Shown here: positions 1-64,000 of the stretch, piece after piece
Layout: every line of letters starts with the position of its first letter
How positions within the stretch are numbered: position 1 is the first letter of the stretch
IMG/VR virus record: IMGVR_UViG_3300006871_000008
Span: 1-64,000 of that record
Source: a virus
DNA: 64,000 nucleotides
Reading direction: 5' to 3' (one strand)
Notes under the pieces: model-generated
Seen by the model: only the letters and a program-made list of their open reading frames with translations
Told to the model about the DNA's origin: nothing
Databases searched by the model: none
Program-made: the position numbers and the translations under genes

Positions 1-69
1 CATCACGACCCCTACAAGATGGATACGCCAGTAATACCGCTCAACCTCCTCCGGCTGCGCTTCAAGCAT
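1..69 (-). CDS. hypothetical protein, partial (runs off window start)
   Basis: ATG at 69 overlapping upstream gene end; open frame MLEAQPEEVERYYWRIHLVGVVM to edge. Confidence 0.5.
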   Translation of the reverse strand, partial: MLEAQPEEVERYYWRIHLVGVVM

Positions 70-352
70 GTCCGAGCAAAGCCTTTGAATCCGGCTGAGC
101 GCACTGTACCCTATCCTCGCTGCGTTTGATACCCTGTCCTTTGCCATGACTATCCTCATAAGCCTGAATGTCGTTGTAAACCTGCGTACTAAGCGTTTCC
201 GCTAGGGTCGCTATAAGTCGGATGCGTTTGGCATACGGGCGGCAGGCCAGCGGCCCGGCTTGCGAAAGTTCCGCTGCTGCGGTCCATAACCGATCTAGCG
301 ATTGCATGACCGCACGCCGGTCAGACGGTGTAGAGTGTATTCTAGTCGCCAT
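62..352 (-). CDS. hypothetical protein
   Basis: ORF; ATG 352 overlaps end of upstream gene. Confidence 0.6.
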   Translation of the reverse strand: MATRIHSTPSDRRAVMQSLDRLWTAAAELSQAGPLACRPYAKRIRLIATLAETLSTQVYNDIQAYEDSHGKGQGIKRSEDRVQCAQPDSKALLGHA

Positions 353-728
353 CGGCCCCGCCCGCCAAGGCCGCAATAGCCATATCTTTGTCCGCCTCAG
401 AAAGTTCGTCAGCGACCATCGGCTCGAAGATTTCCGTATCTTCGTCGTCATCGGCATCCCCACCCAATCTGTCGCCACCGTCGTATTGCTCATATAGCTT
501 CGCCTCAATCTGTTGAAGCACAACCGTTGCGAGAATCAACCGCTGAGCATACGGCTCAAGCGATTCAACCGTGTATTCGGTAAGATTCTCAATAACGTCA
601 GGCAGTATCTCAAGCGCCCCAACCAATTCCTCCATCATCTTCTGTTGTTTCAGTTGGGACGGACTATACCGCTTGGTCGCTTCCGCCGCTGGCGTCCCTG
701 GAACCGGATAATCTTGATCGCCGAGCAT
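342..728 (-). CDS. acidic hypothetical protein (frame stays open to ~1007, may be longer)
   Basis: AGGGAGGT SD 7 nt before ATG 728. Confidence 0.6.
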   Translation of the reverse strand: MLGDQDYPVPGTPAAEATKRYSPSQLKQQKMMEELVGALEILPDVIENLTEYTVESLEPYAQRLILATVVLQQIEAKLYEQYDGGDRLGGDADDDEDTEIFEPMVADELSEADKDMAIAALAGGADGD

Positions 729-996
729 AGTCGATACCTCCCTTGTCCACGGCTTAGGTGGCAGAACCACCTTATCCGGGTGCGTGATTTGTGTCTGGTC
801 GGAGTTACCCGCACCACCCTTAATCCCTAGCTCTTTCGCCACTTGCCACACAAGCGGCCAATCCTTGCGGTCCCTGCCACCGCCCCGTAGCTCCCAAAAG
901 TGGTGCTTGTGCTTTGTGACGGTTGGATTGATTACGCCGCGAGCGGTCGCGTACTCTACAATGGCCGCAATGGACTCAGGACGTGCGTTTTCCTCA

Positions 997-1515
997 CTAC
1001 TTAACAAGTTGATACGTCCCCTTCCGGTAGCTCGCGTTGCACAATTGGAATTTCTTGTCGTCGTAGGTAAGTTCGGCAGGATAGGCAGCCCGCCCCTTGA
1101 ACGTATAGAAGTCACGACCGCCACGGCTGACAATCTCGACTTGCGTGCCCGCAAATTCGGCTTGCAGCGCCTCAATGTTAGAACGCTGCACGGCCTCAAC
1201 ATCGTCAGTGGCAAGCGCTTCGATAGCTTCCACAAGTTGCTGCGAAAGTTCCTCTTGCGAATCTCTGGCAGTTTCGATAGCGATGGTACAGGTCTTAGCA
1301 ACCATACTAGCCCGATCTTCCTCGCTATCCTGCCCAAGCACGCAAAGCAAATGCGCGGCAAGTTTCATCTTGTCGTCAGGAACGTACACAGACGATATGG
1401 ATTCGTTTTTCCCGTCCGCCAGCGCCAACAGTCCCTTCGCTAGAAGCCCGAATTCTGATACGTGCCGGGCAGCCAGTTTATGCAGGAACAGCAGTAGTTT
1501 CCGACTTGTTCGCAT
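997..1515 (-). CDS. hypothetical protein
   Basis: ORF with AAAGGGA SD before ATG 1515. Confidence 0.7.
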   Translation of the reverse strand: MRTSRKLLLFLHKLAARHVSEFGLLAKGLLALADGKNESISSVYVPDDKMKLAAHLLCVLGQDSEEDRASMVAKTCTIAIETARDSQEELSQQLVEAIEALATDDVEAVQRSNIEALQAEFAGTQVEIVSRGGRDFYTFKGRAAYPAELTYDDKKFQLCNASYRKGTYQLVK

Positions 1516-1651
1516 CTTCGTCCCTTTCGTTAGACTTGTCCAGGGGCCGTCTGCGTATGTCACTTGCTACTGCCAGCACAGCCGGCACAATCGTAGTGGC
1601 CGCTACACAGACGGCAATTTCCAGTGTTCCGCAGCAAATACAGGCAAGCAT
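1478..1651 (-). CDS. small hydrophobic protein (57 aa)
   Basis: manually translated MLACICCGTLEIAVCVAATTIVPAVLAV...; directly downstream of promoter 1670-1697. Confidence 0.45.
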   Translation of the reverse strand: MLACICCGTLEIAVCVAATTIVPAVLAVASDIRRRPLDKSNERDEDANKSETTAVPA

Positions 1652-1669
1652 TGTTTGGCCCTCAATTAC

Positions 1670-1697
1670 ATACTACCACGAACCGGCCCGAAGTCAA
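1670..1697 (-). promoter_or_regulatory. sigma70-type promoter
   Basis: TTGACT-N16-TAGTAT. Confidence 0.7.
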
Positions 1698-2146
1698 GCA
1701 GCCCGCGCGACTTTCCGCCGCTTGGCTTTGCGGCGTGTCGCTGCTCCCTTGCGAGCGGCAGCCCTGCGGCGCTCAAACGTCTGCACGTCAACAAGTTCCA
1801 GCCACGGCTTGCCTTCCTCAAGGGGAATTGACTCGTAGCGCTTGTAACCCGTCGCCGGGTCAACAATGGACCGATACCCGCCGCCGATGGAAGTTTGCAC
1901 GCCACCACGATTAACGTAAAGTTTCGCACCATCCGGCGAAGCCAGACAGAACATAGCGTCGTGAATTTCATCACGACTAGGCGTATGCGTATTCTCGTAA
2001 CGGTCGAACGGCCTGCCCTCAGCCGGATTCGCCGGAATGCGCCGAGTGACAGTCAGCTTGTATCGAGTGCGCCACTCAAAATTGTTGAAGCTGCCAGAGA
2101 AGGTTTTGAGGAACTTGCCGGTTCTGCGGTCGCGGACTGCCAACAT
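1694..2146 (-). CDS. hypothetical protein, basic C-terminus
   Basis: ORF, GGAG SD before ATG 2146. Confidence 0.7.
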   Translation of the reverse strand: MLAVRDRRTGKFLKTFSGSFNNFEWRTRYKLTVTRRIPANPAEGRPFDRYENTHTPSRDEIHDAMFCLASPDGAKLYVNRGGVQTSIGGGYRSIVDPATGYKRYESIPLEEGKPWLELVDVQTFERRRAAARKGAATRRKAKRRKVARAA

Positions 2147-2148
2147 GC

Positions 2149-2406
2149 TTAACTCCAATCGTTCGGTGTAGGCCCGGTGTTAGCCATTTCACCGAGCAGG
2201 GCGTTTATATCGACTTGGCTGACAAAGACGTGCATACCGTTTGTAGGGTACGCTTTGCCACCGGCCCGCGCGACGAGCGCCAGGGCGGCATAGGCGGAAA
2301 GTTTGGTTTGACCGCCAGAATGGTCCCAAGAGCCAAGAGCCTCAAGTTCCCTCAAGGTCATCCAAGCACCCCCGTCGATAGGGTAGTAGTTGGGCGTTGG
2401 AATCAT
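2149..2406 (-). CDS. hypothetical protein
   Basis: GGGAGG SD, TAATG overlap at 2404-2408. Confidence 0.65.
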   Translation of the reverse strand: MIPTPNYYPIDGGAWMTLRELEALGSWDHSGGQTKLSAYAALALVARAGGKAYPTNGMHVFVSQVDINALLGEMANTGPTPNDWS

Positions 2407-2522
2407 TATTGCCCTCCCAGGACAAAGCAGGCGACGACGCCAGGATAGGCCCAAGCCTCAAATTCGCTTGCCGCTTCGAGTAGGCCGCGAGTACCATTGG
2501 CGAAGTGAACGTAAAACGACAT
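2406..2522 (-). CDS. small hypothetical protein (38 aa)
   Basis: MSFYVHFANG...; TAATG-coupled at both ends. Confidence 0.5.
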   Translation of the reverse strand: MSFYVHFANGTRGLLEAASEFEAWAYPGVVACFVLGGQ

Positions 2523-2851
2523 TACCAATTCTCCGGGTCGCGTAGTTCGTCTCGGCTGACAGAGTTTTCCTGCATAAAACGATTACGCAGGTAGTCCAAG
2601 ATAACTGTGTTGTGCGTGCTAAGCATGGGCGGCTTGCCCTTGCGGATTGTGTAGGTGCGAACGGTCGCAGCATCCTCGGCGCTCTCGAAAGCGTGCTTGT
2701 CGTCGGCGTGCTGCCATTGCTGCGCGGCGGCAATCAATGCCCGGTTCTCTGGCGTATCATCCATGAACATATCATTGCAACTCTCATTGCCCAACTTATC
2801 GGAAAGGCAATCAAGGAACGACGCCAGCATGATTGAGTCGGTTTTGGTCAT
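2522..2851 (-). CDS. hypothetical protein (leaderless)
   Basis: ORF; ATG is 7th base after -10 box. Confidence 0.7.
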   Translation of the reverse strand: MTKTDSIMLASFLDCLSDKLGNESCNDMFMDDTPENRALIAAAQQWQHADDKHAFESAEDAATVRTYTIRKGKPPMLSTHNTVILDYLRNRFMQENSVSRDELRDPENW

Positions 2852-2857
2852 ACGTCA

Positions 2858-2885
2858 ACTATACACCGTTTTGCTAGGGCGTCAA
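2858..2885 (-). promoter_or_regulatory. sigma70-type promoter
   Basis: TTGACG-N16-TATAGT. Confidence 0.75.
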
Positions 2886-3101
2886 GTTTTTCATCGTCTT
2901 TGCAATCTCAATCAGGCGGGCGAATTTCAGCACCACCCCGACAAGCTGCGTAGCCGATTTGTCCCCGTCAGCGGCCCGAATGTCCAGCCCCTCAACCAGC
3001 GTGCAAAGGCGGACGTAGCTACCACCGCCATCCTCGCCGCCGAACGTCGATAGAATCAAGTCCATCGCGGCGTGCGTTTCAGGCTGGCAGCGTTCAAGCA
3101 T
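2874..3101 (-). CDS. hypothetical protein (leaderless)
   Basis: ORF; ATG is 7th base after -10. Confidence 0.7.
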   Translation of the reverse strand: MLERCQPETHAAMDLILSTFGGEDGGGSYVRLCTLVEGLDIRAADGDKSATQLVGVVLKFARLIEIAKTMKNLTP

Positions 3102-3107
3102 GTAAAT

Positions 3108-3135
3108 ACTCTACCATGCGCCGGCAAAAAGTCAA
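3108..3135 (-). promoter_or_regulatory. sigma70-type promoter
   Basis: TTGACT-N16-TAGAGT, TG extended -10. Confidence 0.7.
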
Positions 3136-3154
3136 GCGGCCCGACAAAGATACC

Positions 3155-3207
3155 GACTATCGTGGTCACGACGGGCGGCACGGCCACGACCCTCGACCAC
3201 GATAGTC
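3155..3207. repeat. 13-bp perfect inverted repeat with 27-nt spacer (copy 1)
   Basis: GACTATCGTGGTC...GACCACGATAGTC; second copy at 6556-6609. Confidence 0.85.
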
Positions 3208-3229
3208 AATATAATTGGTGCATACGCGC

Positions 3230-3260
3230 AAAAAGAAACCCGGCATAAAGCCGGGTTTCC
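3230..3260 (-). terminator. intrinsic terminator after GATase gene
   Basis: GAAACCCGGC-TTTAT-GCCGGGTTTC followed by T run. Confidence 0.8.
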
Positions 3261-3319
3261 CAGAGGAATCGGGCTAGGCCGGGTTAGCGGCACAGAGCAT
3301 GAAGCACACGTTCACCCGA

Positions 3320-4228
3320 TTAGTCGGCGTATTCGCCAACATACTCACGCCACGCATCTTGCCACCGCTCGTCGTAATCCGGCACGTCGTTCCAGGGGTC
3401 ACGGTCCTTCAAGCCCATAAGAGCGGCATACTCGCTGTCCGGGTCACTGGCCTCAAAGGGGTCAGAAGTCGCGGAATCGTGGTACTTGCCGCTGCCGGTA
3501 CTTGTGCCACTGTTCTTAAAGCCGATGTACCGGCCACGACCACCGCCCTGCGTGCGACTGTCCCATTCCATCCAGGCTCCCCGACACTCAAGAGCCTTCA
3601 AGTTGGCGGTGTCGATACCACCCGCCGCATTGATCGAAAGCCGCATTGTCTCGCCTTCGGTAAAGGCGTGATACTCGATATTGCCGAGCGCGGCCTTCAA
3701 ATGCTTGTAGTCGGACGAGAAGTAATAAACGTCGCCGACCTTGCAAATGGCAAGGCAGTTATTGTGGGCTTGCAGATACAGCCCGGCCCCGTCAGTCCAG
3801 ACAAGACCCCAATAACCGGAAACATCGCCAAGAGCCTTTTGATAATCACCCTCGGCTTGGTGGATAGCGTCGATCAAATACATAGAATCGACAGCGTAGG
3901 TAGTCGGCGCGCCGACGATACCATTGTGCGCCCCGACGATGTTACCGTAGCGGAACGGGTGGGCGTTCTCCCGCACGTTATGGCCCCGCGTGCCGTGGCG
4001 AGTGTGCCCGGCGACGAACCATAGGCCGTTGCCCTCAGCCCCGGCAAGGTATTTGTTCAGCTTGTTACCCGTCAAGGCGTCGATGGGCGATTGCGCCCGC
4101 TTCCAGATTTTGCCGTCGCTGCCGAAGAATCCGATTGCTTCGTTTCCGCGCTCCGCATTGGCGAGAGCGAGTGTACGAAGCGCACCGAAGTCAGCACCCT
4201 TACCGATTGAGCCGAAGATTCCACACAT
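3320..4228 (-). CDS. class II (Ntn) glutamine amidotransferase
   Basis: N-terminal MCGIFG (Cys2 nucleophile), RG, HTRHGT, NAHPF, AHNG, VDS motifs; AAGGA SD. Confidence 0.92.
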   Translation of the reverse strand: MCGIFGSIGKGADFGALRTLALANAERGNEAIGFFGSDGKIWKRAQSPIDALTGNKLNKYLAGAEGNGLWFVAGHTRHGTRGHNVRENAHPFRYGNIVGAHNGIVGAPTTYAVDSMYLIDAIHQAEGDYQKALGDVSGYWGLVWTDGAGLYLQAHNNCLAICKVGDVYYFSSDYKHLKAALGNIEYHAFTEGETMRLSINAAGGIDTANLKALECRGAWMEWDSRTQGGGRGRYIGFKNSGTSTGSGKYHDSATSDPFEASDPDSEYAALMGLKDRDPWNDVPDYDERWQDAWREYVGEYAD

Positions 4229-4259
4229 GCTGTTTATTCCTTTGGATTGAGACTTGTTT

Positions 4260-4300
4260 TGGCAGACGGCTTACGGTCAACCCTTCGCCGTTGGCTGCCA
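4260..4300 (-). promoter_or_regulatory. structured 5' leader of GATase mRNA
   Basis: TGGCAG/CTGCCA and ACGGC/GCCGT stems starting at predicted TSS. Confidence 0.4.
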
Positions 4301-4308
4301 CTAACTAC

Positions 4309-4336
4309 ATTATACACCGGCCCCGCCCGTTGTCAA
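4309..4336 (-). promoter_or_regulatory. consensus sigma70 promoter for GATase
   Basis: TTGACA-N16-TATAAT; TGA in -35 is the amidoligase stop codon. Confidence 0.85.
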
Positions 4337-5799
4337 CTTGCCAGCACAAGATTTTGCTCCGCAATCATCCGGTCGAACGAAGTTTCCGATTCTATCGGTT
4401 GCTTCATCTTTGCGGCCCGCTTCATGTAGTACGACCGGAGTGTGCCGTCATCGCTGATAATATCCATAATGGCGGCAAACTTCTGCACCACGGACTTACC
4501 GGCAAACAAGTCATAAACCTCACGCTCCGGCAGCTTCGCCAGAGCATCGACAAACCGCGTATGGATTTTAACCCAATTGGCGACTTTATCGTAGTTGGTG
4601 GTTCCGCTGTGTAAACGGATTTCAACGGTATGGTGGCGCTGGTATGCCTGCCAGTTGAGCCAGTGGTAACGGTCGTCCGTTCTTTCCAGAATGTAGTTGA
4701 AGCCCTGCCCGCGAATGTCGTCAACCGAATAGGGCAGACGGTCGCAGTAGGAATTTCCGGCACGTTTCTTACTAACGAACCTTGCCCAAACATCCTCAGT
4801 CGCCGTATAACCGACAGCGACGGAAGCAAGCTGAGCATTGTTAAGGTCGCCACAATCGACGTGAACGTGGTAGCCGCAAGAGCTATCGACGGTCCAATCG
4901 TGTTCTCTGCCAAAGGCACACAAGTTGGAAACGGCCTCAAGACCCTCATCACCCTGCAAGACGGGTGACACGAATTCCTTGCCGCTAGACAAGGAACCAT
5001 CGTACTTAACGCCAAAGGGCGTTTTACCCCGTAGCCCGCCGTGATGCCTGCAACCGGAAATTTCCAACTCGACACCGAATTTGCGTTTGCTGCCGACGTT
5101 ATCGAATGTAGTGCCATCGACACGCCGACCTTGCTCCCACTCCGCTTCGTCGTCATCTTCGTCACAGGGCGAGCAGTTGGCACAGTACGCATCGCCGTCG
5201 TACTCGTCGGTGTAGGCAACATCGTCAAAGATGATAGCCTGCCCGCAACCGCAGCAAGTGGTAAACCTGCCGCTAAAGCACTCAGAGCAATAAAGCGCGG
5301 CATCGCCAGCAATCGGAGAAGCCTGCAACGCTGTAGTTTCGGTTTCAGCGCCACAAGCGGAGCAATGCGAATACAGCGACATATAGCAAGCCTCACAATG
5401 CGGTAGGTAAGAATCTTCGGCGTAGAACTCGCTGCCGACAGCGGTTTCCCGCTCGCAGGCGGCACAAGCCACAAATCGCTCCCCGTAGCAATCGCGGCAA
5501 AATTCGTGGTTATCGGCACTAGCCCGGCGTTCCGTCACGTCGGTATGCTCGCCGCATCCGGTACAAACGATGTAGTCGATACCCTCGCGTGGTGCTTCGG
5601 TGGGCAAGCGGCCTACTGGTGGCAGCCCGGCAGTCGGCAGCCCGCAGCCCGGCAGGACGTGCTGGCGCTCTACCATCGGCATTAGGACCGTGGCGGCGTG
5701 CCAATCGCTAGTCCATTGTGCGGGTGACGGTGCTGGCCGCTCGCGGCGTGCATTGCGGCGACTTCGGCGTAGCTCTTGTGTGCGGCGTGAACGTGGCAT
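4333..5799 (-). CDS. amidoligase (COOH-NH2 ligase, Amidoligase_2-like) with N-terminal repeated zinc ribbons
   Basis: FGVELE, DGSL, EFVSP, SCGYHVHV, LNW, TVEIRLHSGT motifs; 8 CxxC pairs upstream; leaderless start. Confidence 0.88.
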   Translation of the reverse strand: MPRSRRTQELRRSRRNARRERPAPSPAQWTSDWHAATVLMPMVERQHVLPGCGLPTAGLPPVGRLPTEAPREGIDYIVCTGCGEHTDVTERRASADNHEFCRDCYGERFVACAACERETAVGSEFYAEDSYLPHCEACYMSLYSHCSACGAETETTALQASPIAGDAALYCSECFSGRFTTCCGCGQAIIFDDVAYTDEYDGDAYCANCSPCDEDDDEAEWEQGRRVDGTTFDNVGSKRKFGVELEISGCRHHGGLRGKTPFGVKYDGSLSSGKEFVSPVLQGDEGLEAVSNLCAFGREHDWTVDSSCGYHVHVDCGDLNNAQLASVAVGYTATEDVWARFVSKKRAGNSYCDRLPYSVDDIRGQGFNYILERTDDRYHWLNWQAYQRHHTVEIRLHSGTTNYDKVANWVKIHTRFVDALAKLPEREVYDLFAGKSVVQKFAAIMDIISDDGTLRSYYMKRAAKMKQPIESETSFDRMIAEQNLVLAS

Positions 5800-5805
5800 A
5801 ACTAC

Positions 5806-5833
5806 ACTATAACCTATCGCGTCGTGTTGTCAA
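5806..5833 (-). promoter_or_regulatory. sigma70-type promoter (leaderless amidoligase)
   Basis: TTGACA-N16-TATAGT, ATG at +7. Confidence 0.85.
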
Positions 5834-5834
5834 G

Positions 5835-5906
5835 AGGCACTTGTTGGAATCGGACCAACTTAGCCCGGTTGGAAACCGGGAACATCGCCAGCAATGTTTA
5901 AGTGCC
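5835..5906 (-). tRNA. atypical tRNA-Gly(UCC)
   Basis: GGCACTT/AAGTGCC acceptor, ACAT/ATGT D stem, CCCGG-TT TCC AA-CCGGG anticodon arm, GTTGG-TCCGATT-CCAAC T arm, U73; A8/U14 and C55 non-canonical; no CCA. Confidence 0.8.
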
Positions 5907-5911
5907 AAAAG

Positions 5912-6010
5912 TTGCAGGGCGGGGAGTCGAACCCCGATAGCGGCGCGCTCGCGCTGTCCTTGTCCGGTGTTTACGACCTTGCGGTTCGCACCCTATTAGA
6001 CGACCCTGCC
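5912..6010 (-). ncRNA. tRNA-like RNA lacking a canonical anticodon loop, with hairpin inserted in the D-loop
   Basis: GCAGGG/CCCTGC acceptor, CGGGG-TTCGACT-CCCCG T arm, GTCT/GGAC D stem, inserted GCAA-tetraloop hairpin. Confidence 0.7.
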
Positions 6011-6019
6011 ATGTTTGCC

Positions 6020-6205
6020 TTAGTTGCGGAAGTACCGGGACAGGGCGAATAGCGCGATGCCGACCGCCGACAAGTCACGGAACGCAAAACCCTGCAAGTA
6101 GGGCGAAACGGCAAGATAGTTGCTCGCCAGCCAAACCATGCCAGGGACGATAACCGACGCTGCCAGCAAAATGCCGACAATGTGCGCGAAAGTGGCCTTC
6201 GCCAT
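6020..6205 (-). CDS. small two-TM membrane protein
   Basis: two hydrophobic stretches; GGAG SD. Confidence 0.7.
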   Translation of the reverse strand: MAKATFAHIVGILLAASVIVPGMVWLASNYLAVSPYLQGFAFRDLSAVGIALFALSRYFRN

Positions 6206-6250
6206 AAACGTACTCCGATGTTGAGAAGTGGAAAGTTTCGACTACACTCC

Positions 6251-6278
6251 ATTATACCGCGCTTTGGTCCGTTGTCAA
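6251..6278 (-). promoter_or_regulatory. consensus promoter upstream of membrane protein and tRNA-like pair
   Basis: TTGACA-N16-TATAAT. Confidence 0.85.
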
Positions 6279-6458
6279 ATAATACCGCACAACGGCCAGC
6301 TTCCAAGCGTCAATTGCGTTCTCGCTGCCGTCGTCGTGCCGCACGATAACATCGTCCCGCTCGCGGTCCAGCCCGATTACGGTCACGCCGCAAGGCGCAC
6401 CGTCTGCACGGTTGTACCGCTGGCCTACTTGAATGTTGTGGCGGTCGATGTTGCTCAT
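6252..6458 (-). CDS. hypothetical protein (leaderless)
   Basis: ORF; ATG at +7 from -10. Confidence 0.7.
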   Translation of the reverse strand: MSNIDRHNIQVGQRYNRADGAPCGVTVIGLDRERDDVIVRHDDGSENAIDAWKLAVVRYYLTTDQSAV

Positions 6459-6464
6459 ACGCCA

Positions 6465-6492
6465 ATCATATCATGCCCGGCCCGGTTGTCAA
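6465..6492 (-). promoter_or_regulatory. sigma70-type promoter
   Basis: TTGACA-N16-TATGAT. Confidence 0.8.
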
Positions 6493-6555
6493 ATCGGCCC
6501 GCAAAGATTTCCGTTGACCTTGTAACTAGGGCGCACGCGAAAGCCAATAATGCCA

Positions 6556-6609
6556 ACTGTCGTGGTCATGCCGTTCGCTGGCGTGGGCCTCCGTCTTGAC
6601 CACGATAGT
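6556..6609. repeat. 13-bp inverted repeat with 28-nt spacer (copy 2)
   Basis: ACTGTCGTGGTCA...TGACCACGATAGT. Confidence 0.8.
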
Positions 6610-6654
6610 CAATAATCTTAATATAGTCGATACAATTAGGATAGTCGCTACAAT
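6605..6654. repeat. three ATAGTC-led direct repeats at 18-bp period in AT-rich DNA
   Basis: ATAGTCAATAAT 6605, ATAGTCGATACAAT 6623, ATAGTCGCTACAAT 6641. Confidence 0.7.
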
Positions 6655-6738
6655 CATAACTCCGCATTAGTAGCGAAATTTCCGGGCCTGAAAATTATTC
6701 AATTCGGGCCTTGCGAGGGCGGCGCACAATATGCGCAT

Positions 6739-6772
6739 GAAAAAACCCGACCGCCTTACGAGCGATTCGGGC
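6739..6772 (-). terminator. intrinsic terminator
   Basis: GCCCGAATCGC...GCGGTCGGGT followed by T run. Confidence 0.65.
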
Positions 6773-6829
6773 TTTTGCTTCGCCACAGCGATTGCCGCAG
6801 CATTGATAAGCACTGGCTTACGACCGCAC

Positions 6830-7066
6830 TTATACGGGCAGCTTGCGGATAAGGAACTTCTCGCCGACTTGCGTAACGGTGTAAAGGTCCGAGTTATCCT
6901 CAAAGTACGCGATAGCGGTGTCCGGGTAAACTGGCAATCCTGCCAGCCCCGACGCCAGCCCCATCACGTCCGACAACTCCGCGACGTTCAACTCGGTCAT
7001 GGCAACCGCCAGGGCTTCGCGGACACGCTGGCCCACCGGGGAACGATGTTCAAGTAATGCGCTCAT
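6830..7066 (-). CDS. hypothetical protein
   Basis: ORF with ATGA overlap. Confidence 0.65.
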   Translation of the reverse strand: MSALLEHRSPVGQRVREALAVAMTELNVAELSDVMGLASGLAGLPVYPDTAIAYFEDNSDLYTVTQVGEKFLIRKLPV

Positions 7067-7242
7067 GTTCTAAATCCCTTTCGTTTTCGTTTTGGCCGAT
7101 CTTTCTTGAATCGGGAATTAAGTCGCCTGCCAAGAGGCGACACTAAATCAAACCCGAAAAGCGTGGCAGGATTCCGTGCAGGCTTCCCGCCGTCAACTTC
7201 GTACATCACAAATTCGCCCAACTTGGGCCGTTTTCCAGGCAT
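7063..7242 (-). CDS. small basic hypothetical protein
   Basis: GGGAG SD before ATG 7242. Confidence 0.6.
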   Translation of the reverse strand: MPGKRPKLGEFVMYEVDGGKPARNPATLFGFDLVSPLGRRLNSRFKKDRPKRKRKGFRT

Positions 7243-7290
7243 TGTTTTGTTTCTCCCAGGCCCGCCCACAAGGTCGAGCCATCTATAGGT

Positions 7291-7319
7291 ATTGTATCAT
7301 AAGGCGGGCCTCTTGTCAA
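7291..7319 (-). promoter_or_regulatory. sigma70-type promoter
   Basis: TTGACA-N17-TACAAT. Confidence 0.75.
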
Positions 7320-7341
7320 GTTTCTCAGTAGAAAAACTTGG

Positions 7342-7389
7342 AGCGCTAAGCGCCGGCAAGCGCTAAGCGCCGGCAAGCGCTAAGCGCCG
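7342..7389. repeat. 17-bp tandem repeat (~2.8 copies)
   Basis: unit AGCGCTAAGCGCCGGCA. Confidence 0.9.
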
Positions 7390-7820
7390 TCAGCCGGTGG
7401 CGTCGGAATTTCTATTACATTCGGTGCAATCGGCACGCCCGGCTTGAGCAAGCGCCGCTTCTCTTTAGGCAACTTCTCCCGGTTCAACTTCTCCGGGTCG
7501 TCGCTGTTGGTCGTCCATGATTCGTGGTAAGTGCCGCAGCGCACGGTGCGGTAGGCTTCGTGGCCCTCGAATACGTCGTGCCAGTCCAGCCTGTAGCCGC
7601 CGTTCTGCCAGTCTCGTTTCGGAAGCGCTCGGATATGTCGCTGTGTCCGATAGTCCAAGACGCGGAATCCTTCTGGCGTGTCAATCCAGAATATAAGCTG
7701 GTCACACTGATAGCTGCAATCGTCGTCAGCGTACAGGTGATTCAACTCGATAATGTCAACGGTGTCGCGGCGTGTGCCGCTCGGCTGCGGCACTATTGAA
7801 AGTAGTAGCAGCGCGATCAT
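7380..7820 (-). CDS. exported hypothetical protein (planctomycete-type family)
   Basis: hydrophobic N-terminus; VDIIELNH..DQLIFW..WHD..ESWT..DPE motifs recalled from planctomycete proteins. Confidence 0.65.
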   Translation of the reverse strand: MIALLLLSIVPQPSGTRRDTVDIIELNHLYADDDCSYQCDQLIFWIDTPEGFRVLDYRTQRHIRALPKRDWQNGGYRLDWHDVFEGHEAYRTVRCGTYHESWTTNSDDPEKLNREKLPKEKRRLLKPGVPIAPNVIEIPTPPADGA

Positions 7821-8032
7821 GCCATTAAATCCTTGAGAAACTCGAAAGCGCGGAACTTGATAGTGTTTGTGGCCTCAAGCACCACTTGGACCGACACAAC
7901 TTTGGCAGCCGGTACGTTCTCTTTGGGCACGTTGCGCGTGCTAATACCAGTCTGCCCCAACGTGCAGGACAAGTAGCCGGTGTCGGTGTGATACTCGAAA
8001 TTGTACGGGCCTATAGACCAAAACTTATCCAT
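7817..8032 (-). CDS. hypothetical protein
   Basis: ORF packed between neighbours. Confidence 0.6.
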   Translation of the reverse strand: MDKFWSIGPYNFEYHTDTGYLSCTLGQTGISTRNVPKENVPAAKVVSVQVVLEATNTIKFRAFEFLKDLMA

Positions 8033-8318
8033 TCTTCGCCCCATTGAACATAATCCAAGTGAAACCGCTGCCTACGTCGTCATCGGTCGTGCCGATAACC
8101 ATGTAGCGCCCATCGGGGAAGTCGATGATGCGGCCAAACGATGCCTCACCATGCGAAGCGCGGCAATACGGGGCCAGCAACTCCACGATTTTAGCGCCCA
8201 CTTCAACCGGGATGGGAGTATCGAATTGTGTCCATTCCCGCTGCGTATTCTCTACACACTCGCGGGCCATATGACTGTCGCGGGTCGATACGCCGTGGAT
8301 GCAAGTTTCAGGTGGCAC
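8025..8318 (-). CDS. hypothetical protein
   Basis: ORF, GTG start with AAGGA SD. Confidence 0.6.
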   Translation of the reverse strand: MPPETCIHGVSTRDSHMARECVENTQREWTQFDTPIPVEVGAKIVELLAPYCRASHGEASFGRIIDFPDGRYMVIGTTDDDVGSGFTWIMFNGAKNG

Positions 8319-8853
8319 GGCCTGTTTCCTTCTCGTAGAGTTTCAGAACGCGGGTCAACTCGCTACGCTTGTGCGGCGTGCCGCCAAAATTCATTTGCAG
8401 ATACCACGCCAGCACTTCGCGGCGGGTGCGAAGCTGATTGACGTTAAACAGCAAGTCAAGATTTGCCATACGTGGCTTGTCCGTGTACTCGCGGTAATAG
8501 CTGCCAAACACCTTTAGCTCGTTCGCGATGAACAGGCGAAACGACTCGATGCGCTGCTTGCCGTCAACTAGAACAAAGTCGCCAGTGTAGTCTCGCTGCC
8601 AACCGGGATGGTTGAAGTAAATGATGCGGCCAGTCTTGCCGCCGCTGAACCAGTATTCGAGCCATGCGACTCTCTGCCGCTTTGTCCAGACGTGCGGGCG
8701 TTGGAAGTCCGGGTCAAGATTCAGCTTGCCTTCGCTGTCCTTCTGATGCCGCTCAATCCACGGCATGATGTAGTCAAAGGGTATGTTGACTTGATAATCG
8801 CCATCGCGGATGCGCTGCGGAATGTCGGTGAACTTCGTGATTTTCTTGCTCAT
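8308..8853 (-). CDS. stand-alone DUF262 (GmrSD N-terminal, ParB/Srx-like) domain protein
   Basis: PDFQRPHVW, VDGKQR, terminal NFGGTP motifs. Confidence 0.8.
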   Translation of the reverse strand: MSKKITKFTDIPQRIRDGDYQVNIPFDYIMPWIERHQKDSEGKLNLDPDFQRPHVWTKRQRVAWLEYWFSGGKTGRIIYFNHPGWQRDYTGDFVLVDGKQRIESFRLFIANELKVFGSYYREYTDKPRMANLDLLFNVNQLRTRREVLAWYLQMNFGGTPHKRSELTRVLKLYEKETGRAT

Positions 8854-9176
8854 TTCGCAGGCTCCCGCACAAAGTTTGGTAGCCCGCACGCCTCAACGAT
8901 CAGGCGGCGCATCCAACTGGCCCGCCGCCCTCGGCGTCGATAGTTGCCCGCAGCCGTGTAGAAGTCATTGACGTTGGTTGGACTCTCGCGCTCGAACCGC
9001 TCAGCCGCATATTGTCGCGTTTCTTTCGGGTGACGCAGTTGGGCGACAAGGTAGTAAATCGGCTGATCTGTCCCGTATCGCTCGCCGATAATCGCTCCGC
9101 CGTCATTGTACCGAAATGGCACGCCCTCATTGCGAAGCTGTTTGACGTGCCGCAGTATGTCTTTGAATCGTACCAT
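8850..9176 (-). CDS. hypothetical protein (leaderless)
   Basis: ORF; ATG at +7. Confidence 0.7.
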   Translation of the reverse strand: MVRFKDILRHVKQLRNEGVPFRYNDGGAIIGERYGTDQPIYYLVAQLRHPKETRQYAAERFERESPTNVNDFYTAAGNYRRRGRRASWMRRLIVEACGLPNFVREPAK

Positions 9177-9182
9177 AAAACA

Positions 9183-9210
9183 ATCCTATCACGCCGTTTA
9201 GGTTTGTCAA
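9183..9210 (-). promoter_or_regulatory. sigma70-type promoter
   Basis: TTGACA-N16-TAGGAT; -35 contains upstream TGA stop. Confidence 0.8.
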
Positions 9211-9620
9211 GCGCCTGTCCCGGTAATCAACAACTTGAGTTGCTGACGCACGACTTTCTCACTTGGCGAGGGTATGCAGCCGCCGATGGTTACAAGGAAT
9301 TCAACGGCTTCGTGGGATAGTTGGCCCAAGATTCCGGCGAGCGTCCGGTCGATGGAGTTTCTGTCACCAGCGGTAAGGTTCGCATCGTGGATACACTTAC
9401 CCTTGTTGACATAACCGAATCGACCGGCCCCAACTTCCATCTTCAACTTGGCATCGGCCACGTTCTCGGCTTCGGTCGCCCAAAATGTTTCGACCTTGCC
9501 AACGATACCACCCAGGCCGGGGTTGTCGCAGCAAATGAATTTGTCGTGACCGATGCGCTCGACCCAAAACGCATCTTTGGACGACTTGCCCGGCCACGCA
9601 ACTAACATGAATCTACGCAT
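9207..9620 (-). CDS. hypothetical protein
   Basis: ORF with GAGG SD. Confidence 0.7.
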   Translation of the reverse strand: MRRFMLVAWPGKSSKDAFWVERIGHDKFICCDNPGLGGIVGKVETFWATEAENVADAKLKMEVGAGRFGYVNKGKCIHDANLTAGDRNSIDRTLAGILGQLSHEAVEFLVTIGGCIPSPSEKVVRQQLKLLITGTGA

Positions 9621-9924
9621 AGTGCTTAATCCTCACGTTCGCTGAAACCAGATAAAACATGACCGCCAGTTGGTCGTAGAACTTCGCCGTCATATCGGCG
9701 ATACGCTCTATCTCTGGCTCGGTCGCCACAATCCGAACGGGTATCATTCGCTCGGCGAATAGCTGCCCGTCTGGCGCGACCCATTGACCTTTGACGGGTG
9801 GCAAGACCGTCAAGCCGCCAGTAATCCGGCGTACTTGGCTGTCCCATTCCCGGTGGCAGCGTGTCCGAATCGGTCGCCCGTTGTTTCTCACGCATGGTAC
9901 AAGTATCTCCCAAACAGCTTTCAT
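9613..9924 (-). CDS. hypothetical phage protein
   Basis: ORF; GGLT..GxW..ERMIPVRI pattern. Confidence 0.75.
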   Translation of the reverse strand: MKAVWEILVPCVRNNGRPIRTRCHREWDSQVRRITGGLTVLPPVKGQWVAPDGQLFAERMIPVRIVATEPEIERIADMTAKFYDQLAVMFYLVSANVRIKHYA

Positions 9925-10217
9925 AGGGGCAGCACCGCCGTCAGTCTTGAATCGTGGAAGGCGATAACGCCGCTATGTCCGAAGTCGTAGATAAAATCGT
10001 GCTTGCGGGCAATGGCGTGCATTAAGCCAAGCGCGTTGTTTAGGTCGGAGCGTCGGTTAATACCGAAGGCTGGCACAAGGTCCGACGTGATGTAGCCAAG
10101 CCGCCCGGTATTCGGGTCATGCAGGTAAAGCACGCCGTCCGCGACTTGCAGAATCAGCCCGAATCGGCTGCATGTCCGCACGAACGCTACGATCAGTTTG
10201 CCTAGATCAGTCATCAT
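9921..10217 (-). CDS. hypothetical protein
   Basis: GGAG SD before ATG 10217. Confidence 0.65.
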   Translation of the reverse strand: MMTDLGKLIVAFVRTCSRFGLILQVADGVLYLHDPNTGRLGYITSDLVPAFGINRRSDLNNALGLMHAIARKHDFIYDFGHSGVIAFHDSRLTAVLPL

Positions 10218-10551
10218 TTGGCTCCAATCCCAATTCCCGGCTGACGAGTTTCCGAATCCACTTTTGACGGGGCGAGTGTTGCCGTCGCCCTGGCCGTTTG
10301 CAGGCCCGCGTGAAGTCCCGAAAGTTGTTGGGGTCGAGTGGGAAGCAGGACATGCCACGCATCCGTGACGACCGCAGGCCCGGCCTATTGTGGACGACCC
10401 GCATGATCGCTACAATCGGTTCAATCCCTCGACGGGCACGGGCGCTCAATCGCCCGCTGATAGTGCCACCGTCAAGCGACCACTGATAGCGGTCTTTGAC
10501 TTCCCGCAACGCGCGGAGAAGGTGAGCGACGGTGAGTATTGGCATTTGCAT
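10207..10551 (-). CDS. basic hypothetical protein (leaderless)
   Basis: ORF; ATG at +7. Confidence 0.7.
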   Translation of the reverse strand: MQMPILTVAHLLRALREVKDRYQWSLDGGTISGRLSARARRGIEPIVAIMRVVHNRPGLRSSRMRGMSCFPLDPNNFRDFTRACKRPGRRQHSPRQKWIRKLVSRELGLEPNDD

Positions 10552-10557
10552 ACAACA

Positions 10558-10585
10558 ATCCTATCATGCCTACGCACCTTGTCAA
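10558..10585 (-). promoter_or_regulatory. sigma70-type promoter
   Basis: TTGACA-N16-TAGGAT. Confidence 0.8.
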
Positions 10586-10586
10586 G

Positions 10587-11105
10587 CTAAACCGGCAAGC
10601 CTTGGACGAACTTGGACTGAATTTCCTCCCGGTCGGGCGGCAAAGCCGTTAAGTCCACTGGCAGGTTCAACCGCTCCGGCGACGGAATCCAAAGTGTCTG
10701 GCCGTTTCGATGCTCATGCCGCGAGCTAAGGCCGTACAACTCCCCGACGCACAGAGCGTCTAAGGCCCGGCGTCCCCGGCGTGTGAGCGTTTGCAGCATC
10801 GCTAGTCGGTGATAATGCGGCAGCCAGACCAGCAATTCCAATCCGTCCAGTACCGGCTTGCCGTTCAGCTTAAACTCGACAAGCCGATTCCACACTTCCA
10901 ACTCCCCGCAGCGGGCGGTCACGTACTGATTGTAGTACGGGTCGAAGTACGACATTACGTTGCGAGTCAGCAAGTGCAGAATCTTGAAGCGGTTGAGCGG
11001 CGTCTTTTCACCAACATACGTCACCATGAACCACTGGCCCGCCGTGGCGAAACGCTGGCGCACAGGAGCGCTGTTCGGTTGTGCAAGCCGGATTATGGGC
11101 AGCAT
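10587..11105 (-). CDS. hypothetical protein
   Basis: GGAG SD before MLPIIRL start. Confidence 0.65.
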   Translation of the reverse strand: MLPIIRLAQPNSAPVRQRFATAGQWFMVTYVGEKTPLNRFKILHLLTRNVMSYFDPYYNQYVTARCGELEVWNRLVEFKLNGKPVLDGLELLVWLPHYHRLAMLQTLTRRGRRALDALCVGELYGLSSRHEHRNGQTLWIPSPERLNLPVDLTALPPDREEIQSKFVQGLPV

Positions 11106-11470
11106 GGTATTGGCTCCAAGTAGGCGGTCGGAATCGGCAGCCCGCACGCCGCCATCGTCCGCTGTTGTTGCGTTTGTGGCGCTGGCCGCGTTTTCGGGTT
11201 GAGCCAGTAATTCGGCGGCGGCACTTTGTCCAGCCAGAGCAGCGCACCGTGAACACCAATCGCCACGATACGATTCTCGGACTCGATACGCAGTTGCACG
11301 GTCGGGTCTTTGACGTATTCGACAATGACTTCGTGGACTCGCTTGCGGGAGTGAACCACGCACGCCGTCGTTTCCTCGAAGTATTGGATATTGCCCACGC
11401 CCGACTTGAGCGTGCGAACCACGACCCGGAATACGGGCGGGATGATCGGTGGCAATTCGTAGTTGCTCAT
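11093..11470 (-). CDS. hypothetical protein with VPPPNYW domain
   Basis: similar to C-terminal half of 13072-13827. Confidence 0.65.
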   Translation of the reverse strand: MSNYELPPIIPPVFRVVVRTLKSGVGNIQYFEETTACVVHSRKRVHEVIVEYVKDPTVQLRIESENRIVAIGVHGALLWLDKVPPPNYWLNPKTRPAPQTQQQRTMAACGLPIPTAYLEPIPCCP

Positions 11471-11492
11471 TTGCGTTGCTGTTGGGGTCATA

Positions 11493-11921
11493 TTAGCCAC
11501 CACCGTCGCCGTACTCGATTGTCTGCACGACGTTGCCTTCGCCATCCAACTGAAATCCGAGGTTGCTGAGGGGGCCGTGCATGAAACCAGCCGTGAGTCG
11601 TCGCTGGTGGCCGAATACGTCACAGAGGGATGCGAAAAACCTAAGATCGTCGCCCCACGCCGTTCGCGTCGAAGTCTCTTGCGGGTTGTCGTATTGGTAT
11701 TTGAGGCAATAGGCTTCAAGGTGGACTCGGACAGGGTTGAGGCCGTTGATGCAGAAGTCAAGTCGGCACTGAGTTTTGAATTGTCGTTCATGGATTAAGA
11801 TACTTTCAAGAATCTCCCGCAGTCCCAATTCGTTTGACGGCTTCGGCTGGATGCACAGCACAAGCTGCCAGTGCCGCATATCTTCGGCACTGAGTTTCGT
11901 GTCAAGGAAGTGATTGCTCAT
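11493..11921 (-). CDS. hypothetical protein (leaderless)
   Basis: ORF; ATG at +7. Confidence 0.7.
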   Translation of the reverse strand: MSNHFLDTKLSAEDMRHWQLVLCIQPKPSNELGLREILESILIHERQFKTQCRLDFCINGLNPVRVHLEAYCLKYQYDNPQETSTRTAWGDDLRFFASLCDVFGHQRRLTAGFMHGPLSNLGFQLDGEGNVVQTIEYGDGGG

Positions 11922-11927
11922 ACACTA

Positions 11928-11955
11928 ATCTTACCACGCCGTTACAGCTTGTCAA
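11928..11955 (-). promoter_or_regulatory. sigma70-type promoter
   Basis: TTGACA-N16-TAAGAT. Confidence 0.8.
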
Positions 11956-12493
11956 CCCACCAGCAAACTTTTCCACAACTGTTGTGCGGCAAAGACTTTA
12001 CGATGCGGGCACGGTACTGATACGTCTTGACGTAGGGCGGTTCGTCACTCGTCAACCAGTCGGTATCGCCCTCCCGCTGCCGACGTTGTTGGACAAGCGC
12101 GTTGCGTACCTTAACCGCTCCGGCCCACCACGGCAAATACAAATCGGGATACCAGCCGCTATAACTCACCGATTCAGCAGGACGGACGCGAGTGGTAATA
12201 TCCCTGCACTCAATCATCCACCAGAACGGCTCTGTTGGCTTATCGTTCCATCGGCGAGAGTCGATGGCGTTTTGGATTCGCGTGCGTCGTGGCCCTAGCT
12301 CGCAGTCTTGCGTGCGAGTCGAACCAGTCCACTCGACACCGCAGTACGGGCAGAACTTCCAAACGGCGGTGAACGCCCCATCATGGGTGTAGCCCGGCCA
12401 GCTACGCCCCTCCCATTGCTTGTAGCAATTCAAGCACTGGTAGAGCGCACAGCCGTCGTCAGTGTAATGGACGTATCGCCACTTTGGAATCAT
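11942..12493 (-). CDS. zinc-ribbon hypothetical protein
   Basis: CLNC...FCPYCG. Confidence 0.7.
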   Translation of the reverse strand: MIPKWRYVHYTDDGCALYQCLNCYKQWEGRSWPGYTHDGAFTAVWKFCPYCGVEWTGSTRTQDCELGPRRTRIQNAIDSRRWNDKPTEPFWWMIECRDITTRVRPAESVSYSGWYPDLYLPWWAGAVKVRNALVQQRRQREGDTDWLTSDEPPYVKTYQYRARIVKSLPHNSCGKVCWWVDKL

Positions 12494-12714
12494 TCTTTCA
12501 CTTCCACCACGTCAAAGGAAGGTACTCGCGCTCCATTGTCTAACCAGAGCGTGTAATACGGGTCTGCCTCTGCGAATCCTTGATGGTATTCCGCAGAAGC
12601 GACTCGCGCTGTCACCAGCTTCGGAGTTATGTCTAACACAAAATCGCCATTTGCCCTACGAACCGCAACTGTATCCGGCTTGCCAGCATAGGCTACTAAA
12701 GTTCCACGTTTCAT
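12490..12714 (-). CDS. hypothetical protein
   Basis: ATGA-coupled ORF. Confidence 0.6.
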   Translation of the reverse strand: MKRGTLVAYAGKPDTVAVRRANGDFVLDITPKLVTARVASAEYHQGFAEADPYYTLWLDNGARVPSFDVVEVKE

Positions 12715-13079
12715 CGACGCCACACTCCGCTCTTGATTTCAACGCCGCTTAGTCGCCCGACGTGATTGGCGATGTAGGCCCACACGTCAATCGTGTCGCC
12801 CTTCTGGTCATGCACTATTACCCGCTCGCGGGTGTAAAGGCCACGATTCACACCCTCGATAACGTCGAGATAGTTCAGAATGTCGTCGTCAACGCGATAC
12901 ACTTCGCCCGTCACTTCGATACCCTTCTCTGACCGCACAAGGGCCGGGAACGCACCCAGGTCAACCAGCTTGAACGCCGCAGGCGTCTTGTAGTTGCCGA
13001 CGTAGGTGCAGCCCTGGATAACGTAATGAAGCGCGAAGTCGGCTTTAAGCGTGCCGTATGCAAACAGTAGTTCAGTCAT
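12711..13079 (-). CDS. gamma-glutamylcyclotransferase (AIG2-like)
   Basis: LFAYGTLK, LGAFPAL, VTGEVY, LDVIEG, YTR motifs; GGGAGG SD. Confidence 0.9.
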   Translation of the reverse strand: MTELLFAYGTLKADFALHYVIQGCTYVGNYKTPAAFKLVDLGAFPALVRSEKGIEVTGEVYRVDDDILNYLDVIEGVNRGLYTRERVIVHDQKGDTIDVWAYIANHVGRLSGVEIKSGVWRR

Positions 13080-13827
13080 TGTTGGCCCATCCTCCCGCCA
13101 TGCAGATTTCGGGTTCTGGCTGCTCCGGTGCTGGCGGCTTCGGCGGCGCAGGCTTGCCCCAATAGTTCGGCGGCGGGACGTTCGCCAGCCATAAAATTTC
13201 GCCGTGGGCCTGGATTCCCACAATCTTGCCGCAATCGTTTTCAACCCGGAATTGAGACTCGTCTGTGTACGCAGCCTTAATGTCCTTGAAGCACTTGATG
13301 CAAGTCCCAAGTGTTCCAGCTTCCAACACCATATCGACCGGCTTCATTCCAGCGCCGGTATCGTTGTAAATCATTTCACGGACGACCAGCCGGTAGGAAT
13401 TGGGCGGCGGGGCAACGTAATTGCCCGCACCCTTGCACCAGCCGCACTGTTCCGTCACTATGTAGCCCATCGAACTTGACACGTACTCCATCTTACCCTT
13501 GTTGCCCTTACATTTCGGGCAAACGTCAAAGGTCTGGTAATACGCCTGCAAGTAATGCGGCTCCCCGGCTTCCTTCATACGCTCCCGCCAGTGCCGCACA
13601 ACTCCAATCGACCAGTTGATATGGCCGCTGATTAGTTGGTACGTACCGATTGGAGCGTATATGCCATCTTCACCGAGTTTGCTGATCGTGCGAGCATCCT
13701 TTAGATAGGTCGTGCCGCGAAGCTGGCTGTACGCCGCTTTGATTGCGTTGGTGATACTGTCGTAGCTCCCGGTCGATACGCAGAGCGAATCGGTGACGAG
13801 ATACGGTAGTCTGTTGTTATTTTCCAT
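13072..13827 (-). CDS. hypothetical protein with DnaJ-type CxxCxGxG finger and VPPPNYW domain (leaderless)
   Basis: CPKCKGNKG...CGWCKGAG; ATG at +7. Confidence 0.75.
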   Translation of the reverse strand: MENNNRLPYLVTDSLCVSTGSYDSITNAIKAAYSQLRGTTYLKDARTISKLGEDGIYAPIGTYQLISGHINWSIGVVRHWRERMKEAGEPHYLQAYYQTFDVCPKCKGNKGKMEYVSSSMGYIVTEQCGWCKGAGNYVAPPPNSYRLVVREMIYNDTGAGMKPVDMVLEAGTLGTCIKCFKDIKAAYTDESQFRVENDCGKIVGIQAHGEILWLANVPPPNYWGKPAPPKPPAPEQPEPEICMAGGWANND

Positions 13828-13830
13828 AGC

Positions 13831-14238
13831 TCAATTATAGCTCGACTCTCCGAATCCGCAAGTCGGAATCTCACCGCCCGCGAAAACTGACACAATAAGG
13901 AACACGCCCGCCCCAATTTGGACTGCCAACTCTCCGCCGATAGGTGGCTGCGGCAGCGGCGTATCGTTCTGGATGGCGATGTTGAAGTAGCCGATAGACA
14001 GGGTAATCAGGTCCATCAGCTTTACTTCCATGCTCGGTTCTAGCGGGTCGCCGCCTTCCGCTATCCGCTGCTGGTAAATCTCTTTTAACTGGTAAAACCG
14101 CTGTTCAAGGAACCATAGCATGTTGCTAAGTTCCGTCATGCGGATACCGTAAAATTCCCATCCGACCGCATGGTTGACTAGCTCGATGCGGTACTTTGCG
14201 ATGGGGACGACTTGCGGCTCTCGCGGCTCAAGGTACAT
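13831..14238 (-). CDS. hypothetical protein
   Basis: GAGG SD. Confidence 0.7.
   Translation of the reverse strand: MYLEPREPQVVPIAKYRIELVNHAVGWEFYGIRMTELSNMLWFLEQRFYQLKEIYQQRIAEGGDPLEPSMEVKLMDLITLSIGYFNIAIQNDTPLPQPPIGGELAVQIGAGVFLIVSVFAGGEIPTCGFGESSYN
13834..13861 (-). promoter_or_regulatory. sigma70-type promoter
   Basis: TTGCGG-N16-TATAAT. Confidence 0.6.
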
Positions 14239-14555
14239 TTCATCCTCACTTTGCTGCCTTGCGGGTATCGCATGGCTCGCTGTTTCAGGAACTTGTTATC
14301 TTGGGTGGCCCCACGCCCGCCTGCTTCGCGGGCATAAAGCCAGAAAACGTCATCGGTAGGCGTCATGGCGTACAGCTTTTCGGTACACCATACGTCGCCC
14401 CGGAACATGCGGACGGTGGCGTAAATTCCAGCTTCGTTGATTTCCAACTCAAAGCTGTCATTGCCAATCGTCTTGCGGAAGCGGGCCGTATCGCCTTTAC
14501 GCTCATACACTACCGTCTTGCCGCCTCCCTGTATTTTTTGTATGTAGGTCATCAT
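14178..14555 (-). CDS. hypothetical protein
   Basis: ATGA-coupled ORF. Confidence 0.6.
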   Translation of the reverse strand: MMTYIQKIQGGGKTVVYERKGDTARFRKTIGNDSFELEINEAGIYATVRMFRGDVWCTEKLYAMTPTDDVFWLYAREAGGRGATQDNKFLKQRAMRYPQGSKVRMKCTLSRESRKSSPSQSTASS

Positions 14556-15163
14556 TCGATACTCGCATCGCGTGCAGCTTGGCACGATTCGCAGTCGCAG
14601 TAGTCGTCGTTCCAATCGTCGTTGCCGTCGTCATTCGGCTCGTCCGAATCTTCGTCGGACTCCAAGCGAACGCCTTGCTCATATTGCGCCTTGGCTTCCT
14701 CGACGGGCCAGTAAAATACCTTCTCGTCGTCCGGGTCACGCTCAAAGCCAAACTTGGCGTAGTGGTCCGGGTCTTGCCGGGCCAGAATCGCACGGTGCGA
14801 ATTGTGCATGGCGTCCAGCTTGAGGAAGTCCGGCGTCGTGCGGCGGGACATTTGACCGCCACGCCGACGAAACCAATCTTCCCGGTTGTCCAGCCTGTCT
14901 CGGATGGGGTCTTGCTTGCCGGTTCGGGCCTCATACTCGTCGCACAACGCCCGCCCATACTCAACCAACGATAGCGGGCAATACTGCCAAACTTTCTTCG
15001 GCGGCGAGTTATACATGAAGTGGTCGCCGCGAGTCGGATGATTGCGTCCGCTGAGCATGTAAAGAACTTCCATCACGTCATGCCGCTGTTTGGTCAGCCG
15101 CTTGAGGGTGAAGCACTTAGCGCACTCGGCGTAGTTATCGAAGGGCAGGTAGATTCGGCTCAT
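14552..15163 (-). CDS. diverged MSMEG_6728/pyrimidine-dimer glycosylase (DenV-like) family protein with acidic tail
   Basis: YLPF..KRLTKQR..W..MHNSHRAIL..DP..Y..F pattern; leaderless. Confidence 0.75.
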   Translation of the reverse strand: MSRIYLPFDNYAECAKCFTLKRLTKQRHDVMEVLYMLSGRNHPTRGDHFMYNSPPKKVWQYCPLSLVEYGRALCDEYEARTGKQDPIRDRLDNREDWFRRRGGQMSRRTTPDFLKLDAMHNSHRAILARQDPDHYAKFGFERDPDDEKVFYWPVEEAKAQYEQGVRLESDEDSDEPNDDGNDDWNDDYCDCESCQAARDASIE

Positions 15164-15169
15164 AAAAGA

Positions 15170-15197
15170 ATCCTATCACAGATTACGCCGTTGTCAA
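15170..15197 (-). promoter_or_regulatory. sigma70-type promoter
   Basis: TTGACA-N16-TAGGAT. Confidence 0.8.
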
Positions 15198-15812
15198 CCG
15201 GCCCGGCCAAACATAAGGGATTTCGTCTCGGTCGTTCACGTCCCAATCGAAGGCACGATAGTAGTTATGCGGGATGGCGTAGCCAAGCGAGCGTACCCGT
15301 TCCTCAAGTTCGACAATATCCTCAAGCTGAGCGTCCCGCATAGCGGGCAGACCATCCTCAAGCAGCCACCCCTCGACGCAAGCACGCCTGCCATTCGCCA
15401 GACGGATGCCCTCAGCCCGCAGCATTTCCTTGACGGCAATTGCTAGGGCGTCCTTCCGGCCCTTGAACAAAAGCCGCGAGCGGTGCGAGCGGTGGTATTC
15501 ATTGTCGCCTAACCACGGCGGCTCCGTGCTGGTTGGCATAATGTCGTGGCGCTCTAGCAACTGGTACGCCCGCGACTCCACGTTGTCAAGGCAGCCGCGA
15601 CACCGCCATTCGGTGCAGATTGCGGAGATATACATGGCAAGCTGGTATTCATGCCCTCGCCACTGCGCGATAACAGGGTGATTTGGCCCGGCGCGGACGC
15701 CGATCAGTATTTCAAGAATCTGATACCCCTCGCTACGCTGCTTCCCAAGGCGTTGCTTGTCCAGGGAGGCGGCAGTCATGCGGAAATCGGGCACTGGCAG
15801 GAAGGTTTGCAT
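15183..15812 (-). CDS. MSMEG_6728 family / pyrimidine-dimer DNA glycosylase-like protein
   Basis: MQTFLP..LDKQRLGKQRSE..HPVIAQWRGHE..PPWLG..HRSHRSRLLFK..PYVWP. Confidence 0.88.
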   Translation of the reverse strand: MQTFLPVPDFRMTAASLDKQRLGKQRSEGYQILEILIGVRAGPNHPVIAQWRGHEYQLAMYISAICTEWRCRGCLDNVESRAYQLLERHDIMPTSTEPPWLGDNEYHRSHRSRLLFKGRKDALAIAVKEMLRAEGIRLANGRRACVEGWLLEDGLPAMRDAQLEDIVELEERVRSLGYAIPHNYYRAFDWDVNDRDEIPYVWPGRLTTA

Positions 15813-15818
15813 ACACCA

Positions 15819-15847
15819 ATACTACAACGAAAAAGGCCCGGCGTCAA
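15819..15847 (-). promoter_or_regulatory. sigma70-type promoter overlapping terminator
   Basis: TTGACG-N17-TAGTAT; ATG at +7. Confidence 0.75.
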
Positions 15848-15859
15848 GCGCCGGGCCTT
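15829..15859 (-). terminator. intrinsic terminator
   Basis: AAGGCCCGGCG-CTTGA-CGCCGGGCCTT then TTT. Confidence 0.8.
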
Positions 15860-15940
15860 AAATTCCCCTACCACTATGGCTCGCGGTAGGCTGGCGGATT
15901 CAGGGTTGTGCAGACTTTGGCCCTATAATCCCTACAGTCG

Positions 15941-16513
15941 TTACAACGGGACACCATACCGGCATCGAAGCGAAGTCGCTACTGCGATAGCGTCCGCAAC
16001 CGCTTCGTGGGTAATTTGGTGCTGTTGTCCGGCCCGTCGCAAGCAGTCAGCTAGGCTTGGCGGGACTTCATCAATCGTCGGGTCGAAATATGCCATACCG
16101 GGGTCTAGGAAGCGGTACTTGAATTTCATCGTGGACATAAAACCGCTCAAGCGCCGCAGGAAGCCGAAGTCGAAGCCACCAAAGTTCTTGCCCGCGATAA
16201 GCAGGCTCTTGGCCTTCATATCCCACCCGCATTGCTTGACCCAGGACGCCAGGACCGGCACAACGTCGTCGGCGCAGTTGTAGCTGAAACCCTCCGGCGT
16301 CTCGGCCAAGCGCCCAAGAATCTTGCCATTCAGGTTAAGCGCGAACGGCTCCCCGACGTACAGCTTGTGGCGAACGTAGGTGTGAAACGTCGGACACTCT
16401 TTGAGCGGTCGGTCAAGGAAATCGAACACGCCGCCAATTTCAATAATCTGGCAAGTGTCCGGGTCTAGGCCGGTCGTTTCAATGTCAAGACTAAGATACG
16501 GCTGCCACTTCAT
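15941..16513 (-). CDS. DEDDh 3'-5' exonuclease
   Basis: LDIETTG, GKNFGGFD, HEAVADA. Confidence 0.9.
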   Translation of the reverse strand: MKWQPYLSLDIETTGLDPDTCQIIEIGGVFDFLDRPLKECPTFHTYVRHKLYVGEPFALNLNGKILGRLAETPEGFSYNCADDVVPVLASWVKQCGWDMKAKSLLIAGKNFGGFDFGFLRRLSGFMSTMKFKYRFLDPGMAYFDPTIDEVPPSLADCLRRAGQQHQITHEAVADAIAVATSLRCRYGVPL

Positions 16514-17000
16514 CGGGCGGTCCTTTCACTTGCGGGTTGTCTGGAAGAATCAGAATGTTGGAATCGCGGACCAGTAGCGGTGTCGTCTGGATATTGAGCC
16601 AGATTCGCCGTTGGCCTTCGATGTAATTGCCGGTCGCCAAGACGATCACTTCGTCGCAAACGGCCTGAGCGCTGTAGTCGGTATCCCGAAAGAATCTCTT
16701 GTACTCAAACAGAGTCTCGTTCGGGATGGGGTAGAATGTCAGCTTCTCGTCCGGGTGCTGCGCCAGGGCAGCCTCCAAGTCGGTGATAAAGCCGCCGACC
16801 ACCGGGGCCAGGAAGCCTTGAATCAGGTCGTTTCGCTTGCACGGATACGGGACGCGGGACGCTGCAAAGAACCAGTCAGTCTCGCCCTTAACCCAAGCGC
16901 GCGACTCCCCTGCCGGATTCAGCCGGTTCTTGAACACACGTTTGATTTGTTGGGCAGCGTAGCCAGCGGACCATTCAACGAGTCTTTGCATAACAGTCAT
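16491..17000 (-). CDS. hypothetical protein
   Basis: AGAGGA SD before ATG 17000. Confidence 0.65.
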   Translation of the reverse strand: MTVMQRLVEWSAGYAAQQIKRVFKNRLNPAGESRAWVKGETDWFFAASRVPYPCKRNDLIQGFLAPVVGGFITDLEAALAQHPDEKLTFYPIPNETLFEYKRFFRDTDYSAQAVCDEVIVLATGNYIEGQRRIWLNIQTTPLLVRDSNILILPDNPQVKGPPDEVAAVS

Positions 17001-17011
17001 TTGTTTCCTCT

Positions 17012-17707
17012 CTAAAAGCGGCAGTCTTGACAAAACCCATCACGCAGCTTTCCATGCTCGACCCACCACGCACAATGGTTGCAGCGACATAGGCCCATGT
17101 CGGCCATTACCGCCTCAACTTCTGGCATAGGTGCTTTACCAGTGGGGATGCCGAGCGCCATCATAGCGCCAGCCACGGTTGTCGGCGTGCCTTCGAGCAT
17201 CCGTCGAATCGACTGATACTCGCTGTACGTCAGCTTAGTATCCTCGGCCTTTTCGGACACGCCACGGGTATTGCGGGACAAGCGAGCCTCTAAGTTGAGG
17301 CTTGCGGACTTGGCTGATGCTTCGCTTGAGTCCTTTGGCTTTCCCGCACGCAGGGCATTTACGATCTTCTCCCGGCGTGGGTTCGAGTTCTTCCGTTGTG
17401 TGCCCGCACTTGCAGGCGTATTCATAGAGAGGCATGTTTCTTTCCTGTGTTTTTCACAAGCGGCTTGTGCGGCCTTCAAGGTCTTAAAGCGCTTGTGTGG
17501 TTCAACAAAATAACTCCAAACGTCGCCGTTTGGCTGCTTGCGTTTCACGCTGGCTTGATAGTGCGGTGGTGGCACGGTGACGCCGTAGTATTCCTCACGA
17601 AAAGTTATCTCGTAAGTCTCGTCAGCGCCCCGGTTGCCAGTCCAAACTTTGGCCCGACCGCCCTTGCGTTCCTTCCAATAGCCGTGTGTCCAAACGATAG
17701 GATTCAT
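17012..17707 (-). CDS. hypothetical protein (may be two genes), C-terminal zinc ribbon
   Basis: ORF; CNHC..FCQDC; contains nested FmdB-like ORF. Confidence 0.5.
   Translation of the reverse strand: MNPIVWTHGYWKERKGGRAKVWTGNRGADETYEITFREEYYGVTVPPPHYQASVKRKQPNGDVWSYFVEPHKRFKTLKAAQAACEKHRKETCLSMNTPASAGTQRKNSNPRREKIVNALRAGKPKDSSEASAKSASLNLEARLSRNTRGVSEKAEDTKLTYSEYQSIRRMLEGTPTTVAGAMMALGIPTGKAPMPEVEAVMADMGLCRCNHCAWWVEHGKLRDGFCQDCRF
17235..17435 (-). CDS. FmdB-family zinc ribbon protein
   Basis: MPLYEYACKCGH...CPACG; AGGA SD. Confidence 0.8.
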   Translation of the reverse strand: MPLYEYACKCGHTTEELEPTPGEDRKCPACGKAKGLKRSISQVRKPQLRGSLVPQYPWRVRKGRGY

Positions 17708-18051
17708 GCTTCGACCTTGACTGGTTTGTTGCCCTGGACTTCGTGCATGAAGTCAATGAGCATATCCCACTTCGTCTCGAACGCCTCGAAACGAAACACC
17801 TTGTCAAGCATGAATGTCCGCAAAGACGCCTTGTACCATTGCTCTTGTGCCGGTGGCCCGCCCCAAAACAAAAGGCGAACCTTGTCGGCAGGAGCGTCCA
17901 GGGAGTTTAAGTCCCTGAACAGCCGGTGCATTTGGTCAACGGTACGCCATTGCCCGGCGTACTCGACGTGTTCCTTGCCCTCGCCGAAACCGCTAATCAC
18001 GTCAAGGGCATCCCCAATGCTAATCGGTCCCGTCTTGCTTTGCAGTAGCAT
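17704..18051 (-). CDS. hypothetical protein
   Basis: ORF with SD. Confidence 0.7.
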   Translation of the reverse strand: MLLQSKTGPISIGDALDVISGFGEGKEHVEYAGQWRTVDQMHRLFRDLNSLDAPADKVRLLFWGGPPAQEQWYKASLRTFMLDKVFRFEAFETKWDMLIDFMHEVQGNKPVKVEA

Positions 18052-18292
18052 CTACGCCTTCCTGTAGTTGGGGAATCTCAAATCGGCATTTGCGGACATG
18101 CTCGACACCTTTAATTGTAACCCGCGTTCCATAGGGTGTCAAGCCGGTGAGTATCCAAATATCGCCGGACTGCTCAAGTCCTATAACCTGCATAGTCCGC
18201 AATTTGAATTTCTCCCCTTCAACCTCTATAATCTGCACGCTATCGCCGCATTGAAACGGCGTGCCGTCGCAGTCAACGGGCGGGAAACTCAT
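18020..18292 (-). CDS. hypothetical protein (SH3-like beta barrel?)
   Basis: D.DG...GD.V pattern; ATGA coupling. Confidence 0.55.
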   Translation of the reverse strand: MSFPPVDCDGTPFQCGDSVQIIEVEGEKFKLRTMQVIGLEQSGDIWILTGLTPYGTRVTIKGVEHVRKCRFEIPQLQEGVDATAKQDGTD

Positions 18293-18507
18293 TTCGGCGT
18301 CCCTTCTGGCAGAATTACGATGCGTTCCAGTGACGTAATCTTGACCGACCGGCCTTCGGGATTGCGGGCGTGGACGGTGTAGCCGCCTGCGCCATTCACA
18401 ATACCCTCGACACGCGCGGTGCAAAGCCACATGCGCGACCCCTTACGAACGGGATACGCGAGTCGTTGGCCGACCTTGATTTCGCGGCCAGTAACATCAG
18501 TTGCCAT
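18289..18507 (-). CDS. hypothetical protein (SH3-like beta barrel?)
   Basis: DVTGREIKVGQRLAY pattern; GGAG SD. Confidence 0.65.
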   Translation of the reverse strand: MATDVTGREIKVGQRLAYPVRKGSRMWLCTARVEGIVNGAGGYTVHARNPEGRSVKITSLERIVILPEGTPK

Positions 18508-18748
18508 TTCGTTCTCCAATCGCGTCTTTAAGTGCCCGATACAACAAGTCGAAGGCTAGTAGGCACTGGCGAGGAAAATCCTCGACTCGCCCCGACTTCC
18601 ACAACTTGCCACCGGCATCGTACAGCCGGTAGTTATAGTTTCCCTTTGTCTTTGACCCGGTGGCGTCGTTGGCAATCTCAGCCACGCCAAGCGTCCGCTT
18701 AGCGGCTTTCGAGCCAAACGGCCATATCTCAACGGTTACTCTGAGCAT
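18497..18748 (-). CDS. hypothetical phage protein
   Basis: MLRVTVEIWPFG..IAND..GNY; GGGAGG SD. Confidence 0.75.
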   Translation of the reverse strand: MLRVTVEIWPFGSKAAKRTLGVAEIANDATGSKTKGNYNYRLYDAGGKLWKSGRVEDFPRQCLLAFDLLYRALKDAIGERNGN

Positions 18749-18899
18749 CGACAGCCTCCCGCAGCAGTCGGTGTAACTGCTCGTCAGTGATTTGGTCCTT
18801 GGCGTTCATACACCAAGCGCAAGCTGGCATACCCTCGAAGTAGAATTGCGGAGTGTTGGTATGCACTTCGCCGCAGTCCGCACACTCTACTATTCGCAT
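18729..18899 (-). CDS. small zinc-ribbon protein (56 aa)
   Basis: manually translated MRIVECADCG...CAWC. Confidence 0.55.
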   Translation of the reverse strand: MRIVECADCGEVHTNTPQFYFEGMPACAWCMNAKDQITDEQLHRLLREAVDAQSNR

Positions 18900-19651
18900 C
18901 GCCGTAGCCTCCCGCCCACGACTTCGTACATGGGCACGTTATTCTCTTTGCAAATGCGGCGGCAATAGTTCCTGCTTAGCTCAATCAGGGTGCATGAGAA
19001 GCCAAGCGCCTTGGCGACTCGCAGGGTAGTGCCTGTGCCGCCGAACGGGTCAAGGACTTTGCCGCCGCGCGGCGTAGTGAACCTAAGCGCCCGATCAACC
19101 AGCCCTTCGTGTAGCTGTGTTGGATGCCAAGTCCGGCGCTGAGCGCTGTTGCCGGTCACTCGCGGGAAGTCCCACACGTCGCCGGGCACACGCCCGCCTT
19201 TAGCGGCCCGCTTGTCGCCGTTCAATTGACGCCAAGATGGAACCTTGATTCTGGATGGATAGAGCGGCGCTCGCTTATGCCGCAGCCGCAGCAGAGGGCG
19301 GTGATTGTTGGCACAGTCCCCGCCACGATATTGCCCGAACGTGAAGGTCTGGACAAACGGCTTCATTTCGACGTTGTTAAGCGCCGGGTCGGGGTTCTCG
19401 ATTAGCTCATGCTTGTACCGAATGTCGTGCCGCGAGTTGTACGACACCCACACGGTCTTGGATACTTCCAGCAGCCGGGCGGTCGTATCGACCAGCCACT
19501 CGGCGTACTCGGCATCACTAGCCCAACGGTCCTTGAACACGTCGTAGTTCAGCTTGATACCGTCTGGCGGGTCTGCAAAGCAAGTGTCAAACTCGCCGAC
19601 CAGCGGGAGCGCATCTTCTGCACGGGCGCAAATGACTCGGTACTTGCTCAC
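18890..19651 (-). CDS. beta-class N6A/N4C DNA methyltransferase
   Basis: FADPPD (motif IV variant), DVWDF, HPTQ, VLDPFGGTGTT, IELS; GTGA-coupled start. Confidence 0.88.
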   Translation of the reverse strand: MSKYRVICARAEDALPLVGEFDTCFADPPDGIKLNYDVFKDRWASDAEYAEWLVDTTARLLEVSKTVWVSYNSRHDIRYKHELIENPDPALNNVEMKPFVQTFTFGQYRGGDCANNHRPLLRLRHKRAPLYPSRIKVPSWRQLNGDKRAAKGGRVPGDVWDFPRVTGNSAQRRTWHPTQLHEGLVDRALRFTTPRGGKVLDPFGGTGTTLRVAKALGFSCTLIELSRNYCRRICKENNVPMYEVVGGRLRRCE

Positions 19652-19986
19652 TTCATTCGGCTCCGAACGTCTGTCAGGACTTCCTGCAACGTCCAATAGT
19701 GCTTCATCTTCATCCCCGCCATCGACTTAAAGCGGCGGAAGATAGACACAGCCTGCTCCCACTTGCTGTCAAACAGCGGAATGATGCGGTTTGGTGGCGG
19801 CGGTTGATTCGCCGGATAGCCGTCCCGCATATTGATTGTCTCGATAGTGCCATCGAACAGCCACCAGCGGCCCACAGCATACAGGCCCCAACAGGAGTAG
19901 AACGGCACGTAGCGCAGCCAGCGGTACGTCTTAATGTACCACGGCTGGAATTGATAACGGTCATCTTTCATTGGATACCATTCCAT
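19648..19986 (-). CDS. hypothetical protein
   Basis: ORF packed in operon. Confidence 0.65.
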   Translation of the reverse strand: MEWYPMKDDRYQFQPWYIKTYRWLRYVPFYSCWGLYAVGRWWLFDGTIETINMRDGYPANQPPPPNRIIPLFDSKWEQAVSIFRRFKSMAGMKMKHYWTLQEVLTDVRSRMK

Positions 19987-20068
19987 CCATTAGCCGCCAG
20001 CCACGCAACCAGTGCATAGATGGCGGCGACTGTGAACGCACAACCCGCGAGGAAGCCGAGAATGAATC

Positions 20069-20497
20069 TTACCACGGAATCCTCGACGAGTAAATGATGC
20101 AGTAGTACGTCCCACCAATACCATCGGCCTTGCCGATTCCGTAGTATTTGAATGGGCCGTTATAGTTGCCAAGGTGTTCGCTTGAACGGAACCAAATAGC
20201 GTAAGCGCCGTCAAGCGATTGAGCAAAGGCCACGTTCTCAGCCAGCACACCGTACAGCTTGACGTGCTGTTGCAGGTCTGTATGCAACAACGTCTTGTTT
20301 GTAGCCATTCGCTCGGCTAACTCTTGAGCGATAGCTGCAAGCTGAATGTTGCGTTGCCGGTGCTTGTCCATTTCCTCATATCTGACGTTGGGAGCAAGCG
20401 TCTGAACATGCTCCATCGTCTTTGGTTCGGCTTCCGCAGGGCGGGCCTGTGCGGCGCAGCCGCACAGAAATGCGAGGGCAAGTAAGGCGTACTTCAC
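20069..20497 (-). CDS. CAP/SCP-domain putative lipoprotein
   Basis: LAFLCGC lipobox-like; AQ..AE.MA..L.H, AENVA, W..S..H..N, YGIG motifs. Confidence 0.8.
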   Translation of the reverse strand: MKYALLALAFLCGCAAQARPAEAEPKTMEHVQTLAPNVRYEEMDKHRQRNIQLAAIAQELAERMATNKTLLHTDLQQHVKLYGVLAENVAFAQSLDGAYAIWFRSSEHLGNYNGPFKYYGIGKADGIGGTYYCIIYSSRIPW

Positions 20498-20733
20498 GAC
20501 AATTCCTTTCCACGTAGGCGCTGAATACCGTGCCGGGTCTTGCGGAGCAAGAACAGCGGCAGGAACGCAAGCGCGATTGAGAGTTGAAAGAGAAGCCAAC
20601 ACGGAACGACAAACGCGGCACAGAGCCACGCGAGGAAGCCAAGCAGCAAAGGCCGCTCAACCACCATCCGTGAGGCTTCAAGATACGATTCGTTTATATA
20701 GCGACGGTAGAGTTTCACAGATTCGGCTCCCAA
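20494..20733 (-). CDS. small membrane protein
   Basis: hydrophobic core; overlaps neighbours. Confidence 0.55.
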   Translation of the reverse strand: MGAESVKLYRRYINESYLEASRMVVERPLLLGFLAWLCAAFVVPCWLLFQLSIALAFLPLFLLRKTRHGIQRLRGKELS

Positions 20734-21092
20734 AGATTGACTTCGTAGCGGGCGGACTCCACACCATCGGACGTGTGAATGAGATTGCGAGGGCCGACGC
20801 CGCCGTACTTCGCCCGCAGCGACAATGCTCGCTCGCGGGCCAAATGGACAGCATCAACACCGCCGACAATCATGGCAAACACTTGGCCGCTGCTCATATG
20901 CGCGACCAGTCGCTCGTAGAAGTCCTTGCCCTTGTGTTCCTGATAATGGAAGCCCCAAATATCCCGGAACGGGGTGAACAGCCGGGCCTTGACGGGCGAG
21001 AAGCATAGCTCGCTGAGTAGCGGCAGCATCAGGCCACGCTCGATGGCGTCCGGCTTCAACAGGACAAAGGTTTTCTCGAACAGTGCGCTCAT
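20715..21092 (-). CDS. ndk: nucleoside diphosphate kinase
   Basis: TFVLLKPDA, HY.EH.GK.FY..LV..M.SG, RNLIHTSD. Confidence 0.95.
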   Translation of the reverse strand: MSALFEKTFVLLKPDAIERGLMLPLLSELCFSPVKARLFTPFRDIWGFHYQEHKGKDFYERLVAHMSSGQVFAMIVGGVDAVHLARERALSLRAKYGGVGPRNLIHTSDGVESARYEVNLWEPNL

Positions 21093-21095
21093 GGC

Positions 21096-21287
21096 TTAGA
21101 ACTTCCAATCTCCAAAGGTGTCGGCGAGCGCCGCGATATGCCAGATGTACAGAACGATGTACGCCACTATCGCGGTGTAAAAGGCCGCAAGACTGAACGG
21201 AAACGGATTCCCGTAAAGCCATGCGATCAGGTACGGCATCGACGCAAACAGCGTCGTAATCTGAAAGGCATTGAACACTCGTAACAT
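21096..21287 (-). CDS. small two-TM membrane protein
   Basis: GGAG SD, hydrophobic. Confidence 0.65.
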   Translation of the reverse strand: MLRVFNAFQITTLFASMPYLIAWLYGNPFPFSLAAFYTAIVAYIVLYIWHIAALADTFGDWKF

Positions 21288-21297
21288 TTGTTTCTCC

Positions 21298-21330
21298 AAA
21301 AGGGGAGGCCCCTGGCCGAAGCCAGGGGCC
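21298..21330 (-). terminator. intrinsic terminator
   Basis: GGCCCCTGGC-TTCG-GCCAGGGGCC then TCCCCTTTT. Confidence 0.7.
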
Positions 21331-21352
21331 TACAGCACACACCGGGCAGCGC

Positions 21353-22405
21353 TTACTTCGTAAACAGCGAACGCAGAATCGAACCGCCAGCAGGCGTCGG
21401 CTTCTGATTGTTGTTAATGACTCCGGCAGCAAAACCCTTCTCGAAGGCGATTGCTTCCGGTGTCTGACCGATCAGGAAGGGATAGGCTTCCTCGTCCGAG
21501 TCGCCGTGTGCGGGTTTCCTATCCGCAGCGGCAGCCTTGAACGTGGCTCCCGTATCCTCAACCTTGATCTTGGAAATCTCGTCCAGAGACGGCAGCTTGA
21601 CTTCGGGGTTAATGGCCCACTCAACTCCGGTTTTCTTGGCCCAACCGACTAGGCGGCGGGCAGGGACCGTGAAGTTGAATTGCTCGCCAGCACCACGAAC
21701 CAACATGCCGACGTATCGACCGTCGCTCTTGAGAAACACGCCGCCACCAGACGAACCGGGAAAGGCAGTCACGGTAGTCTGGTCGAAGATGACGCCGTTG
21801 GCTCCCAGGTCTAGCACGCGACCGATTTGGGACACAACGCCTGTAGTCAACGAGTTGCTACCGACTTGGCCCAAGAGACTGCCGACGTGGTACAACTCAG
21901 TGCCAATTGGCGGGATGGCTTCGTCCAGATAGAAGCTGGTCGTAATGTTCTCGCCGACGTAGTTCTTACGCCGAATGAGAAGCAGCGCCAAATCCTCGCC
22001 TTGACTCGCGTTGCTATAGCGAACCACGCGGGCGTTGAACTTCATTTCGCCGATGCGTCGGCCTTCCTCGGTGAATTCGCGGACCACTTCGGCATCCTCG
22101 AATTCGACCAACAGGCGGGGCGTGCCGCTATCCGGGTCAATGACGCTACGGGTTTTCTTCAAGCCGTCAACAACGTGTGCCGCCGTCCAGACGAACGTGA
22201 CGGTATCGCCGCCGTCCAGCTTGCGGGTGAACAACGTGCCTGAGCCTTGCGAGCGGCCAGCGCGGATTGTTACCGACGTGTCTTGCAAAGTTTGTACGAC
22301 GCCGCCAGTGGTCGGGGCGGTGGGACCGCCCTGGCCGAAGGCCGACGTAACCGACAGTGCCAGCGCAACTACGGTAGCTGCGATGCTAGTGAGAATCAGC
22401 TTCAT
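21353..22405 (-). CDS. secreted trypsin-like (S1) serine protease
   Basis: signal peptide; GSG, TAAHVV, DLALL, PGSSGG catalytic motifs. Confidence 0.92.
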   Translation of the reverse strand: MKLILTSIAATVVALALSVTSAFGQGGPTAPTTGGVVQTLQDTSVTIRAGRSQGSGTLFTRKLDGGDTVTFVWTAAHVVDGLKKTRSVIDPDSGTPRLLVEFEDAEVVREFTEEGRRIGEMKFNARVVRYSNASQGEDLALLLIRRKNYVGENITTSFYLDEAIPPIGTELYHVGSLLGQVGSNSLTTGVVSQIGRVLDLGANGVIFDQTTVTAFPGSSGGGVFLKSDGRYVGMLVRGAGEQFNFTVPARRLVGWAKKTGVEWAINPEVKLPSLDEISKIKVEDTGATFKAAAADRKPAHGDSDEEAYPFLIGQTPEAIAFEKGFAAGVINNNQKPTPAGGSILRSLFTK

Positions 22406-22712
22406 TCGTGGGTTCCTTCGATTCAAGGGATTGTTTACCGAACGCCGCCAGCAACATTGCGGGCGGGACTTGCTCGCGGTTTACAATGGCCGTTAATACC
22501 ATCGTAAGCCGCCTGATTGCAACGACTAACGCCGCAGGCGAGCGTGTGTTAGCGTCATAAAGTTGCACGTCTTGTTTGACCGTCACCCCTAACGCTTGGC
22601 ACACTTCGCCAGTCGCCGTGAGTAGGTGGCGGGAAACGTCTGCGTCCTTCAAAGCATTGAAGGCCGCGATTGCGGACTCTTTGTTGTTTGGCTGTTGTTG
22701 ATTGTCTGCCAT
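22386..22712 (-). CDS. hypothetical protein
   Basis: GAGG SD. Confidence 0.7.
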   Translation of the reverse strand: MADNQQQPNNKESAIAAFNALKDADVSRHLLTATGEVCQALGVTVKQDVQLYDANTRSPAALVVAIRRLTMVLTAIVNREQVPPAMLLAAFGKQSLESKEPTNEADSH

Positions 22713-22724
22713 GTAATCCTCGGC

Positions 22725-22877
22725 TTAGCCTACAATGTAGGGCATATCGTCTTTGCCGTATGCCATCAGGCCGAATACAACGCCGACTGCGAACACCGCG
22801 AAAGCGGTGAAGCCAGACAGTCCGGTGTGCGGACACAATGGAGCGAGCATCAACACGGTTGGAATCACGTACTTCAT
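22725..22877 (-). CDS. small membrane protein (50 aa)
   Basis: manually translated MKYVIPTVLML...; GGAG SD. Confidence 0.55.
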   Translation of the reverse strand: MKYVIPTVLMLAPLCPHTGLSGFTAFAVFAVGVVFGLMAYGKDDMPYIVG

Positions 22878-22930
22878 TGGTATCTCCGATTAGTTGAACG
22901 GTTGATCGGACGCGAGTTAGGGGTAGCGAA

Positions 22931-23422
22931 TCATGGTGGTGCTTCCTTTATGAAGAAAAGGCCCTCAATCGGCGTACCGCAATCATCAAACGCTGCCTGC
23001 ATGATGCCGCCCTTGGGCGGAACCTTCCAGCCGGTTGCTTTCAGGAAGTTGCACGCGATAAGGTTGTTAATGGGAACGATGCACGTTGCCCGCTTCATGC
23101 GCTTGTCTCGCATCAAACGGTCAATCCATCCCACCATCGACTTGCCTAAGCCTTGTCGCCGATACTTTGGCGTGACTGACAATCGCAGCACTTTTAACTG
23201 GCTGCCATCAATCTCATAGGCAGTGAAGGCGATGGGAAGGGAATGTCTCGTAATACAGATTGCGTTTTGAGCCGGGTCATTGGCGAGTTTACGCCAATCT
23301 TCCAAGTCCCAAGCGTTGTCGTAGCCCTTTACATCAATCTGCATCAAATGAACAGTGTCTTGCGGTTCAGCATTTCGTAAGTGCAAACTCACGTTAGTTT
23401 TCCACCATTGCAACGGGTTCAT
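22931..23422 (-). CDS. GNAT acetyltransferase (RimI-like)
   Basis: LSV.P.YRRQGLG AcCoA motif, N..A..FL...GW. Confidence 0.88.
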   Translation of the reverse strand: MNPLQWWKTNVSLHLRNAEPQDTVHLMQIDVKGYDNAWDLEDWRKLANDPAQNAICITRHSLPIAFTAYEIDGSQLKVLRLSVTPKYRRQGLGKSMVGWIDRLMRDKRMKRATCIVPINNLIACNFLKATGWKVPPKGGIMQAAFDDCGTPIEGLFFIKEAPP

Positions 23423-23660
23423 TCGTGTTCTCAATGCTCACTACGGGCGACGTTGACCGGGCCTTCCCGAACAACTTTCCATCCCAAAAGATATTGAGCC
23501 GCTCCCCAACAACCGGCCCATCAATTCGGATGAAGTTACGCCACTCGCCGTCAGCCGCATTCTTGGACACAGTTGAGGCGTCCCCGGTCACACGCCGGGC
23601 ACGTAAATGTACTAGGTCAACTTCGTAAATCGACCCGGTTTCGGTAGTCACTCGAAGCAT
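23394..23660 (-). CDS. hypothetical phage protein
   Basis: TETGSIYEVD...STSPVVSI pattern. Confidence 0.7.
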   Translation of the reverse strand: MLRVTTETGSIYEVDLVHLRARRVTGDASTVSKNAADGEWRNFIRIDGPVVGERLNIFWDGKLFGKARSTSPVVSIENTNEPVAMVEN

Positions 23661-24103
23661 TGTTTTAGCGCCTTCAATGGAAGTAGGCAGCAACCCAGGC
23701 GCACCGGGATTGGCGTGCCTTCGTACAGGGCCAGCATGTCGGCGGGCGTCAGCCGGGCCACTTGAGCGAGCGACTTGCCGATCAAGGACTCACAGAGCAT
23801 TTCCGCTCCGGCTTCGCACAGCACGCACGCACGGCCACTATGCCTTGCATCCACAATTATACCATCGGTCGGGAGAATGTCAAGTTTCACCACGTCCCCG
23901 CAGCTAGGATTCTCGGCTTCGCCGTAAACGGCAATCGGCAACAGCCCGTCAATACTGCCACGATGCTTCTGATTCTCCCAAGCCGCAATGATCTTTTCTT
24001 CGTTCACGCCGGTTTTAGTCCTATTCGGAAGTGGTGTCGGCTTCGGGCCTTCCGTGTGAATAGCCCGATAAACCATTCGGAACATCGTGTCGCCAGGAAT
24101 CAT
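23648..24103 (-). CDS. sufU: SufU/IscU-type Fe-S cluster scaffold (NifU_N); start may be GTG 24007
   Basis: NPSCGD, G.ACVLC.A, G.S, R..CC.L motifs. Confidence 0.85.
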   Translation of the reverse strand: MIPGDTMFRMVYRAIHTEGPKPTPLPNRTKTGVNEEKIIAAWENQKHRGSIDGLLPIAVYGEAENPSCGDVVKLDILPTDGIIVDARHSGRACVLCEAGAEMLCESLIGKSLAQVARLTPADMLALYEGTPIPVRLGCCLLPLKALKQCFE

Positions 24104-25077
24104 CGGGTGACTTCAAGGAAGTATCGGCCTTCGGGAGTGTCCTGCGTGATGGCTGAGGCTTGAGCGTCCAGCAACTCGCATCGCTCACGGCTTTCCTCAA
24201 CCGTCAAGTCGGTGAAGATATGATTGTTCTCGATTGCTTTCCAAGCGGCTTGATACCGCTGGCTAAGTCCACGCTGCCAAGCGCCCGACACGCGGGCGGA
24301 GAAGGCGGCAACACGCAGCAACGGCTGCTGGTCTGCGACCGGCTTGGCAACGATTTGGTGAACAGCCATAACCACGTTCTCGTCGCCTACAGGCTCGCCA
24401 AGCATCCAGGCGTAGGTCGATAGTTGATCGGCCCACTCGATATTGCTTTCTTCAAGGAAGCCTTCGTGGATTGTGAGGCCGCGATGATCGACCGCCCGGT
24501 ATTCGGGATGGGGGTTGCCTGCCCCTCGACTCGGCTTCGCACGGTCAGCGGTCCAGCCGTCCGCAACCAGTGAATAATACTTGCAGGGACTCGTCGGATA
24601 CTTGGAGCAGTAGCCATTGACTTTCCAATCGAAAATGACGTGAACGCCGCACTTGTGGAAGAATCGGCAGTCTGGCTTGCCAAGCAGCGGCACGCCGTCG
24701 ATCACTTGCTCAATCTCAAACTCGAATTGCGGCGGACGGTCGCTCTCTTGCAGCAAAGCGTCAAGAGCCGCGAACGCACCGGATTGAACGTAGGAGTCGA
24801 AGATATACTTCCCGGCGTCAACCGCGAAGTCCCGATTGTGCGGCTCGACCGACCGGGTGAACAGGTAATCGAACGTGTACTTCTCGTCACGCCGGGCAAA
24901 GGCCCTCCAATACAACTCCGACTTGCAGTAGGCATCGAAGGCCGACCCCACACTCATTGGGGGCGTCTGCGGAATCTTCGGCGGGCGATTCTCACAGAGA
25001 TATGTCAAATAGAATTCGTCTCGATTTTCCTCGAAACGACCCAACGACGACGGACTGAGGAACTTCGGCTTTCGCAT
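24100..25077 (-). CDS. PD-(D/E)XK RecB-like exonuclease
   Basis: LSPSSL, GKPD, IFDWK, QL..Y. Confidence 0.8.
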   Translation of the reverse strand: MRKPKFLSPSSLGRFEENRDEFYLTYLCENRPPKIPQTPPMSVGSAFDAYCKSELYWRAFARRDEKYTFDYLFTRSVEPHNRDFAVDAGKYIFDSYVQSGAFAALDALLQESDRPPQFEFEIEQVIDGVPLLGKPDCRFFHKCGVHVIFDWKVNGYCSKYPTSPCKYYSLVADGWTADRAKPSRGAGNPHPEYRAVDHRGLTIHEGFLEESNIEWADQLSTYAWMLGEPVGDENVVMAVHQIVAKPVADQQPLLRVAAFSARVSGAWQRGLSQRYQAAWKAIENNHIFTDLTVEESRERCELLDAQASAITQDTPEGRYFLEVTR

Positions 25078-25106
25078 TAAATGGCTCCGGTAAAGGCTAT
25101 ATCCTT

Positions 25107-25135
25107 ATTATAGCCGATACAGTCGATCTTGTCAA
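25107..25135 (-). promoter_or_regulatory. consensus sigma70 promoter
   Basis: TTGACA-N17-TATAAT. Confidence 0.85.
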
Positions 25136-25145
25136 TACCTATTCC

Positions 25146-25742
25146 CTACAATCCTTGTGCCCCGCGCGGTACGTGGGTAAGCGGGTTGTCCGACCCCGCT
25201 CCCAGGGGGACGTAGCTAGGAAACTGCTGAGTCTCACCCCAAGGCCCCTTGTATCGCAGGGCGTCCACCCAGGCTTCGTGACAGGCTTTGACCCACTTGG
25301 CATCTTCCAGGGCATTATGCTTTGTACCATCCTGCTTGGGTCGAATAAAGGCCGGGTCACGGTCTAGCTCTTGCCGCAAGTCCAAAGGCCGCTTGGGGAA
25401 GTGGGCCGGTCGCCCGATCATTGGGCCGTAAAGCTGGCACAGCGCCACCCAATCGTAGGCCGGATACCAGCCCCAAATCTCCGGCGATTCCGCCTTGTCC
25501 CATAGGCCAGGACCGTGCAGGAAATCCGACACTTCGGCGGCTATTACCGCCCTTGATTTACGGACCAGTCGGCTCGGTATATGAGCAAGAACGCGACTGC
25601 GTAGCCAATCAGTTGCCCGGCTTTCATCAAACTCGCCAGAGACAGCATAGTATTCTTTCCCGTCTTGATTGACGATGCCGATACTGATTAAGTCGATGGA
25701 CTTGCCATCATCCAGAAACTCAGTGTCGAAGTAGAATCTCAT
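25146..25742 (-). CDS. Rv2179c/RNase AS-like DEDD 3'-5' exoribonuclease
   Basis: FDTEF..LISIGIV..EYYA..YDWV.LCQLYG.M..HNALEDA. Confidence 0.9.
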   Translation of the reverse strand: MRFYFDTEFLDDGKSIDLISIGIVNQDGKEYYAVSGEFDESRATDWLRSRVLAHIPSRLVRKSRAVIAAEVSDFLHGPGLWDKAESPEIWGWYPAYDWVALCQLYGPMIGRPAHFPKRPLDLRQELDRDPAFIRPKQDGTKHNALEDAKWVKACHEAWVDALRYKGPWGETQQFPSYVPLGAGSDNPLTHVPRGAQGL

Positions 25743-25948
25743 TTCTTACCCCACAGCCACCAGTTACGGAAAGCCAGCAGGCAGAACACGACGCAGATAA
25801 AGCATAGTTCGGTCTGGCCGGTTTCCCAAGCTACCAGTGTGTATAGCGCTTCGCCCGCGATGCTGAACAGGAAGGCGTTACGCCACTTGTAGCCAATGAG
25901 CCACAAGCCAAGGACGATCAGAATGTTGGCAATCCAAAGCATTGTCAC
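25739..25948 (-). CDS. small 3-TM membrane protein (half-PnuC-like)
   Basis: three TM helices ending WWLWGKK. Confidence 0.6.
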   Translation of the reverse strand: MTMLWIANILIVLGLWLIGYKWRNAFLFSIAGEALYTLVAWETGQTELCFICVVFCLLAFRNWWLWGKK

Positions 25949-26283
25949 TCCGGGAATTGAGGGGTGTAGAGAGTCGGGCCGCTATCCCGCGCGAAGCGAC
26001 TTAGCGCATCGAGCAGCGACGTTGCAGCAGGATTGTGACGCAAGTAAATTGTTCCGTTCGGATTGGGCCTGCCCAACGCTTGCAATTCTTGGAAGCACTG
26101 GATTGCGTGTGTGGAGACTAGCAAATCGCTGTCATACAATCGCAGCAGGCAGAGCCGTACTAGCGTCCGACAAGGGCCGGGATAGTCCTTGTGAACGTAG
26201 TGGCACTGGTCCGAACCGTCGTATGAAATACACAGCGACGGCGGCGTGCCTTCCGGGTCGTAGCTAAGAATGTCAAACTGCAT
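25945..26283 (-). CDS. hypothetical protein
   Basis: ORF coupled to neighbours. Confidence 0.55.
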   Translation of the reverse strand: MQFDILSYDPEGTPPSLCISYDGSDQCHYVHKDYPGPCRTLVRLCLLRLYDSDLLVSTHAIQCFQELQALGRPNPNGTIYLRHNPAATSLLDALSRFARDSGPTLYTPQFPE

Positions 26284-26563
26284 GGTTCTCAAATCCCGCG
26301 CGCTGTGGCGCTCCGTGGTGTTCCATAGCAGACACCCCAAGGGCCGCTATCTTTCTCAGCAAATCGCACTTCTCTGTCACTTGCTCTTTATCGCCGGTTG
26401 TGGCGGCAAGCACTTTCAACTTACCCACGTACACGTCTAGGTACAGGGCGAATTCATCAATCGTTCGACCCTTACGGTGGCCGGCGTCACTACCCCACCG
26501 ATAGTCCTGATACGCACGCTCTGTGTCGATTGCTTCATACACTTGCTGGCGAGTTGCTGACAT
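26273..26563 (-). CDS. MazG-like/all-alpha phage protein
   Basis: ER.YQ..RWG and RKIAAL...ME motifs. Confidence 0.6.
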   Translation of the reverse strand: MSATRQQVYEAIDTERAYQDYRWGSDAGHRKGRTIDEFALYLDVYVGKLKVLAATTGDKEQVTEKCDLLRKIAALGVSAMEHHGAPQRAGFENHAV

Positions 26564-26786
26564 TGTTGCTCTCCGGGGTATAAGTCATAACGCCCCAACC
26601 CTTTTCGACAAACGACCGATACCAAACGGTCTGTCGGAACGTGGGTTGAGTCATGGCGACGACCTTACCGTAAGGCCACGCCTTCATCCAGTCGTTGATT
26701 AGCCGCACAACCATATCGTCCGGGGCTTCGTAAAAGCCAGTCGGCCCGTCGTGCGTTAGCTCTTGATAGAATAGCAGGACTGTCAT
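26535..26786 (-). CDS. hypothetical protein
   Basis: ATGA-coupled ORF. Confidence 0.6.
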   Translation of the reverse strand: MTVLLFYQELTHDGPTGFYEAPDDMVVRLINDWMKAWPYGKVVAMTQPTFRQTVWYRSFVEKGWGVMTYTPESNNVSNSPASV

Positions 26787-27850
26787 TCCTCGGCCCTCAC
26801 TCGAAAGTAGCGGGCCTCTTTAGGCAGACCCTTGTTCGTGAACCGGCCACAATAGGTGAACGTGATTTGTTGTCCTAGTTTGAAATGCTTGCCAAGGAAA
26901 TCGGCAGGCATGTCAACCCCAGGATGCTCAGAGGCGAACGCCGTCATTGCGGGCGTGGCAAACTCTCGTTCGGCATCGTTCAGGCCGGAAAGTTCCAGCC
27001 GCTTCCCGCCGTAGTCTAGGATGAGCGCACCGATCTTGCCCAGGTGCTTCGACCCCTTACCCGTCTTGCGGCCCGACGTGAAGCCGACCAGTACGCCTTC
27101 GGCGTCGTCGAGTGGCTTGTACTTTAGGACGTTGCGGCTCCGCTTCGGCTCGTAGCAAGTGTGCGGGTGACGAACAACCAGCCCCTCGCCGCCAGCCGAC
27201 GTGACTTTGCGGAACAGCCCATCGAGTTGCTTGCGTGCCCGTTCTTCGTCAAGGTCCAGCTTCGTCTGATGGTGCAAATAGATGCGCCCCTCGGATTCAA
27301 GATTCTCGTTGAGAAACACCAGCGTTTCCTCGAACGTCGCTTCGGGCGGCGTCGATACATACTCGGCCAGGATGGAGTCGTCAATCGAATTCTTCATCCA
27401 AGCCTCAATATCCGAGAAGCTGATATTCTTCTGGAAGTTGGGGTCGTTGATTCGGCGTGTCTTGAACACCGAAGGCAACGGTGGCGAATCAAAGACGGCA
27501 TAGCTTACCGCCTTCCACGCTTCCGGGTCAGCTTCGTGTTCGCCGAGTACCGACCGGCCTTCCTCAAGAGAGTTGGCGTATAGTTCGCCGTCGAGAGGAA
27601 AGCAAGGAAGCTGGTTCAAGAACCAGTCCGGTGCTGCAATCACGTTGCCGTAGCGGGACCACAGACCCGTCGCCACCGGCTTATATGACTTGTCAAGATT
27701 GGCCCACGGCACAGCGGGAGTCGCCCGGTCGCGGGTCAGTCCGCCGTCCCAAAAGCAGCGTGTGCCATCCAGCTTCTCGCTGGCGTACCACCCCGCCACT
27801 TCGTATCGGTCGGCTTCGTATTTGTGTGCTAGTTGAAGGAACGCTGACAT
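26783..27850 (-). CDS. ATP-dependent DNA ligase
   Basis: SEKLDG.R, LDGELY, VFD, EGLVVR, LKYK, OB-fold C-terminus. Confidence 0.95.
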   Translation of the reverse strand: MSAFLQLAHKYEADRYEVAGWYASEKLDGTRCFWDGGLTRDRATPAVPWANLDKSYKPVATGLWSRYGNVIAAPDWFLNQLPCFPLDGELYANSLEEGRSVLGEHEADPEAWKAVSYAVFDSPPLPSVFKTRRINDPNFQKNISFSDIEAWMKNSIDDSILAEYVSTPPEATFEETLVFLNENLESEGRIYLHHQTKLDLDEERARKQLDGLFRKVTSAGGEGLVVRHPHTCYEPKRSRNVLKYKPLDDAEGVLVGFTSGRKTGKGSKHLGKIGALILDYGGKRLELSGLNDAEREFATPAMTAFASEHPGVDMPADFLGKHFKLGQQITFTYCGRFTNKGLPKEARYFRVRAEE

Positions 27851-27853
27851 TGA

Positions 27854-28822
27854 TTAGAACCTTGTGCTTTCTTCGTCGATGAAGGTCATTGCCACGTCAC
27901 CACCACGGACTTGCAGGCGCTCGGACGGGACCACACCGCCCACCCTCAAACGGGCGGTACGATCTTCGGCTTGCCGTCGAGGGCCAGGAAATTCCGGGCG
28001 GCTGCGTCGTGGGCGGCGCTGCACGGCATTAGCCGCACGCTGTCCACGGTCGCTATCGGGTGCTGATGTTCCGCACTGAGGCACGGTGCGTCGGCGGGCA
28101 TCACGCACGCCATCCATTCGAGCCGAAGCGGCTCTGGCTCGCATTTCCGGCGTAGCCATTGCCCGCCTGAATTCCTTGCTGGTCATAGCCTGTCGCAACG
28201 TGTCATCGTCCGCGATAGCGAGCAGCAATTGGTATTGCTCCGCACCGCCAGACAGCAACTTCGCCGACAGACGACGACGCCCATCAACTTGTGCAGCGTA
28301 AAAGTGTTCCGTGCTGCCTCTATGCCGCCGCAATTCGTGAGTGTACTCTGCTTCGGTCAGCATCCGGTGAACCATCAACTCGCCCGACCGAACCCTAAAC
28401 GTGAAAATTCTCCGCTGCCCATCTTGCACGCCATCCTCAAGGAATACTTCAACCGCCCCGACAGTTGCGGCATCCGTGTACGGGCCAGGAATCTCGTAGA
28501 GAATCTGGCATTGGGTGTAGCCCTGATTATACAGCGCTTGTTCAGCTTTCTCAATAGAGAAGGTTCGCAGAACCGCCGCCGCCTGTTGCGTGCCGCGAAC
28601 AGATCGGGCCGACGTAAAGGTAATTGTGTGAGCATTGGCTACCGGCTGTGGCATTTGTTCCTCGCGGTCTAAATCTGACCAATTGCCCCACGAATTCGAG
28701 AAGCCGCGATATGCGCGTGCTGCTTCGGCGAGGGTTTGGGCTTGAGCCTGAAACGCATTTCTGGCTTCCTCCCAAGCAGGGTTATGTTGGATTGTAAATT
28801 CGAGTGTTTGTTCGCTTGGCAT
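27854..28822 (-). CDS. hypothetical protein (leaderless)
   Basis: long ORF; ATG 28822 at +7. Confidence 0.75.
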   Translation of the reverse strand: MPSEQTLEFTIQHNPAWEEARNAFQAQAQTLAEAARAYRGFSNSWGNWSDLDREEQMPQPVANAHTITFTSARSVRGTQQAAAVLRTFSIEKAEQALYNQGYTQCQILYEIPGPYTDAATVGAVEVFLEDGVQDGQRRIFTFRVRSGELMVHRMLTEAEYTHELRRHRGSTEHFYAAQVDGRRRLSAKLLSGGAEQYQLLLAIADDDTLRQAMTSKEFRRAMATPEMRARAASARMDGVRDARRRTVPQCGTSAPDSDRGQRAANAVQRRPRRSRPEFPGPRRQAEDRTARLRVGGVVPSERLQVRGGDVAMTFIDEESTRF

Positions 28823-28828
28823 ATCTGA

Positions 28829-28856
28829 ATTATACACCATTACCCGCCGCTGTCAA
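28829..28856 (-). promoter_or_regulatory. consensus promoter; -35 inside 10-bp inverted repeat 28851-28876
   Basis: TTGACA-N16-TATAAT; TGTCAAGAGA-TTATTT-TCTCTTGACA. Confidence 0.85.
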
Positions 28857-28860
28857 GAGA

Positions 28861-29001
28861 TTATTTTCTCTTGACAACGGGGCGAAGCTGCTCGGCTTTG
28901 CGTCGAATTGGGTCAGACTTGGGGCGTTGGATTGGCACTAAGCCAAGCATAACGCTCACTCGCTGCGCCCGTTTGGACGGCCTGCGTCGTTTCGGTTTCA
29001 T
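28861..29001 (-). CDS. small basic protein (46 aa)
   Basis: ATGA-coupled to sigma gene; MKPKRRRPSKR... Confidence 0.5.
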   Translation of the reverse strand: MKPKRRRPSKRAQRVSVMLGLVPIQRPKSDPIRRKAEQLRPVVKRK

Positions 29002-29657
29002 TGTGGCTTCCTTTCCGGCAGAAGGACTTTCAGGCGTTCATGCAAATCCTGCCGTATCACTTGCACCGTCTGTCGGCTATAACCTAACTCCGCTCCAATC
29101 TCGTCGTCGGTATAGCCTTCGACTCGAAGCCTAACAATGTTAGCTTCAAGTTCTGATTGTACTACGCTGTCGATCATTTCTTCGACAGGGCTAATTTCTT
29201 CCAGCACGCCGGAGTCAATCAGCCTTTCGTTTTCGGCATCGTCATACACGCGAGTTGGTATTGCCTTGCCTCGCCGTTCTGAGCGGCTTGGGACTTTAAC
29301 AGTCGGCAATGACTCGATGTAATCCGTAATAGCCCGGTGTATGAAGGCTGCGATAATGGCCTGCGGATTGTCGTTTCCGTCTGGCGGTTCGCGTAGCTTC
29401 TCCACCCCATCGGCCAGCCCGACCATAGCGGCGCTCACAAAGTCGTCAACAAATCGCCGGCTCTTGAATAGCGCGACGTATTGCCCGACAATCGTGAGGG
29501 CGAGGGCCAAGTGGCCTTTCACTAATTGCTGTCCCGCCAACTTCCGGCCCTTACGATGCCGCTCGATTAACTCAACGGTATCTTCCTCGCTGAGTGAAAT
29601 CGTCTCAGCCCACAAAGGGTGCTGGAAGGACACGGCTTGTATCTTAGTGAAACCCAT
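28998..29657 (-). CDS. RNA polymerase sigma70-family factor (leaderless)
   Basis: region 2 (LV..HL.L...IV..Y..DD.VS....GL) and region 4 HTH (GYT..EIG..LG.SRQTV). Confidence 0.85.
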   Translation of the reverse strand: MGFTKIQAVSFQHPLWAETISLSEEDTVELIERHRKGRKLAGQQLVKGHLALALTIVGQYVALFKSRRFVDDFVSAAMVGLADGVEKLREPPDGNDNPQAIIAAFIHRAITDYIESLPTVKVPSRSERRGKAIPTRVYDDAENERLIDSGVLEEISPVEEMIDSVVQSELEANIVRLRVEGYTDDEIGAELGYSRQTVQVIRQDLHERLKVLLPERKPQ

Positions 29658-29663
29658 TGCTCA

Positions 29664-29691
29664 ATTATACCACCTTCTCGGAATCTGTCAA
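29664..29691 (-). promoter_or_regulatory. consensus promoter for sigma gene
   Basis: TTGACA-N16-TATAAT, ATG at +7. Confidence 0.85.
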
Positions 29692-30186
29692 ATGGTGTAG
29701 AAGATATGCGTAGGAAGGTGTAAACGTACCATCCCAAAGTGGTACAGGCTCGTTACAGGCGGAATCGAAGCGCAGCCATAGGTCGCCATCGAACGCGCAG
29801 GCATGACCAATTCCTACATTCGTTATACCCGCTATAACCGCTCGCTGGCCCCTCAGCATGTCCATAAACGCTGCCACGTTCCCGTCCTTGTAGATTATGG
29901 GGAACATATTGCGTCCATCCGTGGTCGTGATGGGGTTGATTTGCAATTCCGTGACCGAGATACCAAAGCCAAGCGCGGCCCGAATCAACTCTTGCGGGTG
30001 GAAGCCACGCCGACGTGTCGGGTCGGGCAGGTACTCGAATATGATTTGGCTGCCATCGTGTCCAATGGCGGCAACCCATTCTTCATACGGGATGCCGGTC
30101 GCCATTGAGAACGAAGTCGGCAGGCAGCCCCAAGCTACCGGGGACTTCCTAAGCGCGATATGGGGCCAGGGTTTAATCGTCGGCAC
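29665..30186 (-). CDS. hypothetical protein, possible papain-fold (C39-like) peptidase
   Basis: WGCLPTSFSM...GHACAFDG..FDS. Confidence 0.55.
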   Translation of the reverse strand: MPTIKPWPHIALRKSPVAWGCLPTSFSMATGIPYEEWVAAIGHDGSQIIFEYLPDPTRRRGFHPQELIRAALGFGISVTELQINPITTTDGRNMFPIIYKDGNVAAFMDMLRGQRAVIAGITNVGIGHACAFDGDLWLRFDSACNEPVPLWDGTFTPSYAYLLHHLTDSEKVV

Positions 30187-30574
30187 TATTCAAATCCTCC
30201 ACAAGATTCTTGGCCCGCTTAGCATCCTCGGTCCACTTGTCTTTCCAGTACGACTTCCAATTGGGCGGGCCGAATAGCTTGTCGTACTCGTCCTTGTTCG
30301 CGGCGGTCAAAATCCAAATCCCTACACCGAAGCTGTCCCACAGCGGCCACTTGATTCGTTGTGCGGGAGTGAACGTGTACCGCTCCGGGTTCTTAACGTC
30401 AACCCATCGAGTCCCATACTTGGCGTGCGCAAGATACAGGTCGGGGAACCCGACCTGATAGATATTACCGTTGGTGACTTCAACGCACCACTCCCGCACA
30501 GACAAATACTCAATGAGCATTTGCTGAATATGCCACTCTGGTCCGTGGCGATTACGGAAGCGAAATGGGTTCAT
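30173..30574 (-). CDS. VRR-NUC-like PD-(D/E)XK nuclease
   Basis: E..IQ, GFPDL, VDVK, T.AQ. Confidence 0.8.
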   Translation of the reverse strand: MNPFRFRNRHGPEWHIQQMLIEYLSVREWCVEVTNGNIYQVGFPDLYLAHAKYGTRWVDVKNPERYTFTPAQRIKWPLWDSFGVGIWILTAANKDEYDKLFGPPNWKSYWKDKWTEDAKRAKNLVEDLNSADD

Positions 30575-30762
30575 GCCCGCACTGGCTCCATGATGTTCTC
30601 GATTGTGAGCAGCCTACCCACAAGGGACACCACCGGGGCTGTCGCCCAATCCGTCATCTTCCTCTGGCTTGCGAGCGCTCGGATTTGCTTGTCCGTCAGA
30701 GCGCTCAGCCACTCTCCGCGAAGGCTGGTCGTCGCGGCGTTCGAGCGGGGGTTGTTCGCCAT
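30571..30762 (-). CDS. hypothetical protein
   Basis: AAGGGA SD, ATGA coupling; overlaps 30614-30973. Confidence 0.45.
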   Translation of the reverse strand: MANNPRSNAATTSLRGEWLSALTDKQIRALASQRKMTDWATAPVVSLVGRLLTIENIMEPVRA

Positions 30763-30973
30763 AAAGTTCCCTTTCAAGTCTGTTGATGGCAATGAGTGTA
30801 TGCAACTCCATCATTCGCGCGTGCGAACGCATGAAGTCACAAATGGATTTGTACGCTAATGCTTCTGCCGGGGCCAGTGGAATATCCTGGCCGATGCGCG
30901 TGCAGTAATTATCCGCCAGCATTATGAAGCGGATAATTTTCATCTGCACGGCAGCTTGTTCGTCCATGTACAT
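30614..30973 (-). CDS. hypothetical protein
   Basis: TGATG-coupled to polA. Confidence 0.5.
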   Translation of the reverse strand: MYMDEQAAVQMKIIRFIMLADNYCTRIGQDIPLAPAEALAYKSICDFMRSHARMMELHTLIAINRLERELYGEQPPLERRDDQPSRRVAERSDGQANPSARKPEEDDGLGDSPGGVPCG

Positions 30974-33366
30974 CAGTGAGTATCCGCCCAGGATGAAAGG
31001 TTCTTGCCCCACGATATACCGATCAACGGAACCTTGGGGCGATAGGATTCGACGGTGGACTTAACGATGCTGTCCACTTCGTCTGCATATTCCGGCTTCG
31101 TCACCGACAGGATTTCGTCATGCACGTTAAGCGGTGCAACAATCCACTCGCCGATACCAACGGGCTGCAAATCCCAAACATTGCGCTCGACGTGCTTCGT
31201 AATCTCTGCTCCACCTGACTGAATGACATGGTTGGCTGCGGCCCGCATCGCGGCAGCCTGAATCTGGAACGCTGCTCCATAGATTGCAGACGCCGTAGCG
31301 CCACTAGCAGTTTGTACGCGGTCACGTCGCATCACCTTTAAGGTACATTTTCGGAAAGACTCTGGCGGGTTCTGCGCCAACTGGAACAGCACCGCGCAGA
31401 TTTTGTTTTCGAGCGTGAAATAGCGGCGGAAGCCAAGCAGAGACTCGACGTAATCAGCCGGGTCTTGCCAAGTAATCTCCGTTCCGATGCCCCCGTCCTG
31501 CCGCATCGAGCAAAACATATCAAAGATTTTCTTGCGGGCGACAGCAATCATCGGGTAGCGGTTGAGGAACGCGATGTACGCCTTCTCTGCCGTCACCCCA
31601 TCGACGCCTAGCTTTCGACTAATCGTGCCGTAGTCGCCGCCGTAAATCAAGGCGAACACCGCTTGCTTACCGTTCGAGTAGTACGTCGTGAATGTCGAGG
31701 GCGTGGGCCTCATGTCCCGCCCCTCGGCTTTGGCCGCAGCTTCCTCGGCTGCCGCAGCGGCGGCTTCGGCCTTAACGCCATTGACAATTTCTTCGTATGT
31801 ATGCCCGTACAGGAACGCTGCCATTTCAGCGTGAATCTTCCGGCCCGTTTCCAAGTCCTTGCGGAGTTGCGGGTCGTTGTAGCAGGCGTCAGCCAGCGTA
31901 ACCTCGAAGCTGCTAAAGTCACCGCCGCACAGAATGTACCCCTCGCCCGCGAGCGGGAAGCGACCACGCACCCATGCCTCGCGTTTGATGCCTTGCGGGT
32001 TCAATCCGTCAGCACCAGACATACGGGACGAGAGCGTACCAATGACGTTGAGACTCGCATGGAAGCGGCCCGCCGTCAGCAGCTTGTCGTATAGCTCGAC
32101 TTCCTTTACAGCCTTACGACCATCCAGCACTTCGCTGGCCCGCTCGGCTGCCTTGTGCTTGCCAGTGCCACCGCATAACTCGCAGTCGGCTTGGGGCGGG
32201 CAAGTCTTGCCGGTGTTATCGTAGCAGCAGTCGCACGGCCAGTGAGCAATCTTTTCCAGCATGACCTTGCCGGTCGTGTCTCGAATGGTCGTCGTAAACT
32301 CGGACTCGTCCATGACTTCCCGCAGGTAGGCCCGCGCATCACCGGGCGAGAGCGGCTTGCCCACAGTCCGGCGAGAAGCGGAAGTCCGCAATTCCTTCAA
32401 GCCTTCAATGTCGATATTGAAGCCACGCCAACGGACGGCGGCGACCATGCAGGCTAACACGCTGTCGTCGTCGCCAAGTTCGGGCGAACCCCAATGCCGG
32501 TCCAGTCCCTCGGTGTACACAACGTCCTTACGGGCGTACTCGCGGGCCTTCTCATGCGTGGCCCAATGTTCGATATGATATTTGATCTTGCCGGGCCAAG
32601 TGCGGCCCTTAAACACGCCGTCGTTGTCATACACGTTCCATGTATCCGACCGCTCGCTAATGGCGGTGCAGTACGGGGCGTAGCCTAACTCAATCGGCAA
32701 GTGCTTGCGGTCAACTTCGATTTCCGAGAAGTGCGTGGTGTCTTTAATGCCCAAAGCGTGTTCCGCCAGAAACTTCAAACCGCCTGCCGGATGAAACTTG
32801 AGAACAATATCCTTGAAGTCGGGATTGATGCCCGTCCGGTCGATGTTCGGAATGTCGTACACGTTCCAGCGAGGGGCAGACTTGTCGTGTCGGCGAGCGA
32901 AGTAGATGCCGTCGATTTCGACACGCTGCTCAAGTTCCTCGGCGAGTTGGTACGCCAGTACGGTTGGCACACGCCGGATGCGAATATCCTCGCGTGCCAT
33001 GAGGGATTGGTACGGGCCTTTGCGAGAGTAAAGCAAAAGGTCCAAGGCGGACGCAGGCTTCACGCACGGCCCATCGCGGCCCGTCGCCTCAGCTTCGCCA
33101 ATATCGTTGATGATGTTCTCTGGAATCAGGTGGCGTGGGAATTGCCGCAAGATGGTGTAAGTCTTGCAGATATGGAACCAGTCAAACACCAGATTGAATC
33201 CAACGACACCATGCTCGCAAATCCACTCGATAAGGTCAAGGGTTTCACCAACGGTGTGCTTCCAGATTTCATACAGCACAATCTCGCCGCCTTCTACCTT
33301 GTACTGTAGAATCACAGGCAGGCCGTACAAGCCGCACGTTTCGGAATCAAGCCAGATTCGTTTCAT
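30973..33366 (-). CDS. polA: family A DNA polymerase with 3'-5' exonuclease
   Basis: LDSET, GFNLVFD, YA..DV; T.S.RMS; motif A DFSSFE, motif B K...F...YG, motif C VHDE. Confidence 0.93.
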   Translation of the reverse strand: MKRIWLDSETCGLYGLPVILQYKVEGGEIVLYEIWKHTVGETLDLIEWICEHGVVGFNLVFDWFHICKTYTILRQFPRHLIPENIINDIGEAEATGRDGPCVKPASALDLLLYSRKGPYQSLMAREDIRIRRVPTVLAYQLAEELEQRVEIDGIYFARRHDKSAPRWNVYDIPNIDRTGINPDFKDIVLKFHPAGGLKFLAEHALGIKDTTHFSEIEVDRKHLPIELGYAPYCTAISERSDTWNVYDNDGVFKGRTWPGKIKYHIEHWATHEKAREYARKDVVYTEGLDRHWGSPELGDDDSVLACMVAAVRWRGFNIDIEGLKELRTSASRRTVGKPLSPGDARAYLREVMDESEFTTTIRDTTGKVMLEKIAHWPCDCCYDNTGKTCPPQADCELCGGTGKHKAAERASEVLDGRKAVKEVELYDKLLTAGRFHASLNVIGTLSSRMSGADGLNPQGIKREAWVRGRFPLAGEGYILCGGDFSSFEVTLADACYNDPQLRKDLETGRKIHAEMAAFLYGHTYEEIVNGVKAEAAAAAAEEAAAKAEGRDMRPTPSTFTTYYSNGKQAVFALIYGGDYGTISRKLGVDGVTAEKAYIAFLNRYPMIAVARKKIFDMFCSMRQDGGIGTEITWQDPADYVESLLGFRRYFTLENKICAVLFQLAQNPPESFRKCTLKVMRRDRVQTASGATASAIYGAAFQIQAAAMRAAANHVIQSGGAEITKHVERNVWDLQPVGIGEWIVAPLNVHDEILSVTKPEYADEVDSIVKSTVESYRPKVPLIGISWGKNLSSWADTH

Positions 33367-33548
33367 CGTGCAAACTCTCCCAATTCCCGCAGCACGTCTT
33401 TGGCCCGTTGCAGCCGGTCAAGCAGCCTCTCGGTCGGTCTGCGATTCAGTCGGTAGCACACAAGCAGGTTGCTTTGTGCGTCGGCCAACTCTTTCCAGGC
33501 GTCCAACTTTCGATTGTCGGCTGGTTCGTGTTCAGTCATTAGTCCCAT
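33363..33548 (-). CDS. small hypothetical protein
   Basis: ATG 8 nt after -10; coupled to polA. Confidence 0.6.
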   Translation of the reverse strand: MGLMTEHEPADNRKLDAWKELADAQSNLLVCYRLNRRPTERLLDRLQRAKDVLRELGEFAR

Positions 33549-34380
33549 CAGTTTTATTATACCACAGGTCGGCACAATTGTCAATAGCGGAATCCAAGTC
33601 CTTTTCGGAAAGTTTGCCAGCGGCCCAGGCTAACGCCCAAGTCCAGGGGCCTTCTCCAATCTGGTCAGTTATCTCAACCATCTTAGCCAGCATTTCCGCC
33701 CGGCTCTTTCGGCCCTTCCCATCCATCATATCCATCCGTGGCCGCAATCGCCTGTGGTGTGTCTTTGGCGAGACGTAGTTCTTGGCAAACTCCCGAAACT
33801 CCCGCAGCTTGCGTAGTTGTTCTTCGGGCGGCAGACGTGACAGCCGCATAATATCGCCAGCTTCCAATTCGCGGGATATAGCAGCATCCTGAATTTCTTT
33901 GGGCATCTGCACCAGCGCTAGCCGCAAATGTACCCATCCCTTCGATTTCTTTAGGCGGCGGCAAATTTCGCTGGCGGACGTACCTGCCGGGAACATTTTG
34001 GATATGGCGGTGGCTTGTTGCATCACCGTCAAGTCAACCCGCTCGATATTCTCGATTAGATTCCGTTCGCGGGCTTCCTGCTCGCTTAATCCGGTGACGA
34101 GAAAGGCAGGAACAACTTTCCACCCAAGTACGCGGGTGACAGCGGCGAACCGTCGAAAGCCGACAATGAGCCGGTACTGAAACGGGGCTGGTAAACCGGC
34201 CAGCACGTCGCTTGCCGGTTGTACTTGTGGCGGCGTTTGTAGCTCGTCCGCTTCGATTTCTTGAGCCAACTCAAGAATCGACTGCTCCGTGAAATCTCCA
34301 CGGCTGTTCCAGTCGGAATCGACATACACAAGTTCCGCAGGAACGTCGATGATTTTGTATTCATTGCTTAGCTTAGGCAT
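33532..34380 (-). CDS. ParB/Spo0J-like protein
   Basis: N.R..F..I.ELA..I..LQ.P, LIVGFRRFAA, LIENIERVDL, HTH. Confidence 0.88.
   Translation of the reverse strand: MPKLSNEYKIIDVPAELVYVDSDWNSRGDFTEQSILELAQEIEADELQTPPQVQPASDVLAGLPAPFQYRLIVGFRRFAAVTRVLGWKVVPAFLVTGLSEQEARERNLIENIERVDLTVMQQATAISKMFPAGTSASEICRRLKKSKGWVHLRLALVQMPKEIQDAAISRELEAGDIMRLSRLPPEEQLRKLREFREFAKNYVSPKTHHRRLRPRMDMMDGKGRKSRAEMLAKMVEITDQIGEGPWTWALAWAAGKLSEKDLDSAIDNCADLWYNKTDGTND
33556..33584 (-). promoter_or_regulatory. consensus promoter for polA operon
   Basis: TTGACA-N17-TATAAT. Confidence 0.85.
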
Positions 34381-34553
34381 CCGTAGTACAGCCCGTAATA
34401 GAAGCCGAACCCAATAGCCCCGGCCACAGTAAGCAGGGCGCACGCCAACCGAACGAAAGCACACTTCGACTGGCCCAAATAGAACAAGGCTGCCACCCAT
34501 ATCAGGGATAGCAGCCCGCAGTTAAGCCATGTCGGGAAAAGTTCAAAGACCAT
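34368..34553 (-). CDS. small membrane protein
   Basis: two hydrophobic segments. Confidence 0.55.
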   Translation of the reverse strand: MVFELFPTWLNCGLLSLIWVAALFYLGQSKCAFVRLACALLTVAGAIGFGFYYGLYYGCLS

Positions 34554-34995
34554 AATCAGGATTGACGTAGAGTGTTACATGAGGAATCAGGGAGTCGCCC
34601 GCCATGACCGCGAGTGGGCTATCAAAGCGTGAACGTGTGATTTCAAGGTACTGGTCCAGCCGGGCCTGATATGTTCCCTCACCGTCCACCCTTGGCCGAG
34701 TTTCGTACTGCGGCGGCAAGTAATCGTAGGCGTCTCGAACCGCCGTGACTTGCCCAACTATTCGCAAGGCTCGCGTTGCTGGCGATTTCGTGTAGATGCA
34801 CAGCTTCGCCGGTTGGCCGGGCGTTCGGTCAATAACGATCAGCGGGTTCTTCGTCTGGTAAAGATTGCCTTCCGTGTCGATCAGCAGCGGCACGATATTG
34901 TACAAGTTGAACGGGTCAGCAAACAGCTTACGAGAAAACACCTTCAAGTCCAACTCGGACGCGAATTGATGCAGCGGCTTGTTGAAGCGATACAC
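34543..34995 (-). CDS. hypothetical protein
   Basis: ORF in operon. Confidence 0.65.
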   Translation of the reverse strand: MYRFNKPLHQFASELDLKVFSRKLFADPFNLYNIVPLLIDTEGNLYQTKNPLIVIDRTPGQPAKLCIYTKSPATRALRIVGQVTAVRDAYDYLPPQYETRPRVDGEGTYQARLDQYLEITRSRFDSPLAVMAGDSLIPHVTLYVNPDYGL

Positions 34996-34996
34996 G

Positions 34997-35188
34997 TTAC
35001 TTACCCCGGTTCACGTAGGCGTCTCGTCGATACTCACCTTCCGATACGAAAAGTTGCTCATGCACAGGAGCAGGGACGAAGGTTGGTTTCAGCACGTCGA
35101 AGTGCAACTCGTCCCAGGCGTCGAGGCGGTCTTTCGCATCCAACTGAAACTGCCGCTGACGCCACTTCTCGTAATCCAAGGTACTCAT
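34997..35188 (-). CDS. hypothetical protein
   Basis: ATGA-coupled ORF. Confidence 0.6.
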   Translation of the reverse strand: MSTLDYEKWRQRQFQLDAKDRLDAWDELHFDVLKPTFVPAPVHEQLFVSEGEYRRDAYVNRGK

Positions 35189-36645
35189 TCTGCACCGCTC
35201 ATTTCCTGAACCAATCCTTCCTCTGAGGAAAGGTCGATCTTGTACCGCTTCGGCCCGGCCAATTCGTCAGCCGACCGCAGCTTCACCGGCAGTCGCCAAG
35301 TCACGCCGTACTTCTCGTTGACGCCGTGGATTAGTTGTTGAGGCTCGGTGAAGCCAGAGAAGCGATTGAAACAGTAAGCATCGGTGGCGGGCCAAGGTCC
35401 GTTAACAATCAACTCGCCGTCCATGTCACCGATGTTACCCGGCTTGTGGAAGTGGCCGCACACGAAGTATCGGACGCGAGCGGACTGGCTCGCGGTATAA
35501 TTGAGAGCCATCAGTCGGCCAGCACGCCGCTGTAGGCCGTACCACGGAATGCCCATCGACGAGTTAATGTCGTCGCCGTGGGCAATCTGGAAGCCGATGC
35601 CTTCAATGACCACGTTCGCAGCGAAGGCGTCGGGAATGTTGAAGGACACGTTCTCAAGATCACGGCAGTACATGCGGGCTGTCTCGGCAACGAGATAGTC
35701 CCAATTGTTCCATGCACCGTGATAGTCTTTCTTCTGCGACCGACGACCGTGGTTGCCGGGGACGTACACAATGTCCACGACCGGGATGAAGGCTGCAATG
35801 TCCCGAATCATCAGGGCGTGCAGTTGGCCGATGGCAAGCGAGTTGCGGAATTGATTGCGGAAGGTGGACCGCTCGACCGCTCCATGAATCTCGCCGCTGG
35901 TATGGTCGCCGTAGGCCAGGATGGTTGCTCGATGAAAGCGGAAGTTGCTGAGGGTCGTCTGCGTCCACCTTAGAATTGAATCGACGTAGTTCTCGGCTCG
36001 ACGGCATGACACCCAAAAGTTGTAATTCTCAAGACCACCGCATTCGTGCGGGTGTACTACTTGATCGTGATGCCCGTCAGAAAGGTGAATGACAAGATGC
36101 TCGTCAATCAGGTCGCGGGTCGGGAGGCCGACCGGGCGCTGTGGCGGCAGGCCATTCATCGCCACGATGCGTGGCTCCAACTCCGACACGATGGCTTTGA
36201 ACAAGCCGTGTTCCCGGCTCGCAGCGGACAGTGCCGCCTTTGTCTGCCGCAACTCCGACTTGTAGTGAACAATGTCCGACTCCAACTCCACGACTCGCGT
36301 ATCGGTCGGGTCGAAGCCCTCGCTGCTCCCCTTCACGGCGGCTGGCGTCGGCTGGTCGGAAGCGACCGCGAAATCAGGGGCCTTGCTGCGATAGCCCTTT
36401 GCCTTCTCGACTGTGATGTATTTATTGTTGCCCTTAGCGACAAAGGTGATAACCACCTTGAGATTCGCCAAGACTTCGGCGTTCGCCCGCACGCGAGCGG
36501 CAAACTGACCAGCGGACGTGGGCGACATTGTGCCGTACCCTAACGCACTGGATAGTTCGGTGGTCGTGCCCTTAAAGCCGGTGGCTGCAAGAGCGTAAAG
36601 GTGAGCGGCTAATGCCGGGTCGGGTACTTGAACGGGTTTGGGCAT
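35185..36645 (-). CDS. calcineurin-like metallophosphoesterase/nuclease with N-terminal extension
   Basis: SDGH, GD, PGNHG, AHGD, GHFH. Confidence 0.88.
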   Translation of the reverse strand: MPKPVQVPDPALAAHLYALAATGFKGTTTELSSALGYGTMSPTSAGQFAARVRANAEVLANLKVVITFVAKGNNKYITVEKAKGYRSKAPDFAVASDQPTPAAVKGSSEGFDPTDTRVVELESDIVHYKSELRQTKAALSAASREHGLFKAIVSELEPRIVAMNGLPPQRPVGLPTRDLIDEHLVIHLSDGHHDQVVHPHECGGLENYNFWVSCRRAENYVDSILRWTQTTLSNFRFHRATILAYGDHTSGEIHGAVERSTFRNQFRNSLAIGQLHALMIRDIAAFIPVVDIVYVPGNHGRRSQKKDYHGAWNNWDYLVAETARMYCRDLENVSFNIPDAFAANVVIEGIGFQIAHGDDINSSMGIPWYGLQRRAGRLMALNYTASQSARVRYFVCGHFHKPGNIGDMDGELIVNGPWPATDAYCFNRFSGFTEPQQLIHGVNEKYGVTWRLPVKLRSADELAGPKRYKIDLSSEEGLVQEMSGAE

Positions 36646-36673
36646 CGTGGGTTCCTTTTGGGCCTATACCATT

Positions 36674-36702
36674 ATTATAACCGATACGCTCGGTTTTGTC
36701 AA
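36674..36702 (-). promoter_or_regulatory. consensus promoter
   Basis: TTGACA-N17-TATAAT. Confidence 0.85.
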
Positions 36703-38645
36703 TAGTCGTAATCCGTGTTAACCACGTCGAGAACATTCCTAAACTCGCCCATCGACATAAGTTCGAGGCGGCGATTGTCCTTGAGGATTTCGTACACCCG
36801 GTCATCAGACGGCAGGTGAAAAATATCCACAATGGTTGCTCCCTTCGCATAGTCCATGCCGGGCCGATGGATACGATCTTCGGCCTGCGCACGATACTCT
36901 GGATTGAAGTCGTTGGAGTAGAACACGACCATTGACGATTCGGTAAGCGTCAACCCGACGCCACCGCTGCCAGGGTGCGCTATAAACGCCACCCGGCGTG
37001 TTTCCTCGGTGTCTGATAAGTCCGCCCATAAGTCGAGGGCGTCCCGCTTGATCGGTGAACCGTCCGGTCCAATGACCGACCAGCCGCGCCCGTCAACTCG
37101 AATGACGGTCCAGTTTTCTTTCTGTGCCAACTCGCAGCACTGGTCGATAGCCCCGGTGAACCCGGCGAAGATTACGATGCGGCCCTGCTCATCACACTCG
37201 TCGAGCAAGTCCTTCAACACGTCGATCTTGGGGGACGGAACCCGCAAGGCAACGCGAACCATGTTGTCAATTTCACCGTTGCCGTTGCACGTCGGGCACA
37301 GAATAGTGCGCTCGATAAGCGCCTCTTGTAGTTCCGGGTCAAGGAAATCTATCTGCGAGAATACGCGATCTTCGTCAGCCGGATCAACCCATTGCTTGAC
37401 TTCCTTGCGGCCCTCACAGTGCGGGCAAGTTTTCTTACCGTGCGGTTCCTCGCGGTATTGAAAGCCGTCACTCAACTCCCGCAGCAGCGTCATGCCGGTC
37501 ACGGTATTGGGCGAAGTCTCGAATATCGTTTTCGCGGCTCGCAGAATGGATGGCTTGGGCTGGCAGCGAATCTGGCGATAGTGCTTATCCGGTAAGTCGA
37601 GGCAGTCTTTCTTGGACTTGATAACGACCAGCCCTCGCAGCCGCTCGTACAACAATTCGACTTCGTTGACAGACTCTTGGAACGGATGGTAGTCCTTGCC
37701 AATGACCATCGCCGCCACTTTGTCGTGTGCTTCGTATTCGGCGTAGTGCCCGCACAGATTGCATTTGCGGGTGTCGTCCCGCCAGCCGACTTGCTTCCAG
37801 AACTTCTGGCCTTCGAGCGTAGTGACTTGCTCCATGAACGCCAGCCGCCGTTGGAACGACGAAGGCGAGCCTTCCCGCAGGAAGCCGGGGCAGGCCACTT
37901 CCGCCTGATGCCACCAATCGACGGGCGACTTCGGCGAAGGCGTACCGGACATTTCAATCACGAAGGAATCGTAGCCCCAATGACTACGCATGTTCGTAGC
38001 AAGATGGAACGCCGAGATTGACCGCTTTGTGCTGGCGGTCTTAATTCGTTGTGACTCGTCAAGTACCACGCCATGCGGCGGGGCCGTGCCGGGCGTCCAG
38101 TTAGCAATTAGCTTGACCAAACCTTCGTAGGTCATAAGCGTAGGACTGACACGGCTTTCCCACTTGCGTAGCTCGCGCTCGACCGCCTTCAATGCGGCAC
38201 GCGGGGCGACCCACCACCAGTCGGGATGGCCCGACCGCTCGGCGACTTCAATCGCAGAGAGAGTCTTACCCAGGCCCATTTCCGCCGCCCAAAGCTGGTA
38301 GTGGTACGTCAGACCGCAGTTGGTCATATCGCATTGGTGCAGCATCAGCGGACGGTCGTAGGAGAATTCCTTAACCGGCTGCTCGAACCACTCATACGGA
38401 TTCTCACCTTGCAACCATGCCAGTTGAAAGCGATTGCGTTCGCAGTCAAGGATGGACCAAATCTTTCGTGGGTGCGGGTCGCGGCCATGCCAGCGAGCGT
38501 CCGCCATCGACTTGATTTCATCCATGATGGCTTTGTTGTACCGGAATTGAAACTCAATCCGGTCCCCGTTCAAAGTCATTTGAACCGGGTAGCGATAGTT
38601 CCCAACTTGCAACTTGACTGTCTGTGTCAGTGGTTCATCGACCAT
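36699..38645 (-). CDS. SNF2-family (SF2) helicase/ATPase
   Basis: EMGLGKT, LDESQ, SGTP, GGVGLTLT, QAEDRIHR. Confidence 0.93.
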   Translation of the reverse strand: MVDEPLTQTVKLQVGNYRYPVQMTLNGDRIEFQFRYNKAIMDEIKSMADARWHGRDPHPRKIWSILDCERNRFQLAWLQGENPYEWFEQPVKEFSYDRPLMLHQCDMTNCGLTYHYQLWAAEMGLGKTLSAIEVAERSGHPDWWWVAPRAALKAVERELRKWESRVSPTLMTYEGLVKLIANWTPGTAPPHGVVLDESQRIKTASTKRSISAFHLATNMRSHWGYDSFVIEMSGTPSPKSPVDWWHQAEVACPGFLREGSPSSFQRRLAFMEQVTTLEGQKFWKQVGWRDDTRKCNLCGHYAEYEAHDKVAAMVIGKDYHPFQESVNEVELLYERLRGLVVIKSKKDCLDLPDKHYRQIRCQPKPSILRAAKTIFETSPNTVTGMTLLRELSDGFQYREEPHGKKTCPHCEGRKEVKQWVDPADEDRVFSQIDFLDPELQEALIERTILCPTCNGNGEIDNMVRVALRVPSPKIDVLKDLLDECDEQGRIVIFAGFTGAIDQCCELAQKENWTVIRVDGRGWSVIGPDGSPIKRDALDLWADLSDTEETRRVAFIAHPGSGGVGLTLTESSMVVFYSNDFNPEYRAQAEDRIHRPGMDYAKGATIVDIFHLPSDDRVYEILKDNRRLELMSMGEFRNVLDVVNTDYDY

Positions 38646-39180
38646 TCTTCGGCCCCTCAAGTCTAAATGTTCCGTCCGGCATGGAGTAGCGATGGTACGC
38701 TGCCCACACTTCGCCAAGGCCCAACTTCTCGAACCAGAGGCTCAACTTGTTGAACACGTAGCGCAGGTCGGTCGTTGCCGCTTCGCCGCAGCCGACCGCC
38801 ACGGCATCCCGCCACTCGGCGAGTGTGCCAGAGATAATGTACACAGGCCGGTCAAAGTCGTGATAAGCGAGCGTCAACGCGAGTCCTGTATTCAGCAACA
38901 TGACTTCCTCGAACACCCCCGGCTGCGAGATAACAAGGAACGAATAATGGAAGTGCCGCTGGACCGCATGAGAATTTTGCAACGCCTTGACAGCGTTGGG
39001 GTGTTGGCCTTCCGCCGCTGAGAGTTGAATGACTGCCTTCGCCGCTTCGGTAAACTGGCGGTTGGACGAATCCAAAACGGCGGACGGACTCACGCCATGA
39101 ATCTTGGCGAGAAGCGTGAGTAGGGTTGAATGATCGGCCTGCGTTTGATGCAGGGGCATTACTTCGGCGATTGCTGCCAT
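38635..39180 (-). CDS. hypothetical protein, possibly degenerate ThyX-like
   Basis: H.V.RH..YSF and ISGTL.EWR patterns; no RHR signature. Confidence 0.5.
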   Translation of the reverse strand: MAAIAEVMPLHQTQADHSTLLTLLAKIHGVSPSAVLDSSNRQFTEAAKAVIQLSAAEGQHPNAVKALQNSHAVQRHFHYSFLVISQPGVFEEVMLLNTGLALTLAYHDFDRPVYIISGTLAEWRDAVAVGCGEAATTDLRYVFNKLSLWFEKLGLGEVWAAYHRYSMPDGTFRLEGPKNGR

Positions 39181-39569
39181 TCTTGCGTCCGTACCAAAAG
39201 TGTCAGTTGCATTTTATCCGACCCGACGCCGTGTGTCAAGGCCACGACGAAGATTCCCATGACCTGTGCCCGCGAAATGGCTTGTCCTGGGAAACGGTCT
39301 TGCAACTCCGGGTAGCTAAACTCAACGCATTCAAACCCGTCCGGGTAATCGGCCTTAATACCGGCTGCAATCTGGCCGACCGTCGCATTGACCCACGACT
39401 TGTATTCGCGGTCGCTGCTCAATGTCGTTGAGTGAAGATACTCTCGCGTTGGACGGGATGCGACCCTAGCTGCTCTGCGCGGGTATTGCTCCCGCATCAG
39501 CAAGTCGCTAAGTGTCGCCCCGGTATAAATCGAGGCATCGCGTGCTGTGTCTTTAGTCGATGCAGGCAT
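39159..39569 (-). CDS. hypothetical protein
   Basis: GGAG SD. Confidence 0.65.
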   Translation of the reverse strand: MPASTKDTARDASIYTGATLSDLLMREQYPRRAARVASRPTREYLHSTTLSSDREYKSWVNATVGQIAAGIKADYPDGFECVEFSYPELQDRFPGQAISRAQVMGIFVVALTHGVGSDKMQLTLLVRTQEWQQSPK

Positions 39570-39581
39570 TTGTTTCTCCAA

Positions 39582-39655
39582 TCGGGGAAGTCGGACTCGA
39601 ACCGACGACCTTCGCAGTATCAGTGCGATGCTCTAACCAACTGAGCTACTCCCCA
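39582..39655 (-). tRNA. tRNA-Ile(GAU)
   Basis: TGGGGAG TA GCTC..GAGC, TCGCA-CT GAT AC-TGCGA, GTCGG-TTCGAGT-CCGAC, A73; no CCA. Confidence 0.92.
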
Positions 39656-39742
39656 ATAAAGTGCCGCCCCGCAAATGCGTGGGCGGCTAAACTGGTTCTT
39701 AACGGTTGGCACTCGTAAACCAGACCTTCCAGCAGACCCGTA

Positions 39743-40423
39743 TTACCGGGCACGCCGTCCTTTCGCTGCGGCAGGCTTGACTTCCTCTCGCCCACCTTCG
39801 TTGTCGCTCTTGAAGAACTTTTCGACTTGCGCCTTAAATTCCTCAAGTCCGGGAGCGTTCGTAAACGGCGTTGAACACTTCGTCGCCACCGGGGCGTGCC
39901 ACGAATACCGCTTCTCAATGAAGCGAACACTCATGGTAATCGGGCGAATACCCGTTTCCTCGGTCGGCAGCATCTTGCCTGCCTCACGCCGGGCCGAAGC
40001 ACCAGCCGCGAAGTAGGTATAGAACTTGCCGGTGGACCGCTCGAACACCAGAAACTCCACGCCGTACATGCAGCCAGAATCCTCGACGGTATCCGCCTGC
40101 TCTTTAATCCGCTTGAATTCGGCGGATTCGGGGTCGTGGGCCGCAACCGGCGTCTCGCCGTTGGTATCAAGGGCCTTGGCGCGGGCCGCAGCAACGAGTA
40201 CGTCGATGCGCTCGCCTAGTTCCTCAATATCCTCGCCGCTATTCCGGGGGATTCCATAGTGCCCGGCACGAATCTTGTTCTGTTTCGCGGCGCTCGACGT
40301 ACCCTGAAACAACTGGATACGCTCAAGATAGTCCCCCGCTTTGGTCAACTCGGCCAGCACCTTTGCCGGCGCAGCGATGGAACCAATCTGGCTAAGGGAC
40401 GGAAGGGTAGCAATTGCGCTCAT
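39743..40423 (-). CDS. hypothetical protein, possible ssDNA-binding protein
   Basis: GAGGA SD; replication context, charged tail. Confidence 0.7.
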   Translation of the reverse strand: MSAIATLPSLSQIGSIAAPAKVLAELTKAGDYLERIQLFQGTSSAAKQNKIRAGHYGIPRNSGEDIEELGERIDVLVAAARAKALDTNGETPVAAHDPESAEFKRIKEQADTVEDSGCMYGVEFLVFERSTGKFYTYFAAGASARREAGKMLPTEETGIRPITMSVRFIEKRYSWHAPVATKCSTPFTNAPGLEEFKAQVEKFFKSDNEGGREEVKPAAAKGRRAR

Positions 40424-40432
40424 GTCTTTTCC

Positions 40433-41362
40433 TCACTGAATGATTGAACTTGAAAAGGGAAATGTCGGCATGTCGCCTGCACGTTTTGACCTTGCCTTTC
40501 GTCGGCGGGCGTCGGCTTCCTCGATTTGTTGCTGCTTCCGCCCGGCCACAAGCCGCTGGTGCTGGACGGATTCAGGGTCAAGGCGTAATGCCCACGCTAC
40601 TCCCAAACGGAAGGCGTCGGCTTTGGTCACGCATTGAGGGTCTAATACTATTGTATCAGCTATGCTCGGTTTGTCAAGAGCCGCCTTTAATACTCTGATC
40701 GGGCGGACGCTGGCTACCGGCTGAAATACGGGCGGTTCCGGGTCGATCTTCCCGGATGCAAGTCGTTGGTGGTACGCCCTTAACAGTGGCATGACCTTGG
40801 CCCGTAACTCGCTAGTTGTAAGCATCGCGGCATCTTCGCGGAATTGTGTCTGCCAGGACTTCGGACAACAGGAAAGGATGAAGGCCGATTGTAGATTTAT
40901 GCGGCCTGAGTCAACGTCCCGCTGTATTACTTCAATCAGTTTGAGCAGCTTGAGTTGGTCTTTGACCCACCCGGTCGGCTTGCATAATACCCCTGCAAGG
41001 TAGCCCACAGTCCACTCAGGGTGGCGGGCGGCAAGGCGGCGAATCGCGGCAGCGTACTCGGCTGGCTTGGGGTGGACGGATACGGCGTTGGCCTTAATCC
41101 CAACGATCATAGCCTCATCGTCACCAATGCCCTCAAAGATTTCGACGGGAACGGTCGGCCATTCTAAGTCTTTGGCGATGCAGTAGCGATGCAGCCCGTC
41201 GAGAATTTCGTACTTGCCGTCTGCCCGTTTGCGTGTTAGAATAGGACGCATCCAGTTGCTTGTACGGATGGCGTCACGAAGCTGCTCGTATTCGAGGCAA
41301 GTCGTGTCGGCGAACCGCATAGCGATTTCGCTCTCCATGATTAGTTCAATTGGAACGTCCAT
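40433..41362 (-). CDS. second ParB/Srx-like protein (leaderless)
   Basis: L..AI...PI, YEILDGLHRY, HTH region. Confidence 0.85.
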   Translation of the reverse strand: MDVPIELIMESEIAMRFADTTCLEYEQLRDAIRTSNWMRPILTRKRADGKYEILDGLHRYCIAKDLEWPTVPVEIFEGIGDDEAMIVGIKANAVSVHPKPAEYAAAIRRLAARHPEWTVGYLAGVLCKPTGWVKDQLKLLKLIEVIQRDVDSGRINLQSAFILSCCPKSWQTQFREDAAMLTTSELRAKVMPLLRAYHQRLASGKIDPEPPVFQPVASVRPIRVLKAALDKPSIADTIVLDPQCVTKADAFRLGVAWALRLDPESVQHQRLVAGRKQQQIEEADARRRKARSKRAGDMPTFPFSSSIIQ

Positions 41363-41368
41363 AGTTCT

Positions 41369-41396
41369 ATTATACCACGGATAACGATTGTGTCAA
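41369..41396 (-). promoter_or_regulatory. consensus promoter (leftward)
   Basis: TTGACA-N16-TATAAT; ATG at +7. Confidence 0.85.
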
Positions 41397-41419
41397 TAGT
41401 GTGGCGAAAAATCATCACG

Positions 41420-41695
41420 ATAAGTTAGCGAGGCAACATGAATACGCGGTGTACGGGTGCTATCGGCTAACCAGCGAAAGTCGCAACTACAAATCGAGTT
41501 GCGACTTGGAAAGTTAGGAGTTAGCCAGTTAGTCTTAAAATATTGCTCTGTAGGGAGAGTTGAATATAGGGTAGAATATTTTAAGCGCTATATAGGATGA
41601 TATTGAAGGGGGTGACTAACTAACTGCTAACTTTGCCCGCAACCCTCGACGACCAAAGAGTTTGTGGCGACTTTGCCCAAAATGCCGACTAACCA
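41420..41695. other. putative replication origin (nested inverted repeats around AT-rich core)
   Basis: GTTAG/CTAAC repeats in opposite orientation; AAGTCGCAACT/AGTTGCGACTT; CTTAAAATATT/AATATTTTAAG; at strand switch beside primase. Confidence 0.55.
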
Positions 41696-41724
41696 TTGAC
41701 AAACGCCCCTACATCCCTTATACT
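41696..41724 (+). promoter_or_regulatory. sigma70 promoter (rightward)
   Basis: TTGACA-N17-TATACT. Confidence 0.8.
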
Positions 41725-41773
41725 AAGAGTATGCCCGTAATCCGTAACTATCAATGCCCAAGGACCGCCCCCG

Positions 41774-44446
41774 ATGAATGTCACCGAAGTTATCCGTAAC
41801 TTCCTGAACAACCACACCCATCCAGATTTAGCAGCACTTTACGACCCCGGCATGGAAGTTCAAGTTATGGCCTCGCCCGAAGGCGGCGAGCAAGTTGAAG
41901 GCAAGAAAGCCTGGACCGATGGGGTCAACACTTGGTTCAATTTCCGAATCCCGAAAAACGCTAAGACCATTCCCGAATTCAAGGAATGGCAGCTACAGTG
42001 GCCGCTCGCAGTCCACGCCCTCGCTATTGGCATGACGGGCTGGAACTTCGCCGAACGCAAGTCGATGCACGTTGCCTACGACTTCGACGCCATTTGCGGC
42101 TCGTCCCATCTTGGGACTGGCATCACACAAGAGGAACTTGATCGAGTACGAGAGGCTGCCCAAGCAATTCCTTGGGTGGAAACTCGCAAATCGACTGGCG
42201 GTGGGGGACTCCATTTACGGGTGCATTTGGGCAAGGGCATCCCCACCGCCAATCATACAGAACATGCCGCACTAGGACGTGCTGTGCTTGGCATGATGAG
42301 CGCTGAGGCGGGATTCGACTTCTCCGCTGGCGTGGATATTTGCGGCGGCAACATGTGGGTGTGGCATCGCAAGATGAACGCCACGAATCAAGGACTCAAG
42401 CTGCTGACGCCCCGCAAGCACGACCTGCTTGAAGTGCCGGAAAACTGGCGGGACCATATCGAAGTCGTGAGCCGGAAGCGGCGTAAGGTCCGCGTGCCCG
42501 GTCTGCCGGAGTCGGCGCAGGACAAGCTGATGGCTTTGTCCGAGTCCACGAAGTCGGCCCCACTTGACGACGGGCATCATCGCCTCATGGATTGGCTTGC
42601 TGAGAACGGCCATACGTGCGTGTGGGAAGCTGACCACGGCTTGCTGAGAACGCATACGGCGTCGTTGGCAGAAGCACACACGGCTCTTAATCTGCTTGGC
42701 ACGTTCAACACGCTGGCGACTGGACGCGAGCAGGGCGACCACAACTGCTACTGCTACCCCAAGCCCGAAGGTGCGTGGCGAGTCGTCCGGTATAGCGAAG
42801 GCGCACGCGAGTCCGATACGTGGATTCAGGAAGGTGGCTGGACCTACTGCTACTACAATCAGCCTAACGATTTCCGCACGACCGCCATCGCTAAGGGCGG
42901 TATCCGCGACGAAGATGGTGGCTTCGTGTTTCCCTCAATGACGGTTGCCGGTGAAGTAGCTAAGTTGCTTGGGGCGAAGCTGGACATGAACGGGGCGCTG
43001 GCAACTCGCCAGACTAAGCTACGTGTCAGCAAGGATGGTGTTGGCATAGTCGTCGAAGTCAAGTCGGAGAAGGGCGATACTGAGACTGACAAGGCGGGCT
43101 TCATTGAGAAGGGTCGGACGCTCCGCAAAGTGCTGCGTGCAGACCTACCACAAATCCCGTCCGAGACAACCAACTTCGATAGTAAGTACCGCTATTTGAT
43201 TACGCCAAACCGTTCACCGGCTGGTTGGGTGCTGCACAACTCCCAGGAAGGTTGGTGTGGCACGAACAAGGACAACGTAATCTCGGTGCTGATGAACAAT
43301 GGACTATCGGCTTCCGACTCCAAGGCTGCAACCGGGCAGATTATCGAGGATGGCTGGACCATTACGAATATGCCATTTGGGCCAGAGTATCCAGGCGGTC
43401 GTCGCTGGAACAAGGACGCCGCCACCTTTCGATTCAAGCCTGCCGATGAAGATGAATTGCCGCATCCGCATTGGGACAAGATTCTCGCCCACTGTGGTCG
43501 TGGCTTGAATGAGGCTGTGCGGAAAGACGCATGGTGCAGGCAATACTCCATTACGACCGGCTCTCAATATTTGCTGTATTGGGTTGCGTCGATGATGCAG
43601 CATCCTACTGAGCCGCTGCCATATTTGTTCTTCTATTCAGAGCCATATCAAAACTGCGGCAAGTCCAGCTTCCACGAAGCAATCAACTTGCTAATGACAA
43701 AGGGCGTAATTCGTGCCGATCAAGCCTTGCAGTCGCAAGGGAACTTCAACGGGGAATTGCTCGGAGCAATCCTATGCGTCGTCGAGGAAACCGATCTATC
43801 GAAGGCTGGCGGGCGTGTGTACGAGAAGATGAAGGATTGGGTTACGGGCCGCGAATTGAATCTGCATACGAAGGGCGTTACGCCTTACATGATTCAAAAC
43901 ACGACGCATTGGATTCAATGCTCGAATATGCAACGGGCCTGCCCGGTGTTCGATGGTGACACGCGCGTTACTATGGTTCAATTCTACCCCTTTGCAAAAG
44001 ATCAGGAAATACCTTGGCCGGAGTTGAAGGTCAAGTTAGAGGAAGAAGCGCCGGCATTTCTGCGAACGCTCCTTGACACGCATATCCCGCAGTCCAACGG
44101 TCGCTTGCGGATTCCCGCCATCGAGACTGAGGATAAGCAACGGGCAGTCGAGTTGACCCGCGACGAGTTGCAAACTTTCATCGCGGAGCATTGCTTCTAC
44201 GTCCCTGGATACAAGACTGAGTTTAGCGTGTTCTACGAATCCTTCATGGAAACTCTCGGCATCGCTGAGCGTGTGAAATGGACGAAGAACAAAGTCTCGT
44301 CGGCTATGCCGCCGAAGTTCCCTCGCGGGACCGGAACGGCGAATAAACTGTTCGTCGGCAATCTTAGCTTGACCGAAGTTGAGCCGGAACCCGGCGCTTC
44401 ACCGCTTATGCGGAATGAAAAGAAACACCTTGTCCCAATCGTTTAG
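41774..44446 (+). CDS. primase-polymerase (AEP) fused to SF3/DUF5906-type helicase
   Basis: DFD, STGGGGLH; NCGKS Walker A, VVEE, K...T, SN, DTR. Confidence 0.88.
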   Translation: MNVTEVIRNFLNNHTHPDLAALYDPGMEVQVMASPEGGEQVEGKKAWTDGVNTWFNFRIPKNAKTIPEFKEWQLQWPLAVHALAIGMTGWNFAERKSMHVAYDFDAICGSSHLGTGITQEELDRVREAAQAIPWVETRKSTGGGGLHLRVHLGKGIPTANHTEHAALGRAVLGMMSAEAGFDFSAGVDICGGNMWVWHRKMNATNQGLKLLTPRKHDLLEVPENWRDHIEVVSRKRRKVRVPGLPESAQDKLMALSESTKSAPLDDGHHRLMDWLAENGHTCVWEADHGLLRTHTASLAEAHTALNLLGTFNTLATGREQGDHNCYCYPKPEGAWRVVRYSEGARESDTWIQEGGWTYCYYNQPNDFRTTAIAKGGIRDEDGGFVFPSMTVAGEVAKLLGAKLDMNGALATRQTKLRVSKDGVGIVVEVKSEKGDTETDKAGFIEKGRTLRKVLRADLPQIPSETTNFDSKYRYLITPNRSPAGWVLHNSQEGWCGTNKDNVISVLMNNGLSASDSKAATGQIIEDGWTITNMPFGPEYPGGRRWNKDAATFRFKPADEDELPHPHWDKILAHCGRGLNEAVRKDAWCRQYSITTGSQYLLYWVASMMQHPTEPLPYLFFYSEPYQNCGKSSFHEAINLLMTKGVIRADQALQSQGNFNGELLGAILCVVEETDLSKAGGRVYEKMKDWVTGRELNLHTKGVTPYMIQNTTHWIQCSNMQRACPVFDGDTRVTMVQFYPFAKDQEIPWPELKVKLEEEAPAFLRTLLDTHIPQSNGRLRIPAIETEDKQRAVELTRDELQTFIAEHCFYVPGYKTEFSVFYESFMETLGIAERVKWTKNKVSSAMPPKFPRGTGTANKLFVGNLSLTEVEPEPGASPLMRNEKKHLVPIV

Positions 44447-44449
44447 GAC

Positions 44450-44477
44450 TTGACACCCAACCCTTTCGTGCTATAAT
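44450..44477 (+). promoter_or_regulatory. consensus promoter
   Basis: TTGACA-N16-TATAAT with TG. Confidence 0.85.
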
Positions 44478-44486
44478 GGAGGCAGT

Positions 44487-45077
44487 ATGAGTCTGATCGT
44501 AGCTTTTGGACACCGGAAACGGACTGGCAAAGACACGGCGGCACAAATGCTAACGCAGCATTTGACCCGCCTTGCTCCCGAATTGAAAGTGGAGCAAGTC
44601 AGTTTTGCCACGAAGTTGAAGGAAGTGTCCTACGAGTTGTTCAAGTGGGGCGGCTTGCAGCCGGGGGCCTTCTACGAGATTGAGGCCAACGCCCACCTGC
44701 GCGAAGTCGTGCTGCCGTTGATTGGTAAGACGCCTCGCCAGATTTGGATTGAAGTGGGCAACTTCATGCGGCAGGTTCACCCCGAAGTGTGGATTAAGAA
44801 CGCCCTATTTGTTGACGCCGACGTTATCATTGTCCGCGACATGCGGTACTTCAATGAGGCGGGCGAAGTTGAGGGTCGAGGCGGTCTGCGGTACAAGATG
44901 ATTCGTAACTCAGCACCGATCAGCAATGACGTTGCCGACTGCAATCTCGACACCTACGACCGTTGGACTGAATTGGTTTACAACAACGGCAGTCTGGACG
45001 ATCTTGATTCCAAGGTCGAATCCCTTGCCAACCGTGTCATTGAGTTGAGCTATGCCAGCACTACGCGAGCCGGATAA
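44487..45077 (+). CDS. deoxynucleoside monophosphate kinase
   Basis: GHRKRTGKDTAA, FA..LK, TPRQ..VG..R, DMRYFNE. Confidence 0.9.
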   Translation: MSLIVAFGHRKRTGKDTAAQMLTQHLTRLAPELKVEQVSFATKLKEVSYELFKWGGLQPGAFYEIEANAHLREVVLPLIGKTPRQIWIEVGNFMRQVHPEVWIKNALFVDADVIIVRDMRYFNEAGEVEGRGGLRYKMIRNSAPISNDVADCNLDTYDRWTELVYNNGSLDDLDSKVESLANRVIELSYASTTRAG

Positions 45078-45768
45078 CGACCGTCAATTCTTCGCCCTTG
45101 CATCGAGTGATGCAGGGGCGTGGCTTGAGCGTGCAGTAGTTCCTACGCAGTCGGAAGCCTGCGAGCAGGAACTTACGCGCATGACCGGGGAAGCACCGCA
45201 AACCTTTGCTCAGATAGCCTCGCGCTATAGTCGTCGCTTTGAGACAAGAATCGCGGAACAAATATACCGGGAGCATGAAGCTGCTCGTTGGTGGCTGCCG
45301 GATATGGGCCGCAATTGGGGCTACACAGAAACGCTCACAATGGATGGAGACTTCGGAAGGATAATCATTCCGAGCCGCCGTCGTAATTTGATCGTGCCCC
45401 ACGCATCGTATGAAACTCGAATGACTGTGAACAGCGACGGACGTAATACGTTCGAGGCCAGATACCCGGACGGGGCCGAACTTAACCTTCGGATTTGGCC
45501 GGATACAATCTATGGCCTTTACGTCGGCGGGGTTCGCAATTCTCATTACGTTTCACAGCCAGACTACCGCTTCATTCTCGGCGAATTACAAGCCGGGCGT
45601 GGCGAGCGTATTATGATGCGTGAGCCAGTGGACTTCCGACGAATGATGACTCGCGGGGAGTTGACGGAGTATGAGCCGCCGCGAACAACCGCCTACGAAC
45701 CAACAGCCTACGAACTTCCTTCGGCAGCCCGACAGGATTCACACTTCCTAATCTTGAGGCAAATATGA
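45052..45768 (+). CDS. hypothetical protein
   Basis: ORF packed in plus-strand operon. Confidence 0.7.
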   Translation: MPALREPDNDRQFFALASSDAGAWLERAVVPTQSEACEQELTRMTGEAPQTFAQIASRYSRRFETRIAEQIYREHEAARWWLPDMGRNWGYTETLTMDGDFGRIIIPSRRRNLIVPHASYETRMTVNSDGRNTFEARYPDGAELNLRIWPDTIYGLYVGGVRNSHYVSQPDYRFILGELQAGRGERIMMREPVDFRRMMTRGELTEYEPPRTTAYEPTAYELPSAARQDSHFLILRQI

Positions 45769-46250
45769 TGCAGTACGTGTTGGTCTTTCCGCATTGTCCA
45801 GTTTTCAATGGGCCGGACGTGCATGACGTGATGCTGATTCGCAAGGCCAAACCGGAATGGCAGAAGGGCCGCTTGAATCTAGTCGGCGGGAAGGTCGAGC
45901 CGGGTGAGTCTTTCGATCAAGCCGCCGTGCGGGAGTTTATCGAGGAAACCGGCCTCGACTGCTACAACTTTCAGCGGGCCGGGACTATTCGCTCCGACCG
46001 CAGCGGCTTCGTCCTTGGAGTTTATACCTGCGACACGGTATGGGCGGAAATAAAGTCCGAGCCACTTGAGAAGGTGGACTGGTTTGTTTGGGAGGAAGTG
46101 CGAACCGACCGGGCGCTAATGGATAATTTGCGCGTAGTCATACCCCTGCTCCTCGCAGGCATGACTGGTTGGGAGTTAATTCACGGACGAGACGACGCCG
46201 GCCACGAAATCTGCAAGATTGAATGGGAGCCTGCGCATGTTGCCGTATGA
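45765..46250 (+). CDS. Nudix hydrolase
   Basis: GGKVEPGESFDQAAVREFIEETGL Nudix box. Confidence 0.93.
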   Translation: MMQYVLVFPHCPVFNGPDVHDVMLIRKAKPEWQKGRLNLVGGKVEPGESFDQAAVREFIEETGLDCYNFQRAGTIRSDRSGFVLGVYTCDTVWAEIKSEPLEKVDWFVWEEVRTDRALMDNLRVVIPLLLAGMTGWELIHGRDDAGHEICKIEWEPAHVAV

Positions 46251-46905
46251 ACAACAGCCAGCCAACATGAACGGCAACGTACTCGTTGCTATTGATGTTG
46301 AGACAACAGGGCGGCTCGCCGGGTTCCATGAGATTGTGCAGATTGGAATTCAGCCACTAGACAGTGATTATCGGCCACTCGCCGGAGCGAGGCCGTTCTA
46401 CCATAGCATCCGGCCAGAACACCCGGAGCGGGCTGAGTCAGAAGCAATGAAAGTGAGCGGTCTTAGCCTAGATGATCTTCGACTTGCGCCAGACCAATTC
46501 CAAGTTTCGGATTGGCTGGCGAATTGGGTCAGCGACCTTCGGCTTCCGTTCCAAAGGTCGCTTGTGCCACTCGCCCACAATTGGGCTTACGAGAAAGGGT
46601 TTCTTACCGACTGGTTGGGGTTAGAGGATTTCGGTAAGTATTTCTTCTCGCACCCGCGCGACACACTGACTTCTGCTCTTTTCATTAACGACATTGCCGT
46701 GGCTCACGGTATGCGAGTCCCATTCCGGCTTGTCAATCTTCCGTTCCTGTGTGAGTTGTACGGAATCCCACACAAGCACGCTCACGATGCCTTGGCCGAT
46801 TCAATCTCAACCGCCGAGCTATACCGACGTTTGATTCTGAGTTTCGCCGATGGTACTGTGTTTACTCTTGCCGAAGCGGGCAACTCTGGCAATCCTCAAT
46901 CTTGA
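46237..46905 (+). CDS. DnaQ-like DEDDh exonuclease
   Basis: IDVETTG, AHN..YE, HDALADS. Confidence 0.9.
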   Translation: MLPYEQQPANMNGNVLVAIDVETTGRLAGFHEIVQIGIQPLDSDYRPLAGARPFYHSIRPEHPERAESEAMKVSGLSLDDLRLAPDQFQVSDWLANWVSDLRLPFQRSLVPLAHNWAYEKGFLTDWLGLEDFGKYFFSHPRDTLTSALFINDIAVAHGMRVPFRLVNLPFLCELYGIPHKHAHDALADSISTAELYRRLILSFADGTVFTLAEAGNSGNPQS

Positions 46906-47221
46906 GGATTTGTCCAAGCAGCGGGCAGTCGGCACAACCGCAAGTCATCTTGATATTGTAGGAACCACACCGCTTCAATTGGAGCGTGCGATTCAGGAAC
47001 TTGCAAGCAGGCCACAATGGGATGAACCGCCACGCATTGCCAGGGTCACGGTTGTAGCCTTCGATTGGAGGCGGTGGCTCAAAGCCTTTCTTCGGGTAGA
47101 TGATCGACCCGTCTGGCATGAGTCGCCCCTTGGCGAAGCTGGTCTGTCGAGGGGCATGGGTCACGGCTCGTCGCCTCCGTTTAAGTTCGTCGCACGGCAC
47201 GCATTCAACTTCGTTCGGCAT
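46862..47221 (-). CDS. Cys-rich hypothetical protein
   Basis: GGAG SD; several Cys pairs. Confidence 0.6.
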   Translation of the reverse strand: MPNEVECVPCDELKRRRRAVTHAPRQTSFAKGRLMPDGSIIYPKKGFEPPPPIEGYNRDPGNAWRFIPLWPACKFLNRTLQLKRCGSYNIKMTCGCADCPLLGQILKIEDCQSCPLRQE

Positions 47222-47222
47222 G

Positions 47223-47789
47223 TCATGCTCCGTAGATAGTATCCACCAGCCCAAGTTCCTTTGCTTCCTTGGCCGAGAGGATTAGGTCGGCTGCGCATTT
47301 CTTCCGCCAAAAGCTAATTGGCCTGCCCGACCGCTCAGCGTATATCTCGTACATACGCTTTTGAGTTTTCTTGGAATACTCCGCCCAATTCTGGAAGGTT
47401 GTCGGAATGTCATTGACCCTGGACTCGTAACCATCGTGGACCATGACGGTTGCGTTCGGGTAGATGATGCGCTGATCGGCAGCTTGCAAAATGATGCTGC
47501 CCATTGACATAGCTGAGCCAACCACGTAGATAGTGATTGGACAGGGACAGGCTTTGATAGAGTCATACACGGCCATGCCGTTAAACCAACACCCGCCGAA
47601 GCTATTGAGATATATCGTAATCTCTTTATCTTGAGCGGCGTTCGCCAGCATATGCAGGGCTTTTACAGCAAACTCCGATGTTCGCTGATTCACCCCATCT
47701 TCCTTATCGTCTCCTATGTAAACTGTGCGCGACTCAACATGAATGTCGTAGTCGTAGAACCTATCAATACTCTCACGAACGAGTTTCAT
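47223..47789 (-). CDS. clpP: ClpP-family protease
   Basis: YLNSFGG, G.A.YD, GSAMSMGS (Ser), MVH (His), D..LSA.EA...GLVD. Confidence 0.92.
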   Translation of the reverse strand: MKLVRESIDRFYDYDIHVESRTVYIGDDKEDGVNQRTSEFAVKALHMLANAAQDKEITIYLNSFGGCWFNGMAVYDSIKACPCPITIYVVGSAMSMGSIILQAADQRIIYPNATVMVHDGYESRVNDIPTTFQNWAEYSKKTQKRMYEIYAERSGRPISFWRKKCAADLILSAKEAKELGLVDTIYGA

Positions 47790-47800
47790 TTTATCCTCGA

Positions 47801-50767
47801 TTACGGGACGGGTTCGCTGTGGAAACCTTCGAGTGACCTATCTTCCTCTTTTGGCTCCGTGCAAGGTTGACCGAAGTTATCGCTGTCGGGGTCTTCGTCA
47901 ATTCCAAGATCAGTACACCCACCGAGCAGCCACGTATCCTCTTTGCCAACAACCCATCCATGACCATCGCTGCGTGCGGTGATTTCTTGCTGCTTCGTGT
48001 TCAAGAATGTATCTGCCATCACCTTTGAGTTGAACGTGTACTGTTCAATCTTGGATGGATCGCCGTTCGCCAAGTCGCCAGTATCGCCAGCAGTCGTGCC
48101 AAAGGAATGGTCAGGTTGCTTGATAACTAGCGACGGGATGATGTAGCGGACTGTCACTACGCAGGTGCAATTTCCGCCGACCTTATCCGGCAACTTTTTC
48201 TTTGCTGCATCTTCTGTGGCATCATCATTGCCCGCAGCATCCTTGGCTTCCTCAGCCGTTTGCTGAGCATTGAACGCCGCCTGCTGTGCGTTATCAGCTT
48301 TCCGCTCCACACGCTGAACGTAGGAGTTGGTAATCATCCCGTTAGACACCGGGGAAGTCTTCGTGCTAACCGGGCCAGTCGCGTCCTGCGGGGCCTTTGG
48401 CGTCGGCTTGGTATCGCCCTTATCCGAAGGTTTCTTGTCACCACGGTCATTATGCGGGCACAAGGTAGGCTGGACTAGCGACGTGTTCGAGCAATCAAAC
48501 TCGACATTGAAGCTAGGCGCACCGGGATTGTTGGGTGACAGCGGGTGTCCAGGTGGCGCAATCGTATGGAAGTTGGGAGCCTTATTCCGGCTCTGCCAAG
48601 AGTTCTGTTCTTCCTCAAGAGTCGGGAAGATCGTCTGCTCGTCAATGTCGGCAGGCCACGCAAAGTTGTAAGGTGTTCGCGTGCCAGCTTTGCAAGGTGT
48701 CCACAACTCAAAGTCAACCGTGTGGTCGTTAGAGTTGTAGTTAGCCTTCTCGACGATACACTTCACTGTGCCATCGGCAACATCGGGCAACGTAATGCTC
48801 ATGCAGTCAAAGGACTCAAAATTCAACTTGTTCACAAGAGTCTTGAACTGCGCTCGCCGCCAAGTATTTGACTTGCGGATCATCCAGAAGGTAGCGGTCT
48901 TTTGGACTAGCTCAAAGATATTGAAGCAGTAGAAGTCATAGTCCAAAGGATGCGTGCCGTAGTCTGGGACATTGCGTGCCCGCAAGATCAGCAGGTTATC
49001 TTTGTTGACTGCGTAATCAGACTTCCAGTGTGCAATGAACTTTGTCACCAAATCTTCGGTGGAAGTATGGACGATTTTTAGCGAGTTAGGCATCACGTCC
49101 GATTCGGTCAGCATACCATCAGCATCCGGCTCAAGGGCCAGATACCGAAGAAAGAATTTGTTGTCTTTCAACCACAACGCACAACGAGCCTGGAAGGCAA
49201 TTTCCTCCAAGACGTTGATGAGACTCTTTCGCTCAAGTAGAGCGAAGTGCATTGGATAATTGTCAATCAGGTCACGCACGTCATCGAAGCTAACAGTGTC
49301 GGTGTCATAGTCAGTGTACGTGTCGATGAACCATTCGATAATGTCCACCGTGTTCGGACCAACTGACGACGTGAGGGTGACGTAAATATCATCCTCCCAT
49401 CCACCACCCTCTTTTAGATTCTGTGTGCTGAGAGCCTGATTCAAAACGATTTCGGTGACGCCGGTGTAGCCGGTGTAGTCCGTTTCTCGAACAGTATAGT
49501 ATTCAGGTGGCACGGTATAAAGGGACCGCAAGCCGTCGATTGTACGGAAGGCTGCCACGCGAAGAACGGTCGATGGAAGCAAATTGGCGATGTACACGAT
49601 TTTCTTGTCGGCATTCATCGTCACCCGCGAGCCACCATTCGCCCAAAAGAAACTGGTTGAGTCAGCAGCATTGTATTTAGCCCAACTTAGCTTCGAGCCA
49701 GCAGCATTAACAGTCTGTGGATTTCCAGCGGCATCGACCGAAGCATTCTCTGTCGTAGAGCCTTGGGAGTAGGCGGGTGGTCCGCACTTGCTCTCAATCT
49801 CTTTCTGTGTGTCTGACTTCCTGACACGCCCATGCCCATCATTCTCAGGATGGACTCGCCCGGTGATGGTGAAGATTTCGCCATTCATCTTGCCAGTGAA
49901 TAACCCATTCTTAATGTTGAGCGTGATAGTCGTGTTCTGCGGGAATAAGCTGCCACCAAAGACACGGACGGGACTGTACTCAGCCGCCTTTTGTTCTTTC
50001 AACTCCAACTTCAACCGCTCTAACTCCGTGCATTTCTGCTGAGCGCAACTGGCATCTTCGCAATACTGCGGCGTATAGATTAGACCACCACCGGGGGAAG
50101 TGGCGATGGTTGTTGAGTAGCCGCAAATACTAGATGGGCAGGTTAGTTTCTTGGCAAGGTCAATACGGTGTTCCAGCGTAAAGTCATGGATGCCCGTGCC
50201 ATCTGCCAGGATACCTTGCCGCACTGAATCGACACGTAGGGCCGGGACATTGGCAACCGTGCCAAAGCACAGAGGCCACGGCTTGCCGATTAGAGTTTCG
50301 GGCGGATTCGGAAATGCACCTTCCTCGATTGAGAAGCCAACTTCAATATCCTCAATCTTAGACACAACATCGAATCGCAACGTCCTGTCGCCCTCATCCC
50401 ACTCGATAGGTGAGTTGAGTACGCCCTGAAATATCAGGAACTTATCGTCAAGGCTCATGCCTTGGAACCACTGATACACCCAACACTTTTTCTTGTGCGG
50501 GTCAGTAGAGTCTAGGATTGTCTTGAGTTCGCCGCTAGGGTCATTCAGGCTCACACTAATCTGCTGTGACTGCGAGCCACCCGACACCCCAATAACATCA
50601 TCCAGTCCACTTACATCATGGATGACACCCTTCACACCGGGCGCTTCTTTATCACCATAGGCAATGCGAGGCCCACCCGTCACCCATTGAACCTCAATGA
50701 TGACGACTGGCTCGGTCCCTAAGCGGGTTGCCAATTTGTCGAGGGCACTAGAACTTAGATTGCGCAT
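47801..50767 (-). CDS. large tail tip/baseplate hub protein
   Basis: 988 aa in tail operon; GKPWPLCFG.V..VP motif. Confidence 0.7.
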   Translation of the reverse strand: MRNLSSSALDKLATRLGTEPVVIIEVQWVTGGPRIAYGDKEAPGVKGVIHDVSGLDDVIGVSGGSQSQQISVSLNDPSGELKTILDSTDPHKKKCWVYQWFQGMSLDDKFLIFQGVLNSPIEWDEGDRTLRFDVVSKIEDIEVGFSIEEGAFPNPPETLIGKPWPLCFGTVANVPALRVDSVRQGILADGTGIHDFTLEHRIDLAKKLTCPSSICGYSTTIATSPGGGLIYTPQYCEDASCAQQKCTELERLKLELKEQKAAEYSPVRVFGGSLFPQNTTITLNIKNGLFTGKMNGEIFTITGRVHPENDGHGRVRKSDTQKEIESKCGPPAYSQGSTTENASVDAAGNPQTVNAAGSKLSWAKYNAADSTSFFWANGGSRVTMNADKKIVYIANLLPSTVLRVAAFRTIDGLRSLYTVPPEYYTVRETDYTGYTGVTEIVLNQALSTQNLKEGGGWEDDIYVTLTSSVGPNTVDIIEWFIDTYTDYDTDTVSFDDVRDLIDNYPMHFALLERKSLINVLEEIAFQARCALWLKDNKFFLRYLALEPDADGMLTESDVMPNSLKIVHTSTEDLVTKFIAHWKSDYAVNKDNLLILRARNVPDYGTHPLDYDFYCFNIFELVQKTATFWMIRKSNTWRRAQFKTLVNKLNFESFDCMSITLPDVADGTVKCIVEKANYNSNDHTVDFELWTPCKAGTRTPYNFAWPADIDEQTIFPTLEEEQNSWQSRNKAPNFHTIAPPGHPLSPNNPGAPSFNVEFDCSNTSLVQPTLCPHNDRGDKKPSDKGDTKPTPKAPQDATGPVSTKTSPVSNGMITNSYVQRVERKADNAQQAAFNAQQTAEEAKDAAGNDDATEDAAKKKLPDKVGGNCTCVVTVRYIIPSLVIKQPDHSFGTTAGDTGDLANGDPSKIEQYTFNSKVMADTFLNTKQQEITARSDGHGWVVGKEDTWLLGGCTDLGIDEDPDSDNFGQPCTEPKEEDRSLEGFHSEPVP

Positions 50768-50776
50768 TGGACGCCT

Positions 50777-51190
50777 TTAGCAAGATTCAGGGGCCGGGGC
50801 AGATACCCGGACGCCTTCAAAGGTTAAGGTGATTGACTGGTCGGGGTCATAGCCACCGGGTAAACTGCGCAAACTGCCGGACTTGAATTCAAAGGGGTCG
50901 CCAGTTAGATACCCTTCCCACGTCTCGTTCTTGTGATTAACAAGTCGGATTTTGGCCCGGTAGTAGGAACGAATGAAAGCCCGTAGCTCTAACGCTTTCG
51001 GTCGTGCGAGGGTAAAAGTGTACGTCAACTCAGAGCGGTCATTGGACTTGACGTAGGAATAGAGTGTGCCGTCCATTGCTTGATAGAAGGTGGCCGAGTG
51101 CTTCGGTGTCTCACCATCCCCAAACTCCGGGTTCGGGAGAATGGTCATTGTGGTTGGCGTCGGCAACGGTGCTAATAGAATTACGCTCAT
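50777..51190 (-). CDS. distal-tail-like protein
   Basis: context; resembles C-terminal domain of 51187-52359. Confidence 0.6.
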   Translation of the reverse strand: MSVILLAPLPTPTTMTILPNPEFGDGETPKHSATFYQAMDGTLYSYVKSNDRSELTYTFTLARPKALELRAFIRSYYRAKIRLVNHKNETWEGYLTGDPFEFKSGSLRSLPGGYDPDQSITLTFEGVRVSAPAPESC

Positions 51191-52359
51191 ACAACCTCCC
51201 CTTGAAACTCAAAGGTGATGCTGCGATTGTGCCGACCTTGTTGTGTGATCTGTGCATCCGGCGTTTTGATTACGCCACGCCATTGACGGTTCTCCCAATC
51301 CAACAGACCAATCTCCCTGCCCAATGAGGCCATCATAAAGTTCTTCATGTCTGAAACTTGCTGCCCCGTTAGATTGTTGACGGTCAGATGCAAGGTTTGA
51401 GACTTCGGCCACTTTGGATCGGCAAAGATGATTAGTGAACCGCCACGCGATTCGCGTTTGATGCGATTGAAAGAAAGCACGTCGGAATTGTCCGGCTCAG
51501 GATTTCGCAACACCAGAACAATGTCCGACGTGGCATACGGATAAGTAAGTGTGAGAGTGGCATGTCCAAGTACCGGCGGTGTCGTCGAGGGTGCTGTGTA
51601 AGAGGGGTCGCCACCCGTACCCACGAAGGGTGTATAGTTCTTCGGGGTACATCGACTTTCAACAACGCCTATTGCCGATTGGGAAAAGGAAATGGCCGAG
51701 TTTACTGACCTTTTAAGGACGGCTGTATATGTTGCTTGACTATCAAAAGCAATTACGTGTGATACCTCATCGCCCTTCCCAACCGTGACTGCTTGCGTCA
51801 ATGCCAAGGTGCTGATGGCGATATTCTTTCGCTCAGCCGTACTGGTCAAAGACATAGTGGTGGTGGCAGAGGCCGGACGTGGCCGGCCTGCAACCGATGA
51901 CAACACCATTATCGAGGAAGCTGCTACTGTGAAGTCATGCGCTACACCCACAACTTGTACAAAGTTTAGTGGAGTAACTACTTCCTCGCTCTTGATATTC
52001 GAGATAATGTCCTGCTGGAAGTCTAGCGCGCTGCTTACGCTGCGAGCATAGTTCACTGTCTCAGTTGCGGTGGACGTGAATGCCAGGATACTGTTAATTG
52101 GGATCGTCGTATAGACCGCTGTATCCGTGAAGGCGAGTGTGGATGATGCCACACCAAAAGCATCGCGCTGGTATGTAGCGGACTGCGAGAAGCTGATAGC
52201 ACTGCTGACAAGGACTGGCTCATCTACCGCCGTGGCATCGCTAGTAAACGCCAGTACCGACTCTACGGACTGCTCCAAAGGATTGTCCGTAAGATCAATG
52301 CCAAGGGTTTCATTACCCCAAAGACTATCGGAAGTACCTAGCCGTCCTGTTAGCGACAT
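51187..52359 (-). CDS. minor tail protein (Ser/Thr-rich repeats plus Dit-like C-terminus)
   Basis: repeats of S.L.F.Q/S.A; tail context. Confidence 0.7.
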   Translation of the reverse strand: MSLTGRLGTSDSLWGNETLGIDLTDNPLEQSVESVLAFTSDATAVDEPVLVSSAISFSQSATYQRDAFGVASSTLAFTDTAVYTTIPINSILAFTSTATETVNYARSVSSALDFQQDIISNIKSEEVVTPLNFVQVVGVAHDFTVAASSIMVLSSVAGRPRPASATTTMSLTSTAERKNIAISTLALTQAVTVGKGDEVSHVIAFDSQATYTAVLKRSVNSAISFSQSAIGVVESRCTPKNYTPFVGTGGDPSYTAPSTTPPVLGHATLTLTYPYATSDIVLVLRNPEPDNSDVLSFNRIKRESRGGSLIIFADPKWPKSQTLHLTVNNLTGQQVSDMKNFMMASLGREIGLLDWENRQWRGVIKTPDAQITQQGRHNRSITFEFQGEVV

Positions 52360-53288
52360 TATTCCTTACTCCAATGCAAGAGCCTTCCAATGCCCTCATG
52401 GGTATTGTTGGAGTTGGCAGAGACAAAGAATCCAACTTGATCGGGACCACCACTCATGTAGGTAGTCTTACCGAATGACTTAATGAGAATCCAATTCTTT
52501 CCGTCAATGCCTGTGTAGAATTTCAAGTTAGTGCCGTCATTCTCGATCTTCAACCACACCACGTCTAGGGTGAACCAGCGATTAGACGACTTCTCGGTGG
52601 TGAAGAATGACGTGCTGGTATTCCAGATTGAAACCTCAAGATTCATGTATGAGGAATCATTGGCAGGGATGCAATTGATGGCGTTTAGTTTGCCATCTGA
52701 ATTCTTCCGAAAGCAAAGGCCAAACCTGTTGGCACTTCCACTTTGGATACTCGGCATACAACAACGCCAAGCCGCGATGTACGCATAGGGAGTTGAGGGT
52801 GCTGAGCGATATAGGACGTGGGCATTGGTCCCACTTTCAACTGGATACCGCATTAAGATCGTGCCATTTTGATCTGTGGCTGAAGCGCTACCCTGATGGT
52901 CCCAGGTGAAATCACTGACAGCAAGAGCAGCCGTAGCTCCATCATTCATAATCTTGCCGAAGGGTCGCTCGGCAATCGAGGCCCCAAATATGGGGTGATA
53001 GTCCATACCCCGCCGCTTCAAGCTACCTGCGGTAAGGACAAGGCTGATTGCTAAGGCGTCGGCATGGGAGGCTGCCGTAGTTCCCTCATGCCCGCGCGTG
53101 ACCGTAAGCGTATTGCTGGAACGGGCCGTACAAAGCATTATCTCGCTCTGGCAGACGAGACGGAAATTTCCTGTTGAGGGAAACACTGAGCCATCCGTGA
53201 CAGTGATACTTGTAACACTGTTATTGATCGACCCATTTAGGGTCGTCGTTGCCAGAGATTTGATTTGTTCTTTTAGGGGTGCGGTCAC
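52359..53288 (-). CDS. tail fibre/receptor-binding protein paralog 3
   Basis: TTLNG.INNS...RG.EGT.AASH N-domain; lectin-like beta C-domain; GTGA-coupled start. Confidence 0.75.
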   Translation of the reverse strand: MTAPLKEQIKSLATTTLNGSINNSVTSITVTDGSVFPSTGNFRLVCQSEIMLCTARSSNTLTVTRGHEGTTAASHADALAISLVLTAGSLKRRGMDYHPIFGASIAERPFGKIMNDGATAALAVSDFTWDHQGSASATDQNGTILMRYPVESGTNAHVLYRSAPSTPYAYIAAWRCCMPSIQSGSANRFGLCFRKNSDGKLNAINCIPANDSSYMNLEVSIWNTSTSFFTTEKSSNRWFTLDVVWLKIENDGTNLKFYTGIDGKNWILIKSFGKTTYMSGGPDQVGFFVSANSNNTHEGIGRLLHWSKE

Positions 53289-54223
53289 GATGCACGACTC
53301 CAATGAACCAGCCGGATATGGTTCGTTTCGCTGCCATTATCAGAATTGTTGCAGCCCCAGAATACTCGATTTGGCGCACCAGCCATGTGCGCGGTTCGGC
53401 TGGCCGAAGCAATTTGAATCCACTCCACACCATCCATGCTAATATAGAAAATCAGGTTGGTGTTGTTATCTTCCACCTTTAGCCAAACAACCGAGCCGAT
53501 AAACGTGATAGTAGTCTTTGCCAGCAAGTCAGTCGTGACTGTGGTGGCATTCGTCCACTGGTAAACTGCAACCTGTTTAGCACGGCCACCAGAGCGACTG
53601 TCAGCTTGAACAGCCAGCGTTGTCAACTTGCCTGTGCTGCTTTCCCGGAAGCCGAGGCAGAAGAACGCATAGTCAGGGCTACCTTCAACCGGCATGAGTG
53701 GTTGAAAGGCGGCGATGTAACTATACGGGGCCGAGGGTGCTGTGCGTTCGAGGATACGCACGTTGTCGCCAGAACTTGTTGTAGGGATAAGTAGGATCGT
53801 CCCATCTTCATCGGTCTTAGTGGACGACCCTTGATTCTGCCAAGTGAAATCTGTAGCCGCTAGTACGGTAACACCATCATCATCGACAAGCAGATTGAGC
53901 GGCAGCAGACTCGACCAACCCCACAGTGGAATGTTGTCGGCGGCAAGACGGTCATACCCATCGGCTGTAATGACTTGAAAGATTTTCTTGCCATCTGCGT
54001 GCGAGGCTGCGGTTGTTCCATCTTGCCCGCGAACAACAGTCAGGTTGTTGCTGGACCGGGCTGTGACCAGCATAATCTCGCTCTCGACCACAACGCGGAA
54101 GTTGCCCGTCGAGGGGTACACAGACCCATCCGTGACAGTCACGGTTGTAACGCTATTGTTGATCGCACCATTCAAGGTCGTCTCAGTAGCGTTCTTCGTT
54201 AGTTCTTTTGCAGGAGCGGTCAC
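53285..54223 (-). CDS. tail fibre/receptor-binding protein paralog 2
   Basis: same architecture; GTGA-coupled start. Confidence 0.75.
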   Translation of the reverse strand: MTAPAKELTKNATETTLNGAINNSVTTVTVTDGSVYPSTGNFRVVVESEIMLVTARSSNNLTVVRGQDGTTAASHADGKKIFQVITADGYDRLAADNIPLWGWSSLLPLNLLVDDDGVTVLAATDFTWQNQGSSTKTDEDGTILLIPTTSSGDNVRILERTAPSAPYSYIAAFQPLMPVEGSPDYAFFCLGFRESSTGKLTTLAVQADSRSGGRAKQVAVYQWTNATTVTTDLLAKTTITFIGSVVWLKVEDNNTNLIFYISMDGVEWIQIASASRTAHMAGAPNRVFWGCNNSDNGSETNHIRLVHWSRAS

Positions 54224-55158
54224 GATGCACGACTCCAATGCACCAGCCGGGCCAGTTGCTCGTAGGTGCTATTGTTGTAATTGTTGATGCCCCAAATGAT
54301 TCGATTAGGCCCACCAGCCATATGCCCTGTTCGGCTCTCCGTCTGGACCAATACCCACTCGATGCCATCGCCAACATAGAACTTTAAGTTGGTATTGTCA
54401 TCCTCAATCTTGAACCAAAGCAGATGATCGCAGAGTCCGTGGAATCGAACAGTCAAGCCTGTCCCGCTGAACGTGGTTGAATTGGTCCACTTGTAAGTTG
54501 ACAGCACCATGCCGTCAACCCAGAAGCCACCATTGTTTTGATTGCTCAAACAGATTGCACTCACCTTACTGGTGCTGCTCTCACGGAAGCCAAAGAACAC
54601 CAGTGGAATAGACCCGCTGCCAGGAATCAAGAGTGCGCGTAATGCTCCGATGTAGCTATATGGCGCTGATGGAGCGGTACGCTCTAAGATGCGAAGGTTC
54701 TCACCTGTCGCAGTCGGGGCACGCAGGAGAATGGTCCCGGCCTGATCTGTCTTTGATGCACTTCCTTGGTTCTGCCAAGTAAAGTCACTAGCCGCAAGGA
54801 TGGTGGAACCATCATCGGCGACCAGTTTGTTCAGAGCAGGTTGGCTCGAATATCCCCACAGCGGCACGTAGTCGGCATTGTACTGGTTAATGCTGGCATC
54901 GGTTAGGATCAGTGCAATCTTCGACAAGTCAGCGTGCGAGGCTCCCGACGTGCCCTCCTGACCGCGAACGACCGTGAGCGTGTTACTGGACCGTGCCGTG
55001 ACCAGCATAATCTCGCTTTCGCACTTCACGCGAAAGTTGCCGACCGAAGGAAACACGGAACCATCAGTCACCACGACGGACGTGGTGCTATTATTGATCG
55101 ACCCATTGAGGGTCGTCTGAGTCGAGTTGGCGAATTGCTCTTTTAGTGGCGCAGACAT
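54220..55158 (-). CDS. tail fibre/receptor-binding protein paralog 1
   Basis: same architecture. Confidence 0.75.
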   Translation of the reverse strand: MSAPLKEQFANSTQTTLNGSINNSTTSVVVTDGSVFPSVGNFRVKCESEIMLVTARSSNTLTVVRGQEGTSGASHADLSKIALILTDASINQYNADYVPLWGYSSQPALNKLVADDGSTILAASDFTWQNQGSASKTDQAGTILLRAPTATGENLRILERTAPSAPYSYIGALRALLIPGSGSIPLVFFGFRESSTSKVSAICLSNQNNGGFWVDGMVLSTYKWTNSTTFSGTGLTVRFHGLCDHLLWFKIEDDNTNLKFYVGDGIEWVLVQTESRTGHMAGGPNRIIWGINNYNNSTYEQLARLVHWSRAS

Positions 55159-55165
55159 GGCCGTA

Positions 55166-55202
55166 AGAAAACAGCGGGGTAGGGAGTATCCCTACCCCGC
55201 TG
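55166..55202 (-). terminator. intrinsic terminator
   Basis: CAGCGGGGTAGGG-ATACT-CCCTACCCCGCTG then TTTT. Confidence 0.85.
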
Positions 55203-55220
55203 GCTAAAGAGGAAAGCGAA

Positions 55221-55811
55221 TTAGCCGCTTACCGTGTAGGTGATTTTGAGAGTATCACCGTTAGAAACTGCAACAGTCGAGGCGAACGCAGCCGTCGCCC
55301 AGAGCGTGCCAGACGTGCCACCCTTCGTGTTGTTGCTTGTCACAAAGATGCCCTTGATCGTGGCCGTGGCATTGATTGTGAAGTCAACAGTGGACGAGTT
55401 GGTGATCGACCGGCTCGCAGCCGTACCTGCCGTCCACGTAGGACGATTGGCATTGCTGTAGGCTGTCGATTCAGTCCAACCGGCGTGGCTCGCCATTGTG
55501 TCCGCTGCGGCCAAAGCCGAGAAGCCGGAGTTGTCGATTAGGCCCAGATACCAAGTCGTAATCTGGGTTCCCGAATGGAAGTAGATTTCGAGGATGCTGT
55601 TAAGACCAACATCCACGATTCCATTGGGAATGGTAAACTGCGACAAGACCTGTCCATCGCGGATATGCTCAACGATGAATCGGCCCTTCATGTTCATTCG
55701 GGCCAGGGGCGGCGGGGCTTCCGCAGCAAAAGCCGGGGCAGAAGCAATGGTCGCACCATCACCACGCACCAACTCAAAGGCAACCGAATCTTCAAACGCT
55801 ACTTTGTTCAT
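55221..55811 (-). CDS. minor tail/virion structural protein
   Basis: N.IV..G.N..L, WYLGL, GW.E, GT.G.L, V.NGDTL.ITY pattern. Confidence 0.75.
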   Translation of the reverse strand: MNKVAFEDSVAFELVRGDGATIASAPAFAAEAPPPLARMNMKGRFIVEHIRDGQVLSQFTIPNGIVDVGLNSILEIYFHSGTQITTWYLGLIDNSGFSALAAADTMASHAGWTESTAYSNANRPTWTAGTAASRSITNSSTVDFTINATATIKGIFVTSNNTKGGTSGTLWATAAFASTVAVSNGDTLKITYTVSG

Positions 55812-55823
55812 GGTATCTCTCCG

Positions 55824-58800
55824 TTATGTTCTGAGACGAATGTTGCCTCGGCGGATTTCCCGGTTCAATGCCCGGCTAATATCGCGTCCGATGACTTCAC
55901 CAGTTTGACGATTACCCTGCGTGTTTACATTAACATCGCCAATGTTAAAGTTGGTGACAGGTCCACCAGCGGCCCTAAATACAGGTTGACGACCTGAGTT
56001 TATCGCAACCAACTGAGAAAAGAATTTCCGAGTTGATCGAGCGTTTACTACGAACTCACCCGGCGTTAGCATAGCCGGTACTGTATCAGTCCCGCGAGGC
56101 TTGAAGGGGCTTGGCCCACCGCCTGCAAGATACGCCGGAATGACACCACCCAAAGCCCGATACACTAGACCGCCAGTGGAGAATTCTTCTGCTCCACTGC
56201 CGCCGCCTCCCGCACGGGCTGCATTCAATTCGCGCTGAGCCGCCGCAGCATTACGCGCGGCCGCAGCTTCACTATTCAATTGGCCTGAGAGCGATGACGA
56301 AGCACTGCTGGCTGCACTGGCCGAAGTGGCGGCAGCCGATGTTGCCGATGCAAGAGCGCCTTCCTCAGTGGCAGCTTGGGATGTTGTGTTCAGCAACTCT
56401 TTAGCTGTGTTGAGTTGTCCTTCAACATTCGCACCCTGCTGCACTTGCTGATTTGCTTGCTGCAACTTGCTGGCATCTTGCACGTATTGTGCGATAGCTC
56501 CCGCCAGCGAACGATATGATTCCGACAACTTCGGATTCGAGGTTTCTGTTTCCTTACTCAATGCCAAAAATTGCTGAACAGCAGCCGTTGCAGCTTTTGT
56601 GTCACCGGACTCTGCGGCGGCAATTCCCTTTTGAGCAATCTCCAATGCCTTCTGATTGCCGATGACGGCATTGATGAATTGGTCGCTCAAGCCCGCTGTG
56701 ATGCCACTTGGATTGACAAGTTCACCAGCACCCGCTTTGAGTTTCTGTAAAACCTGTGTCACCGTTCCGGCATTGGTCTGCACACCTTGGGCTAGTTGCT
56801 TGAACTCAACTTCAATCTTAGCCAAGTCACGGACAACGGCATCCTTTGCAGTCGCCACGTTAGATTGCAACTCAGTCAGATTGGCCCCGGTCGAGATACC
56901 TTGCGTGGCCTGTTTCGCTCGTTGTACAATGGCCTTCTCAATTTTATCTAGGCCAGCACCTTGATTAAGCAGCTTCTCCGCATCCAATCCACTAGCCAAA
57001 GATAATTCGGTGAGTACCGGCTTGACCTTAATCTCAAACTCTTTGTTGTTCAAAGCAGCTTGCAGACTCGCCGCAGCACCCTCGAATGAAGTCTTAATAG
57101 AGACTTCCTTGCCCAACTGATCCGTCAGGGGCTTGCGAATATCTTTCAGCAAATCCCCGATGCCAAGTTTCTTAGCAAGGTCAGGATCGCCAGCTTTAGC
57201 CAACCGCTTCTGGATTTCCTCGGCAAGAGGAATGGCCTCGCGGAACTTAGCGATGCGTTCATCGTTGCTGAGTTTCTGGTCTTTGAGAGCGTCGTTTTGT
57301 AGCTTCTCGATTTGGGATTCGAGGGCTTTGATTTCCGCCAGATTTTGCTTCTGGCTGGCAAGTTCCTTTTGTGCGGTGGCCGCAGCTTCCTTTGCGAGAG
57401 CGGTCTTTCGCAACTCAGCACCGATCTGGTCGCCAAGCACGGCATTGATAGCATCTTCTGCCTGCTTCAAACGGGCACGGTCGCCAGCCTGCTTCGCCGT
57501 GTTGGCAGCAGATTCCGCAAGCGATGCAGCCTCTTGGCGAACGGCATCTGCCTGTTGCTTGGCCTGCACCGTGCCTTGGGCTTCAAGGTCATTGGCTTGC
57601 CGACGTAGGGCATTGATGCGGTTCAGGTCATTGAATACTTGCTGACCTTCGGGCAGACCTTGATTAGCTCGGTTGAATCGGTTTTGACCAACTGTGCGGG
57701 TTAGCTCGGTGATATTGGTAAACTGGTCCTGCTCGGCCTTGGCAGCGCCCTTGATTGCATCTTCTAACTTCCCGACGTAATCCTCATACGCCTTGATTCG
57801 GTCTTTCAACTGTGATCGAAGATTCTCGGTCACAAGTTGCTGAGACTTGATAGCATCCTGGGCGCTCTTGTTATAGAGAGCCTGGGCATCGGAGATAAAC
57901 TTTTGCAGGGCAGTTACGGACTTGTCCAACTCTTGCTTGCGGCCTTCCGCAATCAGTTGGTTTGCCTTCGTGGTATTTTCAGCATCCTTGCGGCGGGCCT
58001 CAGCACGGCCAGCAAATACATCGTCGAGAGCGGCCTTGGCCTTGTCACCTGCGCTACCTAGATCGGCAATGGCTTTGCCGAGAGCGATGACGCCAACAGT
58101 GATGGCGATGATCGGCCCGGTGGTAGCGATGAATGCTACGATGCCACGGCCAGCAGCTACAGCACCCGCCGCAACTTTGGCGAAGGATAGCGTGAGCAGT
58201 CCATTACCTGCGGCAAGTAGCGCGGCATTGAAGTTGGCCGCGAATAGATTGGCAGCATACACAGCAGCCGCAGCCGCCGCGATTTTGATTACGTTGGTCA
58301 ACCCGCCGAATGGGGCAGACAGTGCCGAGATTGCGGCCAAGGCATTACGGCCAATGTCCACAATAAACAGATTCTTGACCCGCTCTAAGTCTTGTTCTAC
58401 TTGCTTGGCATTCGTGTTGATGATGATGTTATTTTTCTGCTCAAGCAGATCAGCACCAACCGCCTTGATCTTGGCGAGGTTCTCGGCAGCGCGCTCAGCT
58501 TGATCGCCAGTCAATCCGATAACGCCGCGAGCAACGCGAATGTTCTCGGTCAGTTGCGTGATTTCAGAGGCCGTGTCACCAGAGATAGCTGTGATCTTTT
58601 CCAAGAACGGCAGGAACCCACCCGCTGCCTGGATGCCAGCTTCCGCCGTGCTAACTCCTAGCTCAGCAAACACCGCCTTCATTTCAGTTGTTGGCTTCAA
58701 CAGGCCACGGATCGTGTTGCCCAACAGGGTCATAGCCTCATCAGCCGGAACGCCCGTAACTGTGAGGGTAGCCAAGGCTGCCAGCACTTCGTCGATGCTA

Positions 58801-59867
58801 ACACCAACCTGCGCGGCCACGACGGTAACACGACCGAGAGAATCAGCAACTTGGTCCAGAGTGAATCGGCCCAAGTCAACGGCCTTAAACAACTTGCCAG
58901 AGATATTCGCCGCCTCAGACGTGGCAAGGTTGTAGGAATTCAGTACCGAGGAAATCGCATTAACGGCCTGTGGAGTTGTAGCCCCGGTCACGTTAGCCAA
59001 CTTCAATGCAGTCGCCAGCACGTCTGCACTTTCAGCAGCATTACCGATTTGATTCGACAGTAACTCATATTGTGCCGCTGCCACTTCTGTAACGGGCCGA
59101 CCGAATTCATCAGCCAGGGCACGAACCTGTTTGTTCAGTTGCTCAATGCCGCCGACTTCCGACCCGGCAATTGTCTGGATGCGGGCCAGGGTCTTTTCGT
59201 AAGTTACCGCAGCCGTCACGCCTTCGATCAGACCATTTGTAATTTTGCTGATCGCATTTGACAGTAAGTTGGCGGACACGACTGCCGCGAGGAACCCGGT
59301 ATTCAGGTTGCTCAGGAAGTTGCTGCCACCACCGCCAGCATTCTTAATACCATTCAGTTGCGTAATTAACTTCGCAATCTGAGCCTGTGGACCGACGAAG
59401 GCTGAACCCAAGTTGTTGCCGATGCTCTTAATCTGATTTGCAGTCAGACCGGCCCTTGCACCAACTTGGGAGATTTTCTGAATGAGGGCATTCGCCTGAT
59501 TGAGCGAATCGCCTGAAAGCCCTGCGGTTTCTCCGCCAAGGGACTTTTGAATTTTGATGGCGGAGGCTTGCTGAGTCCGCCGAGAAGCAGCCGCAGCCTC
59601 AGCAGCCGCAGCCTTCTGAGCGGAAGCCGCCGCCTGATCTTGGGCACGTTGCAAGCTGCCGAGAGTCTTAACAAGGTCCGTGACGGCCTTCGCATCCTGA
59701 TTGATGGAGCCGAGTAGATTCTGACCGGACTTGCTAAAGGCAGTATTGGCAGCCGCCGCAGCCTGCACGTTACGTGCATACTGGCTAAATAGGGAGCCGA
59801 GCGTTCGCAGCGTGCTAATCGCTTGCGAAGCATCTAACCCTAGCTTCTGTGTGATTTCATCTGCCAT
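55824..59867 (-). CDS. tape measure protein (TP901-like core)
   Basis: 1347 aa, Ala/Gln-rich helical; GTDTVPAMLTPGEFVVN near C-terminus. Confidence 0.92.
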   Translation of the reverse strand: MADEITQKLGLDASQAISTLRTLGSLFSQYARNVQAAAAANTAFSKSGQNLLGSINQDAKAVTDLVKTLGSLQRAQDQAAASAQKAAAAEAAAASRRTQQASAIKIQKSLGGETAGLSGDSLNQANALIQKISQVGARAGLTANQIKSIGNNLGSAFVGPQAQIAKLITQLNGIKNAGGGGSNFLSNLNTGFLAAVVSANLLSNAISKITNGLIEGVTAAVTYEKTLARIQTIAGSEVGGIEQLNKQVRALADEFGRPVTEVAAAQYELLSNQIGNAAESADVLATALKLANVTGATTPQAVNAISSVLNSYNLATSEAANISGKLFKAVDLGRFTLDQVADSLGRVTVVAAQVGVSIDEVLAALATLTVTGVPADEAMTLLGNTIRGLLKPTTEMKAVFAELGVSTAEAGIQAAGGFLPFLEKITAISGDTASEITQLTENIRVARGVIGLTGDQAERAAENLAKIKAVGADLLEQKNNIIINTNAKQVEQDLERVKNLFIVDIGRNALAAISALSAPFGGLTNVIKIAAAAAAVYAANLFAANFNAALLAAGNGLLTLSFAKVAAGAVAAGRGIVAFIATTGPIIAITVGVIALGKAIADLGSAGDKAKAALDDVFAGRAEARRKDAENTTKANQLIAEGRKQELDKSVTALQKFISDAQALYNKSAQDAIKSQQLVTENLRSQLKDRIKAYEDYVGKLEDAIKGAAKAEQDQFTNITELTRTVGQNRFNRANQGLPEGQQVFNDLNRINALRRQANDLEAQGTVQAKQQADAVRQEAASLAESAANTAKQAGDRARLKQAEDAINAVLGDQIGAELRKTALAKEAAATAQKELASQKQNLAEIKALESQIEKLQNDALKDQKLSNDERIAKFREAIPLAEEIQKRLAKAGDPDLAKKLGIGDLLKDIRKPLTDQLGKEVSIKTSFEGAAASLQAALNNKEFEIKVKPVLTELSLASGLDAEKLLNQGAGLDKIEKAIVQRAKQATQGISTGANLTELQSNVATAKDAVVRDLAKIEVEFKQLAQGVQTNAGTVTQVLQKLKAGAGELVNPSGITAGLSDQFINAVIGNQKALEIAQKGIAAAESGDTKAATAAVQQFLALSKETETSNPKLSESYRSLAGAIAQYVQDASKLQQANQQVQQGANVEGQLNTAKELLNTTSQAATEEGALASATSAAATSASAASSASSSLSGQLNSEAAAARNAAAAQRELNAARAGGGGSGAEEFSTGGLVYRALGGVIPAYLAGGGPSPFKPRGTDTVPAMLTPGEFVVNARSTRKFFSQLVAINSGRQPVFRAAGGPVTNFNIGDVNVNTQGNRQTGEVIGRDISRALNREIRRGNIRLRT

Positions 59868-60358
59868 CAGAAGGACCGCTTATCAAAATCGAAGAATTGT
59901 GTAAGGTCAGGAAGTTCGGCCTGTGCCGCAACTTGCAGAAATGCCTTTTTAGCCTGAGCCTCAAAGTTGTAGGGGCCGGGTGTTTTCAGGTGAATGCCCC
60001 AGATGCGGGCGTCAAAGAATTCGTTGATTATCAAATGCTTCAACGCTGTTTGGTATTCGATGGTCCACTTGCCATTGCCGCCTTCTAGGGTGGCTGAACT
60101 TTGTGATGCCCCTCTTGAGGATTGGTCGCTTTTGGCTTTACCGCGAGGCGCACCGATGGAGATTGGATGCTGTAGCAAGTGGGCCAGTGGCAAGACTGTA
60201 CCCACAGATTGACCGGCCCAAACTGGAACGATTCTGATGAACTCTGTTAGCCAAGCATCCCATGCCCGGAACAGTTGTCTTTGCATTTCATCGTCGATAG
60301 CCTTGATAGCTCCCGACGTGCTGAAATTCAACTCAGCAAAGAATCCTTCTAGTTTCAT
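59867..60358 (-). CDS. virion morphogenesis protein (HK97 gp10-like?)
   Basis: PVW.G.S motif; coupled to TMP. Confidence 0.55.
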   Translation of the reverse strand: MKLEGFFAELNFSTSGAIKAIDDEMQRQLFRAWDAWLTEFIRIVPVWAGQSVGTVLPLAHLLQHPISIGAPRGKAKSDQSSRGASQSSATLEGGNGKWTIEYQTALKHLIINEFFDARIWGIHLKTPGPYNFEAQAKKAFLQVAAQAELPDLTQFFDFDKRSF

Positions 60359-60590
60359 AAGCCTGCTGCCTGACCCGTGGCCTCGATAATCTCAATATCT
60401 TCGTGGTCACGAACTTGAGAGTATGCTAGAAGTTGAGCCTGAACCCAGGGGTCATTATCATCCCACCGCCGCTTCACGTTGGGCGGTAGGATGCCAAGTC
60501 TTTCGCACGTGCGCCATATCGCATAGTGCATCGTCCGAAACTTCGGCCAGAGGACCGACTTTACACCTTCCCCTGACCAGCTAAGAAAGC
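60355..60590 (-). CDS. tail assembly chaperone extension (putative -1 frameshift product)
   Basis: open -1 frame ...WPKFRTMHYAIWRTCERLGILPP..W..QAQLLAYSQVR, ends ATGA-coupled. Confidence 0.6.
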
Positions 60591-61022
60591 CTGTCGAGCA
60601 GCCTCCAACTTTGCTTCATCGAGAGCATTGGCTTGCAGAGCAAGACCAACGATCTTGTTGATTTCGATGATGGAGAACTTCGACTCTTGCAACTCGGTCA
60701 CATAGTTCGGCCACGTATCCGGCTTGAGCATGTCCACTGTTTCCCATTCCAACCCATCCGTAGCTTGCAGGGACTTGAGGATAATCCAGGCCATACGCCG
60801 CTCATTGTGCATATTGACAGCGGCCACGTAAGTCGGATCATCGGCAACGACTTCACGCCGATTGCGAACCACTCGAACAGGGGCCTTGGGTTCCAGACAC
60901 AACTTGTCAAACTCGTCATAGTCCAGAACAGCTTGAGCCTTGAACACAACCTCCCCATCACCGCGAGGAAGCACTAACACCGCAATGTTAGGGCATTCCA
61001 GCTTTTCACCATGAAACTTCAT
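60561..61022 (-). CDS. tail assembly chaperone
   Basis: between tail tube and TMP genes; AGGAG SD. Confidence 0.7.
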   Translation of the reverse strand: MKFHGEKLECPNIAVLVLPRGDGEVVFKAQAVLDYDEFDKLCLEPKAPVRVVRNRREVVADDPTYVAAVNMHNERRMAWIILKSLQATDGLEWETVDMLKPDTWPNYVTELQESKFSIIEINKIVGLALQANALDEAKLEAARQAFLAGQGKV

Positions 61023-61042
61023 TTTACGACTCCTGAGTTAGT

Positions 61043-61072
61043 AAAGGCCCCGCCCGCAATGGGCGGGGCTTT
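61043..61072 (-). terminator. intrinsic terminator after tail tube genes
   Basis: AAAGCCCCGCCC-ATTGC-GGGCGGGGCCTTT. Confidence 0.75.
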
Positions 61073-61084
61073 GTTGCTGAGAAC

Positions 61085-62128
61085 TTACACGCGAGACACG
61101 CCCGGCTCAACGGAATTACACTTTCCCGTCACGCTGATCGTGGCATCACGCAAGTTGAATTCGAGGCTCTCGTACCGGAAGTCCGGGAACGTGTAATCCT
61201 CATTCAACTCTGACCCGCAGGGCGGATCGTACACAACTTCAATGTCAATGGCGAACGGCTCGCACGGGTCGCTAGACGAACTAGCAATCGTGGAGGCTTC
61301 ACCTTGCTGCTTGAGGAAGTCGATAGGTGACGGAAGCCAAGCCCCGCCCGACCCATTCGTGTAGAACTCATACAGCAAATCCAGCTTCACTTCGACCGGC
61401 TGCTCATCGCCACGTCGAACCGTGTCTAGGTCGCCACGGTCACGGACGTAATCGAATTCGCGCTTCTCAGACCAAGTGAGATTGCCGTTACCAACCTTAA
61501 TCTCGATGCGAGCAGGCAGGAAGGTAATGTCGGCATTGTCAGCCGGGATTCCATCAGCCGTGGCAAAGGCCGGGCTGAACGTGATGATGCCGGTCGTGCC
61601 GCCCTGATTGAGCGTGCTGACCGTCACCGTATCGCCGCCACCCGACAAGTCCACGTCCGTAGCCGTCATTTGGGCGACGTTCGTGTTCAGGTAGGCTTGG
61701 GTAAACTTCACGATCCACTTGCCGGTCGCGGGCTTCGTCACAATCACGTCGCCAGGGGCGATGTTGGACAGAGCCTCAAGAGCCGTCTGCACGTCGCTCG
61801 CGCTCGCGTTATAGGCGATATTCGCGGTCGTTTGTGCGCTGAAAGTGAGGGTGAAGTTACCAGACGTGGCATCCACGGTAACAAGTTGGTTTTCGTTCTT
61901 GTCCGTGGCAGTCACGGTATAGAACGCTTGGGTCGAGCCGACCACCGAAAACCGTGCGCCAATTGGCACGACGGTTCCAGCATCCGGGAGGCTCGCCAAG
62001 TTGTCAATGTAAATCGACGTGTTACCATTGGCCGGTGCAGCCGGAGCGCCAGGTCCATTGACTTTGGCCGTGCCGGCAAAACCGTCCTTAAAGTAAATCG
62101 TCGTGTTACGAAGTTCAATTTGAGCCAT
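61085..62128 (-). CDS. major tail (tube) protein, long paralog
   Basis: position before TAC; near-identical C-domain to 62154-62891; extra inserted domain. Confidence 0.75.
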   Translation of the reverse strand: MAQIELRNTTIYFKDGFAGTAKVNGPGAPAAPANGNTSIYIDNLASLPDAGTVVPIGARFSVVGSTQAFYTVTATDKNENQLVTVDATSGNFTLTFSAQTTANIAYNASASDVQTALEALSNIAPGDVIVTKPATGKWIVKFTQAYLNTNVAQMTATDVDLSGGGDTVTVSTLNQGGTTGIITFSPAFATADGIPADNADITFLPARIEIKVGNGNLTWSEKREFDYVRDRGDLDTVRRGDEQPVEVKLDLLYEFYTNGSGGAWLPSPIDFLKQQGEASTIASSSSDPCEPFAIDIEVVYDPPCGSELNEDYTFPDFRYESLEFNLRDATISVTGKCNSVEPGVSRV

Positions 62129-62153
62129 TGGCTTTTGTTCCTTTCAATCAGAA

Positions 62154-62891
62154 TTACGGGTCGCGGGACACGCTCGGCTCGACGGCATTACACTTGCCCG
62201 TCACGCTGATCGTGGCGTCCCGAAGATTGAACTCAAGGCTCTCGTAACGAAAATCCGGGAACGTGTAATTTTCGTTCGTTTCCGACCCGCACGGCGGATC
62301 GTAAATTACTTTCACGTCGATGGCAAACGGTTCGCAGGGGTCGCCAGACGAACTTGCCAGATTCGCAGCCTCATTGGCCCGTTTCAGGAAGTCAATGGGC
62401 GAGGGCAGCCAAGCACCGCCAGAGCCGTTCGTGTAGAACTCATACAGCAAGTCGATTTTTACTTCGACTGGCTGCTCATCCCCACGTCGAACAGTATCAA
62501 GATCGCCACGATCCCGAACGTAGTCAAATTCCCGCTTCTCCGACCACGTAAGATTCCCGTTACCAATCTTGATTTCGATTTGGGCCGGAAGGAACGTGAT
62601 CGCAGCATCATTGGCAACAGAACTTGCCAAGGCCGGGGTGAAAGTCAAACTGGTAGTCGGGGGACCGCCAGAGTGAGCAGTTACCGTGTGTACGGGCGTG
62701 CCAGTCTCACCAGCGATGGTGAACCGAACACCCTCAAACACTTCATTGCCGCTATCGGGCAGATTGGCAAGAGTGTCAATCGTGATGGTTGTGACACCAC
62801 TCATGTACCCTCCGCCATTGTTTACGGCTGCCGTGCCCGTAAAACCATCTTGCAGAAAGATGGTTGTATTACGAAGTTCAATTTGCGCCAT
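62154..62891 (-). CDS. major tail (tube) protein, short paralog
   Basis: MAQIELRNTTI start shared with neighbour; AAGGGAG SD. Confidence 0.75.
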   Translation of the reverse strand: MAQIELRNTTIFLQDGFTGTAAVNNGGGYMSGVTTITIDTLANLPDSGNEVFEGVRFTIAGETGTPVHTVTAHSGGPPTTSLTFTPALASSVANDAAITFLPAQIEIKIGNGNLTWSEKREFDYVRDRGDLDTVRRGDEQPVEVKIDLLYEFYTNGSGGAWLPSPIDFLKRANEAANLASSSGDPCEPFAIDVKVIYDPPCGSETNENYTFPDFRYESLEFNLRDATISVTGKCNAVEPSVSRDP

Positions 62892-62903
62892 AGAAAGGCT
62901 CCC

Positions 62904-63386
62904 TTAGTTTTGGAGACAGATTTGGAACTTTCCGCCAACCATAGATTCGCGGAGTCGAACATCCTCTTTGAGTTGACCGAAGTGCGAGATAAATCGCGGT
63001 TCGGACAAATCTTCTCTTAAAGAAAGACAGCCGAGGAAACTGCCGTCATCGTCCGGCCCATTGCCATGCTTGTAAACCTCAATTGGCCCCATCGCCGCGA
63101 AGAACACACCTGCGTTCTGGATGATGGTGTAAGCATTTTCCTCAGTCATATAGGACTGCAAGATGATGTTTACATTAAGGTCTAACTCAAAATAACCTTT
63201 GCTGACTTCTCGCGTCGTCGGGCCGTTGATGCGCAATTCAGCATGGTCAACTTGTCTAATCTTTTCCGAGGTTCGATCCTCGATCCCCTCGATTAGTAAG
63301 GGTATTTTGTTGTCGGTCGCCGTCGTCTTGAAGCGGTCAGCGATGCTAGCGAAAAGCCAGCGGGGCCAGTTTTTATCGGCGGGCAT
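62904..63386 (-). CDS. tail terminator/completion-like protein
   Basis: size and position upstream of tube genes. Confidence 0.55.
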   Translation of the reverse strand: MPADKNWPRWLFASIADRFKTTATDNKIPLLIEGIEDRTSEKIRQVDHAELRINGPTTREVSKGYFELDLNVNIILQSYMTEENAYTIIQNAGVFFAAMGPIEVYKHGNGPDDDGSFLGCLSLREDLSEPRFISHFGQLKEDVRLRESMVGGKFQICLQN

Positions 63387-64000
63387 TAGTTCACCTGTAC
63401 CCCGACAGTTTGTTGTAAGTTCAACCCAGAGCTATTGACAGGCAAACCCCCAACGGTCTTAACAACCGTGTGGCTGCCAGAAAGGCCAAGGGAGTCTAAG
63501 AGTGTTTGCGGAAATTCACCTGCGGAGTTTGTGCTGACCGCAGCCGCCAACGGGAGGCTCTGAGTAACAAGAATGTCTTTGATTTCGTAGGCGGGCATCC
63601 CTGGCAGGTTCTTGACTGACACGATCCAACCGGCATCGGATTCAATCTTCTGCGCTGTCACCACGTCCCATCGTGAGCCTTGAAACACCAGATAATCTTC
63701 TGGCCGAATCTCGAATCCGCGAGGCAAATCGCGGGCGTCAATAAGCACGTCACGTTTAGCAGCGTCAAAGCCTGCCCCATAGACGAACTCTTTGTCGGCA
63801 GAGATAATGGAGATAGTCTTGACCTGATCGCGCGTGATATTGTATGGAAGGATTGGCGCTCGATGCACCGGATGCACTTCCTTCACAACAGTCTTATCAC
63901 CTGTTAGATGGTCAGTCTCACTGGACACCACTCGGTAAACGTCGATCCGGTCGCCGTACTGGCGCTTCAAGGCGTAGATATTGCGCCGGACGAATCGTTT
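63386..64000 (-). CDS. head-tail joining (closure)-like protein, 5' partial
   Basis: frame open to window end; D.L.F.G.RW.V pattern. Confidence 0.6.
   Translation of the reverse strand, partial: KRFVRRNIYALKRQYGDRIDVYRVVSSETDHLTGDKTVVKEVHPVHRAPILPYNITRDQVKTISIISADKEFVYGAGFDAAKRDVLIDARDLPRGFEIRPEDYLVFQGSRWDVVTAQKIESDAGWIVSVKNLPGMPAYEIKDILVTQSLPLAAAVSTNSAGEFPQTLLDSLGLSGSHTVVKTVGGLPVNSSGLNLQQTVGVQVN

Follow-up and report, generated by a model that had tools for sequence, protein, structure and literature searches.

The window, by which we mean the whole stretch of 64,000 nucleotides that was analysed, belongs to a 91-kb IMG/VR phage contig, the source of which is an uncultured siphovirus-type phage of soil/rhizosphere metagenomes. 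A block of genes and signals lies on its minus strand, and every part that the initial annotation had listed is present there at the position assigned to it. The block opens with a sigma-70-type promoter (6251..6278; TTGACA-16-TATAAT, 12 of 12 consensus positions) that precedes a 61-aa ORF, an anticodon-less tRNA-like RNA (hereafter the mimic) and a tRNA-Gly(UCC) gene. The 61-aa ORF (6020..6205), taken from the ORF list, encodes a putative small membrane protein with two hydrophobic segments; it matched neither Pfam nor PHROG, and tblastn did not recover it from the loci L053-L055, so that it is not conserved in these relatives. A promoter of its own serves the amidoligase gene (5806..5833, minus strand; TTGACA-16-TATAGT, 11 of 12), and the -35 hexamer begins one or two bases past the end of the tRNA-Gly gene. 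Since the -10 hexamer is only 6 nt away from the amidoligase ATG, a leaderless mRNA is predicted; identical spacing is found at L054 (TAGAAT, 6 nt, ATG) and L055 (TAGGAT, 6 nt, ATG). The promoter of the glutamine amidotransferase (GATase) gene (4309..4336, minus strand; 12 of 12) overlaps the amidoligase stop codon and is kept in L054 at 3049-3076, again with 12 of 12 positions. At the end of the block, we read from the sequence an intrinsic-terminator-like hairpin with a U-run (3230..3259, minus strand; GAAACCCGGC...GCCGGGUUUC then UUUUU), which a consensus scan did not list.

Promoter-like sites are enriched (14 observed versus 3.2 expected), and no terminator lies between four tandem promoters and the one behind the GATase gene. 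The initial annotation had described one co-oriented block; a single transcription unit is not supported, since a separate sigma-70-type promoter stands before each gene. No match to the block DNA was found among 50,697 phage records, nor did a single-protein scan of IMG/VR yield one. The public runs listed for the sequence are 2017 rhizosphere metagenome DNA runs, none of them RNA, which may represent the very sample that yielded the contig; contigs from these runs contained neither variants nor joints.

The amidoligase and its companion enzymes

The amidoligase (488 aa; 4333..5799, minus strand) matches PF12224 (Amidoligase_2) over residues 273-416 with 72 bits against a cut-off of 22 bits (E 8.9e-20), and a PHROG amidoligase with 3e-27. 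It is built from an Arg-rich N-terminal tail, four CxxC...CxxC zinc-finger repeats (LIM-like), an acidic linker and the Amidoligase_2 domain. Across 17 homologues (alignment A1), E244, E246, H311, H313, E393 and R395 are invariant, as are the Cys columns, and we infer a catalytic role for these Glu, His and Arg residues. Profile searches against PDB sequences gave weak LIM-like matches for the N-terminus (2e-4) and nothing for the ligase core. Among about 65 relatives, the Arg-rich tail is limited to the clade that bears the mimic; such tails are a typical RNA-binding feature.

The class-II (Ntn) GATase-like protein (302 aa; 3320..4228, minus strand) begins with MCGIFG, in which the N-terminal nucleophile Cys directly follows the initiator Met, and has an HNG motif; the same start is found in L061. 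Residues 1-147 match PHROG 4736 (4.9e-16), and tblastn matched it to phage GATases. NCBIfam matches to the N-terminal part of GlmS/PurF (4.5e-7 to 8e-4) stay far under the whole-protein cut-offs, Pfam gave no match at E 0.01, and no known family covers the C-terminal half. An orthologue with 69% identity immediately follows the amidoligase in L053 and L054, and the two genes are adjacent in the window, L053, L054 and L061. The same genome encodes a gamma-glutamyl cyclotransferase (GGCT; AIG2/GGACT, PF06094, E 5.1e-22; 12711..13310, minus strand) at a distance of 7 kb from the pair. Most zinc-finger amidoligase loci with enough flanking sequence also hold a GATase homologue. An amidoligase together with a GATase and/or a GGCT was found in phage tf, Kuravirus, a Zobellviridae phage, Arthrobacter phage Wheelbite and a Bacillus phage; the locus of a Porphyromonas phage has the amidoligase only. 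Collectively, protein families, adjacency and the GGCT gene in the genome corroborate the earlier view that the enzyme pair is of the known phiEco32-type amidoligase/GATase kind, and the pair is a widespread phage module.

The tRNA-Gly(UCC) gene

The tRNA-Gly(UCC) gene (5835..5906, minus strand) is called by ARAGORN and reaches 43.5 bits with the Rfam tRNA model (RF00005) in a local search, against a threshold of 29; a gathering run on the whole window missed it. The RNA has four regular stems, an anticodon loop UUUCCAA, U33, U73 and no encoded CCA. It lacks the universal U8, A14 and U55, has A8/U14 in place of U8/A14, a T-loop UCCGAUU with C at position 55, and G2:C71. As A8/U14 is a swap and not a loss, the tertiary pair is kept. 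These data confirm that the tRNA is real and slightly atypical. The genome has four scattered tRNA genes, and their Rfam scores are lowest for Gly-UCC (43.5 bits), with 67 for Ile-GAU, 49 for Glu-UUC and 55 for Thr-UGU. The gene was not found in L053-L055, and a pattern scan of IMG/VR for the odd T loop recovered no relative. Because it is absent from the closest relatives and one of four scattered tRNAs, we place it outside any conserved unit; it is an ordinary passenger.

The anticodon-less tRNA mimic

The mimic (5907..6012, minus strand; about 105 nt), delineated by blastn, alignment and a covariance model (R1), starts 10 nt past the stop codon of the 61-aa ORF and is followed, after a 5-nt gap, by tRNA-Gly(UCC). 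Its acceptor consists of 6 bp (GCAGGG/CCCUGC) plus a 1:72 mismatch, with a discriminator A and no encoded CCA, and its T arm is perfect, with a loop UUCGACU. A hairpin-bearing insert, GGUG-hairpin-UAAA-CACC, is held in the D loop. Where a tRNA has its anticodon arm, all three members have a GC hairpin with a loop of 4 nt, and there is neither a 7-nt anticodon loop nor a conventional anticodon stem. The D stem is tRNA-Glu-like (GUCU/GGAC); its position beside enzymes of glutamine/glutamyl chemistry is an observation that we count against the explanation preferred below. Pairing of the D stem with the first GGAC was rejected, as L054 reads GGAA there.

ARAGORN at default settings does not call the mimic, RF00005 does not match it at E values up to 10, and no Rfam family does; shuffled sequences reach folding energies that are just as good (z = -0.69). 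A tmRNA was dismissed at a length of only 105 nt (tmRNAs have about 300-400 nt and a tag frame): the beta_tmRNA model matches the T arm only, with 9 bits, and a low-threshold ARAGORN tmRNA call is spurious. We also considered a tRNA-Leu(UAA) with an insert, as MAFFT sets the mimic's CGUAAAC against Leu anticodon loops and its T arm is identical to that of phage tRNA-Leu genes. However, U33 is missing and the stem around CGUAAAC lacks conservation; a decoding tRNA of this kind was therefore rejected.

blastn finds the mimic in two other contigs (E 8e-17 and 2e-12), with 79% identity at L054:941-1046 and 76% at L055:193-293. Nucleotide identities are thus 76-79% for the mimic, 75-77% for the catalytic core of the amidoligase and 73% for the GATase, in phages with proteins that are only 55-69% identical; the small ORFs and intergenic DNA that flank the mimic do not align. 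The three sequences parse into the same segments, each variable hairpin folds, and the insert GGUG...UAAA-CACC-GGA is invariant. The consensus fold has two compensatory T-stem pairs, and compensatory changes occur in both variable hairpins as well, a covariation support that is thin because only three members are known. The R1 model scores these members at 106-127 bits and ordinary tRNAs at about 28 bits or less; its sole further match in the genome is the phage's own tRNA-Glu. In L054, a predicted promoter (TTGACT-16-TAAGAT) ends 7 nt ahead of the first base of the mimic; in L055, the mimic and the stop codon of the preceding ORF overlap. Scanning IMG/VR with a 14-mer returned at least 116 chance stretches, and the 80 loci screened with the model held only ordinary tRNAs. 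Of two longer patterns run on IMG/VR, one gave a single chance match inside a giant ORF and the other none, and eight matches in GTDB genomes all failed the R1 model. As judged from these alignments, the mimic is a real and conserved element; it is previously undescribed and invisible to ARAGORN and Rfam.

Occurrence of the RNAs beside the enzymes

In each of the three clade members the mimic precedes the amidoligase, although the small ORFs that surround it differ. As these phages are syntenic relatives, the adjacency amounts to one evolutionary event. About 105 other unique amidoligase loci have the enzymes without the mimic, in a comparison that covers loci other than those of the closest amidoligase homologues (P0002, P0003, P0005-P0013; 47-68% identity), and the six amidoligase loci of cultured phages have neither the mimic nor a tRNA or tRNA-like gene nearby. 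Over more than 100 related loci and the six cultured phages, a tRNA-type gene almost never accompanies the module, and the density of such genes within 1 kb is at most about 2-fold that at 1-6 kb, a difference that is not significant. The distant locus L061, with an amidoligase devoid of the Arg-rich tail, has a second insert-bearing tRNA-like gene, unrelated to the mimic, exactly between amidoligase and GATase.

The initial annotation had proposed that tandem non-canonical tRNAs are paired with the two enzymes. The existence of both RNAs (tRNA-Gly by ARAGORN and Rfam, the mimic by its blastn conservation), the kind of enzymes and a conserved mimic have stood up, and our literature search likewise found no published description of an amidoligase-tRNA pairing or of the mimic. 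The tandem unit has not, the tRNA-Gly gene being absent from the two closest mimic-bearing loci. As a general rule the pairing is not supported, given the many loci without the mimic, including those of the cultured phages; in the co-occurrence check with the covariance model that had been suggested, R1 is present only in the three-phage clade among the amidoligase loci compared.

Discussion

What we observe directly is that the parts exist, how far they are conserved, how they are built and where they lie in the genome. These data lend themselves to an explanation to which we assign, as a whole, a probability of roughly 55%: the block would represent a series of early genes in a siphovirus-type phage, each with its own promoter, and not one dedicated RNA-enzyme machine. 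We view the enzyme module apart from the RNA because the GATase is co-located, a GGCT is encoded in the genome and the cultured phages have no tRNA gene at this place. We view the mimic as a real gene because of its identity at the level of the catalytic core, its compensatory changes and the L054 promoter directly before it. Every biochemical step that follows is one that we infer. Judged by the protein families, the GATase is most likely the source of ammonia, and the amidoligase, as an ATP-dependent COOH-NH2 ligase, would form an amide or gamma-glutamyl-type bond on a host or phage target. The tRNA-Gly(UCC) would be an accessory tRNA for translation, acquired by this phage alone at an intergenic site close to a promoter. 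The mimic would be a gene in its own right with early expression, its 5' end generated by RNase P or the transcription start and its 3' end trimmed in the fashion of a tRNA. It retains those parts of a tRNA by which tRNA-handling proteins recognise it, namely acceptor, T-arm and elbow, but it cannot decode. The reading to which we commit is that the stable mimic would occupy a tRNA-binding protein via its invariant insert GGUG...UAAA-CACC-GGA. That this partner is a host factor or a defence protein is a tentative proposal; a role mainly in cis, in the processing or stability of early transcripts, and a partnership with the amidoligase itself are each somewhat less likely, and the remainder of the odds falls to a mimic without function or to something else.

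Alternatively, the mimic, and not the tRNA-Gly, could be dedicated to the Arg-rich zinc-finger amidoligase and the GATase as their substrate, amino-acid carrier or scaffold. A carrier would be kept off the ribosome by the 1:72 mismatch, which would disfavour EF-Tu, and by the missing anticodon. By analogy to GatCAB, ATP would activate a carboxylate, and glutamine-derived ammonia would amidate it. Consistent with such a partnership, the mimic has kept its place ahead of the amidoligase gene in each of the three phages even though the ORFs between them have turned over, its conservation equals that of the catalytic core, and it shares its clade with the Arg-rich tail; moreover, its D stem resembles that of tRNA-Glu, the phage tRNA-Glu is the only other R1 match in the genome, and L061 has an independent tRNA-like gene within the module. 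Nevertheless, we consider it unlikely. The three members represent one event, the module does without the mimic at about 105 unique loci and in six cultured phages, and the genes are separately promoted. The L061 amidoligase has no Arg-rich tail, and the RNA of that locus is placed elsewhere and has an unrelated sequence. The GluRS identity elements (anticodon, 1:72/2:71) are absent from the mimic, and we know of no tRNA-dependent member of the Amidoligase_2 family.

Improbable, too, is a mimic that acts mainly in cis, punctuating or stabilising transcripts in the manner of the t-elements known from plant mitochondria, with no role for the released RNA. RNase P and RNase Z would then cut read-through early transcripts at the mimic, thereby freeing the upstream mRNA and parting it from the leaderless amidoligase message. 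The position of the mimic 10 nt after the stop of the 61-aa ORF and its overlap with an upstream stop in L055 would fit this role, as would the run of four tandem promoters to the GATase terminator without one in between; furthermore, only acceptor, T arm and elbow are canonical, and these are the RNase P/RNase Z determinants. However, the insert GGUG...UAAA-CACC-GGA and the GC hairpin are unneeded for processing and are kept with compensatory changes, and in L054 a predicted promoter immediately precedes the mimic, the transcript containing no ORF ahead of it. Finally, a tRNA-Glu or tRNA-Leu gene in decay, interrupted by insertions and now functionless, would explain the rejection by ARAGORN and Rfam and the unremarkable folding energy, and broken tRNA genes are frequent in phage genomes, but conservation at the level of a catalytic domain across phages with such divergent proteins, and stems maintained by compensatory changes amid unalignable flanking DNA, make this highly improbable.

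In its own right, the mimic adds a well-defined, conserved member of unusual architecture to the poorly charted non-decoding tRNA look-alikes of phages, which standard annotation with ARAGORN and Rfam misses; such RNAs may be decoys for tRNA-binding host proteins, or processing signals. If the mimic were the partner of the enzymes, phages would possess a tRNA-mimic-dependent amide-ligation pathway, of which the L061 tRNA-like gene would be a further example, and an RNA partner would give a handle on a common phage enzyme pair for which a target has never been found. This is now the minority reading.

Among known systems, FemXAB with its non-proteinogenic tRNA-Gly and GatCAB/GatDE resemble the block in idea only, in that a tRNA-type RNA stands beside amide-forming enzymes. 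Unlike in those systems, the tRNA-Gly is not conserved beside the enzymes; Pfam detects neither a Fem/GNAT transferase nor a GatB/E domain in the two enzymes, and among the families listed for 83 other ORFs, limited to the 25 with the most matching members, there is no tRNA-dependent transferase, Fem/GNAT, GatB/E, aaRS-like or RNA-repair family. The phiEco32-type amidoligase/class-II GATase/GGCT gene set (Iyer et al., 2009, as cited in PMC10580990) is annotated also in Pseudomonas phage tf, Kuravirus and Arthrobacter phage Wheelbite. The window shares with it an Amidoligase_2 beside an Ntn-type GATase, an AIG2-type GGCT in the same genome, and the placement of the genes in the early/middle part of a lytic-type phage genome. 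In contrast to that set, its amidoligase has four LIM-like zinc-finger repeats and the clade-specific Arg-rich tail, its GGCT lies 7 kb off, and we saw neither a further COOH-NH2 ligase gene nor one for an ATP-grasp protein. The tRNA-Gly(UCC) resembles canonical phage tRNAs (RF00005) in its score above threshold, regular stems, U33 and U73, and differs from them in A8/U14, C55 and G2:C71. The mimic itself keeps acceptor, T arm and elbow while decoding is lost, as do the tRNA-like domain of tmRNA, the YrlA Y-RNA modules, mascRNA, t-elements and the Bacillus cereus pseudo-tRNA 'tRNA-Other', an anticodon-less tRNA mimic (PMC3399842); by analogy to such RNAs, it is probably processed by the tRNA-end enzymes of the host. 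Unlike YrlA, it is open-ended at the acceptor, and unlike tmRNA, it has no mRNA part. What sets it apart from these anticodon-less mimics is its structured D-loop insert, the tetraloop hairpin that substitutes for the anticodon arm, and its being phage-encoded and restricted to one clade.

Organization of the block and its genomic setting

Read on the minus strand, the block contains every element that the initial annotation had listed for it. A promoter matching the consensus at 12 of 12 positions (6278-6251) precedes a 61-aa hydrophobic ORF taken from the ORF list (6205-6020) and a tRNA-shaped element recognized by reading of the sequence (~6012-5907), an anticodon-less tRNA-like RNA that we refer to as the tRNA mimic. 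Five bases past it lies a tRNA-Gly(UCC) gene called by ARAGORN (5906-5835), and the -35 hexamer of a further promoter (5833-5806) starts directly after the end of this tRNA gene. The amidoligase gene (5799-4333; PF12224), another 12/12 consensus promoter (4336-4309), a gene resembling class-II glutamine amidotransferases (GATase; 4228-3320; MCGIFG start, PHROG and NCBIfam matches) and a hairpin with a U-run, likewise found by sequence reading (~3259-3230), complete the block. A gamma-glutamyl cyclotransferase gene (PF06094, 5e-22) is located on the same strand at 12711-13310.

Two copies of an inverted-repeat cassette (3155-3207 and 6555-6610), with 13-bp arms (GACTATCGTGGTC / GACCACGATAGTC) and an unrelated spacer of 27-30 nt, stand on either side of the block and enclose all of it, small ORFs to GATase gene; the window holds no further copies. 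An inverted repeat of like build, with other arms (ATAGGGGTCG / CGACCCCTAT) and a spacer of ~27 nt, is present at ~760-810 of the related metagenome locus L054, immediately ahead of the promoter of its mimic. These cassettes could be operator, RNase III or recombination sites.

The source record is linear, comprises 90.8 kb, of which the window is the initial 64 kb, and is estimated to be 89% complete; the minus strand holds the majority of its genes. Since a tape-measure protein, a PolA-type polymerase, a helicase, a primase, a gpA-type terminase, a P22-type coat protein and ClpP are encoded, the genome is that of a tailed phage, and our search of public runs found identical sequence in rhizosphere metagenomes; no RNA run was among the runs listed as carrying it. 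Around the block, 14 minus-strand consensus sigma-70 promoters were observed versus 3.2 expected. Richness in such promoters is typical of an early region transcribed by the host RNA polymerase. A 193-aa early-region ORF (8308-8889) carries a GmrSD_N (DUF262-type) domain (PF03235, 1.8e-10), whose usual home is in modification-dependent restriction enzymes. Immediately upstream of the early block, a 17-nt repeat (AGCGCTAAGCGCCGGCA) is present three times in tandem (7342-7392).

The tRNA mimic is conserved in related phages

The mimic is called neither by ARAGORN nor by Rfam, and it does not stand out by folding energy (z = -0.69). A blastn search of ~1 Mb of related loci found it at L054:941-1046 (79%, E 8e-17) and at a second closely related metagenome locus, L055:193-293 (76%, E 2e-12). 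Its nucleotide identity (76-79%) equals that of the catalytic core of the amidoligase (75-77%) and exceeds that of the GATase gene (73%); the small ORFs and spacers flanking it do not align among the three phages.

All three sequences divide into the same series of segments: (i) A or G at position 1, GCAGGG and UC; (ii) GUCU, a loop part of 5-6 nt and GGUG; (iii) a variable hairpin, UAAA (or UAAU), CACC and GGA-N2-A; (iv) GGAC, a GC-rich hairpin closed by a loop of 4 nt, and YAU; (v) a 5-bp T stem with the loop UUCRACU; and (vi) CCCUGC, A, the discriminator A, and CU. The T stem, CG.../...CG in one form and GC.../...GC in the other, has two compensatory pairs, the outer pairs of the GC hairpin are swapped between members, and the inner hairpin folds in all three phages from three distinct sequences. 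Because the first GGAC is GGAA in L054, the D-type stem must pair with the second GGAC. The resulting GUCU/GGAC D stem is typical of tRNA-Glu, and an identical D arm is present in the tRNA-Glu that the phage itself encodes. A covariance model (R1) built from the three members finds only this tRNA-Glu elsewhere in the genome (26 bits); it scores the members themselves at 106-127 bits, as expected of the sequences from which it was built, versus ~28 bits or less for ordinary tRNAs.

The upstream context differs in each phage. In the window the 61-aa ORF precedes the mimic; in L055 the mimic and the stop codon of the preceding ORF overlap; in L054 a promoter-like TTGACT-16-TAAGAT ends 7 nt ahead of its first base, in a region homologous to window positions 6536-6480. 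The mimic has therefore been retained while its transcriptional surroundings changed. Judged by these sequence comparisons, it qualifies as a genuine, conserved and hitherto undescribed small RNA gene, evidently tRNA-derived, with the acceptor, T arm and elbow intact, a 1:72 mismatch, a structured D-loop insert and the anticodon loop missing.

The tRNA-Gly(UCC) gene

The tRNA-Gly scores 43.5 bits with Rfam when its region is searched alone and was not picked up in the whole-window gathering run. Its stems are regular, its anticodon loop reads UUUCCAA and its discriminator is U; oddities are A8/U14 for the usual U8/A14, the T loop UCCGAUU and a G-C pair at 2:71. It is one of four tRNAs at three genome sites, the others being Ile-GAU (67 bits), Glu-UUC (49 bits) and Thr-UGU (55 bits); none of the four has an encoded CCA. 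GGA and GGG make up 29% of the glycine codons in the phage ORFs, which speaks neither for nor against a translational role. A pattern search of IMG/VR with its T loop returned no relative. The proposal of a tandem tRNA unit was not borne out, as the tRNA-Gly is missing from the three closest loci (L053-L055); we read it as an accessory tRNA acquired by this phage alone, a passenger.

The amidoligase and GATase genes

The amidoligase matches PF12224 at 8.9e-20 (Pfam) and contains eight invariant cysteines arranged as CxxC pairs, with weak LIM-like matches. The GATase has the N-terminus MCGIFG, and its matches are to N-terminal domains of phage proteins of the GlmS type (PHROG 4.9e-16; NCBIfam 4.5e-7); a Pfam search at 0.01 gave no match. 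In L055, a small ORF between mimic and amidoligase (L055:314-491) encodes a single zinc-finger unit (…YVDGYDGYRYCGECAP…) resembling one repeat of the amidoligase N-terminus.

Each gene of the block has its own promoter. In all three phages (window 5797-5811, L054:1494-1508, L055:486-500) the amidoligase ATG stands exactly 6 nt past the -10 hexamer, a spacing that predicts a leaderless mRNA, and no Shine-Dalgarno sequence is found at this start. An 80-aa ORF of L054 has the identical spacing (L054:1214-1228). Given the shared spacing and the missing Shine-Dalgarno sequence, it appears that this group of phages conserves the use of leaderless early mRNAs.

Is the mimic tied to the enzymes?

The mimic probably acts apart from the enzymes, either as a decoy that imitates a tRNA or as a processing signal; we put the probability of this reading at about 0.55. 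The pairing of RNA and enzymes proposed in the initial annotation is supported insofar as the mimic lies upstream of the amidoligase gene in all three clade phages, at 113 nt (window), ~460 nt (L054) and ~205 nt (L055), with varying content in between (tRNA-Gly, the 80-aa ORF and the small zinc-finger ORF, respectively). These phages are, however, syntenic relatives and therefore count as one event. Across 107 unique loci, the sequence within 1 kb of the amidoligase-GATase module (151 kb) contains 6 tRNA-type genes called by ARAGORN, or 8 once the two R1 copies that it misses are added, versus 10 in the sequence at 1-6 kb (422 kb), an excess that is at most 2-fold and not significant. Six cultured-phage loci have no such gene.

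That the mimic is a partner of the Arg-rich amidoligase is unlikely in our view, even though the Arg-rich N-terminal tail (9-13 Arg/Lys in residues 1-40) marks exactly this clade and is absent in ~65 other relatives. A further point in favor comes from a distant locus (L061; 36% identity), in which a tRNA-like gene occupies exactly the interval from the end of the amidoligase gene to the promoter of the GATase gene (L061:4536-4657). This 121-nt gene combines D and T arms with a perfect acceptor of 7 bp, scores 35.7 bits against the Rfam tRNA model, carries 64 nt in place of the 17-nt anticodon arm, and is accepted by ARAGORN solely as a tRNA-Leu(UAA) carrying an insert of 37 nt at position 31/32; no homologue was found among the loci compared. 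Yet its sequence is unrelated to the mimic, its position in the module differs, and the L061 enzyme is without the Arg-rich tail. Insert-bearing tRNA-like genes, such as L005:163-295, are moreover also found far from the module, and separate promoters together with a predicted leaderless amidoligase mRNA argue against a link as well.

The L005 gene just mentioned (130 nt; tRNA-Asp(AUC) with a 54-nt insert according to ARAGORN) belongs to a 147-kb phage with two amidoligase genes, the nearer one 5.5 kb away. At L012/L075:4617-4965, a phage contig of 105-134 kb encodes a tmRNA (tag AKPSFAMAA) that precedes a zinc-finger amidoligase gene by ~0.8 kb.

The enzyme pair beside the mimic is an already known phage module, for which no RNA is required.

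Follow-up and report, generated by a model that had tools for sequence, protein, structure and literature searches.

The non-proteinogenic glycine tRNAs of staphylococci, represented by NP1, NP2 and NEW, carry a UCC anticodon and serve the cell-wall enzymes FmhB, FemA and FemB. Their affinity for EF-Tu amounts to -9.5 kcal/mol by calculation and to -9.6 to -9.7 by measurement, compared with a mean of -10.8 for bacterial Gly-UCC tRNAs (PMC3239215), and they lack elbow bases including U55 (PMC4574755). They nevertheless keep all the determinants recognized by glycyl-tRNA synthetase (GlyRS), namely U73, G1-C72, C2-G71, (G3-C70), C35 and C36, and form a lineage present only in staphylococci (PMC7826273). 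Phage tRNAs with unusual bodies have been described as well: the tRNA-Gly(UCC) of phage T5 (T5t04) is noted in its GenBank record as an effective amber suppressor once the anticodon is changed, and a variant T5 tRNA-Lys is resistant to AriB, the PARIS nuclease (PMC11464382).

The window, by which the whole analysed stretch of 64,000 nt is meant, corresponds to positions 1–64,000 of a virus record of 90.8 kb. This record is a tailed phage, and its gene products include a tape-measure protein, DNA polymerase, helicase, primase and ligase. The stretch was found unchanged in six rhizosphere metagenome DNA runs, with identical contigs and no population variation, and no RNA runs are among the sequencing runs listed as holding it. 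A metagenome-assembled genome (MAG) of Pirellulales, G001, contains a syntenic prophage-like region (G001:C5:610,000-698,710, loci L144-L148, extending to the terminus of a 699-kb contig) that shares the order of about 40 genes, with 26–59% protein identity, so the host lineage is most likely Pirellulales (Planctomycetota), and this MAG was used as the proxy host in the comparisons below.

Four tRNAs were called in the phage record (Table 1). Three of them, tRNA-Ile, tRNA-Glu and tRNA-Thr, possess U8, A14 and TTCGA loops and score 49–67 bits, although the accepted tRNA-Glu and tRNA-Thr contain stem mismatches. The fourth, tRNA-Gly(UCC), is a 7/4/5/5 cloverleaf in which 21 of 21 stem pairs are Watson-Crick and none is G-U. 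Its acceptor stem GGCACUU/AAGUGCC (pairs G1-C72, G2-C71 and C3-G70, discriminator U73) is followed by A8 and A9 and by the D stem ACAU/AUGU with the D loop UGCUGGCG (U14, G15, G18, G19, G21). The anticodon stem CCCGG/CCGGG closes the loop UUUCCAA (U33, UCC, A37), the variable loop CUAA has four bases, placing G15 opposite A48, and the T stem GUUGG/CCAAC, with U51-A63, carries the loop UCCGAUU (U54, C55, C56, A58). U73 is followed by CUU, so CCA is not encoded. The initial annotation of the window had listed the four Watson-Crick stems, the UCC anticodon with U73, A8/U14 in place of U8/A14, the T loop with C55, G-C at 2:71 where C2-G71 is usual, and U-A at 51:63, and all of these are as it gave them.

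Table 1 Features around the tRNA-Gly(UCC) gene and the other tRNA genes of the phage. Coordinates are window positions unless indicated otherwise.
Feature	Coordinates	Strand	Evidence or remark
Class II (Ntn) glutamine amidotransferase-like protein, starts MCGIFG	3320..4228	minus	PHROG search
Amidoligase (PF12224)	4333..5799	minus	Pfam 8.9e-20; PHROG amidoligase; alignment
Promoter TTGACA-16-TATAGT	5806..5833	minus	starts 1 base past C74 of tRNA-Gly
tRNA-Gly(UCC), 72 nt	5835..5906	minus	ARAGORN; Rfam tRNA alignment; RNAfold
tRNA-like RNA without anticodon loop, 98 nt	5913..6010	minus	copies in L004 and L005
61-aa hydrophobic ORF, upstream of both RNAs	6020..6205	minus	no family match
Consensus promoter TTGACA-16-TATAAT, 12/12	6251..6278	minus	sequence match
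tRNA-Ile(GAU), canonical	39581..39656	minus	ARAGORN; tRNA model
tRNA-Glu-UUC and tRNA-Thr-UGU, canonical	genome positions 80820-81035		outside the window

The gene was called by ARAGORN at default settings with the bounds 5834-5906, and the Rfam tRNA model (RF00005) aligned with it at full length (model positions 1-71) with 43.5 bits and an E value of 5.9e-8 in a 601-nt scan, the curated cut-off being 29 bits. Folding with RNAfold gave -30.1 kcal/mol (z -3.9), a value equalled by 0 of 200 shuffled sequences. Given the Rfam score and E value together with the RNAfold results, this is a real tRNA gene, beyond chance. It is also full length, with no stem mismatch and with an undamaged seven-base anticodon loop, and so lacks the usual marks of a pseudogene. 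The expectation that standard scanners would score it low was borne out only in part: it was missed by two filtered Infernal scans (the whole-window Rfam scan and the whole-genome tRNA search), but it is found by ARAGORN and lies above the Rfam cut-off.

The canonical tertiary core, consisting of U8-A14(-A21), R15-Y48, G18-U55, G19-C56 and U54-A58, is not preserved as a whole; the G19-C56 and U54-A58 contacts are retained, and both G18 and G19 are present. Positions 8 and 14 were compared across 147 distinct tRNAs, a set parsed from the proxy host together with its extensive tRNA arrays, from related phages and from the phage itself. The combination U-A was found in 111 of them, G-G in 10 and A-U in seven, these seven being the phage tRNA-Gly plus tRNA-Thr(GGU) and tRNA-Lys(CUU) of the arrays, with three copies apiece. 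Independence of the two positions would predict about one A8/U14 tRNA, and in all seven U14 is able to pair with position 21 (A or G). C55 is present in 4 of the 147 and is absent from all 23 tRNAs that ARAGORN calls in the tRNA region of T5, and A8, U14 and C55 occur together only in the phage tRNA-Gly among the sampled tRNAs (the 147 and those of T5). The idea that C55 is a planctomycete habit was discarded, the sole housekeeping tRNA with C55 being 1 of 28 orthologues.

The nearest parallel to the D arm was found in T5 tRNA-Thr(UGU) (T5t03, NC_005859 28667-28741), which has A8 A9, GCAU, UGUUGGUG and AUGC, almost the arrangement of the phage tRNA-Gly, the pattern common to both being A8 A9, NCAU, the eight-base loop UGYUGGYG with U14 and G21, and AUGN. 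T5 tRNA-Gly(UCC) shares the anticodon and A8 with the gene studied here and has a short D loop without A14. Both T5 tRNAs differ from it in keeping the TTCGA T loop (U55), in encoding CCA and in their low overall identity, and T5 tRNA-Gly additionally keeps C2-G71 and G3-C70. The annotated T5 tRNA-Gly gene (L149:4178-4253, minus strand of L149; NC_005859 29177-29252) was itself missed by ARAGORN at default settings.

Similar cores are present in the tRNA arrays of the Pirellulales MAG, that is, in the likely host lineage of the phage, where tRNA-Thr(GGU) and tRNA-Lys(CUU) have A8/U14 and ten tRNAs have G8/G14, with intact cloverleaves. The tRNA-Gly(UCC) genes of the arrays differ in having U8/A14, a strong T stem (-10.7) and U2-A71, and none of them resembles the phage gene. 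The arrays consist of about 25–40 genes each (G001:C1:555-563 kb, C1:959-964 kb, C9:47-51.5 kb and C1:668-671 kb; loci L041-L043 and L045), and many of their tRNAs have a non-canonical 8:14 combination (G8/G14 or A8/U14). In one array tRNA the anticodon is CUA, which reads amber, and the acceptor stem matches that of a neighbouring tRNA-Arg(UCU).

Selenocysteine tRNAs have a D arm with a 6-bp stem and a four-base loop and no 8-14 pair. According to RNAfold, U14-G21 and G15-C20 could likewise extend the D stem of the phage tRNA-Gly to six pairs with a CUGG cap. It differs from tRNA-Sec in its 7/5 rather than 8/5 acceptor/T arrangement, its short variable loop and its UCC instead of UCA anticodon. 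The U14-R21 pair probably lengthens the D stem, in this case together with G15-C20, with A8 docking on it. In view of the T5 tRNA-Thr D arm, A8 in T5 tRNA-Gly and the six array tRNAs, the A8/U14/R21 D arm is a recurrent natural design compatible with function and not a unique one, which weakens the initial description of it as a broken consensus. With its alternative core the phage tRNA-Gly is an unusual member of the phage tRNAs and does not represent a novel RNA class. It demonstrates that such a D arm can coexist with C55, an acceptor stem unlike that of glycine tRNAs and a weak EF-Tu stem in a cloverleaf free of mismatches, and thereby offers a small natural model of how far a decoder can dispense with the tRNA core, the GlyRS determinants and EF-Tu tuning.

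No homologue was found in IMG/VR with an exact or a degenerate pattern of the anticodon and T arms. A BLASTN search against 50,697 phage records returned chance-level fragments only, with no full-length match to any phage tRNA-Gly, and the matches in two planctomycete MAGs and 401 Planctomycetota genomes did not exceed 35 nt. When aligned, the nearest neighbours of the tRNA body are the array tRNA-Cys and tRNA-Gly, both equally close with identities near 65%, so this placement is not informative. The gene is absent from the syntenic loci L004 and L005, where small ORFs occupy the slot between the tRNA-like RNA and the amidoligase, and the Pirellulales prophage has neither the tRNA-like RNA nor tRNA-Gly. 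All three keep the amidoligase, and the amidotransferase was confirmed in L004 and the prophage. A further 15 virus records related by their DNA polymerase contain neither the amidoligase nor tRNA-Gly. In these data tRNA-Gly(UCC) appears as an orphan at present, known from one phage, and, being absent from all these relatives, it is dispensable; its absence from relatives bearing the amidoligase counts against an essential or module-bound role. With an orphan gene, selection cannot be shown by covariation.

The reading we favour, with a probability of about 0.5, is that tRNA-Gly(UCC) is a live non-canonical accessory tRNA able to decode and not a pseudogene; we infer that it is expressed, charged and used in decoding. 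It would be transcribed from the 6278 promoter jointly with the upstream tRNA-like RNA, excised by RNase P, completed at the 3′ end by the host CCA-adding enzyme and charged by the host GlyRS through U73, G1-C72, C35 and C36. In the alternative core U14-G21 and G15-C20 would lengthen the D stem, with A8 in place of U8, while C55 would loosen the usual G18-U55 elbow contact. The molecule would read GGA and GGG, its T stem being predicted as weak for EF-Tu among glycine tRNAs.

The intact stems are the main point in favour of this reading, as the initial annotation had also argued: all 21 pairs are preserved while four or five near-invariant unpaired positions are changed, a pattern that fits selection better than decay. 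By simple arithmetic, the chance that none of five random departures from the consensus would fall on the 42 stem bases of the 72 nt is about 1%. A functionless relic, recently captured or duplicated and now being lost, is rather unlikely for the same reason, since there is not a single mismatch or G-U pair in the stems, whereas mismatches do occur in the phage's own tRNA-Glu and tRNA-Thr, both accepted as tRNAs; moreover, the change at 8/14/21 is coordinated and recurs in expressed T5 tRNAs, and neither the anticodon loop nor the G19-C56 contact is damaged. Such a relic would, however, agree with the orphan status of the gene among all the relatives found, with its location in a variable slot filled by small ORFs in L004 and L005, with the alteration of several near-universal bases and with the loss of two GlyRS determinants.

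Four of the six GlyRS determinants are present in the gene (U73, G1-C72, C35 and C36), with 2:71 and 3:70 being G-C and C-G, respectively. Unlike the anticodon, the acceptor end GGC...GCC-U resembles its counterpart in tRNA-Cys. Judging from the determinants present, GlyRS could plausibly charge the molecule, though the replacement of C2-G71 and G3-C70 may make it poor. Codon usage of the phage was compared with that of about 52 kb of proxy-host DNA, a proxy which may differ from the true host. The phage over-uses GAA (0.52 vs 0.37 of the Glu codons), ACA (0.18 vs 0.08) and ATT (0.42 vs 0.19), which are the codons of its canonical tRNAs Glu-UUC, Thr-UGU and Ile-GAU, whereas GGA and GGG together are not over-used (23.3 vs 28.5 per 1000 codons in the proxy host). 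Codon supplementation thus explains the three other tRNAs but not tRNA-Gly.

An anti-defence function would account for a tRNA not called for by codon usage, as well as for a body unlike any of the nine glycine tRNAs of the proxy host. According to this explanation the altered molecule would be a substitute that escapes cutting or depletion of the host tRNAs and keeps GGA and GGG readable, the resistance of the T5 tRNA-Lys to AriB serving as a precedent (PMC11464382). We regard it as improbable: the weak predicted EF-Tu binding would make the molecule a poor replacement, and its anticodon loop is ordinary. The anticodon loop is the usual target of tRNA nucleases, and we know of no nuclease specific to glycine tRNA.

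The affinity for EF-Tu was calculated from the averaged pair values of Schrader and Uhlenbeck (PMC3239215, Table 2), taking as typical of the Gly classes a T stem close to the published mean of about -10.8 to -11.0. For the phage tRNA-Gly the pairs G49-C65 (-0.4), U50-A64 (0.0) and U51-A63 (+1.0) give -9.5 kcal/mol, so that by this calculation the strong T stem of a translational tRNA-Gly is missing. Eight of the nine proxy-host glycine tRNAs lie between -10.5 and -11.0, being 1.0–1.5 stronger, and the ninth, an array call with the ACC anticodon, is at -9.8; the Glu, Ile and Thr tRNAs of the phage are calculated at -11.0, -10.0 and -9.4. Set against the published mean and the proxy-host glycine tRNAs, the value suggests, by calculation only, that weak binding is specific to the phage tRNA-Gly, bearing in mind that four of five tested predicted single-copy outliers were not real outliers (PMC3239215). 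Because of this weak predicted hold on EF-Tu, the live accessory tRNA would decode marginally or as a reserve, without serving as a bulk source.

The comparison of the weak 51:63 pair with the staphylococcal non-proteinogenic tRNA-Gly made in the initial annotation is thus supported at the T stem, with -9.5 calculated for both, and the loss of the elbow base U55 is shared as well (PMC4574755). Beyond this the parallel breaks down. The staphylococcal molecules lose G18/G19 and keep C2-G71, whereas the phage gene keeps G18, G19 and C56 and loses C2-G71. They serve Fem-type transferases, of which no homologue (no PF02388 or PF13480 match) was found in the 90.8-kb phage record, and a cell-wall role of the staphylococcal type was rejected on this ground. 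Descent from the staphylococcal lineage was likewise rejected, there being no sequence kinship with the phage tRNA-Gly. An origin of the gene as an attP or a tRNA integration-site copy was also discarded, as the phage record contains no integrase or resolvase (no PF00589 or PF00239 match) and the gene has no match to the proxy-host tRNAs.

On the minus strand the order of elements is the promoter at 6278-6251, the 61-aa ORF, the tRNA-like RNA, about 5 nt, tRNA-Gly, the second promoter, the amidoligase and the amidotransferase. No terminator-like site was found between the 6251..6278 promoter and tRNA-Gly, and judging by this arrangement the promoter likely starts a unit comprising the small membrane ORF, the tRNA-like RNA and tRNA-Gly. 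The presence of a promoter upstream and the tandem position with a conserved tRNA-like RNA speak for a live tRNA-Gly, while the rarity of C55, the weak EF-Tu figure, the codon data and the absence from relatives weigh against its being a live decoder. A role outside bulk decoding is favoured by the EF-Tu prediction together with codon usage, the position of the gene and its C55.

The amidoligase is leaderless, its ATG at 5799 being the 7th base past the -10 box, and has a Cys-rich, LIM-like zinc-ribbon N-terminus for which solved structures give weak LIM-domain matches only. The amidoligase/amidotransferase pair is present in nine other loci (L001-L004, L006, L008, L009, L012 and L013). In the tRNA-like RNA an acceptor stem and a T arm are combined with a D arm that resembles that of tRNA-Glu and contains a hairpin insertion, and the 5′ part of this RNA (GUCGUCUAAU...AGGAC) matches the D arm of the phage's own tRNA-Glu. 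Copies with 76–79% identity are located upstream of the two closest amidoligases (L004:940-1042 and L005:194-290), with compensatory changes in the hairpin (ACC/GGU vs GCA/UGC) and in the T stem (CGGGG/CCCCG vs GCGGG/CCCGC). A covariance model, R1, scores the three copies at 95.6–119.5 bits, and its next best match in the phage genome is the phage tRNA-Glu, a weak one with an E value of 0.018. A pattern search of IMG/VR for this RNA gave a single match inside a coding region, which was dismissed as chance.

The location of tRNA-Gly, 5 nt past the conserved tRNA-like RNA, abutting the amidoligase promoter and far from the three other tRNAs, raises the question of whether it avoids EF-Tu and is linked to a module composed of the tRNA-Glu-like RNA, the zinc-ribbon amidoligase and the class II glutamine amidotransferase, in which it would serve as an aminoacyl donor, as an amine acceptor or as a scaffold RNA for non-ribosomal amide formation. 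The predicted EF-Tu affinity equal to that of the staphylococcal cell-wall tRNA-Gly, the loss of elbow bases such as U55 in the staphylococcal tRNAs too (PMC4574755), the lack of a reason for the gene in codon usage and the tRNA or tRNA-like genes adjoining other versions of the module (L006, the tRNA-Tyr of L001, L004 and L005) are all consistent with this. It is still unlikely, as L004, L005 and the Pirellulales prophage have the amidoligase without tRNA-Gly, in cultured phages of Arthrobacter, Porphyromonas and Bacillus no tRNA is annotated close to the amidoligase module, and tRNA and tRNA-like genes cluster in phages regardless, for example in T5. No PF12224 enzyme is known to use tRNA.

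The fuller proposal, that tRNA-Gly and the tRNA-Glu-derived RNA are working parts of an RNA-dependent, amide-bond-forming amidoligase/amidotransferase system of planctomycete phages, is quite doubtful. The zinc-ribbon amidoligase would then act on or with the aminoacylated tRNA-like RNA, by analogy with a transamidosome or a peptide aminoacyl-tRNA ligase, and the weak EF-Tu stem would keep tRNA-Gly out of translation. As an ordinary accessory phage tRNA, tRNA-Gly would be of little consequence; together with the conserved tRNA-like RNA it offers a concrete RNA pair for an amidoligase/amidotransferase module which is common in phages and has no assigned function, and the conserved RNA with the enzyme pair is more interesting than tRNA-Gly itself.

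Several minor observations concern the tRNA-like RNA and its surroundings. In L004, a promoter TTGACT-16-TAAGAT ends 7 nt ahead of the first base of this RNA. All three copies contain CACCGGA (window positions 5955-5965, minus strand), unpaired in the consensus fold, and this motif includes GGA, a codon for the UCC anticodon; that it pairs with tRNA-Gly(UCC) is pure speculation. In L005, a small Cys-rich protein is encoded between the tRNA-like RNA and the amidoligase (314-480, plus strand), with CxxC...YCGEC motifs resembling the N-terminal zinc ribbons of amidoligases.

Other tRNA-like genes were noticed as well. In L006, a locus with three amidoligase paralogues, a different one (4536-4657, plus strand) lies between an amidoligase and its glutamine amidotransferase, possessing a 7-bp acceptor stem, U8, a D arm and a TTCGA T arm (35.7 bits with the Rfam tRNA model), with about 64 nt replacing the anticodon arm. 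In virus record G003, a low-scoring tRNA-Tyr(GUA) with A8 and a five-base D loop (L001:4059-4140, plus strand, 41 bits) is located about 860 nt upstream of an amidoligase/amidotransferase/amidoligase block, and the same record contains a tRNA-Arg(ACG) with the T loop TCCGAAT (C55). Virus record G013, one of the DNA-polymerase relatives, has two tandem tRNA-like genes (L089:1501-1752, minus strand, 43 and 48 bits) whose anticodon-loop inserts of 59–64 nt are alike (UAAAC.CUCGA ... GGGUCG ... UUAUCUA), and the tRNA-like RNA of the window carries CGUAAACAC at a place comparable to these inserts.
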